Below, piece by piece: positions 1 through 64,000 of a stretch of 64,000 nt of DNA. This DNA is from Octopus vulgaris. Its lineage: Eukaryota. The DNA lies in assembly GCA_951406725.2 (NCBI GenBank), contig OX597816.1, positions 169,570,001 through 169,634,000 of the forward strand, in the 5' to 3' direction. Each line of letters opens with the position of its first letter. The first letter of the stretch is position 1. The notes beneath the pieces were generated by a model. That model saw only the letters and a list, made by a program, of their open reading frames with translations, was not told the DNA's origin and ran no database searches. Made by a program: the position numbers and the translations under genes.

Positions 1-332
1 TTCACTGCGTATATACTAGCAAAGACGCGTGTGTGCAACAAACATGAAAAAAATTGTCTTACCTCTAGGAAGAACATCTGAAAAATGGAAAACCTAGAAT
101 AGGATAATGCAGGACCGGTTTCAGACTCTTCAAATACGTTTGACAGCGTAGATTTGATTTGTCTTCATCAGCTACATATACCTAGACAATATTTCAAATG
201 TTGCCACATCTATACCAGTACACTCGTCTGAACGCCAAAACGTTAACAGAACGATAACAGTGAAGAAGTTTCAATGTAAATAATAATGGTCAGCAAACTG
301 AGGGTGACCGGTAAATTCCACCGCAGTAAATT

Positions 333-335
<3 letters not shown>

Positions 336-380
<45 letters not shown>

Positions 381-720
381 ATCACTTAGGCATTGTGAGA
401 CTAAATAACCTGGTGTAGAATTCAATATACATATGAATATTGAATACGATTAGCTGATGAACTTTATTAGTTTACAGCTATTTCTGCAATAAGATGCAGT
501 GCACTCATAGTTGAGTACCCGAGTAACACCTTATTGTGTGTGGGTGTGTGACTGTGTGACTTCCGTGCAAAATCTTTTAAAAGCTCTAAAACATTTTCAA
601 GGACTGGTAGGTGAATCGTTACATGGAATTAAATCTTTGCTACATCTAATCCGATTAGCATCCACCAGGATGCGGTATGAAAAGAAAGTGAGCGGTGTAT
701 AACGAAATATGATCGACTGA
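336..720 (-). mobile_element. Probable PLE terminus with decayed HHR, between a 46-bp direct repeat
   Basis: Minus strand ~470-510 reads CT-ATGA gTGCA..TGCA GAAAT AGCT GTA then AATAAA. Direct repeat tcagcaaactgagggtgaccgg(t/g)aaattccaccgcagtaaattcca at 290-335 and 721-766. Confidence 0.4.
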
Positions 721-1473
721 TCAGCAAACTGAGGGTGACCGGGAAATTCCACCGCAGTAAATTCCACCACAGCAAATTCTAAAAACATAAAGTTGCAGAA
801 TTTTAAAGTTACATAATTTTTTACTCAGTCAGAAAACAAGATTTGGAAGCTGTCATTTTGTGCGTGACAGCACGTGTTATCAACTGTAAACAAATGAAAT
901 ATTGGCGGAATTCTGTTTTATGCACGACGGGAAATTTTTTGAATTTTTGAATTTTTTGTGAATTTTTCACTCTACACACGGGAATCCGTTTGATCATGCA
1001 AAAACTAAAACGAAAAAAAAGAAAAATTGATGTGTGTTATAAGGCCCTTTTAGCTGTTATTTTTAGCATATTTCACGGTCAACTCATGTCTCGTGTTTTA
1101 AGCATTTGGTAAGCGAAAAATGATAGCGTAACTTAATAGAACCACAAAGAGAGGTAAACAGCTTGGTAACAGCTTGGCTTGTTACTATGGAGACATGCAA
1201 CTATATGTCTGTGTCTTTCAATTACCTAAAATAACCCAACATTTGCAAACTTTAAAAGCTATTAACTCTTATTTATTGATTTAAGACGAAAATAAATTTC
1301 ATACCAATAATTACCATACAAAACTACACAAAGGACCCAATATGAAATCAATTGGAAGAAAAATTTTAAAAATTGAAAAGTGGCAGCCAAACAAGAAAAG
1401 CTCCACTATCGGGAAAAAAATACACATTACCATGGTGGAGATTCAGGATCTTTTATTTTGGCCTAGCCAGCCT

Positions 1474-1518
1474 CTTGTTACTCCAAGTTTCACTTGCAGG
1501 CACGCAAGATCTTCAGAC
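1474..1518 (-). ncRNA. Type-I hammerhead motif, canonical core, left arm of inverted repeat 1451-1605
   Basis: Minus strand gt-CTGAAGA-tCTTGC gtgcct GCAAGt-GAAAC ttgga GTA-acaag, AATAAA downstream. Decayed mirror copy at ~1534-1585. Confidence 0.7.
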
Positions 1519-1600
1519 TAATCGTGTCCTACAACTTGTCTTTCAGACCTTGTGTGCCTACAAGTGAAAACGCAAAGGAGCAAGAAGATATCTTGACACA

Positions 1601-1671
<71 letters not shown>

Positions 1672-1674
<3 letters not shown>

Positions 1675-1883
1675 CAATGGGTGAATGAATTATTCTATGT
1701 TCACCGTTAACATAGAAAATTCAATGAGCCGTTACCAGGGTAGCAAATTCACGTCAGAAACACGGTTGAAGCGACCTATCCAAAGGTAGAAACTTCGGGT
1801 TAATGTGCAGTAATTTATGTGTTATACATGAATAAATAAATAAATGGAGTTGAACGAAGATGTTAATAAAATTCTTTTACTTT
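1672..1883 (-). mobile_element. PLE-like terminal fragment flanked by (TA)n
   Basis: Homologous to 12721-12915 (gggtagcaaattcacgtcagaaa..cacggtt, atggagt(t/c)gaacgaagat). Confidence 0.55.
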
Positions 1884-2373
1884 ATATATATATATATATA
1901 TATATATTCATACCTTCTTGTATGCGAGAATATAACACTTTGAGTATAATACAACATTTGAACATATATACAAAACATAAGAACCGTTGCGTCGGTGAAA
2001 GGCAACCGCTGGAAGAATGCATGCCTAAACCGGATTTTCCGTTTAGCTCAACTCATTCTGCCAAGGAAAGGCACGAAGCCTATAAATTGTATTTTCTTGT
2101 TTCTTTTAGACAATAATGTTAATCGGATGCTGACGGATATTTCCGATCAATTAATATACTTCATCGCAACACTTCGAGAGATAATATTTTCCCAATGTCT
2201 ACAGAATTTCGATCTTCTGTTTTAACTTTTCACTTTACTTATGTATATAAGGCTTCTAAGAAAAATAAACATAAAAACTACTCTGTCTCATTTTCGCTCG
2301 TATTCTACCTCTGATGTATTCTGTTTATATGAGAATATTGTATTTAAATGGTTTCCAACCAGAATCATATATT

Positions 2374-3517
2374 CATTTCTTTATTGTCCACAGGGAGCTA
2401 AACATAGAGGGGACAAACAAAGTGATTAAATCGATAACATCGACACCAGTGCGTAACTGGTACTTAATTTATCGACCCCGAAAGGATGAAAGGCAAGTTT
2501 GACCTCGGCGGAATTTGAACTCAGAACGTAACAGCAGACGAAATACCTATTTCTTTACTACCCACAAGGGGCTAAACACAGAGGGGACAAACAAGGACAG
2601 ACAAACGGATTAAGTCGATTACATCGACCCCAGTGCGTAACTGGTACTTATTTAATCGACCCCCGAAAGGATGAAAGGCAAGTTTGACCTCGGCGGAATT
2701 TGAACTCAGAACGTAACAGCAGACGAAATACCTATTTCTTTACTACCCACAAGGGGCTAAACACAGAGGGGACAAACAAGGACAGACAAACGGATTAAGT
2801 CGATTACATCGACCCCAGTGCGTAACTGGTACTTATTTAATCGACCCCCGAAAGGATGAAAGGCAAAGTCGACCTCGGCGGAATTTGAACTCAGAACGTA
2901 ACAGCAGACGAAATACCTATTTCTTTACTACCCTCAAGGGGCTACACACAGAGAGGACAAACAAGGACAGACAAACGGATTAAGTCGATTATATCGACCC
3001 CAGTTCGTAACTGGTACTTATTTAATCGACCTCGAAATGGTGAAAGGCGAAGTCGACCTCGGAGGAATTTGAACTCAGAACGTAACAGCAGACGAAATAC
3101 CTATTTCTTTACTACCCACAAGGGGTTAAACACAGAGAGGACAAACAAGGACAGACAAACGGATTATGACGATTATATCTACCCCAGTGCGTAACTGGTA
3201 CTTAATTTATCGACCCTGAAAGAATGAAAGGCAAGGTTGACCTCGGCGGAATTTGAACTCAGAACGTAGCGGCAGACGAAATACCTATTTCTTTACTACT
3301 CACAAGGGGCTAAACACAGTGGGGACCAACAAGGACAGACAAACGGATTAAGTCGATTACATCGACCCCAGTGCGTAACTGGTACTTATTTAATCGACCC
3401 CCAAAAGGATGAAAGGCAAAGTCGACCTCGGCGGAATATGAACTCAGAACGTAACGGCAGACGTAATACTGCTAAGCACTTCGCCCGGCGTGCTAACGAT
3501 TCTGCCAGTTCGCCGCC
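2374..3517 (-). repeat. Tandem hexamer of tRNA-derived SINE family A (units 184-185 bp, first shorter)
   Basis: Units start near 2374, 2546, 2731, 2916, 3100, 3284; only the last carries the full tRNA-like head. Direct repeat gaatcatatatt at 2362-2373 and 3523-3534. Confidence 0.92.
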
Positions 3518-4563
3518 CTCCCGAATCATATATTTGTTTCTTTGATCACTATTTTCCCTTCATTATCGTTTTACTAATTCTTTTTAAAAAACGAAGGCTT
3601 GAAACGAAATGTAGAAAAAAAAAAAAGAGAAAGAAAGAAAAATAAGAAAAGAAATGTAACCTTCATCCCACTAAGAAGTGACAGGACTAGAATATTCGAA
3701 CTAATCCACTTAATACACTATGTTATTTTGTGTTTCGCTTGTCTGATTAGTGAGTTGAAGAAGTAAATGTTATATTATTTATTCAATTAGTCAAATAAGT
3801 TTTTTTCTTTATAAATAAAGCAGTGTAAAGAAACGGTCATTAAGCCGCGTAAAGAAACGGTCATTCATTGATTAGGAGAAAGGTCAGCTGTATTGTAAAT
3901 AAATAGCCACTATATACGAAAGCAAAAGACAAAAGGTGAAGGAAAGAAAATAGCTGACGTACACAAACAGTTGTTTAAAGTCCCAGAAAGCTGAAACCTT
4001 TTAAACGAACTAATGTCGTTTCTTATGCAGAAAATAATTTAGAATGTTTATTCGTATTTGAGTGAAGCAACGAATGACTGAATTTTTATTTTCATAAATG
4101 AAGGAAAGGTTGTGGTGTGTCAAAAGTATTCGAAATCCACTCTACAAGCCTCCCATTATTTAGTTTTATCTCTATATTCTGAGTTCAAATCCTACTAAAA
4201 GAATCTTAAACTTTTTTTTTATTCGGTATAAATAAAAAGAGTGCTGCACCTGACTTGATTCAATTGACTATAGGTTTCATTTCGAAATATATTTACTTTT
4301 GGCATTGGTATTTAAGAGCATCGGTTGTTTTAATCCTTAGACAGCTGCGATCTTGCCGATTCATGATCAAATGTGTTCCAGCCACAACTATCCTGCCATT
4401 TTCTGGCATATAAAACTACATTATACTATATAATCCATTTTGACAAATGATTTTGAACAGGCAAGTTCGAGGTAAGCTACATCTGAGATGAAGTATTAAC
4501 ATCTTATTTTCTATTTCTATCTTTATCCTCTCTCAGTTACATCTAAATAATATATCTAAAACG

Positions 4564-4627
<64 letters not shown>

Positions 4628-4667
4628 ACAGACACAAACACACACACACACACACACACAATAAGAT

Positions 4668-5190
4668 TTAAGGTGAAAAAGCACAGAAATCTTGTTCGTG
4701 TAGATAAAGATTATTTAATCCGTTACAATATATACAGAACTTGCTCGATGGACGTAGGCGAGCTTGATGGACACTGGTCAAGGAGTCACATTGTGGTCTC
4801 CTTTCTGTTTCGGAAGAACGGCACAGGGAGTGATTTTGGGGGTGTTTGCTTGGGCTGACTCCTAGCAACTTCATTATCCCGGAAACTGAATATTTTCGGT
4901 TTCCAGTCTTTTTCTTTGCTTGCTTTATTTTTTTCAGGTGCCTGGTCATACATTTGAATTCGTTCGGATACTTTCACACCCTTTCGGCTTTTTTCTTTAC
5001 TTTCTGAATTGTCTTGCGTTGTCTCAGTCTCAGGTTCGTTATCAGTTGGTCCTTTGGTTTTGGATGTCGTTGCTTTAGTTGATGGCCCATCCTGTTGTTT
5101 TGTGTCTTCTTCAGCTGGTCATCGGGCTACAGGTCGACGGATGATTGGTGCTGCGTGATCAACAGTTGTGGACTTTATTATTCGGCACTC
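4668..5190 (-). mobile_element. Decayed LINE ORF1-like fragment, inverted relative to the adjacent LINE
   Basis: Lys-rich linker then Cys/His spacing across frames (PFFRNRK..QCP, KFCIYCNG..YLH); abuts inverted repeat 5193-5256. Confidence 0.35.
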
Positions 5191-5237
5191 ATGCACTGGT
5201 CTCAACTATAGCGATCAAGTATAGTTTTTTAACAGCA

Positions 5238-7220
5238 CTATAGTTGAGACCAGTGCTTCACAAACAATACAGTACTCATCCATAATGTTAAGGTGACACC
5301 GATGATTTTCTCGGACCACAACTTAATAGAACTAACAATGTATGGTCCATAGAAGACTACAGATATGCAGGCTACTAGAAGCATCCAACTACTCTCAATT
5401 CGTCTAAATGGGTCACTAAAGGATAACAAAGGGCCCTTCCTTAGACGAAGGTTGCTCGAGATCGAAAATGAACTCAAACACTCTAATGAAAATGAGAGGG
5501 CAGAAAAATATTAAGACAAACCCTAAAGCCTTCTATAGATATGCTAAAAAATCTGCTTTAGTACGGTAAAAATAGGGCCACTATTTGAAAAGGGCTCACC
5601 GGCTGCAGACCTACAGAAGATCAGCAAGATACTGAATATGCAATAGAAGTGTTCTTTCACCACTCCACTGGGGCACTTGCAAGTAGTTCTGATGAGTTCT
5701 TTGGCTCCACAGATCGACACAACAAAATGGCAATCATTGATATCATCAACATAGAGGAATCCTCCTAAAGAAATGTAAAGGGGTTCTAGTTAGACCACTT
5801 CAGATTCTTTTCCAAAGATTCCTTATAACAGAGAGACTTCCCAAAAAGTTAAAGGAAAGCATAATATGCCTATCAAAAAGGGAGGCAGCAGAGCAGATGC
5901 TAAGAATTATAGGCCTGTGTCGCTAACTTCCCATATCAGCCAAGTCATGTAGGACATCGTCAGGAATAAATTAATTGCGTTTCTGACACGCAGCATGGCT
6001 TTCGCTCAGGAAGAAGCTGCCTTACACAACTTTTGCAGCACTATGACTGGGTGTTGAAACAATTAATGAATCGCTCAAACGTGGATGTGATATATCTCGA
6101 CTTTGCAAAATCCATTGATAAGGTTTATCATGGGATGATATGTCACAAACTACGGAGACTCGGCATAACTGAGAAAATCGGAGAGTGATTGTATGACTTC
6201 TTAAAAGACAGAAGCCAGGCTGTATCAGCCAACAGAGCCCGCTCCACGGAGACACTAATAGAAAGTGGGGTGTCTCAGGGAACTATATTGGGAACGCTGC
6301 AGTTCATACATGCCATAGACTGTCGCAGTTATTAGCTATGCTTGTGACACGAAAATAGTACAAGCAGTCAAGGAACCTTCTGATGCTAATCTTCTACAGA
6401 AAGACCTAAATGGGTTGAGGACAACAACATGCAATTTAATGCAGGCAAGTTCCAAGCATTCTGCTACCAGCTAATTGATGCTCAGAAGTTACTACAATAC
6501 TTTGGACCAAAAAGAGCAGCAATCCTAGAATCAAATATGGTGCGTGGTCTTGGGATTGATATGAGTAACGATGCCTCGTCTCACATGCATGTCACCAAGA
6601 TGGTAGCAGATGGAGGACATGTCTCACATGCATGTCACCAAGATGGTCTTATGGAGGACATTTGTCCTCAGCCGTCTGAACTACTGCTCTCAACAGAACT
6701 TTAGGCTTTTCAACGATAGTACACAAGGAAGATATCGTCTATGAAACAGCTAAAATACTGGGAGAAACTAAAAGAACTACAGCTGTACTCCCTGGAGCGA
6801 AAAGGGGACAGGTATGCAGTGATATATGTGTGGAAGATACTGAAGGGGCTGACACCAAACTTTGGAATTGAGAGTTATACCAGTCATCGAATTGGACGTC
6901 ACTGTACTGTTCCAGAAGTCCCAGCTGTTTCATCTAAGGTGAATACCATGTACAGCAATAGCTTGGGATTCAAAGGTCCACAGCTATTTAAGTCCTTGCC
7001 AAAATATCTGAGGGATATCCATGGAGTGGAGGTAGAGGTTTTCAAGAAACAACTTATTGCTATACAAGATCCCAGATGAACCAATATCAAGGCAGGAACC
7101 CCAAAGAGGCCAGCAGTATCTAACTCCCTCCTGCACCAACAGCCAATCCTATAGAATTGAGTAACCTGGCGGTGCCCCAGCTTGGCCAGAACCTTAGAAC
7201 TGAAACATAATAAAAGAATA
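5238..7220 (+). mobile_element. Degenerate CR1-group LINE ORF2 (endonuclease end, RT, C-terminus, 3' tail)
   Basis: CFTNN..SDHNLIEL, KTNPKAFYRY, NYRPVSLTS, DVIYLDFAK, SGVSQG, LKELQLYSLER..IYVWKIL; many stops and frameshifts; 3' tail at 7168-7220. Confidence 0.9.
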
Positions 7221-7399
7221 CTTTCTCTCACCCTTTTTTTCTGTTTCTGTTGTACCTGTATTTGAAAGGGCCAGCCCGAGAACTACATGAAAGGTAAACG
7301 TGTCTGTGGAGTGCTCAGCCAATTGCACGTTAATTTCACGAGCAGGCCGTTCCGTTGATCGGATCAACTACAGCCCTCATCGTCGAAACCGACGGAGTA
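7221..7399 (+). mobile_element. 3' half of the SINE family seen at 15978-16365
   Basis: Shares gtgtctgtggagtgctcagcc..ttaatttcacgagcagg..ccgacggagt. Confidence 0.8.
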
Positions 7400-7401
7400 T
7401 G

Positions 7402-7435
<34 letters not shown>

Positions 7436-7737
7436 GTATGTATATATATTATATATATTATATATGTATATTATATATATTATATAAATACATATATATA
7501 TATATCATATATATATATTATATATTATATTTATATTATATGTATATATTATATATTTATATTATATTTATATATTATATATATCATATATACATTATAT
7601 ATATATAAGTATTATATATATATATTACATATATATTATATATATTATATGATAATATATATATATATATTGTATGAATATATTATATATATAATATATA
7701 TATTATATATAAATAATATATATATTATATAAATATA

Positions 7738-7790
<53 letters not shown>

Positions 7791-8080
7791 TTATATTGTT
7801 TTTTTCGTTCTTGTTTTCGTATACATTCACCGCTTTCTTCCAAGGAATTTAGTGCTCTTAGCTTAGTTTTTCCTTGGGTCTGGCCAGATTGGAGCAATCT
7901 CGAGTATAACCAGCCGAAACTGCAAAAATAATCTGGAGCTCGACTAAGGACAGAAAACTCCGAATGACACATCCTTGTTTTTTCTTGTCTCTTTTTTGTA
8001 TCATCTAACTGTCTGCATGTTTTGCATTCTTGTCCCATTTTTGTATTCCTTCTTATATATAATTATATATATGTATATAC

Positions 8081-8135
<55 letters not shown>

Positions 8136-8212
8136 GTATATATAATATATATATATATATATAATATGTTATGTATATATATATATATAATATATATATG
8201 TATTTTATATAT

Positions 8213-8265
<53 letters not shown>

Positions 8266-8270
8266 ATATA
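7400..8270. repeat. Degenerate (TA)n low-complexity tracts around a short non-microsatellite insert (~7800-8050)
   Basis: Visible simple repeats; source of Y/I-rich spurious ORFs. Confidence 0.9.
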
Positions 8271-8495
8271 ATATTAGGGAGTGTGACTACAAACTTACAG
8301 GGAAAAAGTCAATTTAGCATTAAATCAAATTTCACAATATAAATATATAATATATAAATTAGAGAAAAACCATTATTATGCAATTCAAACAATGATAGAC
8401 ATAAACCACACCATAAATAAAAAATAAAATATATTTTAAAACATATACGTAGATCACAAAAAGTAAAAAAATAAACAAACAATATATAAGTAAAA

Positions 8496-8594
8496 AACTA
8501 CGTATGTTTCATGGCTATAATTTAAATTCGAATTACAAATTTTAAATTTATTCGAAAACCGATTCAATTTAAAATTATAGTCACTCGTCAGGTT
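8496..8594 (-). ncRNA. Type-I hammerhead motif, canonical core, long AT-rich stem II
   Basis: Minus strand aac-CTGACGA-gtgactataattt..aaattatagccat-GAAAC atac GTA-gtt. Confidence 0.75.
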
Positions 8595-8927
8595 AACAAT
8601 AACAATAACAGTTAAATAAATAAGCAAATAGAATTAAACAATATTTTTTAAAGAAATAAAATCATGAATTTTCTTATAGAAGAAACTCCATTAACTAAAT
8701 TTGAAGCTTAATACATTAGGACCAGTTGCCTACAATACATTTATTATGTTAAATATTTAAGGTAAAAAAAATAGAGTAAATAGATAGAAAAATGTATTTA
8801 TCTGTGCAAATATAATTTAGCTTTAATAAAAAACATTAATAAATTATAGAATATCTTTAACCTAGCTATACTGTAATAGTTTATTACCTAACTATTTTAC
8901 AAAGTAATCACTCTTAATATTTTTAGA

Positions 8928-8928
<1 letters not shown>

Positions 8929-8991
<63 letters not shown>

Positions 8992-9019
8992 ATTATTATC
9001 ATCATCATCATCATCATCA

Positions 9020-9061
<42 letters not shown>
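8929..9061. repeat. (ATT)n/(ATC)n compound microsatellite
   Basis: Visible. Confidence 0.95.
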
Positions 9062-9062
<1 letters not shown>

Positions 9063-9332
9063 ATTTAATAGTACTAGAGATATAATAAGAACCTATAGTT
9101 ATACTAAAACATTTTTACAATCTAAATCACAAAGTGAAGTGACAAACTGATATTTTACAATTTACGTTCATATATAATAATTATAAAATAATAATAATTA
9201 AATAAATGTACGTATCTAAATTAGCATTAACAAATATAAAATTAGAAATTCATAGTTAACAATCAATACTTATATAGAGTACATTATTATTTCTTAAATA
9301 AAAATGAATACTTATCTCTCAAAAAGGTGTAT

Positions 9333-9364
<32 letters not shown>

Positions 9365-9526
9365 TACATATACATCTCTCTCTCTCTGTATATATATATA
9401 TATAAGTTAATGTACAAGTAAGGATATATAAACATCAGAGGAATAAAAGTATCTCAAATTAGACTCGTTGAAGACGTAATAATATAAGTATACATATACA
9501 TCATTATCATTTTAAAAACCAAAAGA

Positions 9527-9631
9527 CCTACAATTGTTTCAAAGCATCGCTTATAGTATAAAATTAATCAAATTTAATTTAATTTAATTTAGTCAATTTG
9601 GTTAATTATTACAAGACAGAATATCATCAGG
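9527..9631 (-). ncRNA. Hammerhead motif with intact core but eroded stems
   Basis: Minus strand c-CTGATGA..aattaaccaaatt/aatttgattaatt..GAAAC aatt GTA-g; palindromic ACAATTGT stem III. Confidence 0.55.
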
Positions 9632-10002
9632 CAAGAACGTAGAAAGGAATTTATATATACCATATATATTTAAAACATAATGAAAACATTAAATATGTAT
9701 TGATTTTAACGATAAACTGTATTTTTCCTGTTTGATCATTTAATGTTTTATAATCAATCGCTTGTTATAATTATGTTTATAATTATTATATAAAATTTGT
9801 AAAATTTACCTATAAAGTTTTTACTTTCGCACTGGCCTCCAGATAAAATCATTAATGATTTCATCTTTATTATACAATTAATATAGAAAACATTTTCCCT
9901 CCTGATCAAAGTTGCATTCACTGCAACATTATTTTGATATGTAACACGCGGTTGAAAAGAAAGATGGAGATTTTACTTTACTGTATATTTTTGCAAGAGT
10001 CC

Positions 10003-10556
10003 CTATACATACACACGTCCAGACCCCGCATACGCACTTATACTCTCTCACACACACACCTATACATACTAATACGTACTAATACATACTAATACATACT
10101 AATACATACACCAACCCCATACATACGCACGTCCAGACCAATCCTATGCACTAATACTCTCTCATACACACACACACACACATCCTTATACATACTAATA
10201 CATACACCAACCCTATACATACACACATCCAGACCCCTCCCACGCACTTTTAGCTGGTCCCTCAACCCTTTTATCAACCCTATTATCTCCCCTTATTTCG
10301 CTCTCGCGTCTCATGTTTGATCTTTGACCTCTGGCCGAAATCAGATCGCCATGTTGATTCGTTAGCTACTGCACGCATTTTTTTCCTCTCCTCTTTCTGT
10401 GTTTTTCTCTCTCTGTGTATCTTTCTGTTGAAGAGCGTAGGCTCGAAACGTTAAAGACTTGTTTTATTTATATTTCCTGAGCGCCATACTAATACAATTG
10501 TTCGTTTGTTTTCCACCTGCCTTCGTCTTTTGTTTATTTTCATAAAGCTTCCCGTT
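10003..10556 (+). mobile_element. PLE (Neptune-like) 3' terminus, family H copy 1; HHR at 10421-10456
   Basis: CA-rich subrepeats then cttt-CTGTTGA-aGAGC gtag GCTC-GAAACGTT-aaag and shared tail ending at (TA)n. Confidence 0.75.
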
Positions 10557-10833
10557 ATATATACATATTGTTGTACGAAGTTGTTGCTCATACACATATG
10601 TGTAAATATTTGTAAATTTATGCTACGGAATAATGGTGCTGAAGAAAGCAGTAGATATAATTTTTTACTTTAAGCTTGAAACGAGATCTTGTACAAAAAG
10701 CTTAATTCATTATCTTTCTTTTGCTCGACTACAGCTTGTGTTTTGTGGAGATTTTTAAGGTAGTGATTTCGTCATTTGACGTCTATGTTCAGCGCATGGA
10801 GAGGCATAATGCGAAACCCTTGTTATAATTATG

Positions 10834-10837
<4 letters not shown>

Positions 10838-10879
<42 letters not shown>

Positions 10880-10895
10880 TAACAACAACAACAAC

Positions 10896-10936
<41 letters not shown>

Positions 10937-10988
10937 TAATAATAACAACAATAATAATAATAACAATAATAATAATATTAATAATAAT
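10838..10988. repeat. (AAT)n/(AAC)n microsatellite
   Basis: Visible; gives poly-N and poly-I ORFs. Confidence 0.95.
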
Positions 10989-11057
10989 TACATGTACTAT
11001 ATATATATTATATATATGTGTATGTGCGTGTATGTGCGTGTGCGTGTGTGTGTAATA

Positions 11058-11875
11058 TGTGTCTGTATTCGGATTGTCTTTGCACAGGAGCCATCCTGAC
11101 ATCCGTCTTCGCTTTAAACTTCCCTCTTTGCTCCTTTGCGCCACATCGATTCAATTCCCCTACTCTCTTCATTGATACTCCCTCCACCTCTACCTTCACC
11201 CCACTCCCACCCCCCACTCCCACCCCCAACTCCCACCCCCACCCCCACTCCCACACACCCCACTCCCACACACCCACCCTACCATCACGCGTCCACCCCC
11301 TCCCCACCCCTCCCCACCCCCTCCCCATCCCACACTCCATCCCACACCCAACACTCCCACTCTACACACCACCACACCACATCACACCTTCCCACACCCC
11401 TCCACACACACTAGCACTGAACACTTCCCAGCTCCCCCCTCATCTTCACACTAACACCCCATCATCCACATACCCACACTCTATCATTCATACACTCACA
11501 CATTACAGACGCACACACTTACACACGCATACATCCACACACGTCAAAGTCTTTAGCCCATATGCGCACCCACACACATCCTCACATATACACACAAACA
11601 CGTGCCCCTTCGTTTTAGGATCACCAATACTTTATCATCTCCCCTTCGTTCTACCTCTCCCGCCAAATCTTTTTTTCCAACTATTTGCCATGCTCGACTG
11701 CTACATTCACGAGATTTTTTATTTTTTCTGTTCATTTTCTCTTATTCCTTTCTGTTGAAAAGCGTAGGCTCGAAACGTAAAAGACTTTCTCACTTTGCCG
11801 AGCGTCAAACTAATACACCTGCTTGTTGTTTATACACCTGTCTTTGACTTTTGGTTTTCTGTACATTTCAACTAT
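11058..11875 (+). mobile_element. PLE 3' fragment, family H copy 2: GIY-YIG ORF tail, C/A-rich spacer, HHR at 11748-11783
   Basis: VFGLSLHRSHPDIRLR / FPLCSFAPHRFNSP resembles the PLE C-terminal L-x-x-x-x-P-x-G-L-N motif; same HHR and tail as copy 1. Confidence 0.7.
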
Positions 11876-12663
11876 ATGCACAGAGACTATTGTTGTAAAC
11901 ACTTAAATTCCTAATGTTTTCTTTCGAAAATGGAAGCAATATTAGGATTGTGAAAAACAAATCAATATGAGTATTCTGGTATTAAACGCCGCAAGAAAGT
12001 AGGATAATTTGAGTTGCTTGAATCGATATTGTTGCTTTTATGTGTTTGGCGAACACATCCCATTTCTCTTCTACAAGAAATAAAAGACAGAGGATACGAA
12101 CTGATAGAAGATATTGTTTGTCACATCTTTGTCTTGGTAGCAAGGAAATGTTGATTGATTTTTATTGGCTGCTGTTTTTGTGTAGCCTGACCACATAATC
12201 AAAGTTATCGGTCTTTTTTATGAGGGTATGGTGTAATATACAGGAAATTGTGCTACTATTTGTAGTAGAAATATTAGCACCATCTAAACGTTAGCTTTCG
12301 CGGTTGACATTCAAAACGCTTGATTGCCATTGACGTTGATGCTATTTTTGCGTATGTTGTCATAATCAAAGCTATCGTCGTCATCATCCTTGCTGTTGTT
12401 ACCGTGGTGATTTATCACTTAGTCTGTTCTTAGCCCGTAGACATATAATCAAAGGTGTCCAAGCTGAGCTACAAGTATTTCGCCCTCTTAAAAGTATGTA
12501 GGACTTTTATTTTAATATTTGACTGAGTGATATGTGGTATGAGAGAGAGACTGGATAGTATTAAGATTTCTAGTAGGATAAGTAAGCCCGTACAAGTTTC
12601 TCCTCCTAGGATAAGGTTATCGGACAGTTTATATGTATAAAGATAAATGCATAAATAGATACT

Positions 12664-12720
<57 letters not shown>

Positions 12721-12723
<3 letters not shown>

Positions 12724-13051
12724 AGTATGTGAATGAATTATCCTAGTATTGATAATTCGGTTAAACGATACCTGGGTAGCAAATTCACGTCAGAAAACAC
12801 GGTTAAAGCTACATACCAAGGGTAGAAACCCCGTGTTCTTGTGTGGTAATTTGTGTATTATTTAAAATGAATAAAAGAATGGAGTCGAACGAAGATTTTA
12901 ACACAATTCCTTTACTTTCAACACATGTTTCGAAGACTGCATATTCTTAATTCTTAATTCCGGAATTAAGAATATGCAGTCTTCGAAACATGTGTTGAAA
13001 GTAAAGGAATTGTGTAAAAATCTTCGCTCGACTCCATTCTTTTATTCATTT

Positions 13052-13056
<5 letters not shown>
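12721..13056. mobile_element. PLE-like terminus forming a near-perfect palindrome (12860-13056)
   Basis: Mirror arms around ttaattccggaattaa (12954-12969); each arm has GAAACATGT; flanked by (TA)n. Confidence 0.75.
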
Positions 13057-13124
<68 letters not shown>

Positions 13125-13126
<2 letters not shown>

Positions 13127-13499
13127 TCTTCAATTTAGCAGATCCTGTTGTCAAAGGATATTTAACAATCCTAAATTGATCAAATTTATCTTCACGTGTG
13201 CCAGTGCTTTTGCTGGGATATTTTGGGTTCCTCGGCAATCGAAGAGTACGTGGTCTCCTGAACTTCTCACTTGAGTGCATCTTCTTGGTTTTCTTGGGAT
13301 GAATACATTTCAAGACTGCTTACTTTGCTTGAATACCTTTCAAAACGGCTCTCTTTGCCTTCACAGCCTTTGACCTGGTTTTGCTAATAGCGGAAGGCGT
13401 CAATGGACACATGGTTCTCTTTTTTCTTTTCTGCTTTTTTTTTGTAGATTTAGAAGGTTTTCCTCCTTTGCTAGATGAAACTTTCTTCTTGGGAGCCAT
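13125..13499 (-). pseudogene. RPL23A: Truncated processed pseudogene of 60S ribosomal protein L23a (uL23)
   Basis: [76 protein letters not shown] matches KAKKAVLKG..FRRPKTLRL.R.PKYP..IIKFPLTTESA; in-frame stop at 13320-13322; ends at (TA)n. Confidence 0.88.
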
Positions 13500-13508
13500 C
13501 TTGGTGTA

Positions 13509-13900
13509 GGCGCAGGAGTGGCTGTGTCGTAAGTAGCTTTGCTTACCAACCACATGGCTCCGGGTTCATTCCCACTGCGTGGCACCTTGGGTAAGCGTCT
13601 TCTACTATAGCCTCGGGCCGACCAAAGCCTTGTGAGTGGATTTGGTAGACGAAAACTGAAAGAAGCTCGTCGTATATATGTATATATATATGTGTGTGTG
13701 TATGTTTGTGTGTCTGTGTTAGTCCCCCCAACATCGCTTGACAACCGATGCTGGTGTGTTTATGTCCCCGTAACTTAGCGGTTCGTCAGAAGTTACCGAT
13801 AGAATAAGTACTAGGCTTACAAAGAATAACTCCAGCTCAACTAATTGCTGTGCTCCAGCATGGCCGCATTCACATGACTGAAACAAGTAAAATAGTGAGA
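13509..13900 (+). mobile_element. tRNA-derived SINE family B, full length
   Basis: A/B-box-like head, ccttggg(c/t)aag CORE-like motif, internal (TA)n(TG)n, tail gtgctccagcatggcc..gactgaaacaagtaaaa. Confidence 0.9.
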
Positions 13901-13955
13901 GAGAAAGAATATATATATATATATATATACACACATACACCCACACGCATAAGAA

Positions 13956-14011
<56 letters not shown>

Positions 14012-14093
14012 TCTTATGCGTGTGTGTATATATATATATATATATACAATAAAAATAAATACATAAATACATATATATATATATATATACATA

Positions 14094-14281
14094 CAGGGTT
14101 TATTTATGCTTAAAAACTGAATGAATTTGAGGAAAGCATCTAGATATGAAACATCATGAAAATTGTTCAAACTGAAGTCCTTATTGAGCGACATATTTTT
14201 CCATTCGAGTCAATACAGAATTACAGATAGTGTCCATGGAATTTTTTATTTACTGTCGGGTGACTTTTGACCAAACCTGTA
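14094..14281. mobile_element. Small decayed Tc1/mariner-like remnant
   Basis: tacagggttt at the left end and aaacctgta at the right end, TA-flanked. Confidence 0.35.
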
Positions 14282-14298
14282 TATACCACTAACGTATG

Positions 14299-14350
<52 letters not shown>

Positions 14351-14380
14351 CATATATATACGCATATAGCATAAGTAGTA

Positions 14381-14430
<50 letters not shown>

Positions 14431-14432
<2 letters not shown>

Positions 14433-14528
14433 CACCTAAGTTTCCTTTTTTGTTCTCGCTCAATTTCTCATACATATATGCCGTGAGCTTGCTCACATAT
14501 TTCACAAATGTGTCTGTGCACTTGATTA
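14431..14528 (-). repeat. ~95-bp dispersed repeat, inverted copy at 18524-18618
   Basis: Shared cacatttgtgaaatatgtgagcaagctcacggcata..gagaacaaaaaggaaa; both adjoin (TA)n. Confidence 0.8.
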
Positions 14529-15178
14529 TATATATAAAATCCATGCATGAATATGTATTTACCAATATCTCCATTTGTATAACCTGTTTTGTGTATTCAT
14601 GAAATTCAATATCTTTATGCGCATATATGGATATGCATATTATTAGTATGGATTCGAATTGACATATATATATGTGTGTGTGTGTATAACCATAGATAGA
14701 TATAGCTATACACAGATATATACATATATATATGCACACACACACTCACACACACACACTCACACACACACATATATATATATATGTATGTGTTTGTGAT
14801 GGGGTGTATGTATGTATGTATATATGTACGTACGTGTACAAATGTATATATGCATATATATATAGTGTTGTGTCTTAAGAGACCTATTACGCCAATAATA
14901 ATAACAAACGCAGAAGTTCATTCAATTGGTAAATATCAGATCAACTAACAAAACGATTTTTGTTTAATGCTCTGGTTAACTGATTCTTCAGTTGTTTGTT
15001 AGTCAAAGTTCTTTCATTACTGTTTGCGACCTTCTCACTCCAACGTCTGCTCTGAGTCCCTCTGACAATTAAGTCTTATGTCTGTGTTTGCATACTTGTA
15101 TGTTTGTTTGTGTGTGTGCGTGTGTGGAAGGGTGTATGATCACATGTGTGATTACTAGTGTGTGTATGCATTCCTGTG

Positions 15179-15516
15179 AAGGCGCGTGGCTCAGTGGTTA
15201 GAGCGTCGAGCTTACGATCGTGAGGTTGTGAGCTCGAATCCCGGACCGGGCTGCGTGTTGTGTTCTTGAGCAAGACACTTTATTTCACGTAGCTCCAGTT
15301 CACTCAGCTGTAGAAATGAGTTGCGACGTCACAGGTGCCAAGCTGTATCGGCCTTGCCTTTCCCTTGGACAACATCGGTGATGTGGAGAGGGGAGGCTGG
15401 TATGCATGGGCGACTGCTGGTCTTCCATAAAACAACCTTGCCCAGACTTGTGTCTCAGAGGGTAACTCTCTAGGTGCAAACCCATGGTCAAAGTCTGACC
15501 GAAGGGGGTCACCACC
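15179..15516 (+). mobile_element. tRNA-derived SINE family C with 13-bp TSD
   Basis: tggctcagtgg A box, gctcgaatccc B box, cttgagcaagacacttt core; TSD atgcattcctgtg at 15166-15178 and 15517-15529. Confidence 0.92.
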
Positions 15517-15714
15517 ATGCATTCCTGTGTGAGTTTGTCTGCGTGCTTGTGTGATTATGTGATTGTGTACCTCTGTGTGTATGTATGCGCGCGTGTGTGT
15601 GTGTGTGCGTCTATGTCTGTGCTCGTATCTGCGCATGTCTTGTGTGTGTACGTGTGTATGCGTGGTGTGTGTTTGTGTGTGGTTGTATGTTCTTGTGTTT
15701 ATATGTCTGTTTGG

Positions 15715-16650
15715 AGCAAACACATTGGGCGAGGCAGAAAAATATCAAGGAGTGTTGTCTGTAGAGGATACGCTGCATGGAGATTTAGCCCATGGATTTA
15801 GAAACGCTCTGAAGAATACCAAACTCAGCAAGAAGTTCATTGAGAAATCATGGAGATTCATCAGATCACAATTAAGCCGTTACCCTTCGACAAGACCACA
15901 TACACAGACAGGAACTGTGTTGTATGCACCTTTAACCTTAATATTAATTGTAAGACCAAGTATGTGATCTACATCATGGGATGGAAGCACTCCGTCGGTT
16001 ACGACGACGAGGGTTCCGGTTGATCCGATCAACGGAACAGCCTGCTCGTGAAATTAACGTGTAAGTGGCTGAGCACTCCACAGACACGTGTACCCTTTAC
16101 GTAGTTCTCGGGGATATTCAGCGTGACACAGAGAGTGACAAGGACGGCCCTTTGAAATACAGGTACAACAGAAACATGAAGTAAGAGTGAGAGAAAGTTG
16201 TAGTGAAAGAGTACAGCAGGGATCACCACCATCCCTGCCGGAGTCTCGTGGAGCTTTTAGGTGTTTTCGCTCAATAAACACTCACAACGCCCGGTCTGGG
16301 AATCGAAACCGCGATCCTACGACCGCGAATCCGCTGTCCTAACCACTGGGCCATTGCGCCTCCACGATCTACATCATAAAGTGGAGGGGGATTATAAGAA
16401 CAGGAACACAACATACATTGGGGAGCCTTCTAAGAGTTTAGTGGGGAGGCCAAATGAACCATGACGGGAGTATAATGACAGGAAGCAGTCGTCTATATCT
16501 TATCTGCATCTCAGAGATCAAAATGGCGGCATGCTGGGCCGAATTACCATCCAAATTTATCTAAACACCCAAGAGGCCTGTTGTTTTGACAAATAAGCCA
16601 GAACGTCCTCATAAATGAGACATTGCTAATACTGAATAGGAAATATACAT
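15715..16650 (+). mobile_element. Decayed PLE GIY-YIG endonuclease region split by a SINE
   Basis: Removing the SINE and one TSD joins NCKTKYVIYIIK to (frameshift) TTYIGEPSKSLVGRPNEP*REY..SYLHL, the VIY..YIGE..R..E pattern. Confidence 0.7.
15978..16365 (-). mobile_element. tRNA-derived SINE, full length, 12-bp TSD
   Basis: Head tggcccagtgg..gtttcgattccc; TSD gatctacatcat at 15966-15977 and 16366-16377. Confidence 0.92.
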
Positions 16651-16824
16651 AATAGGTAGTAGAACTTCAAGACCACTATTGCCACCAACGCAATATGCAT
16701 ACATGGGTGCGTCAGAGATGGTAGGTAGGTAGGTGAGAATATATGAGGTGGTATAGAGAAGTATATAAAAAGTAGGGTTAAAATGACAGCAGAAGGTAAG
16801 TAAACCCATACAAATAAATACATG

Positions 16825-16976
16825 GGATATTTTCGGTTTGAACGGCAGTTTTTAACATAATTTCTAGGTAACTAAAAAATTTTAAATGCAGTAGATCGAT
16901 TCTAGGGTCATAATTATGGGTGACAATTTCATATGACACCGCTAGAAAAAATCTACCGTTCAAATCGAAAAGATCC
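16825..16976. mobile_element. 152-bp MITE with GG termini and 8-bp TSD (Merlin-like)
   Basis: TIRs ggatattttcggtttgaacgg / ccgttcaaatcgaaaagatcc; TSD aatacatg at 16817-16824 and 16977-16984. Confidence 0.75.
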
Positions 16977-17221
16977 AATACATGTAGATACGTACAATTC
17001 CGATACACATTCATATGTGTACGCCTAGATAGACATATGTAGACACGTACACAGAAATACACATACATAGAAGCACAAGGATACACAACCAGACATACAT
17101 CCGTACACACACACCACGCATAAATACTAGACAAACAGACATGCGCAGACACACGCGCACGCTCACAAACCTATGTAGGTAAAGGTACACGTTCACAGGA
17201 ATACATGCACATATACACATA

Positions 17222-17451
17222 AGGTGGCGTGCTGGCAGAAACGTTAGCACGCCGGGCGACCTGCGTAGCCGTATTTCGTCTGTCGTTACGTTCCGAGTTC
17301 AAATTCCGCCGAGGTTGACTTTGCCTTTCATCCTTTCGGGGTCGATAAATAAAGTACCAGTTATGCACTGGGGTCGATATAATCGACTTAATCCGTTTGT
17401 CTGTCCTTGTTTGTCCCCTCTATGTTTAGCCCCTTGTGGGTAGTAAAGAAA
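17222..17451 (+). mobile_element. SINE family A monomer
   Basis: Matches array unit plus head; flanking atatacacata repeat. Confidence 0.9.
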
Positions 17452-17898
17452 TATATACACATACAAGAATGCAAACAACCAAGCATACACAAAAGCCGGC
17501 TGATACGCACGCTCACATGCTTGAATACACTCAAATAAGAAAACACTCACGCATTCACACAGTGATACACACGCGTGCGCACACATGCAAACATGCAAAC
17601 TCACAGAACCGACTCGGCTACACGAACAGACACACTAGACAACACACTAGTGCGCCTGCGCACACACACGCGCACGCAGATGCTCAGACACACACTCACC
17701 TACCCTATCCTCCTTTCATCCCCTCCTCATATAAAAAAAAAAAAAACTACTCTCTGAACCCATAAGTCTTCAACAAATACGAGATTGAGCAAAAACAAAA
17801 AAAGACAAGAGGCCGAACCCTTAAAAGGGTCACGGATAGCTTGTGCATGCACAAACACATGCACACGCACACACACACACACACACACAAACACACAC

Positions 17899-18210
<312 letters not shown>

Positions 18211-18472
18211 ATAGATACATACATATATACATATATATGTTTGCATACATACGTATATACATACACACATGCATGCACATGCATTCATGTCTTTATATAT
18301 ACAAATCCATACAACTATAATAATGCATGTGCATATAATTATATATAATTATATACACATGCATATATGCGCATAAATATATTGATAAACGTTTTCTGAA
18401 ATTTGTGAATATACAAAACAGATTATACAAATGTAGGTATTGATAAATACATATTTATACATGGATTTATAC

Positions 18473-18526
<54 letters not shown>

Positions 18527-18808
18527 CAAGACAGGCACATTTGTGAAATATGTGAGCAAGCTCACGGCATAGATGTATGAGAAATTGAGCGAGAACAAAA
18601 AGGAAAAACAAGTGTGTAACAGTCTCAGCTTATGAATTATAGGTACATATACATCGAGGGTGGTGGGGGGAGAGAAGCTAATAATGAAGGTAGCATTCAG
18701 TGTATATGATAAAAAAGTATGATAGAAAGACTGTGTTGAGTTGTTAGGTGTAAGAATGAGGGTTCGCGTTTGGTGTTTACTAATGGGGTATCATTAATAA
18801 ACTTTGTA

Positions 18809-19020
18809 AGGCGGAGAGCCGTCAGAATCGTTAGTGCGCCGGCCGAATCGCATAGCTGCGTTTCTTCCGATTCTGCATTCTGAGTTCAAATTTCGCCGAG
18901 GTTGACTTTGTCTTTCATTCTTTAGGATTCGATAAAACAAGTAGCAGCTGTGAACTTGGGGCGAACGAATAGATATTCTCTATCCCATAAAATTGCTGGC
19001 TTTGCGCCAGAGCTTGAAAC
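18809..19020 (+). mobile_element. Old SINE A-related copy with alternative tail (also 47482-47695, 56500-56645)
   Basis: Head and gagttcaaat..gccgaggt.gactttg core conserved; 3' end differs from young copies. Confidence 0.7.
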
Positions 19021-20393
19021 TATTATTAATAACGTTCAGAGGATACATCAGTATTCATGTTTCGTGTCACACTGATTGCCGGTCTTAGGAATGTTCATAT
19101 AGAAGGACATGGAGCGCTGGGCATCGCAATCCTGTTAGCTTGAGCTATGTCATTCTTCTTAATCACGATCAACACACTATCCCGAAGATTGTGGTTTACT
19201 GTAATTACTCTTAATTAAGGAATTGTCCTTTCATCATTATGGGCGATTACGTTAAAGAAATTGTCATGAGTAAATTAAATAATCAAAACAATAAATGAAG
19301 AAGAGTCATTGAGTTGGATACTATTTGGAAATATTGGACGAAATATTGTCAAACGTATCACCATTAGTTTGTGCTACACGACTTCAAGCCAACATACTTT
19401 GGAACAAATGTAGTGCTTTTCAAATGCAAATGGTGTGTCATCTTCTCTCAGTGTTATCTATCATTGCCTGTACATAAGTGTTCTATAATGGAAATATTTA
19501 AAGAACGAAAATATTCGATGAAGGGAAGTATTCACGTTTGTGATGATGTCATTCATAGCTATAATTGATGACAGTAAATTGACGGCGTCCATTTTTGTCA
19601 ATCATTGTAATAGCATTTAAGTTTCGTTTAAAAAAATTATATTCTAATAATGTTTTCAAATATATTATTAACTTACAAGGTGTCTTGAAGCAAAAACAAG
19701 AACTACATATTTCGTCAAACCAGATAATTTTTGAAAAGCAATTGAATACTGCACATATACGATTTGTTTCCCTCCAAATGGCGTTTTTCAAACAGTTAAT
19801 TGCATTTAAGAATTGTATATTCGCACGCACACGCACATACACTCACAATCCCACACACACACATTGTGATTGGAGGAGAAAAGAAGAGATAAATCAATAA
19901 AAGTTGGAAGACAGATAAAGCTATTCTTTTAAAGAGAATAGTTTTACATTATTTTTTATGAGAAATCATTTAGCAAAGTGATTATTGTCATTTTGAAAAA
20001 GGAACGATATTTGTTTTGGTAGAGGCGGTAGGTTTACCTACATCAAGATTTAGGGTTTCAGTATTTTAAAATATTTCGTCAATATTAAGAGATACACAGT
20101 CTAGAAAACAAACAACTGCTCTATGAAATACTGTCCTTCTTTAAATACTTTCATTATTAAATACTTATGTAATGATATATATACTGATAGTGTTAGATTT
20201 TTTGTGATAATGTGAGATCATTAGCTGTAACAATGTACCACATAAACACAACGACTGGACAATTAGGTCTTATAAATGTATAAATAATTAAATGTATATA
20301 TATATATAAGGATGAAAAGAGACACACGAGTTAATATATATGAAAAAACAAGTCAAGGTAGAAAATGCTAAAATAATTTTATAAAGAACATTT

Positions 20394-20430
20394 CAGTACC
20401 GGTTTCGGTCATTTGAGACCTTTTCAACTG
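20394..20430 (-). ncRNA. Minimal hammerhead motif with U3-A8 core
   Basis: Minus strand cag-TTGAAAA-GGTC tcaaat GACC-GAAAC cg GTA-ctg, in a ~230-bp insert between (TA)n tracts. Confidence 0.7.
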
Positions 20431-20536
20431 TAACAATTAAAAAATTAGATTTAGAAAAATTAAAAGAAAAGTTTTTTTAAAAGAATATTTGTATAGTGTT
20501 CAAATATAAGTTTCATTTTCCTTGTTTCTGCCTGTC

Positions 20537-20616
<80 letters not shown>

Positions 20617-20639
20617 GGAGAGAGAAGGAGAGAGAGAGG

Positions 20640-21493
20640 TGCGTTAAATTAGAGGTTATAACAACCGTCTAAGGGATACTTGTATCCAGGGAATTAGCTG
20701 GTGTCTTACCTATATGATATGGGATTATGAGTACTAATATTAATTTTCATAAATGTAAGGCAAGGAAGAGAATAAACCAAAGTTCATGTATACTTAAGGA
20801 AAATATGAACATGGAGATAAAATTGATAATTGATAAACATCAAATATCATTTATTGATTATAGAAAAAGACAATATCTCATCTGACAGCTGTTTCTGTTG
20901 GCGCTATTTGTGGTATTATCAGACTTAATTATTCCAATAATTATAATTATAATAATTATCATTGTATATATTTAGTTATACCAACTTAAATAGTGGAACT
21001 TTATCAGAGAGGCAAAGTAAAGAGGAAGAAAAGAAAAAGAAGAGAAAAAGAGAAGGTAAGGATATACCAACTAATGTTACATGCTATTCCTCAGGAACCT
21101 TACGACCGATTTAAAAATTTAGCAATAGAATTCTATTACTAAATTCTATTAGTAAATTCTATTACTAAATAAAAAAAATTACTAAAATTTTAAGTCTGTC
21201 ACAAGACTTCCAGAGGGATAGCATATAACATCAACTGGTATATCCTTACTTTCTCTTTTTCTCTTACATTTTCTTTAGTTTTCCGTTCTGATGAAGTTCC
21301 ACTATTTAAGTTGGTATAATTAATTATTTATAATGATAATAATAATTATTATTGTAATAATTAAGCTTGATATTGCCATAAATAGCGCCAACAGAAACAG
21401 CTGTCAGATGAGATATTGCCTTTTTTATAATCAATAAATGATAATTCATGTTTATCAATTATCAGCTTCTTTCCATTTTCTTATTTTCCTTAA
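20640..21493. mobile_element. Inverted pair of PLE termini (arms ~20794-21125 and ~21180-21493), each with an HHR
   Basis: Plus HHR: CTGATGA 21288-21294 to GAAAC agct GTC 21394-21405. Minus copy 20881-21010 has CTGATAA. AATAAA follows each. Confidence 0.8.
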
Positions 21494-22277
21494 ACACACA
21501 CACACTCACACACACACACACACACACACACACGCATATGGAGCGTTCTAATATTTTTATTCTTTGAGAAGAAGAGATCGATATAGTCTGAAGGAGGGAA
21601 AATGCGCTTGTAATAAAAAAGAAAAAGAAAAAAATGATTAATATGTAGCTAAAAGGTAGTATTAGAGTGTCTAAATAAACTAATATATGTTAAGTCTAAA
21701 ATATGTAAATATTTTTCAATATTTTGTGATTCTGTTGGTAGATTCTTTTCGAATTTCATTTGGAAATATGTTTTCATTTTAGGTTAGACTATCTGAATAG
21801 CCTGTCGTTGCCGGGCAATGTTTACAATAAAATGTCTTACATAAATTTTTGTTTATTCCCTGTCAAACCATACCATCCCTGACGGATAAGCCTGTTGATC
21901 AGGACGGATTTGTGCAATCTTTCGCAAGAGTTTTTGTTGAGGATTTTTTTCCTTTTCAAATTATTTAAATGTCTGTTCGACTGTTTCACATGACTTTGTT
22001 CACTAAAACTTATTAAAACTTTAGAAGTGCTTACAACGTTAATCGTTGTAATGCTTTGCTTTCTTTTGTTTAATAAAACTTCCCCTGTAATGATTTTGCT
22101 TTCCTTTTGTGATAGATAGCTTTCATGCAGAAAATACCAGTTCCCAAATCCTGTTTTCTAATTAGGTAAAATTGATTAAACTTTAAATCCCAATAACATT
22201 TTTCTGCAGTTTTTCTGGAACAAGTAAATAACATAATCGGATTTAACGTGGAAAGTTATTTCAATATACCAAATTTG

Positions 22278-22376
<99 letters not shown>

Positions 22377-22449
22377 ACGTACACACAGGTAATCACGAGT
22401 TTAAAATACTGTATACACACAGATGTATGTATTTCTTTTCTATATTTTA

Positions 22450-22895
22450 ATTATTATAAATCTTCCACTGAAGAGGGAACCGATTTCCAACAAAAATACA
22501 AGGCTTCATCGTTGTGTTGTAGTTAACACAGACAAATTCACATTTGGGACTTGAGAAAAGTTTAGCATATTTCTACTGTTCCACTCACAGATTGCACTGA
22601 AAATCGCAGTTTATCCAGATTCTCCTTTAAGCATTTACTAACAAAACCTAGTGCTCCAATTTTAATTGGTGTGAATATGAATTCATACTCTGATAATAGA
22701 AGTTGGAGGTTTCGAAGCAGTTGTCTATAGATATTCTCCTTTACTTTGATTTTCAAAGAGATATTTATATCTGCAAGGCAGCTGACCTCTCTGATGTAAT
22801 CTACCTTTGCCCCCTGTCTCAAACAATATCCGGCCTGTTATGTTTACATTTGACAGACATTTTGATAGGAATATTCCACCAGTGTTCTTTGAGTT
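22450..22895 (-). mobile_element. 3' fragment of R4/Dong-like non-LTR element (restriction-like endonuclease)
   Basis: WWNIPIK..KHNRPDIV, EVSCLADINISLKIKVKENIYRQL, PIKIGALG. Confidence 0.75.
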
Positions 22896-23885
22896 GAGGT
22901 ATGTATGTGTGTATCTGTATGTGAGTGTTTCGTTGTAGTGGACAGCAGAAAATCAACCTAACCCCTCTCTCCTTAAAGCTACGTATTCCTCACACCCACC
23001 TTTCTTTCCCTTCCTCGGCGTTTTAAAAGTTAGTTATGTGTGTTGTATGTGTAGTGTGTGTGTGTATGCATGTATCTATGTATTTACGAAAGTATGTATG
23101 CAGCGTCGCGTGTATATCCATGAATGACAGCTATATTAACGTTTTCATCCCACTGCCACTCCGTATTTGTCGTTTACACAACGCTGTTCTCCCCTTCCTT
23201 GATATTATCCATTCTCACTATGCTACCACATTTCCTTTATACTAACACTCTTTGCACCCTTCTCATGTTATCAAATGATAGCCGAATCCGCCAAGGGGGT
23301 TCATTATGGATTTTTACTGAAATCCAATAATCTTATAAATGAACTGGATGTTAGTTTAACATGTATGCAACGTTTCGTCAAGATTGGTTTACTCGTCTAG
23401 GCAGCAAGATAATAACAGACAGATCGACAGACAGAAATTGCCATTTATGTAGAACATGAATTTCAAAACCTTCTGTTCTATCTCAATTTCAAGGTTATTT
23501 GTAGTCCATGTAAGATTTTTTGCTTAAGAGACCGCCCCATTTTATATTACATGGTTTTTCTTTAGGTTTCAAATGAACCCTGAACCGAAGAGATTTTAAT
23601 TCTTTGATTCAAAATGTATGAAGCTGTAGGTTGAATCAGAGTTTAAATGGATCTTAACTAAGTCTGGTGTATGTTTTAATTAGTATATTACTTGCATAGT
23701 GCACCGGTAAACTATATCATTAAGTACGTAGTTAAAATTTAAAACAAACAGGATTTATTCACACAATTTCAGTTATTGTTACTTGGACTTCACTTTGAGT
23801 CAGAAAGGATGAAGCAAGCGAGGGATACGATTAGGTGTGGTGGAATAATCCATTTTGAAACTTTTATTAAAGATTTTATTACACT

Positions 23886-25146
23886 TTCGAGGGTTGGCTG
23901 AAAAGTTCATAGGCTGGTCAATGTACTTTCATGGAATGTGACCAAATGAGGTTTATTTTTTAACGTAGTCCTATTGCGGTTCATACACTACTTCCATCGG
24001 TGTTGCAGTTCTTGGATCCCATTGATGAAGAAGTTTTCATCCTGTTAGTCAAAAAAGTCATCGACAGCAGGTATGATGCCATCATCGGTGTTTTTGTGTT
24101 AGGGAGTAGATGATACATGAGACGAAATCGGAAGAATGAGGAGGGTAACCAGTCAGTTCAACAGCTATTCAAACCAAGAGCTTTTATGCTGGAGTATTGT
24201 ACTCATGAAACAAGGGCCCTTTCGTCAGTTTTCCTGGTCATTTGTTCTTGATAGCCTTTCGTGGGTGCCACAGTAAACTGGCATAGTACTCTCCATTGAC
24301 AGTGTAGCCTTTTTGAAGACAGTCAATAAGCACATGGCATTTTGGATTTTAAAAAATTGAAAGCATCACCTCCACTGCAGATGGAGCGACCTTGATCTTC
24401 GTTGTAGCAGTTGAGTAGGGCTGTTTCCACTGCATGGACTCGCTTTGCATTTGGCTCAAATTGATAAAGCCAACACTCATCTTGGGCGGATTAGGAAACG
24501 TTTAAAAGAAACCAGCTGGATCTGCCTCAAACAATGTCAAATCTAGCTGTGACGTGATCAGCTTAGTGTGCTTTTGATTAGGTGTCAGAAGACGTGGCAC
24601 TCACTGAGCAGAATCCTTTGTCATGCCAAGTTCATTATGCAGAAAATTCTCAACTATCTCATGGTATATGCTAACAGTATCGGCTATTTGATTTACAGTC
24701 AATCGCCTGTCATCCATCAGCATGTAGTGAATACGATCAATGTTTTCCTCTATGGTGGCAGTTGCAGGACGTCCAAACGTTGGGTCATATTCAAGGCTTT
24801 CCGTTCCCCTCCTAAATTCAGCTGCCCACTTTTGAACTGTTTATAAAGCTGGAGCGTCATCCTTTAATGAAACACCCATGTCAGCACGAATGTCGGGGAG
24901 TGGGGAGCTTAAACCTTTTTTCTGGAGGTATTTGATAACACCAAATGCCAAATTTAGTCCATTTTCAAGAGAAGTGGCAGCTAGTTACTTTTGAATTGTT
25001 GTTTTGACAGCGAGATGTCAGTTTATCAGGAAAGAAACAATGCAGTTATCTTTAAAGAGTGTTGAAACTAATATATGCAAGATTTTACAGCTGTATTGCA
25101 ACACTCCTTCATAGTCACCATATAAACTTTTCAGTCTACTTTCGTA
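23886..25146 (-). mobile_element. Full-length decayed mariner-like transposon (~1.26 kb)
   Basis: Imperfect TIRs cgagggttggctgaaaagttcata / tataaacttttcagtctactttcg; minus strand has KWAAEFRRGTESLEYDPTFGRP-type HTH region with stops. Confidence 0.8.
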
Positions 25147-25617
25147 TGTTGTGGACAGCAACAAAAAGTATAAGTATATAATAAGTTTATGAGGTCACGC
25201 ATATCTGCACTTTTATCGCCCCCACCCCAGTACTTTTATGAGTTTAAACATCTTAGAATCAATTAAAAACTGTTTATTATCAATCGTCCTCAACTTTGCC
25301 GCTGCTACGACCAGCATCCTCATAACTGGGACGATGCCAGTCAGCACCATGTTTGTTGCTGCCGCGACCGATGTCACTACTACTACGACGATGATTATCA
25401 CAGCTGTCTTCTATCACATTATCACCAATAACTACCAGGATATGTACCACCAACACCATCATCGACTACTACCACGGCATATACGACCATCACCAACAAC
25501 ACCTATGTAGACAGTCATCCTCACTACCTCTGCTGCCAGCCGACAGCTAGACATCCACCACCACCACCACCACCACCACCACTTCCATTATGACCTAAAC
25601 CGTTTTTGACGAGCAAA

Positions 25618-25800
25618 TCATCATCATCATCATTGTTCGACCGTGGTCGAGACAATGGAATTTACCATGTTGCGCCAGACTTCACGGTCCATCATGGCAT
25701 TACGGAGGTCCTGTTGCTGGATGCCTGTATCCCTGGAGATTACATCAGGGTAGGAGAGTGTGCGCCCTCTGGTGTTGCGAGTAAAAGCGGTGTCACTGCC
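25618..25800 (-). mobile_element. 5'-truncated RTE-group LINE 3' end with (TGA)n tail; second copy 54708-54870
   Basis: RGRTLSYPDVISRDTGIQQQDLRNAMMDREVWR..EQ*; two near-identical copies. Confidence 0.8.
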
Positions 25801-25983
25801 CGTTTGCCAATCTAAACGGAAGGATTCACATAAACTTACATTTCTTAAACTTATTCTCCGGATGACGGTCTTTCTGACTGAACTATTCAACTTCCCTCTA
25901 TGCATTGGGATCTTGATAAATTTCTTCCACCCACTTTAAAATTTTTCAAGTTTTCGCTAGTTTATGAGAAAAAAAAAAATATA

Positions 25984-26154
25984 GGCGCAGGAGTGGCTGT
26001 GTGGTAAGTAGCTTGCTAACCAGCAATATGGTTCTGGGTTCAGTCCCACTGCGTGGCATCTTGGGCAAGTATCTTCTGCTATAGCCCCGGGCCGACCAAA
26101 GCCTTGTGAGTGGATTTGGTAGACGGAAACTGAAAGAAGCCTGTCGTATATATG

Positions 26155-26185
<31 letters not shown>

Positions 26186-26411
26186 ATATGTTTGTGTGTC
26201 TGTGTTTGTTCCCCTAGCATTGCTTGACAATCGATGCTGGTGTGTTTACGTCCCCGTCACTTAGCGGTTCGGCAAAAGAGAACGATAGAATAAGTACTGG
26301 GCTTACAAAGAATAAGTCACGGGGTCGATTTGCTCGACTAAAGGCGGTGCTCCAGCATGGCCGCAGTCAAATGACTGAAACAAGTAAAAGAGTAAAAAGA
26401 GAGTAAGAGAG
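25984..26411 (+). mobile_element. SINE family B, full length
   Basis: Same head, core, microsatellite and tail as 13509-13900. Confidence 0.92.
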
Positions 26412-26647
26412 TCCCTTTGTAATTTTGCATGCTGATGGAATCAACAATAAAAAAGTTACAAGCATTTAAAATCATATAATTTTAGCCAATCGAAGAGGTC
26501 CTTTGCCAATAGAATGTAGTTCGGAAATGTCTGTTGCCCTGGCACTTAGGCAAGTGTCTTCTCCAAATGGCCTCGGTCTGAAGAATTGCTGTTGGCATGA
26601 CCCATGTTTTGAGAGTCTGGTACGTGAAAACTGTGGAAACCGTCTTA

Positions 26648-26838
26648 CGTAACTTAGCGGTTCGGCAAAAAAGAGACCGATGAAATAAGTACTAGGCTTA
26701 CAAGAATAAGTCCTGGGGTCGATTTGATCGACTAGAGTTCAAATTCCGCCGAGGTCGACTTTGCCTTTCATCCTTTCGGGGTCGATTAAATAAGTACCAG
26801 TTACGCACTGGGGTCGATATAATCGACTTAATCCGTTT
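26648..26838 (+). mobile_element. Chimeric SINE B / SINE A fragment
   Basis: B-type sequence to ..gatcgactag (~26735), then A-type gagttcaaattccgccgagg.. Confidence 0.8.
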
Positions 26839-26874
<36 letters not shown>

Positions 26875-26979
26875 TTGTCTACTACTAAATCCTTCATTTC
26901 AAAGTGGAATCCCAGAAGTCTAGAGAATAACTAACACACATAAAAAAAGTAAACAAGTAATAGGGGCGATTTATTCGAC

Positions 26980-27019
<40 letters not shown>

Positions 27020-27333
27020 ACGTGTGTGTGCGCGTGTTTAATGCTTGACAATCTCCGTTTTGAGTGAATAAGACGGCACATTTCTTGCATTTATTTCTCA
27101 AAATATCTATTCATATCTTTAAACTCAAATTAATGAGTTATATCTTGTGGTGTTAGCATATACCAAGCAAGTGATGCACAGCGCATACACTTAAACAAAA
27201 TCAGATGGAAAAATCACACAATTCCGCCAATTCTTTCTTTTGTTGCCTTAATTCCGGTTAGCATGCACAGAACAAACAGTACATACAATCAAAAGGTATT
27301 TTAGTTATATTTTTTAAGGATTAATTACATAAT

Positions 27334-27496
27334 AGCGTAGGAGTGGCTGTGTGGTAAGTAGCTTGTTTACGAACCACATGGTTCCGGGTTCAGTCCCACT
27401 GCGTGGCACCTTGGGTAAGTGTCTTCGACTATAGCCTCGGGACGACCAAAGCCTTGTGAGTGGATTTGGTAGACGGAAACTGAAAGAAGCCCGTCG

Positions 27497-27568
<72 letters not shown>

Positions 27569-27792
27569 TGTTTGTGTGTCTGTGTTTGTCCCCCCAACAT
27601 CGCTTGACAACCGATGGTGGTGTGTTTACGTCCCCGTAACTTAGCGGTTCGGCAAAAAAAGACACCGATAGAATAAATACTAGGCTTACAAAGAATAAGT
27701 CCTGGGGTCGATTTGATCGACTAAAGGCGGTGCTCCAGCATGGCCACATTCACATGACTGAAACAAGTAAAAGAGTAAAAGAGCAAAAGAGT
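27334..27792 (+). mobile_element. SINE family B, full length
   Basis: As other B copies. Confidence 0.92.
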
Positions 27793-27879
27793 AATAGTAA
27801 TGGTAGCAATTTCATCGCTTGGAAATTTATGCGCGCGCATACTCGTATGTTTGTGTGCATGTATAACTATAGCAATTTC

Positions 27880-28715
27880 ACTCTAAATTCCTCCTGTGCT
27901 CTCGAGTATATTGAGCAACAAGTTATCGTCCCTTGTTTCTGTTGGCTGCAGTTTTCTCTGCATCCACCCATGTAATATCGGTCTCTGTCATGTCGGTTGT
28001 GAATGCTCTGCGCCGTGTAGTTTTCGGACTTTCCCTCTACTTTTCCTCCGGTAGCCTTCCCTGTTTTAGCATGGCGTTGTTTTAGCTACCGGTGTATGTG
28101 ACTTGCGAGTTCTAATTTTGTTCTTTGATTGTTTCGCCTAGTGGTCTTGCGTTGTCTTTCTTTAGAATAACTTCATTGATTACGCAGTCTTGCCAGTACG
28201 TCATCAGAATTCTCAAGCATTTCTGGTGGAACACATCTCGTTTTTTTTTTTGTCGATTTTGTGCTCGCTAGCACAAATTGGTAGAACTATGTTATTTATA
28301 AAGTTGGATCTTTGATATTGGTCGATGGTAATGAAATGCCAGATACCACACCTTCTCTGGAATGTGCCCTGCCAACTAGATGGTTGACACCAGTCTCACT
28401 ATTGGAATTGTTCCTGATGATGCTACCTAGATAGGTAAATATGATTACTGTCTTGTTTTGCTGATTGATCTTTGTAATCGTACTATTCCATAGATATCGT
28501 TTGTAATGTCATTGTTTTAGTTTTCTTCACACTGATTGTTGCATCGATCTTCTCTGCATTCTGTTCTAGTTTAGTTGTGGGTCATTCTACGTTTTCCTCA
28601 TCTTCAGCGAGCCAGACAATGTTCTCTGCGAACACCAGTTCTTTCAGTCGCAGCCGTTGTTTCCATGGTATTCTCCCATCAGGTATGCTCAGTGTTTGTC
28701 AAGTCATTGACAAAG
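27880..28715 (-). mobile_element. Highly decayed RTE-like LINE 3' part
   Basis: LVFAENIVWLAED (FADD-like), ISVKKTKTM, and an aggaggaatt-type 3' end. Confidence 0.55.
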
Positions 28716-29017
28716 TATTGAAGGATGTTACAGTAAAAGGATGAACAAGGGCGACTTTGCTGAGATCGGAAGAACAATATTACCGATGAATGGAACACTT
28801 TCGAGAAATATCAAATCAATCAATCAACACCGACAGAATTGTACAACTTTGACCAACAAAACGATAAGAAAGCCTTGGAGGGAGATGAAGATCAAATGAC
28901 GAGAGAAAAGTCAACAAAAACTAATCAAAAAGTTAAAAAACAACACAGCTGCAGGATTGGCTGAAATCATAGTGTGCATGCATGTATACACACACACACA
29001 CACACACATACACACAT

Positions 29018-29057
<40 letters not shown>

Positions 29058-29245
29058 GTATAAACATAAATACATGTGCGTTATATGTTATATATATGTG
29101 CGTTATATGTTATATATATGTGTGTATATATATATATATATACAGGAGTCAGTGTGTTGCATGAACAACTGCACATAGTGAAAATCTTTGAACAGCTACG
29201 CAGCAACGGGTTATAGCTGCATCTTCCAAAGAATAAACATCACTT

Positions 29246-29605
29246 ATACATACACACATACATACATACATACATGCATGCATACATACATACATACATG
29301 CATACATACATACATACATACATACATACATGCATGCATACATACATACATACATACATACATACATACATACATACATACATACATACATACATACATA
29401 CATACATACATACATACATACATACATACATACATACATACATACACACATACATACATGCATACATACATACATACATACATGCATACATGCATACATA
29501 CATGCATACATGCATACATACATACATACATACATACATACATACATACATACATACATACATACATGCATACATACATGCATACATACATACATACATA
29601 CATAC
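29246..29605. repeat. (CATA)n/(CATG)n microsatellite; similar (TATG)n at 38716-38917
   Basis: Visible. Confidence 0.95.
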
Positions 29606-29640
29606 GTGTGTGTACATTCACACACACACACACGTGTGGT

Positions 29641-30309
29641 AAATGCACAAACGAAAAGTGATGGACTCAGAATGGCAATTAAAAAACGTATAATAAATGC
29701 AGAGACGAATGGAAAAACCAAAAGGTATTAGACAGCTGGCAGAAACGTTAGCACGCCGGGCGAAATGCGTAGCAGTATTTCGTCTGCCGTTACGTTCTGA
29801 GTTCAAATTCCGCCGAGGTCGACTTTACCTTTCATCCTTTCGGGGTCGATTAAATAAGTACCAGTTACACATTGGGGTCGATATAATCGACTTAATCCGT
29901 TTGTCTGTCCTTGTTTGTCTCCTCTATGTTTATCCCCTTGTGAGTAGTAAAGAAATAGGTATTTCGTCTGCCGTTACGTTCTGAGTTCAAATTCCGCCGA
30001 GGTCGACTTTGCCTTTCATCCTTTCGGGGTCGATTAAATAAGTACCAGTTACGCACTGGAGTCGATGTAATCGACTTAATCCGTTTGCCTGTCCTTGTTT
30101 GTCCCCTCTGTGTTTAGCCCCTTGTGGGTAGTAAAGAAATAGGTATTAGACAGTTTACCTTCTGGTTGATAACTAATAAGGAATTTCGGGACCTTCTGTA
30201 TCTGTTTTCCGTCCGTTTGTGCATATAATATACGTTTTCCTGTTCGTCTGTGCATTTATTATACCTTTATTAACTTGCCATTCTCTGTCCGTGTTTTGTT
30301 TATGCATTT
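29641..30309. mobile_element. Fold-back/MITE-like element interrupted by a SINE dimer
   Basis: 29641-29718 (agaatggcaa..tataataaatgca) is the reverse complement of 30234-30309. Confidence 0.6.
29736..30140 (+). mobile_element. SINE family A dimer with 13-bp TSD
   Basis: Junction aaataggtatttcgtctg near 29953-29970; TSD aggtattagacag at 29723-29735 and 30141-30153. Confidence 0.92.
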
Positions 30310-30410
30310 TCAACTCATTTTTTCACTTATTATTTAACGGAACGCAACGCACCCTGGTTTTGTATTAACAGTAAGTTATATATATGTATATATATATATA
30401 CACATACATA

Positions 30411-30490
<80 letters not shown>

Positions 30491-30886
30491 CTAGCAGTAT
30501 TGCCCGGCGTTGCTCGGGTTTGTAAGGGAAATGACTATAAAGCATTTTTAGAGAGTTATAGCCAAAAATTAGCAAAAAAATGCATTAAAAATGGAAAAAA
30601 AAATTATGGTCAATTTTTTTTAAATCTTTGACTCATCGTAGACATTTTTAGAGAGTCACTTCCCTTATATAATAGCAAAAAATGCATTAAAATGGAAAAA
30701 AATGATGGGAAATTATTTTAAAAATCGTAGACTCATCGTAGACGCGCGCTAATACCCAGAAGGGCTCGATATGAATCACGACTATAAGATAACCGGTTTT
30801 GGTTAAACTGCACCGCAAAATGTGGGAGTAGTTAGGAATCTAAATCGTAGGAGACAGACACACAACCTTACTTTTATATATAAAGA
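30491..30886 (-). mobile_element. Non-autonomous Helitron in (TA)n
   Basis: Minus strand starts TC, ends CTAG, hairpin cccgagcaacgccggg ~12 nt from the end, inserted between A and T; internal ~100-bp tandem duplication. Confidence 0.85.
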
Positions 30887-32869
30887 TATATATATATATA
30901 TATATATATACGACATATGAGTAATAAACGCTATGTTTTCAATTCTTTTTCCACTTTTGAAAAGAAACCACTCTGTATGTGTTTCTCATTAACATTTCAT
31001 CAAAAAGAATCTTTGATTTTCCTGTTGAAAAGCAAACACAAAAATCAAAGTTCTTTATAATTAGCAAAACTATAGCTATATGAAAACGGCCCTTGAACAC
31101 TAATATATTTATATATTTCATTTTTGAAGTGGGAGTGATATCAGATTATGTGAAATTCTTAACCAAACAATCTATTTCAAATAACATATAAGATTTCTTA
31201 CTAATTAGAAATCAAAGTATTTGAAAGTTTAGACGAAAACAACAAACTACACGGCTTTAGTAGTACGCTCCTCAAAATATACTAGCTTAAACTTCATGAG
31301 TGTCTAAAGTACGTCATAAGTGGAAAGTTGAGTTAAATATCATTATCTGTTTCCATTGGAAACATTTTTGATCAACCAATAAAGTTATACGCACTGTATT
31401 GAAAATCTTTTTCACCTTTTGAAGTAGGCATTAGAATGCTTTTGATAATATTGTGTCGTTAATTATTTCATGTTTAACTTATTCTTGTTGAATTTAGTAG
31501 CATAGTAGTATTTCTTTTATTGAACTTCTGAAGAATGAAATACAATATTGGCAGTGAATTTGAAATAATAGTAAAAAAAAACAAAAAAAAAAACACGTGA
31601 CACTGTAAAGTAACTAATGCAATTATCTGTCACCTACCGTTCCGCTCCCATTTGCCAAGCTGAATCATTTTTCTTGCCAAAAAAAAAAAAAAAAAATTAA
31701 AAAATAAATAAATAAAAGATAAGAAAAAAATCGATTGTGATGTAATACTGCGATTTTATTGAACCCAGTAGAGTCTAAATATAAATCGTGGCTGGAAGAA
31801 ATTTCAAATTTATACAGTAAAGATGCGACTCTTGAAGTTTACGGCTCCGTGCATCAATATAATTTGAATTATATAACTCCAGTCAGGTATTTACTTCTCC
31901 CAATAGTGAAAGTTATGTTCAACTTACTTAAAACTGTATGAGTGACTAAGTCCAATGAATAAGAACCGTATCACTTTTCTTAGACTTTCCGTCTACAGAA
32001 ACTCCTCAAATATTCCTATTATATACATCACGATCATAAACTCCAGATAGAAAGCTTATGCTCCTTTAATTCCAAGTTCCATAAATAAGCCACACACAAA
32101 AAAAAAAACCCGTTGATACTATTGAACAGAATAGTTGAGCTTTCTAGATTCATCAATGTCCGACTTTAATTTTCATTCTTTCGGGGTCAATGAAAGAAGC
32201 ACTAATCAAAAACTGTAGTCGTTTTAATCGGCTATGTTCTCCCAAAATATGTGGTGATGTGCTTATCATCGTAATCGATAATACAGAACATCTGTCGGAA
32301 TATATAGAGCACCTTAGAGCCGTAACGTCTCTTTGCAGCAAATTTTATATATTTCTTGACAGCCTCTTTGAGTAAATTCATATTTACATTAGTGACACAA
32401 CTCTCTAGCAACACATTTTCACTTACGACCAATGAAGTTGGAACTAAATAATATTTTTTTTACGCAAAAATAAATTAAAGGAAAAACCCATTAAGTTTTC
32501 GAATAACCACTTTGATAACAACAAGAATGTGATACAAAATGTCTCCTTGTTAATTAAATTAAATTAAAACAAAATAATTAAATAATTTTATGTAAAGCCC
32601 TTCGTCTTGTTCCAAACATTATTAGCTTAAGACAGAAAAATTAATTAAAAAATGTTATGTGCCTTTCATTATAAATATATCCATAAATAAGTTCATGCTA
32701 TTTCTACGGGAAATCGTTAATTTTTTTTATTCATTTATTAGTTGTGTTTTTTATCAATTAATAGATACATAAATAAAACAAATTGTAGGAAATGCAGACT
32801 TCAAGAAAACCGTAAAAATATACCCTTTTAGTAAAACCTATGTAAGCATCCATGCAATTGTAGAAGGAC

Positions 32870-32871
<2 letters not shown>

Positions 32872-32945
<74 letters not shown>
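32872..32945. repeat. (GA)n microsatellite
   Basis: Visible. Confidence 0.95.
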
Positions 32946-32948
<3 letters not shown>

Positions 32949-33874
32949 GGCAGTCGGAAAGAAAAAAAAACTTATGTCGTGTTTGTGATGATAGTACATT
33001 TGTTCTTTAAATTTCTGTGCTGGAATGAGAAGTATTCACACATTTACACAGAGCATTTCGCTATATTTTGGCCAACTGCGCTGTCAGCTGTGTTCAAGAA
33101 GAGCATTTAGTCTAACATCTGAGTACGCATATGTGGCTTGTACTATGCACCATACACATATACACACACATTTGCAAATGAATTGCATATCATATGTTAA
33201 GGTATTTTATGCTATATTTACATTATCGATAATCTGTTACTTTGACTAATACTTGTTATTTTCTATTAATGTTAGTATATTTAACTCTCACTTGATAAAA
33301 ACAAAAACGAAAAACAACATTGTTAATTTACAAAATTCGTTATAACATGGCAGCGAACATTCTATGAAGTATTAAAATAGACAACAGCATTTTAAATTTG
33401 ATCGTGGGATTCCAAGTAGACGCACGATTTAGTTTTCACGGCAACTTCCAAGGTGTCCATGAGAAAGCCACAATTACAATATATTTTGCACTACATCTGA
33501 TATTGTTCAATGATGTCTCTATTGATTTACATCGTTTATCATATTTTAAACTAGCTAAACCTAGACTGCATAAAAGCGACATCCTTAGAACTAACTTCCA
33601 CACTTCTAAACCTAGTTCCTCCAAACCGAATCCAAGCATTCACAAAGTAAGTCTACAATCTTCATAATACGTGTGATGCTGTTTATTTTCAAATTTTGCT
33701 TCGGGATTTCTTAGTTATTTAGAGTTTGAAATTGTAGGTTTTTCAGCAGATTATGACTAAAATCATTAACCATTCAAAGGGCGTAAAAAAAGAAAAAAAA
33801 AGAGAAAAATCATGTTTACACAGACACTTATGTTAGCATATATGTGTTGTATGTGTATACAAATGAATATATAT

Positions 33875-34209
33875 TCTTTTACTCTTTTACTTGTTTCAGT
33901 CATTTGACTGTGGCCATGCTGGAGCACCGCCTTTTGTCGAGCAGATCGACCCCAGGACTTATTCTTTGTAAGCCTAGTACTTATTCTATCGGTCTCTTTT
34001 GCCGAACAACTAAGTTACGGGGGCGTAAACACACCAGCATCGGTTGTCAAGCGATCTTTCAGTTTTCGTCTACCAAACCCACTCACAAGGCTTTGGTCGG
34101 CCCGAGTCTATACTAGAAGACACTTGCCCAGGGTGCCACGCAGTGGGACTGAACCCGGAGCCATGTGGTTCGTAAGCAAGCCTACTTACCACACAGCCAC
34201 TCCTACGCC
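33875..34209 (-). mobile_element. SINE family B lacking the internal microsatellite
   Basis: Head and tail intact; deletion junction near 34055. Confidence 0.9.
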
Positions 34210-34416
34210 TATACGATATGTGTATGTAATTATTTTGACTAATGGGTATATGTCAATTAGTGTGTTAAGTAAAGGACTTTCATAGTTTAGGCGATCTGGA
34301 GTCATTCACGGTTGAGTTATATATTCCGCAGTGTTAGTTGAGATAATAACTGATGGCACGAACAACATTCCTAGGAAATCTCAGTACATGTTGCTGGAAT
34401 CCCCTTCTTTATGCAT

Positions 34417-34529
34417 GTACCTGCTGTGACACAAACTCCACAGATTGATGCAAGACTATCAGACGCACAATATCCTACCTATAACAGACAGTTTTAGGAT
34501 GGGTCGAAACGATCGTCGTACTCAATAAA
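34417..34529 (+). ncRNA. Decayed hammerhead motif
   Basis: gtac-CTGCTGT-GAC..GTC-GAAAC gatc GTC-gtac, AATAAA at 34524-34529; two core substitutions. Confidence 0.55.
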
Positions 34530-34621
34530 AACTAGTGCTAGATCTATCTTCCATTTCCTTCATCAATTATATGTGTATGTGTGTACTCGTGCGCGTGTTC
34601 GTGCGTGCGTGTATATATATG

Positions 34622-34663
<42 letters not shown>

Positions 34664-35585
34664 GACTCATTTATGCTTAAGCGTGTCTATGTGAGGAGCA
34701 TTAGAACGCTATAAAGTAATGGCCGTGAGGTATGTAAATTGACATGCTAATGTATATATATATAGGTAGCTTATGAACTTTTCAGCGCGCCTTCATATTT
34801 AGCTCTCTCTTGATAATTTGGTAACAATTAGCAGACTTAATTGAAAATTTCAAAAATCACCGAAGGCAGGAAAATAAAGTAAACGAAGGAAAAATAAAAT
34901 AAATTTCTGAACATTACATTAAATTAAATGCTGAAGAAAAGGATGAAAAATTGAAATGAAATTTTTGAGATACTGACGAAAGAAAATTACAGTGTCAAGA
35001 ACTAATGAATTGGTATAATGAATTTGCAACAGCCATTTGCGTGTAAGACCATTTAAATATAAATAGATTATTAGCAATTTGGAAAGAAACGAACAGGAAA
35101 AAATCGGAAACGAAATTAGAGGGCGGTGGGGGTGGCAGGAGTAGGAATCTTAATCATTATATTATTCAACAGCCATCCAGATAATAACATCTCTTTTTAA
35201 AGTTGTGGTGCATGCAATCATCAATAAAAGTATGCTCAATGTTTCAAGTATCACGAAAAGAGGAAAAAGAACAGAAGTTATAACAAAATTTATACGTTGA
35301 AATATCGAATACTTTTCCGTGGTTGTTGTACAAAACTTGATATCTGGGTTGTCTGTTTCTGATGCATTTTTACATTGGTTGGATTATTGTACAGTGTTTT
35401 AGCCTCTTAGCGGTCACAATCAAAATCGTTGATCTGCGTGAAGAATGGCGAAATGATTTCGAGTCTCCGGTATAAAGAAGAGTTTTGTAGTAGCTTTTCT
35501 TTGACTTCGTTTTTATAAAACCTCCAAGAGTTGTCTTGGCTAGAAACTTGAGAGAGCTGATGGAGATCGTGACAAATCACGAACC

Positions 35586-35816
35586 TATTTCTTTATTACC
35601 CACAAGGGGCTAAAGACAGAGGGGACAAACAAGGACAGACATAGGTATTAAGTCGATTACATCGACCCCAGTGCGTAACTGGTACTTAATTTATCGACCC
35701 CGAAAGGATGAAAGGCAAAGTCGACCTCGGCGGAATTTGAACTCACAATGTAACGCAGACGAAATACCGCTAAGCATTTCGCCCGGCGTGCTAACGTTTC
35801 TGCCAGCTCGTCGCCT
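35586..35816 (-). mobile_element. SINE family A monomer
   Basis: Full head and tail. Confidence 0.9.
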
Positions 35817-37447
35817 TGAACCGTTGATCACGAACCGTTGATCTTTCATGATAAAAATAATAGAACTATTTTTAAAGTATTCAATGCATTTAATATTTTT
35901 TATAAATTAGTATATCAGTGTATATAATTATGTTACTTCAACAATCTCAACATAACTATACTGTACTTTCTGCAATCTGCTATTTTATAACTGATTTTCT
36001 GTATTCTCTGTCAAAAGAAGAGCAGATTGTGTTCTTTGTTTTTGATATATAATAATTAGCAATTTATGAAATTAATGTCTTTCCTCGTTGTTTCAGTGGT
36101 ATCATTGAACGGAAATAGCGTTCATTATGAATCGAATCCGAGACGCTGTTTCGTATCTACGGAAGCTTACTTTTATCTCGTAGATACTGCTTTAGCTTTC
36201 AGCACAAAGCAGCTTTTTAAAATGAGCACTCTACCAGTCGTGCATATATATACCTATCCAGAAATGTGAATACTGGCACAATGCACACACAGGCACGCAC
36301 ACTCGGGCGCATGCACACACACACATTACATGTATGTATATGTATTTATATGTGCAAACGCACAAGTGCATATTTTAGTTTTTGTAGAGTCAATTACAAA
36401 CTGAAATCGATTTTGTGTGTACATATTATATACATTAGTGGTGTGAGGGTGAATCGTTCTAATATTACCGGTAATTTCAGTGAACCAGTCAACAAAATTG
36501 TAATTGCCACAGAATGGAATAATTAATGCTGTAGCTTCGCAAAATTAACTCGACTGGCTTCCAATAAAAGTTCACCTCTGGACTTGGGCTATAATGGGTT
36601 TACTATGTGTTTCTACTTTTCGACCTTCAGAATCCACGATGGATAGAGAACATAACATTAATACCAGCATAAAATAATTTCTACGAAGGACCAAAGCGGG
36701 AGTCTATGTGGTCTCTCAGTCAGCTGAAAATAATAGACAAATCTCCCTTAAACTACACGATATGTCTTTAAAAATGGCTGTTCGAATAATGATTTGTTGT
36801 TGTTTTTTGATGTTGATGATGATGATGATGAATAGATTCATCATCGATTTTTTTTTAGAACATTCAATTGTTAGATCAAGTGAATTACCTATTCGTTTTA
36901 ATTAAGGTGATTTCCACGGGCATGCGTACTCTGAACATAACTTCTCAGGCTGAATGGATGTAAAAAGTTATTCAACGGAACTTCCACACTGTTCCATTCA
37001 TCCAACTTCACTCAAAGTGCTTGGGTCGATTCAAGGCTATACGAGTAAGCTAACTGAGATACACACAGCAAAATAAACTAGGAGGCCTCACGAATGCGAA
37101 ACGAACTTCTTAACCAGTAACATATGAATGTGCCTATTGAATAATGTCGAGTATAGTATACCCGAAAACAGACAGAAAGACTATACTGGTTGAAATGCCT
37201 TCTGTCTTAGTTGTTTTTCCATCGGTATTGCGTATTAAGCAGTAAGAGCAGCAAATAGCATTAGCTCTATCGAGCCAACAAAGTAGTATCTACGCAGATA
37301 CGTTGAATATTAAAAGAATAGAGCAAATCTTTCTATACCATTAGCGCATGGCGGTTTCTTCGACAACTACTGTGTTTATGGAAACTTTTTGGTAAATAAA
37401 AGTGTGTTTTCCATTTGTGAGCGAATTATAGCTGGGATGCTTTATAT

Positions 37448-37918
37448 CAGGGGTTCTCAGCTGGGGGGCCATATGACCATTGGTGTCCATATATAATTTT
37501 CTTAAGATTTATTAACAATAAATTGTTATTATTTCGTTTTTGGATTTGGTTTGCAAAATGCGCACAAACAAACAAAAAGGAAACGCAGTGTAAATAACGG
37601 ACAGAGTCAAGACTATTGTAAAGGTTGCAACACGCAACGAAAATTTTAGAAAATGAAAATAAGAAATAAGTGGAAATTTTACCGGTGAGTGTGTTAAATA
37701 ATAAGATATAAAAGAGAATGACTCTCCCCAGACACAACAAAATTGTTAATACTTCTACAACATACAAAATATCTTTAATATTTCATACAATTCCTAATAG
37801 TTCAGTATAAAAATACAGTAATATTTTTTTAATATACACATCAAATGGCTATGGAGGCCCAGTAATGTAAAATATGAATCAAGGGAGTCTATAGACAAAA
37901 AATAGTTGAGAATCTCTG
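37448..37918. mobile_element. Non-autonomous hAT element
   Basis: TIRs caggggttctcagc / gttgagaatctctg; 8-bp TSD ctttatat / ctttacat. Confidence 0.8.
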
Positions 37919-38346
37919 CTTTACATGATAGGTTTACTAAAAGAAGGCTTCGAGACAAACAGCAACATTAACTAAAACAACAGTCTCGCAGTTTCGACGT
38001 GGAAAGACAAATTTTCTAGTGAATAAAAATTGTAATGATTAATATGTAAATATTGGATATGTAAATTAAGTTGCCGTCTGAGGGTTATTAGTTATATCAT
38101 TCAGCAGAATAGCCTTTACTGTACAAGTTACAATATCAGTGCATTTTGTTATATTATACTGCCACACTTATTACTAGCATACAATATACACCATTACTAT
38201 GCACATGGTTGTCACATTTCATTTAACTTCGTTTGAAGCCGACGAATTCCATTTGTTTCTCTTCATAAAACTGTTTGCATAAATGATAATGCCGGCAACA
38301 TCACCAAGGACACTTATAACAGCAATGAGATTATACACAAACTTAT

Positions 38347-38410
<64 letters not shown>

Positions 38411-38516
38411 TGTATGCATATATTTTATTTATTGCACTATTGTATGACTGAGCGCCTTCGCGTCGATTCGATTCGATTCGTTTGGTTTCGTTTCTTCTTC
38501 TTCTCAAAGCTGGTTT

Positions 38517-38624
<108 letters not shown>

Positions 38625-38711
38625 GAATATGCATGTAATAAATAATAAATATTCTAAGCGGATATAATGTAATATAATATTGAATACAAAGTTATATATG
38701 TGTGTGTATAT

Positions 38712-38745
<34 letters not shown>

Positions 38746-39167
38746 TGTATGTATGTATGTATGTATGCATGTATGTATGTATGCATGTATGTATGTATGT
38801 ATGTATGTATGTATGTATGTATGTGTGTATGTAGGTATGTGTGTATGTATGTATGTATGTATGTACGTACGTGTGTCATTGTGTGCATGTATGTATGTAT
38901 GTATGTATGTATGTATGGATATATGCACATACAAGTGGTTTGTTTAAGAGGGAGGGCAAAGTCGATTGAATCTACATTACTGTGTTATTTGTAAAATGTC
39001 TAATAGTGTATTAGAAAGTATTTCCACTTCGAACAGTAAGACATTACATATTTTGGATATGTGTAGAGTTTAGAGTTCAGTCAACTACTTTCTACGAGAT
39101 ATACTTTGTCTTTTCCATAAATAATAAAAAGAAATCGCAAGAAAATAACATCAATGATGATTTATTT

Positions 39168-39461
39168 GCAGCGTGGGAGGTGTTTAAAAGCCATTTAGAA
39201 ACACACGAAAGCCGCTAGATTCACTTCAACATTTAAGTTTAATTTGCCAAAATATTTTCGTCGCTTTGAGACCGCGACCTGTTCACTGACCAGTACGGAA
39301 TTTTGTCGGTGAACAGGTCGCAGTCTCAAAGCGACGAAAATATTTTGGCAAATTAAATTTAAATGTTAAAGTGAATCTAACGGTTTTGTGTGTTTCTTAA
39401 ATGGCTTATAAACACCTTCCACGCTGCGATCTCAGGTCACTTGCTATGCAAGTACATCTCC
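39168..39461. mobile_element. Fold-back PLE-like insertion with two G3-C8 hammerhead motifs and 12-bp TSD
   Basis: Inverted repeat 39168-39427; plus HHR 39302-39352 tttgtcg-GTGAACA-gGTCGC..GCGAC-GAA AATATT T-tggcaaa; TSD gatgatttattt at 39156-39167 and 39462-39473. Confidence 0.8.
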
Positions 39462-40074
39462 GATGATTTATTTATTTTACATAAAAGTGTGAAGAGACGT
39501 CAAGTACAGTATAATTCAATATAAATTGAACATAAAATATATGTAAAAGAATAATTAATGTAGACATTATACTACTTCATAACAGTTAATAAGTTTAATT
39601 TATAATTTAATTAGCGCAATTGTGATAGTAAATGACAATTAAACGTAAATAGAAGAAATGAATACAAATGTATGTGTGAATATGTATACGTATGTAAGTA
39701 TGTATGTATATTTATGTGTGTGTATATTTATGTATGTATTTGTACACGTATACATGCATACGTGCATATATATAATTGTATGAATGTGCGCTCACATATG
39801 CATACACACATATCTTTGTGTGTATATGTACGCATGTATGTTTGTATACCTACTTAACAGTAATTTACATTTGTTTTTATTTTTCGCATCGTATTGATTA
39901 GTTTTTCTTTTGTTTGTATGTTCTATCATAAATTGTTTTATATGCATCGTATCTCCGATGCGTTTATTTGAACCAAAACGTTCATTCACAGAAGGCCGCA
40001 TGCATGCATTCACGCTACGTAACCACATACTCGCACACAAACACCGATATACCTTTTAAGCTCACACTAACACC

Positions 40075-40309
40075 TATTTCTTTATTACCCACAAGGGGCT
40101 AAACATAGATGGGGCAAACAAGGAGAGACATAGGTATTAAGTCGATTCCATCGACCCCAGTGCGTAACTGGTACTTAATTTATCGACCCCGAAAGGATGA
40201 AAGGCAACGTCGACCTCGGCGGAATTTGAACTCACAGTGTAACGACAGACGAAATACGGCTACGCATTTCGCCCGGCGTGCTAACGTTTCTGGCAGCTCG
40301 CCACCTTCT
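40075..40309 (-). mobile_element. SINE family A monomer, 16-bp TSD
   Basis: TSD agctcacactaacacc at 40059-40074 and 40310-40325. Confidence 0.92.
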
Positions 40310-40652
40310 AGCTCACACTAACACCGATAAATTTACACACTTATGCATGTCCATACCCACCTAAAACACACACAAGCACAGTACTCACCAACATGTATGC
40401 TGCAAAGCGCATTCTCACTGAAACATGCACATCTGTTCATCAATTCCTTTCCTGACTTTATCTCATAGAACAGCATTACTCTTGATTTATTTCCTTCATT
40501 TTGTCGCCTTCTTATACTTAAATAATACTATATTCTTTTTTCTTTGAAACATTTTGTTTCTTTCTGTATTGACTTTTAACTGTGTTTAACTTTCTACAAT
40601 ACTATACCAAACTAGTTCCGGCTATTCTTTTCCTTCTCTCCAGACCATTCTT

Positions 40653-40690
40653 CTTTCTGACGAAGAGCCATGCCCGAAACTTTACAACCC
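40653..40690 (+). ncRNA. Hammerhead-like motif, old relative of family H with canonical A6
   Basis: cttt-CTGACGA-agagc cat gccc-GAAAC ttt; stems I and III eroded. Confidence 0.45.
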
Positions 40691-40787
40691 ATCTTTTATC
40701 CGCTATAAACTGAGCGACAACATAATACATGTGTGCGTTCTTTTGCTGTTAATTTTTATTTTTGAATTGCCTCATACATATACATAC

Positions 40788-41508
40788 ATGATGGCGGCCC
40801 CCTCGTTATCGAGTATGGCCATTGCACGTAGCTTATCTGTTATTGGTGCTGTGATCGAATGTGACTTTTTAGCCCAGCTAAAGATCTACAATGTCTTGTA
40901 CAGAATTGGCAACTAAAACCTTTACCGGTAATAGCCGGCTGTAGTTGTAACTGGGCTTCATGTACCTTTGCATGTCGTTTAAGTTCTCCTGCCGAGGTAA
41001 GCTTTGTCTTACTGGAATCCGATGCCGCCTGTATCTCATCAGCCTTCTTATTCCACCACATATCCCTCATCTGAGAGAGCCTTTGCTTCACACGTGATTT
41101 CACATCCTTGAGTTCTCTATGCATCACTTCTCTCTCCTGTGGCTTTGCTGGCAAATAGCATGACAAAGTACGTCTTTTATCAGCCAATAAATCGTCTATA
41201 TGTTCATCATCTTCTTTAAACCAATCTTGATGCTTTCTTTGTATCAATCCCAGAACTTTCTTGCCTATATCATAAACTGACTTTTTAAGGGCCGGCCAAT
41301 CCTCCCCAATATCTGCAGCATTCATTTCCTCTCGTGAAGTTCTCTTCGCACTATTACACCTAAAACGATCAACATTCTGTCTTTTAGGCAGCCCGGATTT
41401 TATGTTTTGTGACTAATTTCACTTTTGTACGTACAAGGCGGTGGTCAGTCCAACATTCAGCTCCACGAAGAACACGAACACACTGCACATCTTGTCTATC
41501 ACGCATCC
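40788..41508 (-). mobile_element. Internally deleted RTE LINE (linker fused to terminal C2H2 finger, no RT)
   Basis: GAECWTDHRLV, RKHQDWF, WWNKKADEIQAASD joined in frame to CQFCTRHCRSLAGLKSHIRSQH*; short 3' UTR. Confidence 0.82.
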
Positions 41509-41516
41509 TATATACA

Positions 41517-41581
<65 letters not shown>

Positions 41582-42228
41582 AAGAGAATTCACAAAAAAA
41601 AACAACAACAGACGAAGACAGGTGGTGTAGACAACAAACAGATGTATTAGTTTAACGCTCGGGAAGTGAAAAAGTATTTAACGTTTTGAGCCTACGCTCT
41701 TCGACAGAAAGGATCTCAGAAATAAACAGGGAGAGAACATAGAAAAAGGTTTAGTGGCTAGCGATCTATCATGGCGAATGCTGGACAGAGGGTCACACAG
41801 GAGAGCTAGGAAGTAGGGGAGATAATAAAGTAATGGTGATCCCAAAACGAAGGTGCGTGTGTATATGAGTGCGTGTATGAGCGTGTGGAAGAGGGCTGGT
41901 GACCTTGACGTGTGTGTGCGTGCATTTGTAGATATGTGGATTATAGTATGGGTGCTGGGAAGTGGTCAGTGCTAATGCGTGCGTGGTAGTGTGATGTGAT
42001 GTGTGGTGTGGTATGGTGGTGTTGGGATGTGGGGGAGGCGTGAGTGGGGAAAGCAAGGGTAGGGTGTGGTGTGGTGTGGGGGTTAGGCTGAGGGTGAGGG
42101 TAGAGGTGGGGAGTGGGTTTATGGAATGGGGTGGGGGTGAGATGGGATGGATAGGGAAGGTGGGGTTACGGGCGAGGGGTGACGATGAAGGGAGAGCGGG
42201 AAAGGAGAAGGTGCGTAAGAGTGCGTAA
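41582..42228 (-). mobile_element. PLE family H copy 3; HHR at 41676-41711 with G12A
   Basis: Reverse-complement homology to 11100-11875. Confidence 0.75.
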
Positions 42229-42894
42229 GATCTTGAACTTTGCATTTAGTAGTGTGGTCGCCCTCGTTCAAATTCTCTCTCAGTAGTGTCACCACTCTTC
42301 GGTTGGCAGGTGTCAGAATTCTCTCGTCCTGTTACCGGTTGTTACTTTCCCGCTTTCTGTCCTGTTGGCCGGCTTTCAAGAACGAAAGTATGGAAGTCAT
42401 TTTGAAAATTTAGTTTTAATTTCAAATAAATTTTCTTTCTTTCTAAATTTTGGCCAGTAGAGTGAGTTATAAAAAGATCAACCAATCTTTCTTTTCTGTC
42501 TTAGTCGGCTTAACAACAAGCTAAAGCAAAATTAACAATTTGCCAACCTCTGGAAAGGAAAATAAGACAGATTCAACGTGCTTCACAAAACACGTTTAGC
42601 TACGACAGTGAACAATAACAAGAGCAATAAAATCAGTAACAATAAGAACAATAGTGATTATGATGAAAATGCTGTTTTCTAAATGGTCATAAGAATATTA
42701 TAATCGTTATGAATTATTGAAATAAGCTTGCTATCCAAGAGGCATAATATCAATGTCAAAACCTACCGATCAGACGACAATTTGAAAACAAAAAGATTAA
42801 ATACCAGAATACAATAAAAAAATTGGTGCGGTAAAACAGGAATAAATTAAACCTTAAAAGTGATAAGCTTTTAAATGAAAACAATTTGTTTGTC

Positions 42895-43750
42895 CTTCTC
42901 TTCTAACAATGCTCATTCCTACGCAGATGATACTATCATTCATTACTTGCCCAGCCTCCCTCATCCAAGCGTCATCCACATGCAACCTCAACATTTAAGA
43001 CCAGATCTGCACAAACACCATGAACGGAAACGCCAGAAACATCTCCAAATGATATCATGCTAAGCTTGTCACATTCAACAACACACTTCTAAAGAAAGAA
43101 AACAAATGACCGCCCGTATCAACCAAGAAAACACTTTACATTATTTTAAGCGTGGGCAACACAAACACACAACATGAATACACGATTGCTTTCTATGCTT
43201 GGGGCCAATGTCACCAAGGATGTCACCGAGTGAATACACATTCGTTGCATAACAAAGATTGCATTTGAATCACTGGTCTTTCCTTTCAGGGCTAGAAAAT
43301 ATTTTATCTCTTATCAATTACTAAACCCTCTACAAAGCTCAACTGAGATTCACAATGGAGTGCTGCAGCTCACACATCTGAGATGCTGCTGCTGCTGCAA
43401 CAGATGCAGAAATTCTAATATCATCTAGAGAAAGGTCGCTCGACTGATCAATTCTAGCGTACTCCAGTCCTTGGAAAACGGGGTATTTATTTTCTGCTAT
43501 TGATTCTATTCCTCATGTCTGGCTCATATAAGGCCACATTTACGCAGGCAATCCTTTCTCACTCATCTTTCCTTTTCTCGTTACCCATAGTGAGTTCACT
43601 TTCTATTAGTCCCATTCCTACCACGGTTACCAGACTATTCTTCTTTGAACGTCGACCTTCTATAATTTCCTTCCTACGCGAGCCATTCGTATAATGGCCA
43701 ACTTGCAACTTGAGTTCAAAGTTCGTGAGTAACATTAGCGACGTTAATCT
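42895..43750 (+). mobile_element. Old LINE RT remnant
   Basis: HSYADDT and LYKAQLRFTMECCSSHI motifs, fragmented. Confidence 0.6.
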
Positions 43751-44370
43751 TACGACTCTCGGAGAACTTACAATGGCGATAGGCGCAAACTAATAATAAC
43801 AAAAAGAACTGGATCTATAATAATAAACGCATATTGATTCATTAGGATAATCATGATTATTAACAGCTGTTGTGAACAATAGGTCTCAAGAGACTGCATA
43901 CAGGTAATTGAACTTACCTCTGTCTTTTACTGATGCATATATTATTGTCATTAGATAGATCTTTGTGAGTATCAGAATTCAGAACATAAGACTTAAATAT
44001 CGCCGAATATTTAGCCCCGTTTTTGACAGTCTCTGCTATTGTATGATGGTATTTAGACAATATACGCCTATTCAATCAGGTCAACTCTTGATCAATGGTG
44101 TCTTAGCCGTGACCATTCCATAGTTTGTACATCTAGGGATACAATATCGTGTGTGTCTTTTTTTTTTAATTATGGGATTAGGATATAATTTAAGAAAATT
44201 TAACTTCTACTTTTAGCAGGTCGAGGTATCAGACAGAGGATAAATGGGAGCTTATATTTAGTAGTGAACTAAAAACAATAAAAATAAATGGCTATTTATG
44301 AGAAAGGTGAAACCAAAATATTTTAAGATATTTATTCATACCCAAAAGATGAAATTTTTGACGAATTTTG

Positions 44371-44581
44371 TACTCTTTTACTGGTTTCAGTCATTTGACT
44401 GAGGCCATGCTGGAGCACCGCCTTTTAGTCGAGCAAATCGACCCCAGGACTTTGTAAGCCTAGTACTTATTCCATCGGTCTCTTTTGCCGAACCGCTAAG
44501 TTACGGAGACGTAAACTCACCAGCATCGGTTTTCAAGCGATGTTGGGGTTACAAACACAGACACACAAACATACACAAAGG

Positions 44582-44622
<41 letters not shown>

Positions 44623-44781
44623 TACGACGGGCTTCTTTCAGTTTCCGTCTACCAAATCCACTCACAAGGCTTTGGTAGGCCCGAGGCTATAGTAGAAGAC
44701 ACTTGCCTAAGGTGCCACGCAGTGGGAATGAATCCGGAACCATGTGGTTCGTAAGCAAGCTACTTACCACACAACCACTCA
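44371..44781 (-). mobile_element. SINE family B
   Basis: As other B copies. Confidence 0.9.
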
Positions 44782-44989
44782 CATTCTACTGACACTACTC
44801 GTTTCATACCAGCGCATGCGGTATTTACTTACTATTATATACGTTATGAGTTCAAATCCTGCGGAGGTCAACTTTGCCTTTCAACTTTTCGAGGTGCACA
44901 AAACAAAGGAATTAATATAATTGACTGTTCTCGACCACCTAATTTATGATCGTGTACCTATTGAACGAAATCAATATTAACGTCATACC

Positions 44990-45206
44990 TATTTCTATTT
45001 CTTTACTACCCACAAGGGGCTAAACGCAGAGGGGACAAACAAGGACAGACAAACGGATTAAATCGATTATATCGGCCCCAGTGCGTAACTGGTACTTATT
45101 TAATCGACCCCGAAAGGATGAAAGGCAAAGTCGACCTCGGCGGAATTTGAACTAAAAACGTAGCGGGCAGACGAAACGTTTTGAGTTCAAATTCCGCCGA
45201 AGTCGG
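44990..45206 (-). mobile_element. SINE family A with fold-back 5' end
   Basis: Minus body 44990-45173, then a plus-strand duplicate 45173-45205; TSD aac(g/a)tcatacc at 44979-44989 and 45207-45217. Confidence 0.85.
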
Positions 45207-46028
45207 AACATCATACCAACAACGACAACATATCGAAAAATTATAATTTTTAACATAGACATCATCATCATCACAAACTACAACAACAATAACACGGAAA
45301 TAAGAGCGCTAGCTAAATTACAAAAATAACTACAACTCTAAAGCATGCTAACATTCACCACAGTTACACACATACAAACATTAGAACCCTCGCACACATT
45401 TACATAAACACACGTGCTAACACACAAATAAACGAGGTCAAAAAGCATTTATATTTAGCGTATTTTAAAGAAATTAGATAAAAACAAATACACACACACA
45501 AAAAAACAACAAAACGAGAACCTAGTGGTTATTTGACGAGGATGTGCTCTCCGCCCAAGAGTGATGAACACACCCATTTTTACATTGTACACAAAGAAGA
45601 GCTATTGTTAACGACCACTTTGCCTCTACCCCAGTCAGCAGTTAGTGGTCAGTTACGAATGGCCCTTGATGACGTGGTCAGGGAACATATCGTTGTGGCC
45701 GTTGAATACATATATTAGTCAACTGCTACAAGCCTCTCAAGTAGTGAAAACAGGACACTAGAAAACAGCTGTTCGGCACCTTTAATTTATGCCGTTCTGG
45801 TATTGAAGTACAGAAAGAAGCGGATCCTCTTTTTGAAACAGTTTGGCGTTATGGAACGGTAAGAATATATTTTCAAAGAAGAAAATTCTTTGCATACTAA
45901 ATATACAGTACATACATATACACACGAAACGTATGTACGCAAGCGAATACAAACATAAATACATATATACATAGACGTATTTACGCACGTACATACACAC
46001 ACACGTATATACTATCATATCATAATCA

Positions 46029-46090
<62 letters not shown>

Positions 46091-46109
46091 AAATATGTAT
46101 GTATGTGTG

Positions 46110-46186
<77 letters not shown>

Positions 46187-46189
46187 ATA

Positions 46190-46232
<43 letters not shown>

Positions 46233-48146
46233 GTATATATATATGTATATATATACACACATACATATTTACACACACACACACACACATATATATTTAC
46301 GCGTGCACACATACATACAATCACGAACACATTTACGCACAAGTAACAAAAATTCCATTTGTTTATGTTCAACCATGTATCAGCGTGATTTCTGTGACAG
46401 GGAGTAAACCTCCTCCCCCAGTAAAAAGGCAGTGAAAATTTCTGTCTTACATTCTCCCAAGCGTTTTAAGTAAGATTCACCTGGGAATGTTATCCGACTC
46501 TGTTTGACGGTAGTTTAACTCTTGAACGTTCTGCATGTTTTTCATTCCTGCCTTTCAGCAATTAGGGATCGATAAAATAGCACGAGTTGAGCACACGGTT
46601 TCGACGTAAGCGATTCACTCCGCTCCCACGAAACTGCTGGCCCTGTCCCCAAATTTTGGAGGATGATGATAGGGGAAAACTTTTTATGGAAAAAAGAAAA
46701 ATCTACCCTACATGTTGGTTCTGCACCTCCCCCAGAAGCTTCTTCGAATTTTTTGTTGCGCTATGCATTCAAAAGTGATATCACAAGCTTTTCTCTACCA
46801 CAAGGAAAAAAAAAGAGAAAAAAACAAAACAGTTGAAATTCATGAAAATTTATCATTTTTTAAAGTCTACCGCAGCTGCACATATAGAATGAGAGAAATA
46901 ACGTGTTTTTCTTTGTAAAAGCATGTGTTCATGCCAATCTAACCTACGGGAACACTGGCGATATTATTATTATTTGCAAAAACTCGGAGGAAATTAGATA
47001 TCTGAAAAACTAAAAGAAAACTAAATATAGTTTGCGAAAGTAAAAGCGGTATATTTTTTTACACTCAACTTAGATTTAGATGTAGCGTATTGTGTTGGTG
47101 TCGCAAACAAAAACAATCATAAATACGGTTTCACTTTTGTGTTGGTGTTTTTAAAAAAATTACGTTTACTTTAATGTTTAAAAGAAAGGGATGGGTGAAT
47201 TGTAATGATGATCGATGTGTTGAAGGGCTGTTTCCAGAGTAACGGATTTTCATGGATTTAAACGAATACTTACGATTTTAGAAAGAAAAAAAAACGTAAG
47301 TTATATCCATCATTCTATGTGGGCGCGTATGCATATACACACAACTGTACACATATATATAATTTATGTGAAGGAAAATCATTTCAAAACTGTTTTTTCG
47401 TAAATAGCTCCCCACCTCCCATCATTTTGAAGTGTGCGGTAAAAGGGTGTGCTGGTATTTTATTTCCTAAATTATATATTAAGGCATCGGGCTGGCAGAA
47501 TCGTTAGCATACAAGGTAAAATGCTTAGCGGCATTTCGTCCGTCTTTACGTTCTGAGATCATATTCCGCCGAGGACGACTTTGTCTTTCATCCTTTGGGG
47601 GTCGATAAAATAAGTACCAGTTGAGCGCTGGGATCGACATAATTGATTTACCTCCCTTTCCCGAAATTGCTGGCAGTGTGCTAAAATTTGAAGCCAATAA
47701 TTTCTGATATAGGCCCATCTTTGGTGAATAGTCGGTAACATGAACGATTTCATTTATGTTATCGATCACCGGAAAGGCGAACTCTAATTGATAATAAAAA
47801 CAGAGACGACAAAATCAAAAGAAAACCTCACAGCATAGATCTTCGTCCTTTTGTATTCCAAGTTGAAATCTTACAAATTTCGGTTCTTATCTTTTCTCTT
47901 TTTCTATGAATCACATATATTTTGAGGCAGGTAATTCAATTGATTTCATAATTTCTCTAGCATGTTGTAAACCCGTGCCATTGTAACAAATCCTTATTTT
48001 CAGCAGAATTCTTAGAACTGTGGATATTATATTCTTGTGCTACTCGGAGGCTCTCGCTGCATGATATTTTCAGTGGCAAGACAAAAGATAATTAAAGGAA
48101 AACTGCTGTTATAAAGTTGAAAACCGATAGGATTTGAACTTTGAAT

Positions 48147-48314
48147 TAGGGCCGTCTTAAGTCATGAGCACAATGGGCGGATGCTCAGGGACCCTAGGTG
48201 TCTAGGGGCCCAATTCTGATGTATGTCTGTAGAGGCTTGCTGTTAATAAAGAAATACTATAGGGTCCAGTGCAGTGATTTTTCTAGGGGCTTACAAATCT
48301 GCTAAAGCAGTTTG
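48147..48314. mobile_element. Decayed hAT-like MITE
   Basis: Left end tagggccgtcttaa, eroded right end, similar tttgaa flanks. Confidence 0.4.
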
Positions 48315-48985
48315 TTTGAAAAGTGAATCGCTTGACTAGATAAGGCATCTAAAAGGAGACAGAATCATTAGAGCATCTGAAAAAAAAAATCGGTATTCTT
48401 TCTGGTTAATCTCGCTGAGTATAACATTACTTTTCATCCTCCTGAGATCGATAAAATAAAGTACCAGTAAAGTACGAGGGTCGATGAAATCGATTTACCC
48501 CTCCCCTTTGCTGCCATTGTGCTTAAATCAGAAACCATTATAAAGCATCTGGGTTTCCTAGACATGCAAATTTCTAATGAACTATACACAATATTCACAT
48601 CACTCTGGCCGTATAAGCATTCTACAAAGATGCCGAATTGACAGGATCGTTAGTGCAATTTTGTCAGTTATAAAGCAGGTCTGGAAGAATATTGAGTGGA
48701 TATACATACATACATACATACATACACATATATTTGTGCGTGTGTGTGCGCGTGCATGTGTATATATATATTTGCGTATATGTATGTATGTATGTATAAA
48801 TATATATTTGTATATATGAAGGGGAATATTCTTTATGTTGTATGTCTCATTTCTCTGTTTTTTTGGTTGTTCGAAAAAAGTTCGTTTCTATGTTTTTGTT
48901 TTTATGTTTTCATTTTTCATTGTGTTCAACGTTTTTCTGATGACCTGTACCCATATATGCATGTATACATATATGTATGTATATA

Positions 48986-49073
<88 letters not shown>

Positions 49074-49097
49074 CATCTCTCTCTCTCTCCCCTCCCC

Positions 49098-49144
<47 letters not shown>

Positions 49145-49166
49145 CCCATCCGTATGTACATACGTA

Positions 49167-49240
49167 TGCGTGATTTGGTTATAAGGATTCATTAGAATTT
49201 ATGAAAGCCTTAATAATATTCTACCGAAACAGCTGTCGCA
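49167..49240 (+). ncRNA. Decayed hammerhead motif
   Basis: tgc-GTGATTT-GGT..taagg..ttcat/atgaa..cctta..ACC-GAAAC agct GTC-gca; stems intact, first core box broken. Confidence 0.45.
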
Positions 49241-49294
49241 AATGTTAAATGCCATTTGTGTTTACATACATACATGCATACATACTCTCTCTCT

Positions 49295-49643
49295 CTCTGG
49301 TCGGGTAAGCATGTATCTTCTCTATGGCAAGACACCTGTTTCTGTTTCTCTGTCTCTCTGTCACATTCAAACCTTTCATCACCTGACACAAGATCACCTC
49401 CTCCAATGCTCCGTCCCCTCTCAAAGATTCCTTGTCTTGCAAAGTCTCTTGGTGATCCTGCCAGTGCGGGTGCCACGTAAAAAAGCATCCAGATCATTCT
49501 CCGGAGTGGTTGGCGTTAGGAAGGGCATCCAGTTGTAAAAACCATGCCAAAGCAGACACAGAAGTATGGTGCAGTCTTCTGCATGCCGAGCTCTTGTCAA
49601 ACCATCCAACCCTTGCAAGGCGGACGTTAAACGATGATGATGA
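49295..49643 (+). mobile_element. SINE-like family D 3' part with (GAT)n tail
   Basis: ggcgttaggaagggcatccag motif (Deu/Nin-like) and cggacgttaaacgatgatgatga end; related to 59171-59680. Confidence 0.75.
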
Positions 49644-49793
49644 TTCACACACACGCGCGCATATATATGTGTATATATATATATATATTTATACTTTATT
49701 TAAAAGCAGCAGAATTAAATAAAGCATATTACTCTACCCCTGGTATTTGAGTACTCTTTTTTCCTCCTTGTTTCACATTTATGTGTTTACTCC

Positions 49794-49857
<64 letters not shown>

Positions 49858-50359
49858 TACATACATACATATATACACACACACACACATACACGTATAT
49901 ATAAATGCACATGTGCATATTCTTCGGCGAACGAAGGGAGGATTCTAATAAAACGTTATGACACCAACAAACATTCTGGTGAAACCTCATAGGATTATTT
50001 CTATTTCCATCAAAAGAAATAATCGTATAAGTTTACACTTACATATATCTGTCTATATATCTGTATGGTAACATACGTACACACATACATGTACTTTACG
50101 CATACGTGTGTGTGTGTTTGTGTGTTTGTGTTCTCGTATCCTGGCGATTCAACAAAAGAAAACTAACAGAATGAATACCAGGCTTTAAAAAATCAGAACT
50201 GGGATCCATTCATGTGACTAAATGTTTTCCAGGGTGGTGCCCCAACATGACCGCAGTTAAATGACTGAATCAATCAAAAGCTATATATGTGTGTATAAAA
50301 TATATATATATATATACATACACATACACACACACACACATATATATATAATATATAAA

Positions 50360-50399
<40 letters not shown>

Positions 50400-51374
50400 T
50401 ACATACATATATACATACATATACGTACATAAATATATATATACATACATATATACATACATATATACATACATATACGTACATAAATATATATATACAT
50501 ATATGTATACACACACACACATATATATATATACATACATATACACACATATGCATATATATACATACATACATATAAATACATATATACAAACATATAT
50601 ATATATATATATATACATACAAATATGTATATATATATATATAGATACATAGTAAGACTAATAGAAATGAAACTATTAAAAGGGAAACTATAGAACGCAA
50701 TACTATGTAATAGTGAAACTATTATATCACATTACAATAGAGATGTTATTGTTTCACTTTTGATACGTAATATCGAAACAGTCTAAGAGATTGCTCCGGA
50801 CTCGCATTAGAAAAGAAGTTAAACATTTTTTCGGCCCATAACACTCTAAGGCATGTGTAAAATTTTAATGAAATCGGTTGGGCAGTTCTCGAGTTTTAGC
50901 CATGCACACATACACACGGACAGACAGGCACAAATTGTCGGTTACATATATATATATACACACACACACATATATATATATAAACATCCAGGTACAGTAC
51001 ACATATAAATGTAGGCATATATATCCGCACACATATAACCCTCACACACACACATATATGCATGTATATATGTGTGTGTTTGTGTGTAATGTGTGTATGT
51101 ATGTATATATAATAATTATAAGCATAATTATAACTAGGATTCAGCAAAATTTGCTTCACCACATACCGAAATTTAGAAATAGCAGTTAAATACTATTCCA
51201 CTAACATAAGATATTTCCCAGACAGCAATACTCTACAACTCGCAGGTAAAGAGAAAAAATAACGAATCCACCCGGCTTTGATTAACTATATACGCATTTC
51301 TGGGTTAAAGAGATGTAAAAAGATATAAAATCATATTTCTACTACTATACTTCAGTATAGTATATCAATTTTAA

Positions 51375-51876
51375 ATGTGAGACCTACATCAAGTGCCTGG
51401 AGGAGGTAGTGCTGTCCTGGGTCAACAGAGTGGCTGCTGGAAGACCCTATATCTGGTAACCAAGCTCTGCTCCCTCCCACACATGCAGGAGAATCATGAC
51501 TATCAGACAATCTCTGCGACTACATCACCCCTTACATCTGACCGCCAAACTCCACACACAGCAAATCTCTTGATTATTATAAGTGGGGTGCAGTTGAACG
51601 AGAGACCAACAAAACTCCTTGTAACACCAACGAAGGCAAGGATTATGGCAGAATTCATCAACTTAAACAAAGAAACCGTCCAGAATATTTGCAAGAGATT
51701 CCGGAATTGTTTGGAGACCGTGGTTGAAGCCAATGACGATTTTATTGAATAAATTTGCTCTTTAGTATTTCAAGATGTATTTATGTAATTTTGTTAAATA
51801 TATCTGTTAAAATAAGATGTCAAAGTTATTTTCATTTTTCGTAATTTAGACGACAGTATATTCACCGCACCCTATA
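51375..51876 (+). mobile_element. Tc1/mariner transposase 3' fragment
   Basis: YIKCLEEVV, PPNS..LDYYKWGAVER, ICKRFRNCLETVVEANDDFIE*; TIR-like end caccgcaccctata. Confidence 0.8.
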
Positions 51877-51974
51877 TGTACAGATATGTGTATATGTGTG
51901 TGTCTGTGTGTATGTATATGTATGTGTGTGTAAATGTATATGTATAGATATGTGTGTATATATATGTGTGTGTG

Positions 51975-52023
<49 letters not shown>

Positions 52024-52034
52024 ATATATATATA

Positions 52035-52395
52035 TAATGCAAATAATTAGAAAATGGAGGAAACCACATATTAAGAAACATCGATTGGACCATATTTATA
52101 TCTTATGTTTTGACACAAAGCATGACATAACAAAGTTAAGTCCCCTATTTTGTTACGTCATGCTTTATATTAAAAAGATAAGCCATAAATGTGGTCTAAT
52201 CGATGTGTTGGTTAATCTGTGGTTTTCTCCATTTTCTAATTATTTACATTAGTTCCTGGCAAACTCTTATTTATCCTGTTGTTATCTACACTCTACGTGT
52301 ATGGTGTGCCTGCGCACCAATGCCCGGGGATAATACAAAGAACGGATACCGATAGTATATACGGATATTTTATCCCTTAGCCGGTTACTATAACC
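52035..52395. mobile_element. Fold-back PLE-like terminus (inverted repeat 52035-52251 plus unique tail)
   Basis: Mirror arms; tail end cccttagccggttactataacc matches the reverse complement of 20654-20675. Confidence 0.7.
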
Positions 52396-52418
52396 GCTAA
52401 CGTGGCTGCGTTGCAAGA

Positions 52419-52573
52419 TGCAGACGTGACTGTGTGATAAGAAGCTTGCTTCTCAACCACTTGGTTCCGGGTTCAGTCCCACTTCGTGGCATTTTGGGCA
52501 AGTGTCTTGTGCTATAGCCTCGGGCCGACCAAAGCCATTTGAGTGGATTTGGTAGGCGAAATCTGAAAGAAGG
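52419..52573 (+). mobile_element. SINE family B 5' half (also 63520-63640)
   Basis: Head and core only. Confidence 0.8.
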
Positions 52574-52726
52574 TTTAAATAAAGAAAATTTGTTCATAGA
52601 AAAATACAGAATACGTCTAAATATGAACGCTTAACCAACTTTGATCTCAGCATATATTTTAATTCATACCCATCGTTGTACATATTTCATCTCACTACTT
52701 TAGCATTTGAGTTTTTGTGTATATAT

Positions 52727-52956
52727 ATTTCTTTACTACCCACAAGGGGCTAAACACAGAGGAGACAAACAAGGACAGACAAAGAGATTGAGTCGATTAC
52801 ATCGACCCCAGTGCGTAACTGGTACTTAATCTATCGACCCCGAAAGGATAAAAGGCACAGTCAACCTCGGCGGAATTTGAACTCGGACCGTAACGACAGA
52901 CGAAATACGGCTACGCATTTCGCCCGGCGTGCTAATGGTTCTGCCAGCTCGCCGCC
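52727..52956 (-). mobile_element. SINE family A monomer
   Basis: Full head and tail; flanking tgtatatatattt repeat. Confidence 0.9.
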
Positions 52957-53179
52957 TGTTTTTCTGTATATATATTTATTTACCCCCTCTTTGAAAGATG
53001 ATCAATCACCTCCCCTGCCCCCAATAATAACAATGCCAACTACCACTCCTTAGATTTTTCTGCTTGTTGAACCATTCATTCATAAACTTCGAGAAACAAT
53101 ATAAAATATATTAAAACATTAAAACTATGTACAGTGTATGCATTTTGCTTCTTTTGTTGTATATATATATATTTTTCTC

Positions 53180-54226
53180 AGAAACGTCCTGATCAAGGAG
53201 ATGTTATTTGCTGATGATGCCGCTCTGGTAACACACACAGAAGAAGCCCTCCAAAGGCTCATTAACTGTTTTGAGCAAGCATGTAACGACTTTGGCTTAG
53301 CTATCAGCCTTAAGAAGACCAACATCATGGGCCAGGCTACATCGGACATCCCAAACATACATATTGGAGACATACATATTGGATTACAGGAGGTGGAGAA
53401 GTTTACCTATCTTGGCTCTACCGTCACTTACAACCTATCCCTTGACGCTGAGCTCAATATACGCATTGGCAAGGCAGCTGCTGCGATGGCCCAACTCTCC
53501 AAACGGGCTTGGGACAACAATAAGCTGACCAAGACCACGAAAATGAAGATCTACCAGGCATGTGTACTCAGCACTCTACTGTATGGAAGTGAGACCTGGA
53601 CGCTATACACACGCCAAGAGCGTCGCCTGAACATCTTTCACCTGCGCTGCCTCCGAAAAATCCTCCGCATCAAATGGCAAAATCATATCCCCAACAAAGA
53701 TGTCCTCAGGCAAGCAGGAATACCAAGCATGTTTGCACTCCTCACACAAAGACGTATGAGATGGCTTGGGCATGTTAGCCGTATGAAAGATGGCAGAATC
53801 CCCTAGGACATACTCTACGGAGAGCTTGCTAGGGGTACTAGGTCTGTGGGTAGACCGATCTTACGTTACAAGGATGTTTGCAAAAGGGACATGAAGGCCT
53901 GCAACATCAATATTAGCGGTTGGGAGGCAGTTGCCGGCAACCGTGGAGAATGGCGACGTACCGTAAAAGAGGGAATACAAAGGAGTGACAGAGAGAGAGA
54001 GGAGAAATGGAAAGAAAGGAAGAGACGTAAACAAGAGACTATGGCACTACAACCAGCCAGGAACAGTCTTCGCTAAATTTGCGGTACCTGCCAGAGGGAG
54101 TGTTTGTCCAGGATAGGACTACACAGCCACAGCAGGAAATGTATCAGGACATGAAATATAAAAGCCGGACTAGACTACTTCATGCGCAACTCCATTGTCT
54201 CCCGAGACAGAAAGGATGCCAATACA
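53180..54226 (+). mobile_element. 5'-truncated, weakly decayed RTE LINE with 13-bp TSD
   Basis: LFADDAAL, FTYLGS, LLYGSETW, RWLGHV, CGTCQRECLSRIGLHSH; stop at 53804-53806; TSD atatatttttctc at 53167-53179 and 54227-54239. Confidence 0.95.
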
Positions 54227-54231
54227 ATATA

Positions 54232-54388
54232 TTTTTCTCTCCTTGTTTTTTTCTGTGTATCTTTCTGTCGAAGAGCGTAGGCTCGAAACGTAAAAGATTT
54301 TTTCTATTCCTGAACTCTATACTAATACATTTGTTTGTTTGTACTCCACCTGCCTTCGTCTTTTGTTTATTTTCGTAAACTTTCCCTT
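54232..54388 (+). mobile_element. PLE family H copy 4; HHR at 54261-54296
   Basis: cttt-CTGTCGA-aGAGC gtag GCTC-GAAACGTA-aaag. Confidence 0.8.
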
Positions 54389-54934
54389 TATATATATATA
54401 TATATCTATCCCTCTCTCTCTCTATATATGTATGTATTTATACACCCAGACACACACACATGTATGTATTTATGTAAAGCTCTATCTATGAAGCACTCTT
54501 CATTTTATTTAGTTGTCATCTCCATCTCACCCCCCTTCTCTACAGCTGAGTGGATTGGATCAACGTGAAATAATGTGCCTTGCCCAAGAACACATCACAC
54601 AGCTCGCTCCGGGAATCAAACTCATGATTGTAAGCTCCATACTCTGACAACTGAGCCGAGCACCTTCACTACACACATACGCACACGGATACGCAGACTC
54701 ACACACACATCATCATTGTTCGACCGTGGTCGAGACAATGGAATTTACCATGCTACGCCAGACTTCATGGTCCATCATAGCATTACGGAGGTCCTGTTGC
54801 TTGATGCCTGTATCCCTGGAGATTACATCAGGGTAGGAGAGTGTGTGCCCTCTGGTATGGCTTCCAGAGGAGAAGAGTAGAAAATACCTCTTTTTCAGCT
54901 CTACAACAATGTCCAGCAAACTGGACTCTCTTAC

Positions 54935-54979
<45 letters not shown>

Positions 54980-55540
54980 ATATATGTATTTATATGCAGT
55001 ATATGTACACACACATACGCCCCATCATCATAATTTAATGACCGCCTTAATGCTGGCATTAGTCAGCTAGAATTTTCTTGTCACCAACACTGACCTGTTT
55101 GGTGCCAGGAAGGACATTCGACCGTAGTAAAACCCTACTTTTCTAGCAAAATGGCATATTCCCATACCAAACATGTTTTCTTACAGAAGACTGGAAACAA
55201 TGTTTGCCGCTTGTCTGACGCTGATGTTCGTTTACAAACATCGCGTAAAAACTGAAAGGGGAGGTGCACACAAACACGTTGACACACATGCTTATATACA
55301 TACGCATACAAGCAAATGCGCGGGACACGCACATATACAACGGCTAACAAATTCCACTCATTACGATTTGGTCGATCAGGAGTTTCTGTAAAAGACGCTT
55401 GCAAAACACTGCGTGAAACCAAGACTGCGTGGTTGGGAAACAAGGTTGGCGGTCACACAGACCTGACTATGCACGCTCGCACGCACAGCGACATCCACAC
55501 ACACACACACACACACATACACATACACACACATACTCAC

Positions 55541-55614
55541 AATCCCTAGGCGGTTTACAACAGACGCGAAAGTAGGATTCCTGTAGGCGATGTTACAGCT
55601 TATTTTAATCATAT
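55541..55614 (-). other. Candidate mini-exon, paralog at 59041-59107
   Basis: ctaacag|ATATGATTAAAATAAGCTGTAACATCGCCTA..GGGATT|gtgagt versus gtgcag|ATGGAAATAAGTTGTAACATCACCTA..GCGC|gtacgt. Confidence 0.35.
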
Positions 55615-55896
55615 CTGTTAGATATACATTCAATACATTTATCCATACTTTTACAAATGATTACCATGCAGATTAAAGGAACGACAGAATAACTATACTA
55701 TATTAATTTAATTACAGATGTTGTTATGTACGTATATGTGTGCGTGTATATATATATATATATATATATATTTGTATGTTTATGTCTCTCTTTCTCTGAC
55801 ATATACATACATACATGTATACATATATATTTGTTTTATTTGTGCTTTCTTGTTTGAATTAACTTTATATATATATATATATATGCTTTGTCTTAT

Positions 55897-55951
<55 letters not shown>

Positions 55952-55952
55952 T

Positions 55953-56202
55953 AAGACAAAGCATTCTCATTTTATATTTTCAAATTTTTTATGCAAAGAG
56001 ATCAAAGAAAAGAACGTTGTATTTCATTACATTTAACAATTTAAGCTATTTTAGTATTTCAAAGAGAAGATAGAATTTCCGTTTCCAAATCAAAGAAATA
56101 TTTGCTAAATAATCACAAAATTCTCGGAATTTTGTCTTAAATACATCTGTTTTTCTGTATTACATGTACATCTTGAACTACATGATTGCCAAGTAGAATC
56201 AG
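55953..56202. promoter_or_regulatory. Duplicated non-coding block with three WWCAAAG (TCF/LEF-type) motifs; paralog 59849-60096
   Basis: Motifs at 56001, 56058, 56089 and 59899, 59956, 59988; shared 16-mer tgccaagtagaatcag. Confidence 0.4.
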
Positions 56203-56717
56203 ACATTCTGCACACTAATCATTTATTTGTATATATATATATATATATATACCTATGGACAAGTACAAATTACTTATAATTCACTTCCTCCTGATTCTTC
56301 GTTCACATAACACCCACTCACACACACGTACGCACACTCACGCACACACACACACACACACACACAACATACACACACTGGCATCTACGAATGTATGCAA
56401 GTAATATAGGTATGAATGTATGGGAAGGTGTGTATGTATAAACGCACACAGACACATATTTGTGTGTTATCGCATTAACTCATTTTTCGTCTATCTTGAT
56501 GTTCTGAGTTCGAATTCCGCCGAGGTCGACTTTGCCTTTCATCCTTTCGAGGTCGATAAATTAAGTACCCGTTGCGTTCTGGGGTCGATCTAATCGACTG
56601 CTACTCTTCCCCAAAATTTCGGGCCTTGTGCCTAGAGTAGAACAGAACACATTTACTCACATATATTAACACTTACATAATGAACACACATAACGCACAC
56701 ACGCACACATACACACA

Positions 56718-56787
<70 letters not shown>

Positions 56788-56790
<3 letters not shown>

Positions 56791-57436
56791 GGTGATTCCA
56801 AAGGTAATGCAAAAGGGGACATTACATTTTTATAAACTGACAAAAGTCGTTCAAATTGCAGATGTTGCTAACCCTTCTCTTATAGCAACGCTTTCTCACG
56901 TTTAACATTATTGCAAACTGATAACGTGTTCCAAGCAGAAGTAACGTGCTGTTGTGAGGTTCTTAACGAAGAAAGGATGCGGGTTACCTGGTTATTTACA
57001 TGAATGATGCCAGTAATAAGAACGCAGATGAATGGAGATGTTTAAAGGGAAAACTTGCAATGAAGGCAAACTTCGCATTGAGAGACCATCGACGACCACA
57101 GCTAACACGAATGGCCAGCGAATGGACGAAATGATTCGCGCGGACAGGCGAGTCACTATCTGTGAATTCATACAACTGGTCTATGATAACAGTACATAAC
57201 TTACGACTGTGGTTGACCTACAGTATCGGAAAAGGGTACTTCGTCGGTTTAGCACACCCGATTTGAAGGCAAGAAAGATGGCATTCTGCTTTGATCTGCT
57301 GAAAATATTTGAAACCAAGGACAAGACGTTTCTGATCTGGTGACCAGGGATGAAATGCAGGCACATTTTGTGATTCAGAAACGAGGACTAACTTAAAGGA
57401 ATTTCGTTAAGGCTCTCCTCCAAGTCAAAAGAAGTT
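56788..57436 (+). mobile_element. Decayed mariner 5' half
   Basis: TIR-like cggggtgattccaaaggtaatg; RAVVRFL, MIRADRRVTICE, LVTRDE. Confidence 0.75.
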
Positions 57437-57439
57437 CAA

Positions 57440-57707
57440 CAGACACGCCCTTTCTCTCTCTCTTCTCTCCCCATGCTGTGCGTGTAGCTCTCCTGTGTGA
57501 CCCCTCTGTCTGGCATTCGCCATGATAGATCGTTAGCCACTACACATTCTTTATTGTCTCTCCTTGTTTCTTTCTGTGTTCCTTTCTGTGGAAGAGCGTA
57601 GGCTCGAAACGTTAAAGACTTTTTCATTTCCCGAGCTTTAAACTAATAGATCTGTTTGTTGTCTACACCACTTGTCTTCGTCTTTTGTATTTTTTTTTGT
57701 GAAATCT

Positions 57708-57710
<3 letters not shown>
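57440..57710 (+). mobile_element. PLE family H copy 5; HHR at 57582-57617
   Basis: cttt-CTGTGGA-aGAGC gtag GCTC-GAAACGTT-aaag. Confidence 0.8.
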
Positions 57711-57751
<41 letters not shown>

Positions 57752-58026
57752 TTTTTATTTTATATTAAACTTTTTAATACTTTTTGATAGTTATATATAT
57801 TTAATAAAATAAATAAATAAATAAATAAAAAATAATAAAAATATATATATATATAAAAATTTATAAATATAAATTAATAATTTTAAATTTTTAACTTTAA
57901 ATTTAAATAATTTAAATTTTGAATTTATATTTTATATATTTTGTATATTATATTAATTAATTTTATTTCTATGTTTTGGTTTATGTTTTTCACTGTTTGA
58001 TTTGCCTAATTGTGGTTTTATCTCAA

Positions 58027-58057
<31 letters not shown>

Positions 58058-58673
58058 AATATATATATTTATATATATAATATAAATATATAATTTATAT
58101 ATATAATATAAATATATATATATATATTATATCTCAACGTCATCATCCATGTTTTAGCGGCTATTTCCCATGCTTGTATAGGTCGGACAAAAGTACGTTA
58201 AGCCAGAGTTTTTCTCGAACCGGATGCGCTTCCGCTCAAGAACCACGACCCGTTTCTAACTGCCGTCCGTTATAATACCTTTGTTTATCGAGCAATAAAC
58301 AAACCTGTGATGCGTATAAGGAAAATCGGAAACAAATGACAATGTATGAACGAGATGTTTGTGTTTATAAATATTGCACAACACGTCAAAACCGGACACG
58401 GATTCATACTGGACTACAATGTAAAATGTTACATATAGTGTGCATTCGCCATAGTGTTTATTATTATGTTCTCAAATATATGAAATTGTCTAGGGAAATC
58501 AATATGGCTACAAAGATTATAAATTTATGAAATTATTAGTAAGTTTGTGACACATAGACAAATGGTAGACAATCAAAATTGAATTACAAAATTGAGGTTT
58601 TATGTTGACAATGTGTTTATAACATATGATTTTAAGTATGTATGTGTGTGTTTGAGAGAATTAGTCTGTCCGT

Positions 58674-58707
<34 letters not shown>

Positions 58708-59170
58708 ATGTACACGTCATAGGAGATATAAACGTCGACCAGTAAACAATTTGTACGAAAAAAAAAAAGGATGCAGCTTGGTTTAGACTTATATGTCCTG
58801 ATATTTCTGGCTAACGAGACGTATGCTGAAACACCGGTGTCAATAATTCTGTACGCCAATGAGCCGTCGTAAGAGAAAGAGGTTATTCCCCTCTGATATA
58901 CACTACAACGACTGGTATGTCGTTCATCTGAATCTGTCTAGACGTATAAAGAATAAATATGAAAATATTCTCATATGATACACGACACACACACACACAC
59001 GCGCACACACACACGCACACACACACACACACAAACGTACGCGCAGACAAGCCTTGCGGCATACACGATCTTAAAACCTCATAGGTGATGTTACAACTTA
59101 TTTCCATCTGCACTTAACCATACGAATACAGATGTCTATTTTTCTGATTAACTGAATCAAAGAAAAAAAA

Positions 59171-59680
59171 CATCATCATCATCATTGTTTAACGTCCGCT
59201 TTCCATGCTAGCATGGGTTGGACGATTTTGACTGAGGGCTGGCGAACCAGATGGCTGCACCAAGCTCCAAACTTGATCTGGCAGAGTTTCTACAGCTGGA
59301 TGCCCTTCCTAACGCCAACCACTCCGAGAGTGTAGTGAGTGCTTTTTACGTGTCACCGGCATGGGAGCCAGTCAGGCGGTACTGGCAGCGATCTCGCTCG
59401 AATCTTTTTACACATGCCACCGGCACAGGTGCCAGTAAGGCGATGTTGGTAACGATCAGGCTCGAATGGTGCCCTTTTACGTGCCACCGGCACGGAAGCC
59501 AGTTAGCCGCTCTGGCAACGATCACGCTCTGATGGTGCTCTCAGTACCCTACTAGCACAGGCACAAGTGGCAGTAAGGCGACGCTGGTAACGATCACACT
59601 CAAATGGTGCATTTTATGTGCCACTGGCACGGAAGCCGGTTAGCCGCTCTGTCAACGATCACACTCGTATGGTGCTCCAC
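59171..59680 (-). mobile_element. SINE-like family D with internal minisatellite
   Basis: (GAT)n tail, gaagggcatccag motif, five 60-70-bp subunits at 59344-59677. Confidence 0.8.
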
Positions 59681-60224
59681 GATATATATATATATATTTA
59701 AGAAGCATAGGGTTCAATTTCCTGTAGCGGCTTGCTGGCCACTTTTTCCCGTCTTCTGAGGGTGTTTACCCGTTCTTCTAAGGGGTTTTCACAGATATTC
59801 TGCGTTAGAGATAAAATTTATTTTCTGTAGTATATATATATATATACCAAGACAGAACTTTTTTCATTTCATATTTTCAAAACTTCGTATACGAAGAGAT
59901 CAAAGAAAGGAAATATTTATTTCATTAAATTCAACAAGTCAGTTTATTTTAATATTTCAAAGAGACGGTAGAATTCGCATCCTCAAGATCAAAGATATAT
60001 TTACCATATGACCACGATATTTTGGAAAATATTTCATAGATATATATACTTATATTAATTTATGTTATATAAAAAATGAATGCCAAGTAGAATCAGTTAT
60101 ACTTTAATTTTGTATATCCATGAATAAATATAAATGATAATTATTTATACTTGCCTACATTCTGATTTTTCACACATACACACATACATATATACAGGTA
60201 TATGTATGTATGTATGTATGTATG

Positions 60225-62760
60225 TCATTATTCAGTTTTATTTCAAGATTTCTTGCAAGTAGAGAAAGAGCAGGTTTCTAACCTAGATCCAAGACTCCTT
60301 CATTGAACTTTATGGGATCTGTTTCTGCTTTAATGCGTTTTGGTGTAATGTTAAAGAGAGCGGGGTCAATTGAGATGAAATAATTGTGCCGCATGATTTA
60401 TGTTGTGGGCGGATAGCACGGGGACCAAGTCTTGGGTGTATCTTAAAGGTGATGCCAACATCATTTGGGCACTGCTGATGGAATATTTTCCACATCATGC
60501 AGATGATATAGCGCTCGCTTACGGCGGCGTTGGAGAAAATAAAACTTGACGACCCCAAAAGTTAAGGCCTGTCATGCCATCTATTTTTTTGTATTTGACC
60601 TTTAAGGTGCTTCAACTTTCATGATACTTTGTTTCGTGTGGGGAGACCACAGTGGACAAGAGTATTCAAGGTGAGGTCGGGCAAAAGAGAAGAAGAGAAG
60701 GATAGTGGTGTGGATATCTCTCGGCTGGCAAGTTCTGAAAATCCAGGAACACATCCTGCGGGCCATGTCGACTTTGCTGTTTATATTAGTGACCCAGCTT
60801 ATGTTGTTCACAATTACTCCCAAGTCTCTGATGTTGTTGGATACCTTGAGGGTTTCACCTGAAGGAATGGAGTATGGGAGTTTCAGGGTATCTTTTTTCC
60901 GAAGTGGATTAACTCAAATTTGTCCTCGTTCAGCAGCATATTCTTTTCTGCTCATTGGATGGCAGCCTGTAAATCTGACTGAAGGCATGTCCGGTCAACC
61001 ACTTCATTGATGACCTTCTGTATCTTGGAATCGTCTGCAAAGATTCTTATGTTGCTGTGTTTGATGATGTGAGGGGTGTCATTGATGTAGTTGATGAAAA
61101 AAAAGTGGGACCAATACAGTAACTTGTGGAGCACCAGTACTGACTTTGGCTGGGCTTGATTTTACTCGTTCGACAATGTTGGATTGCTTTCTTAAGAGAA
61201 TCTTATGATCAACCCTGTCAAAGGCCTTGCTCAAAACAAGGTAGATGACATCGATGTTGTCGTCCTTTCCCAAAGTTCTCAAAATGTCAAAGTGAGGCAG
61301 GAGCTGCGTTAGGCAGTTCCCTCCATTACAGAATCCATGTTGGTTGGGGTTCAGCAGTCTGTTGCTTTTAAGTGAGTGGGTTATTCCTGATCTCACCACC
61401 CTCTCAAATACCTTGATGGTATGAGAGTTCGGATGGTAGTTCACTGCAAGGGACTTGTTTCCTTTTTTGAAAACCGGGACAACAGACTGGGACAGAAAGT
61501 TTTAAGGAATATAGGCAGCATCCTGTCAGTTCCTCCACAGATTAGCAAATGGAGATGCAAGTTGGTGTCGACACACCTTCACGATACAAGCAGAGATCCC
61601 ATCAGGGCCTACTGCTGAAATGTGTTTAATTTCGTTTATTGCCGCTAAGACATCAGTGGTGCCAAACGTTATGTCCGATATAATATATTGGGGATTAACA
61701 TCACTGATACAGTCCAGATCGGCCAAACCAGGATTGCTGAAAACAGAGCAGTACTTTTTCTGCAGTATTTCACTCATGCTTTTGGAATTATCTTGGAGAG
61801 TGTCATTTTCATCAATTAGAGGGCCAACAGTGGAGACAGTGATCTTGTGATTTTTCGCAAAAGAGAAGAACACTTTGGGGTTGAGTTTGATTTTCTCAAC
61901 GGCCCATTTCCCCTCAGCTGTTCTTTGGTTATTGATGATGGTCTTCATGTATTGTTGGAGGCTATATCTTTTTGATTCGCGCAGGGCGATAACCATCGAA
62001 TATATGTGTGGCCGTTGGCAATATTTTAGTTTGTCAATTTTTATTTTCTTTTTTCTTTTTATTTTTCTGATAACAGTTTTTCTGATTTGGGGAATTCTGC
62101 ATTTAGTTTTCTTCACAGGTTTTGTGGAGTGTTTTGCACATAGGTTTGTCACGGTGTCTACAAAGATCTGCCAAGATATTTTGATGCTGGTGAAGGTGTG
62201 TGAAAGACCAGTCAACATATGATAGCTCGTTCATGATTGCGTCCCAGTCGGTACCATAGAGATCCATGTTATCAGATGGGGGTGGGTGAGAGCTGGAGAG
62301 ATGTCACTAGGGTTAGCTTTCGGATGGTGTAATCTCATGCTCTGAAAGAAGGAATGTTTCCACTATAATATTATGTAAAGTGTTAATGTAGTAGCAAAAC
62401 ACAAGGTCTAAAATGTTCTGATATCTTGGTGCAAGGGCAAGTTGGGACCAGAAAAACTCATTCATAAAGTTGTGAAGTGACTCTACTGCTTCTTTGTCAG
62501 TATTGAGGTGAGAGTACTTGGGTTCAAACTGATTGTGGACCATTCAACACAGGTTAGATTAAAATCTCCCATCATAATTATGTTATTAGAATGGCACTAT
62601 TGAATAAAGCATTTAATGCTGTTAAGGCATTCTTTAAAGCGCAGTTGGGGTATTTGAGGGGGCCTATACAGTCCAACTATTATCACGTCATTAGTTTTGA
62701 TGCACACGGTGACCGACTGACAGTAGCTGTTGGAGAATATCATATTCCCCTCTACCGAAA
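60225..62760 (-). mobile_element. Degenerate CR1-group LINE ORF2 (APE endonuclease plus RT)
   Basis: GLYRPP, IMMGDFNL, NILDLVF, IKLNPKVFFSF, VGPDGI, QHGF, SKAFDRVDH, FADDSK, RPHLEYSCPLWSP. Confidence 0.92.
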
Positions 62761-63003
62761 AGAAATAGTGCAGGAAAATGGCAGTTCCTCCCTTCCTTCT
62801 GTCGACTCAATCCGCGTGGGTGGTTGTGAAGTTCCTAAATTTCCCTTCGGTTTCCAAGTGGGAGTTGTCAAGGTGGGTTTCGGTAAAATTGAAGAAAGGG
62901 ATGTTGTGTGGATGGTTAGCAACCCGACCCTCAATGAATTGGATCTTCTATTTTTGTGCCTTGATGGAGGGACTGACACATTGTCTATACATATATATGT
63001 ATA

Positions 63004-63063
<60 letters not shown>

Positions 63064-63193
63064 TATACATACATACATACATACAGATTTCTATATATAA
63101 ATAAATATATATGTATATATATATATATGTATATATATATTTATATATAATATATATGCGTATATACATACGTATATATACATACATCTATAC

Positions 63194-63238
<45 letters not shown>

Positions 63239-63440
63239 TATGTGGGCACAGGACATCATGAAACGTGTACAACAAAGAAGTACGAGGCACGAGTAATGGA
63301 ACATGAACTATTATTTCAAATAACGAGACACAAATGGAAAACAAAACAAACATAAAGAACGACCCTTCATTAGTTGTTGGCGGCATTTTCTGGTCTCGTA
63401 TCTCGAGCATTTAACACACACACACAGACACGCACACACG

Positions 63441-63522
<82 letters not shown>

Positions 63523-63638
63523 TTCGGGCTCAGTCCCACTGCACTGCATCTTGGGCAGGTGTCTTCTACTATAGCCTCGGGCCGACCAAAGCCTTGTGAG
63601 TGGATTTAGTAGACGGAAACTGAAAGAAGCCCGTCGTA

Positions 63639-63684
<46 letters not shown>

Positions 63685-63687
<3 letters not shown>

Positions 63688-63858
63688 ACAAAAGACGAAG
63701 ATGGGTGTGTAAACAAGAAATAGATGTATTAGTTTAACGCTCGGGAAGTGAGAAAGTCTTTTATGTTTCGAGCCTACGCTCTTCGACAGAAACGAATGCA
63801 GAAATAAACAGGGAGAGAAAATAGAAAAAAGGTTTAGCGACTAGCGATCTATCATGAT
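63685..63858 (-). mobile_element. PLE family H copy 6; HHR at 63758-63793
   Basis: Minus strand ttt-CTGTCGA-aGAGC gtag GCTC-GAAACATA-aaag. Confidence 0.78.
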
Positions 63859-63865
63859 GGTATAT

Positions 63866-64000
63866 ATTTTATTGTTTTATTCTTCTATATGTTTCAGCCG
63901 TGAGGCTGCGACCATGCTGGGGCACCGCCGTTGTAGTCATCTTTTAATTGGCCAAGTATACGGGTTTGGCTTTTGGTGAATGAGGGAGTTCGATATCGCT
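63866..64000 (-). mobile_element. 3' end of a CR1-group LINE running off the window
   Basis: AISNSLIHQKP matches AVSNSLLHQQP at ~7112-7145; tail ggcggtgccccagcatgg..ctgaaaca. Confidence 0.75.

What the first reader, a model, noticed from the sequence alone, without database searches (positions are those of the whole stretch)
39156..39473. G3-C8 swapped hammerhead in both arms of a TSD-flanked hairpin
Seen: GTGAACA in both arms, stem II GTCGC/GCGAC, palindromic AATATT stem III, 7-bp stem I with wobbles in the right arm, predicted UUU triplet, 12-bp TSD. Established: the C3G/G8C double mutant partly rescues activity in engineered hammerheads. Inference: a natural version fixed in a recently mobile family; I do not know whether it has been reported.
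Basis: partly seen in the sequence, partly recalled or inferred. Interest (0 to 1): 0.7.

Follow-up and report, generated by a model that had tools for sequence, protein, structure and literature searches.

The report
Swapped-core hammerhead in Penelope retroelement
This hairpin is a short, folded-back insertion of a Penelope-type jumping gene whose hammerhead RNA motif has two paired core letters swapped (G3-C8 instead of C3-G8) in thousands of genomic copies, a likely natural version of a swap I found in print only as an engineered mutant, predicted but not shown to self-cleave.

Summary
In detail: two inverted 123-nt arms, a 12-bp target duplication and a type I hammerhead fold with a G3-C8 core, predicted cut after 39345. 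The hairpin is not a new element type. [quoted passage not shown] G3-C8 is the family state: 1834 of 2028 pattern matches in the window's subfamily, none C3-G8, and 98 of the first 100 of 1945 in a younger subfamily. The sister PLE family in the same genome has C3-G8 at the same place; relatives from other hosts have C3-G8 or U3-A8, and the stems covary. The swap is therefore likely derived and compensatory. Caveats: 'both arms' follows from inverted copying; the arms lie on opposite strands and cannot dimerise with each other; copies were made from uncut RNA; cleavage is untested; the window copy belongs to the older wave. No printed natural G3-C8 was found in my searches, but one key paper was unreadable, and unchecked notes of this scan report G3-C8 in phages and other PLEs.

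The parts
39156..39167 (+). left target-site duplication
   Evidence: similar 11-15 bp flanking duplications in other hairpin copies
39168..39290 (-). inverted (fold-back) copy of the PLE 5' repeat, without tail
39246..39290 (-). left hammerhead motif, G3 = 39286, C8 = 39281, U17 = 39250, stem I cut to 4 bp by the fold-back junction
39291..39301 (+). remnant of the 5' leader of the direct copy (hairpin loop), starting a few nt below the site where most copies begin
39302..39352 (+). right hammerhead motif, type I, G3 = 39309, C8 = 39314, bulged G, 5-bp stem II, palindromic 2-bp stem III, predicted cut after 39345
39353..39427 (+). rest of the pLTR (5' untranslated region of the PLE ORF)
   Evidence: colinear with the ORF-bearing copy L108
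39428..39461 (+). PLE 'tail', with 22-nt and 5-nt deletions against other copies; holds the ORF's probable start codon (39446-48) and first five codons
39462..39473 (+). right target-site duplication

Best explanation
The stretch is a head-to-head insertion of the 5' repeat of a Penelope-like retroelement whose type I hammerhead motif carries a family-wide G3-C8 core pair, likely a compensatory swap from ancestral C3-G8 that would keep slow, dimer- or protein-assisted self-cleavage. Shown: family membership, position upstream of an RT + GIY-YIG ORF, fixation of G3-C8 in two subfamilies, C3-G8 or U3-A8 at the same place in related PLEs, covarying stems. Inferred: transcription starts about 25 nt above the core; the element's protein nicks AT-rich DNA and starts reverse transcription inside the RNA at one of two sites (arm end or tail end), copies about 150-210 nt of uncut RNA to the capped 5' end, and in about half the events folds back and copies its own product, giving the hairpin and an 11-13 bp duplication. 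Predicted: cleavage after U17 needs two same-strand copies pairing through the palindromic stem III; U17 rather than C17 avoids a G3-C17 Watson-Crick trap and may have permitted the swap. The window copy itself is probably inert, because a read-through transcript would lock the motif in a 120-bp helix.
For: Parent: L108 carries the motif, then ATG, RT motifs and a GIY-YIG domain (Pfam PF01541 E=0.0055); L169 has an open 1025-aa frame with GIY-YIG above the Pfam cut-off (25.4 vs 22.6 bits) and RT motifs; RVT_1 hits 6 of 16 homologues, below cut-off. ORF-linked copies L113, L123, L130 carry GTGAACA. Fixation: 1834 G3-C8, 117 G3-nonC8, 77 non-G3, 0 C3-G8 of 2028; 98 of the first 100 of 1945 in subfamily A2. 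Sister family B (54.7% identity over 815 aa; SH-aLRT 99) has C3-G8 in 98 of the first 100 of 3313 matches. Of 9 metagenome PLE loci, 4 show a motif at the expected place: 3 C3-G8, 1 U3-A8. On 9 aligned motifs the 3-8 pair is always Watson-Crick (CG 5, GC 3, UA 1) and 12 of 15 pairs change on both sides, 0 of 500 shuffles as high. Between A1 and A2, 5 of 8 differences over 127 columns fall in the 9-nt loop II and none in the rest of the motif. Inverted partner in 19 of 30 copies, tail in 14 of 30; arms agree at a variable site in 26 of 29 hairpins. Extra G in 21 of 34 copies at the common 5' end against at most 6 of 34 at each of the next seven positions. Engineered swap rescues activity (PMC11167929, PMC9901934); a G3-C8 variant depends on the base at 17 (PMC3884650, data not shown there).
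Against: No cleavage data. Copies do not start preferentially at the cut site: 30 matches against 67 and 28 at two control offsets, and only 3 of the 30 begin there from unrelated flank. The predicted fold extends stem I with G3.U17, which could be inhibitory. G8 makes up 43 of the first 100 non-C8 copies and the ORF-bearing L108 has G3.G8, so a mismatched core may also have been copied. Sister family B has C instead of A at position 9 in 96 of 100 listed, a hint of loose constraint. In the one PLE tested in vitro, hammerhead mutants did not affect insertion (PMC11167929). The 9 aligned rows represent 6 lineages, two are misaligned at the 3' end, and the structure came from these sequences. 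No difference in 42 columns is only modest evidence, given 3 in 76 downstream. The tree is a quick one, rooted at the midpoint.
Confidence: 0.65

Rival explanations
1. Same PLE origin, but the motif no longer cleaves: the fold is kept for another job (protein binding, promoter or translation signal) or by short-term inertia, and the swap was fixed without selection for catalysis.
For: Inserts come from uncut RNA; excess of G3.G8 copies including an ORF-bearing one; C9 in the sister family; cleavage dispensable for insertion in vitro (PMC11167929); very low in vitro activity of metazoan PLE hammerheads (PMC4209133).
Against: Two core changes that restore a Watson-Crick pair while U4, G5, A6, G10.1-C11.1, G12, A13, A14 stay invariant across proteins about 55% identical are hard to get by drift; three different Watson-Crick pairs occur at 3-8 among relatives.
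Confidence: 0.3
2. The hairpin is a MITE or foldback DNA transposon with terminal inverted repeats and the hammerhead likeness is incidental.
For: Long inverted arms and a TSD.
Against: 11 of 30 copies have no inverted partner, junctions differ from copy to copy, the tail sits on one side only, and the sequence runs straight into an RT + GIY-YIG ORF; 0 of 100 simulations give such a motif.
Confidence: 0.02
3. The short unit is an independent non-LTR retrozyme that multiplies through tandem repeats and circular RNA.
For: One locus (L128) holds at least 8 same-strand tandem units of about 170-190 nt; about 4000 short copies against about a dozen ORF-bearing ones.
Against: Copies are dispersed monomers or head-to-head pairs, not head-to-tail arrays; their ends match the PLE 5' end and the two PLE tail ends, not a circular permutation at the cut site.
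Confidence: 0.03

Closest known systems
[quoted passage not shown]
   Same: Type I topology, unpaired base between positions 9 and 10.1, G10.1-C11.1, short palindromic stem III, no loop-loop contact seen, place in the pLTR, pairs on opposite strands close together.
   Different: Core 3-8 is G-C. All 56 representatives in their Fig. S3 have C3 or U3; the only core covariation they report is U3-A8; their consensus is CUGANGA.
Natural U3-A8 hammerheads (Perreault et al. 2011, PMC3088659)
   Same: Natural covariation that keeps the 3-8 Watson-Crick pair.
   Different: U-A needs two transitions; G-C needs two transversions and removes the purine at position 8.
Engineered C3G/G8C double mutants (PAc hammerhead, PMC11167929; pairwise mutagenesis, PMC9901934)
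   Same: Same pair of changes; partial rescue, shown even in a PLE hammerhead.
   Different: Here it is the natural state of a multi-thousand-copy family; activity untested.
Inverted-pLTR insertions with tail and TSD of EN+ PLEs (PMC3846280, PMC8557442, PMC11167929)
   Same: Head-to-head inverted pLTRs, tail on one side that covers the first codons, short TSD, AT-rich or (TA)n targets, C-terminal GIY-YIG with a CX3CxxC linker.
   Different: Tail is about 55 nt here; nearly all copies are the bare 5' repeat. Clade (Neptune or Nematis type by the linker) not tested against reference PLEs.

Membership tests
EN+ Penelope-like element | Single ORF with RT and GIY-YIG endonuclease | tested here: met
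   L169 1025 aa: GIY-YIG above Pfam cut-off, RT motifs visible, RVT_1 below cut-off in 6 of 16 homologues; window sequence is colinear with the 5' end of such copies
EN+ Penelope-like element | pLTR with partial tandem or inverted copies, optional tail, short TSD | tested here: met
EN+ Penelope-like element | CCHH motif in the endonuclease; CX2-5CxxC linker in Neptune/Nematis | tested here: met
   read by eye from the translation; definitions from PMC8557442
EN+ Penelope-like element | Placement among reference PLE clades by RT phylogeny | not tested
   no reference PLE proteins at hand; trees hold only unnamed relatives
Hammerhead ribozyme, type I (PLE minimal form) | Stems I and II and short or palindromic stem III around the core | tested here: met
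Hammerhead ribozyme, type I (PLE minimal form) | U4 G5 A6, A9, G12 A13 A14, A15.1-U16.1, H17 | tested here: met
   33 or more of 35 copies at each position
Hammerhead ribozyme, type I (PLE minimal form) | Literal consensus C3 and G8 | tested here: not met
   G3 and C8; no Rfam hammerhead match. Filed as a variant, not as a canonical member
Hammerhead ribozyme, type I (PLE minimal form) | Watson-Crick pair between positions 3 and 8 | tested here: met
   9 of 9 aligned motifs, three pair types
Hammerhead ribozyme, type I (PLE minimal form) | Self-cleavage after position 17 | not testable with these tools
   no biochemistry; only assembled contigs of public runs were available
Non-LTR retrozyme | Head-to-tail tandem units each with a hammerhead | tested here: not met
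   window copy is head-to-head; one tandem locus (L128) among those examined
MITE / foldback DNA transposon | Fixed terminal inverted repeats in all copies | tested here: not met
   11 of 30 copies lack an inverted arm; junctions vary

The most novel reading that the evidence does not exclude
A catalytically active natural G3-C8 hammerhead, fixed by two transversions across an inactive intermediate (possibly still recorded in the excess G3.G8 copies), made possible by U17, and retained through two waves of retrotransposition; standard CUGANGA descriptors and Rfam miss this whole class, so animal genomes may hold many more.
Probability: 0.4. Interest if true: 0.65.

Novelty: new variant of a known kind. 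Interest (0 to 1): 0.5.

Why it matters
The C3-G8 pair sits in the hammerhead active site, and its swap is a classic laboratory test of that pair. A natural, family-wide G3-C8 form beside a C3-G8 sister family in the same genome gives evolutionary support for the pair and argues that PLE hammerheads are kept for their fold, although their role in transposition is an open question. It supplies a matched natural pair of RNAs for testing that role and the dependence on position 17. It also shows that about 3700 motifs in one genome escape CUGANGA descriptors and Rfam. The element architecture itself is already known.

Tried and rejected
Rfam scan: no hammerhead match. No second copy in the window. 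The 3.4-kb tandem at C2 was examined as a possible full-length element and proved to be a local duplication beside an unrelated PLE. Copies beginning at the cut site: no enrichment. G3.G8 copies as one subfamily: the 17 fetched (first G8 rows) share no other obvious letter and are not clearly older (93.4% vs 93.9% to one reference copy); unexplained. Sequencing runs: no RNA holder listed; only contigs could be laid, which cannot show ends or expression. Viral contigs: no relative. PDB by sequence: nothing for L169, weak RT hits for the profile. First tree included two wrong frames (L101, L181) and was redone without them and without the P-proteins. The 3' splice-site-like sequence just above the common 5' end was considered as the cause of the clustered ends; no shared upstream exon was found, so a capped start is preferred but splicing is not excluded. 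Papers not held: Lunse et al. 2017, Hammann et al. 2012; PMC5731806 was an unrelated paper; PMC13481778, PMC7151607, PMC6155905, PMC7229834, PMC10085705 and PMC6765202 showed no natural G3-C8 in the passages returned.

Full report
Observation. The window shows inverted arms at 39168-39290 and 39305-39427, a 34-nt tail on the right, and a 12-bp duplication at 39156-67 and 39462-73. The right arm reads as a type I hammerhead with core GTGAACA (G3 = 39309, C8 = 39314), a bulged G, a 5-bp stem II, GAAA, a palindromic 2-bp stem III, U17 = 39345 and a 7-bp stem I. The isolated motif folds into stems I and II. A descriptor allowing any Watson-Crick 3-8 pair finds these two motifs in the window and none in 100 of 100 simulated windows. 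Rfam reports no hammerhead among 53 matches at E<=5. The whole stretch folds into one hairpin of -201 kcal/mol, so a read-through RNA would bury the motif, and the two motifs lie on opposite strands.

Family. The genome is 2.8 Gb in 227 contigs; the best named homologues of the element's protein are from Octopus vulgaris (2 of 19 hits named), so the host is likely an octopus. Exact 28-nt patterns differing only at positions 3 and 8 give 1834 G3-C8, 117 G3 with another base at 8, and 77 with another base at 3 (44 A, 26 T, 7 C; none C3-G8): 1834 of 2028. A second subfamily with a different loop II gives 1945 matches with both positions free; 98 of the first 100 listed are G3-C8. These are lower bounds. 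In most copies stem I is fully Watson-Crick. Median departure from the column majority is 2.4% for 24 copies of the window's subfamily (6 duplicates dropped; 2 truncated outliers kept) and 0.8% for 22 arms of the second; both samples were picked by exact patterns and are biased low. Public runs under four organism labels hold the stretch; loose ends of contigs show the G3-C8 core in three labels and C8 in the fourth; one may be the window's own source.

Parent element. [quoted passage not shown] L169 has an open 1025-aa frame, cut at its 5' end, with GIY-YIG above the Pfam cut-off. ORF-linked copies L113, L123 and L130 carry GTGAACA; L108 itself has G at 8. The window element is therefore the 5' repeat of an EN+ Penelope-like element, ending within the first codons. 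Head-to-head inverted pLTRs with a one-sided tail and a short TSD are described for PLEs (PMC3846280, passages; PMC8557442, passages).

How the hairpin forms. Of the first 30 matches on contig C1, 19 have an inverted partner (7 of them are duplicates of one composite) and 14 have the tail; most 3' ends fall at the arm end or the tail end, which matches the two internal start sites of reverse transcription shown for the anole PLE (PMC11167929, main text read). The 5' ends cluster within about 14 nt of one site; 6 of 95 loci examined extend further upstream. Where copies reach that site without the upstream sequence, 21 of 34 carry a G in place of the template's C, against at most 6 of 34 at each of the next seven positions. 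I read this as a copied cap (the phenomenon is recalled from L1 work, not from a call); the upstream sequence also resembles an intron end, so splicing is not excluded. In 32 hairpins the arms differ by a median 4.7% and agree at a variable stem I site in 26 of 29 informative cases, as expected if one template is copied and then folded back.

Is the swap meaningful? A sister PLE family in the same genome (intact 1310-aa frames; 54.7% identity over 815 aa; SH-aLRT 99 in a quick, midpoint-rooted tree of 10 proteins) has a hammerhead at the same place with C3-G8 (98 of the first 100 of 3313 matches). Of 9 related metagenome loci, 4 show a motif behind the ORF: three C3-G8, one U3-A8. On 9 aligned motifs from 6 lineages, position 3-8 is always a Watson-Crick pair, 87.6% of cells pair and 12 of 15 pairs change on both sides; 0 of 500 shuffles reach this (two rows misaligned at the 3' end, structure taken from these sequences). 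Between the two G3-C8 subfamilies 5 of 8 differences fall in loop II and none in the remaining motif. G3-C8 is thus most simply derived from C3-G8. U17 is present in 35 of 35 family copies counted and common in relatives; PMC3884650 (passages) notes that a G3-C8 variant works better with G17 than with C17, so avoiding C17 may matter (inference).

Evidence against activity. Copies do not begin preferentially at the cut site: 30 matches against 67 and 28 at control offsets, and only 3 of the 30 start there from unrelated flank (read by eye). G8 makes up 43 of the first 100 non-C8 rows, far more than the opposite transversion at position 3 (7 of 77). The sister family has C9 in 96 of 100 rows. 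The predicted fold adds a G3.U17 pair. In print, PLE hammerheads cleave weakly (PMC4209133) and are dispensable for insertion in vitro (PMC11167929).

Literature. PMC4209133 (parts 1-2 of 4 of the text, parts 1-2 of 3 of the supplement) reports U3-A8 only, and none of the 56 motifs in Fig. S3 has G3. PMC3088659 (passages) reports natural U3-A8. PMC9901934 (passages) and PMC11167929 show rescue by the engineered swap. Nine searches, including the terms G3-C8, G3C8, GUGANCA, C3G, G8C and octopus, returned no natural G3-C8 in what I read; the supplement file of PMC8557442 has no match to the core. Also seen: bioRxiv 10.64898/2026.07.22.740005 (parts 1-2 of 5), passages of PMC7229834, PMC6765202, PMC6155905, PMC7151607, PMC10085705 and PMC13481778. 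Lunse et al. 2017, Hammann et al. 2012 and Przybilski and Hammann 2007 were not read, and their alignments may bear on novelty. Unchecked notes of this scan report natural G3-C8 in phages and behind other PLE-like RTs; I did not test them, and they lower the claim of uniqueness.

Verdict. The element is a known kind; the fixed natural G3-C8 core, set beside a C3-G8 sister family, is a new variant as far as my searches reach. PLE origin about 0.97; fold kept by selection about 0.9; still self-cleaving about 0.65; unreported in print about 0.6. Interest 0.5.

Noticed in passing
L173:2110-2158 (also L175, L179, L183, L186): The sister PLE family, with intact 1310-aa Asn-rich ORFs and over 3300 motif copies, has C instead of the conserved A at hammerhead position 9; metagenome locus L190 combines C9 with U3-A8.
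   Followed up: partly
G000 rows; L084-L100, L108: G3.G8 mismatched cores are far more frequent than the matching transversion at position 3; possibly an intermediate or a separate source copy; unexplained.
   Followed up: partly
L128:1741-3092: Array of at least 8 same-strand tandem units of the G3-C8 repeat separated by (TA)n, the arrangement that could form an active dimer.
   Followed up: no
L081, L082, L101: Two other minimal hammerhead-like motifs with U3-A8 cores, one beside a different PLE ORF, so this genome holds C-G, U-A and G-C forms.
   Followed up: no
L108:696-720: Branch-point-like and pyrimidine-rich sequence ending in AG directly at the common 5' end of the copies; may be both an initiator-like start and an intron end.
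   Followed up: partly
L053, L054, L064-L066, L075, L078, L050, L083: One particular hairpin copy with identical junction and flanks recurs many times on contig C1, carried inside a larger duplicated unit.
   Followed up: no
window 53123-53806 (+), 40840-41412 (-), 61079-62230 (-), 51381-51752 (+): Frames that look by eye like fragments of LINE-type reverse transcriptases and a Tc1/mariner-type transposase; not scanned.
   Followed up: no
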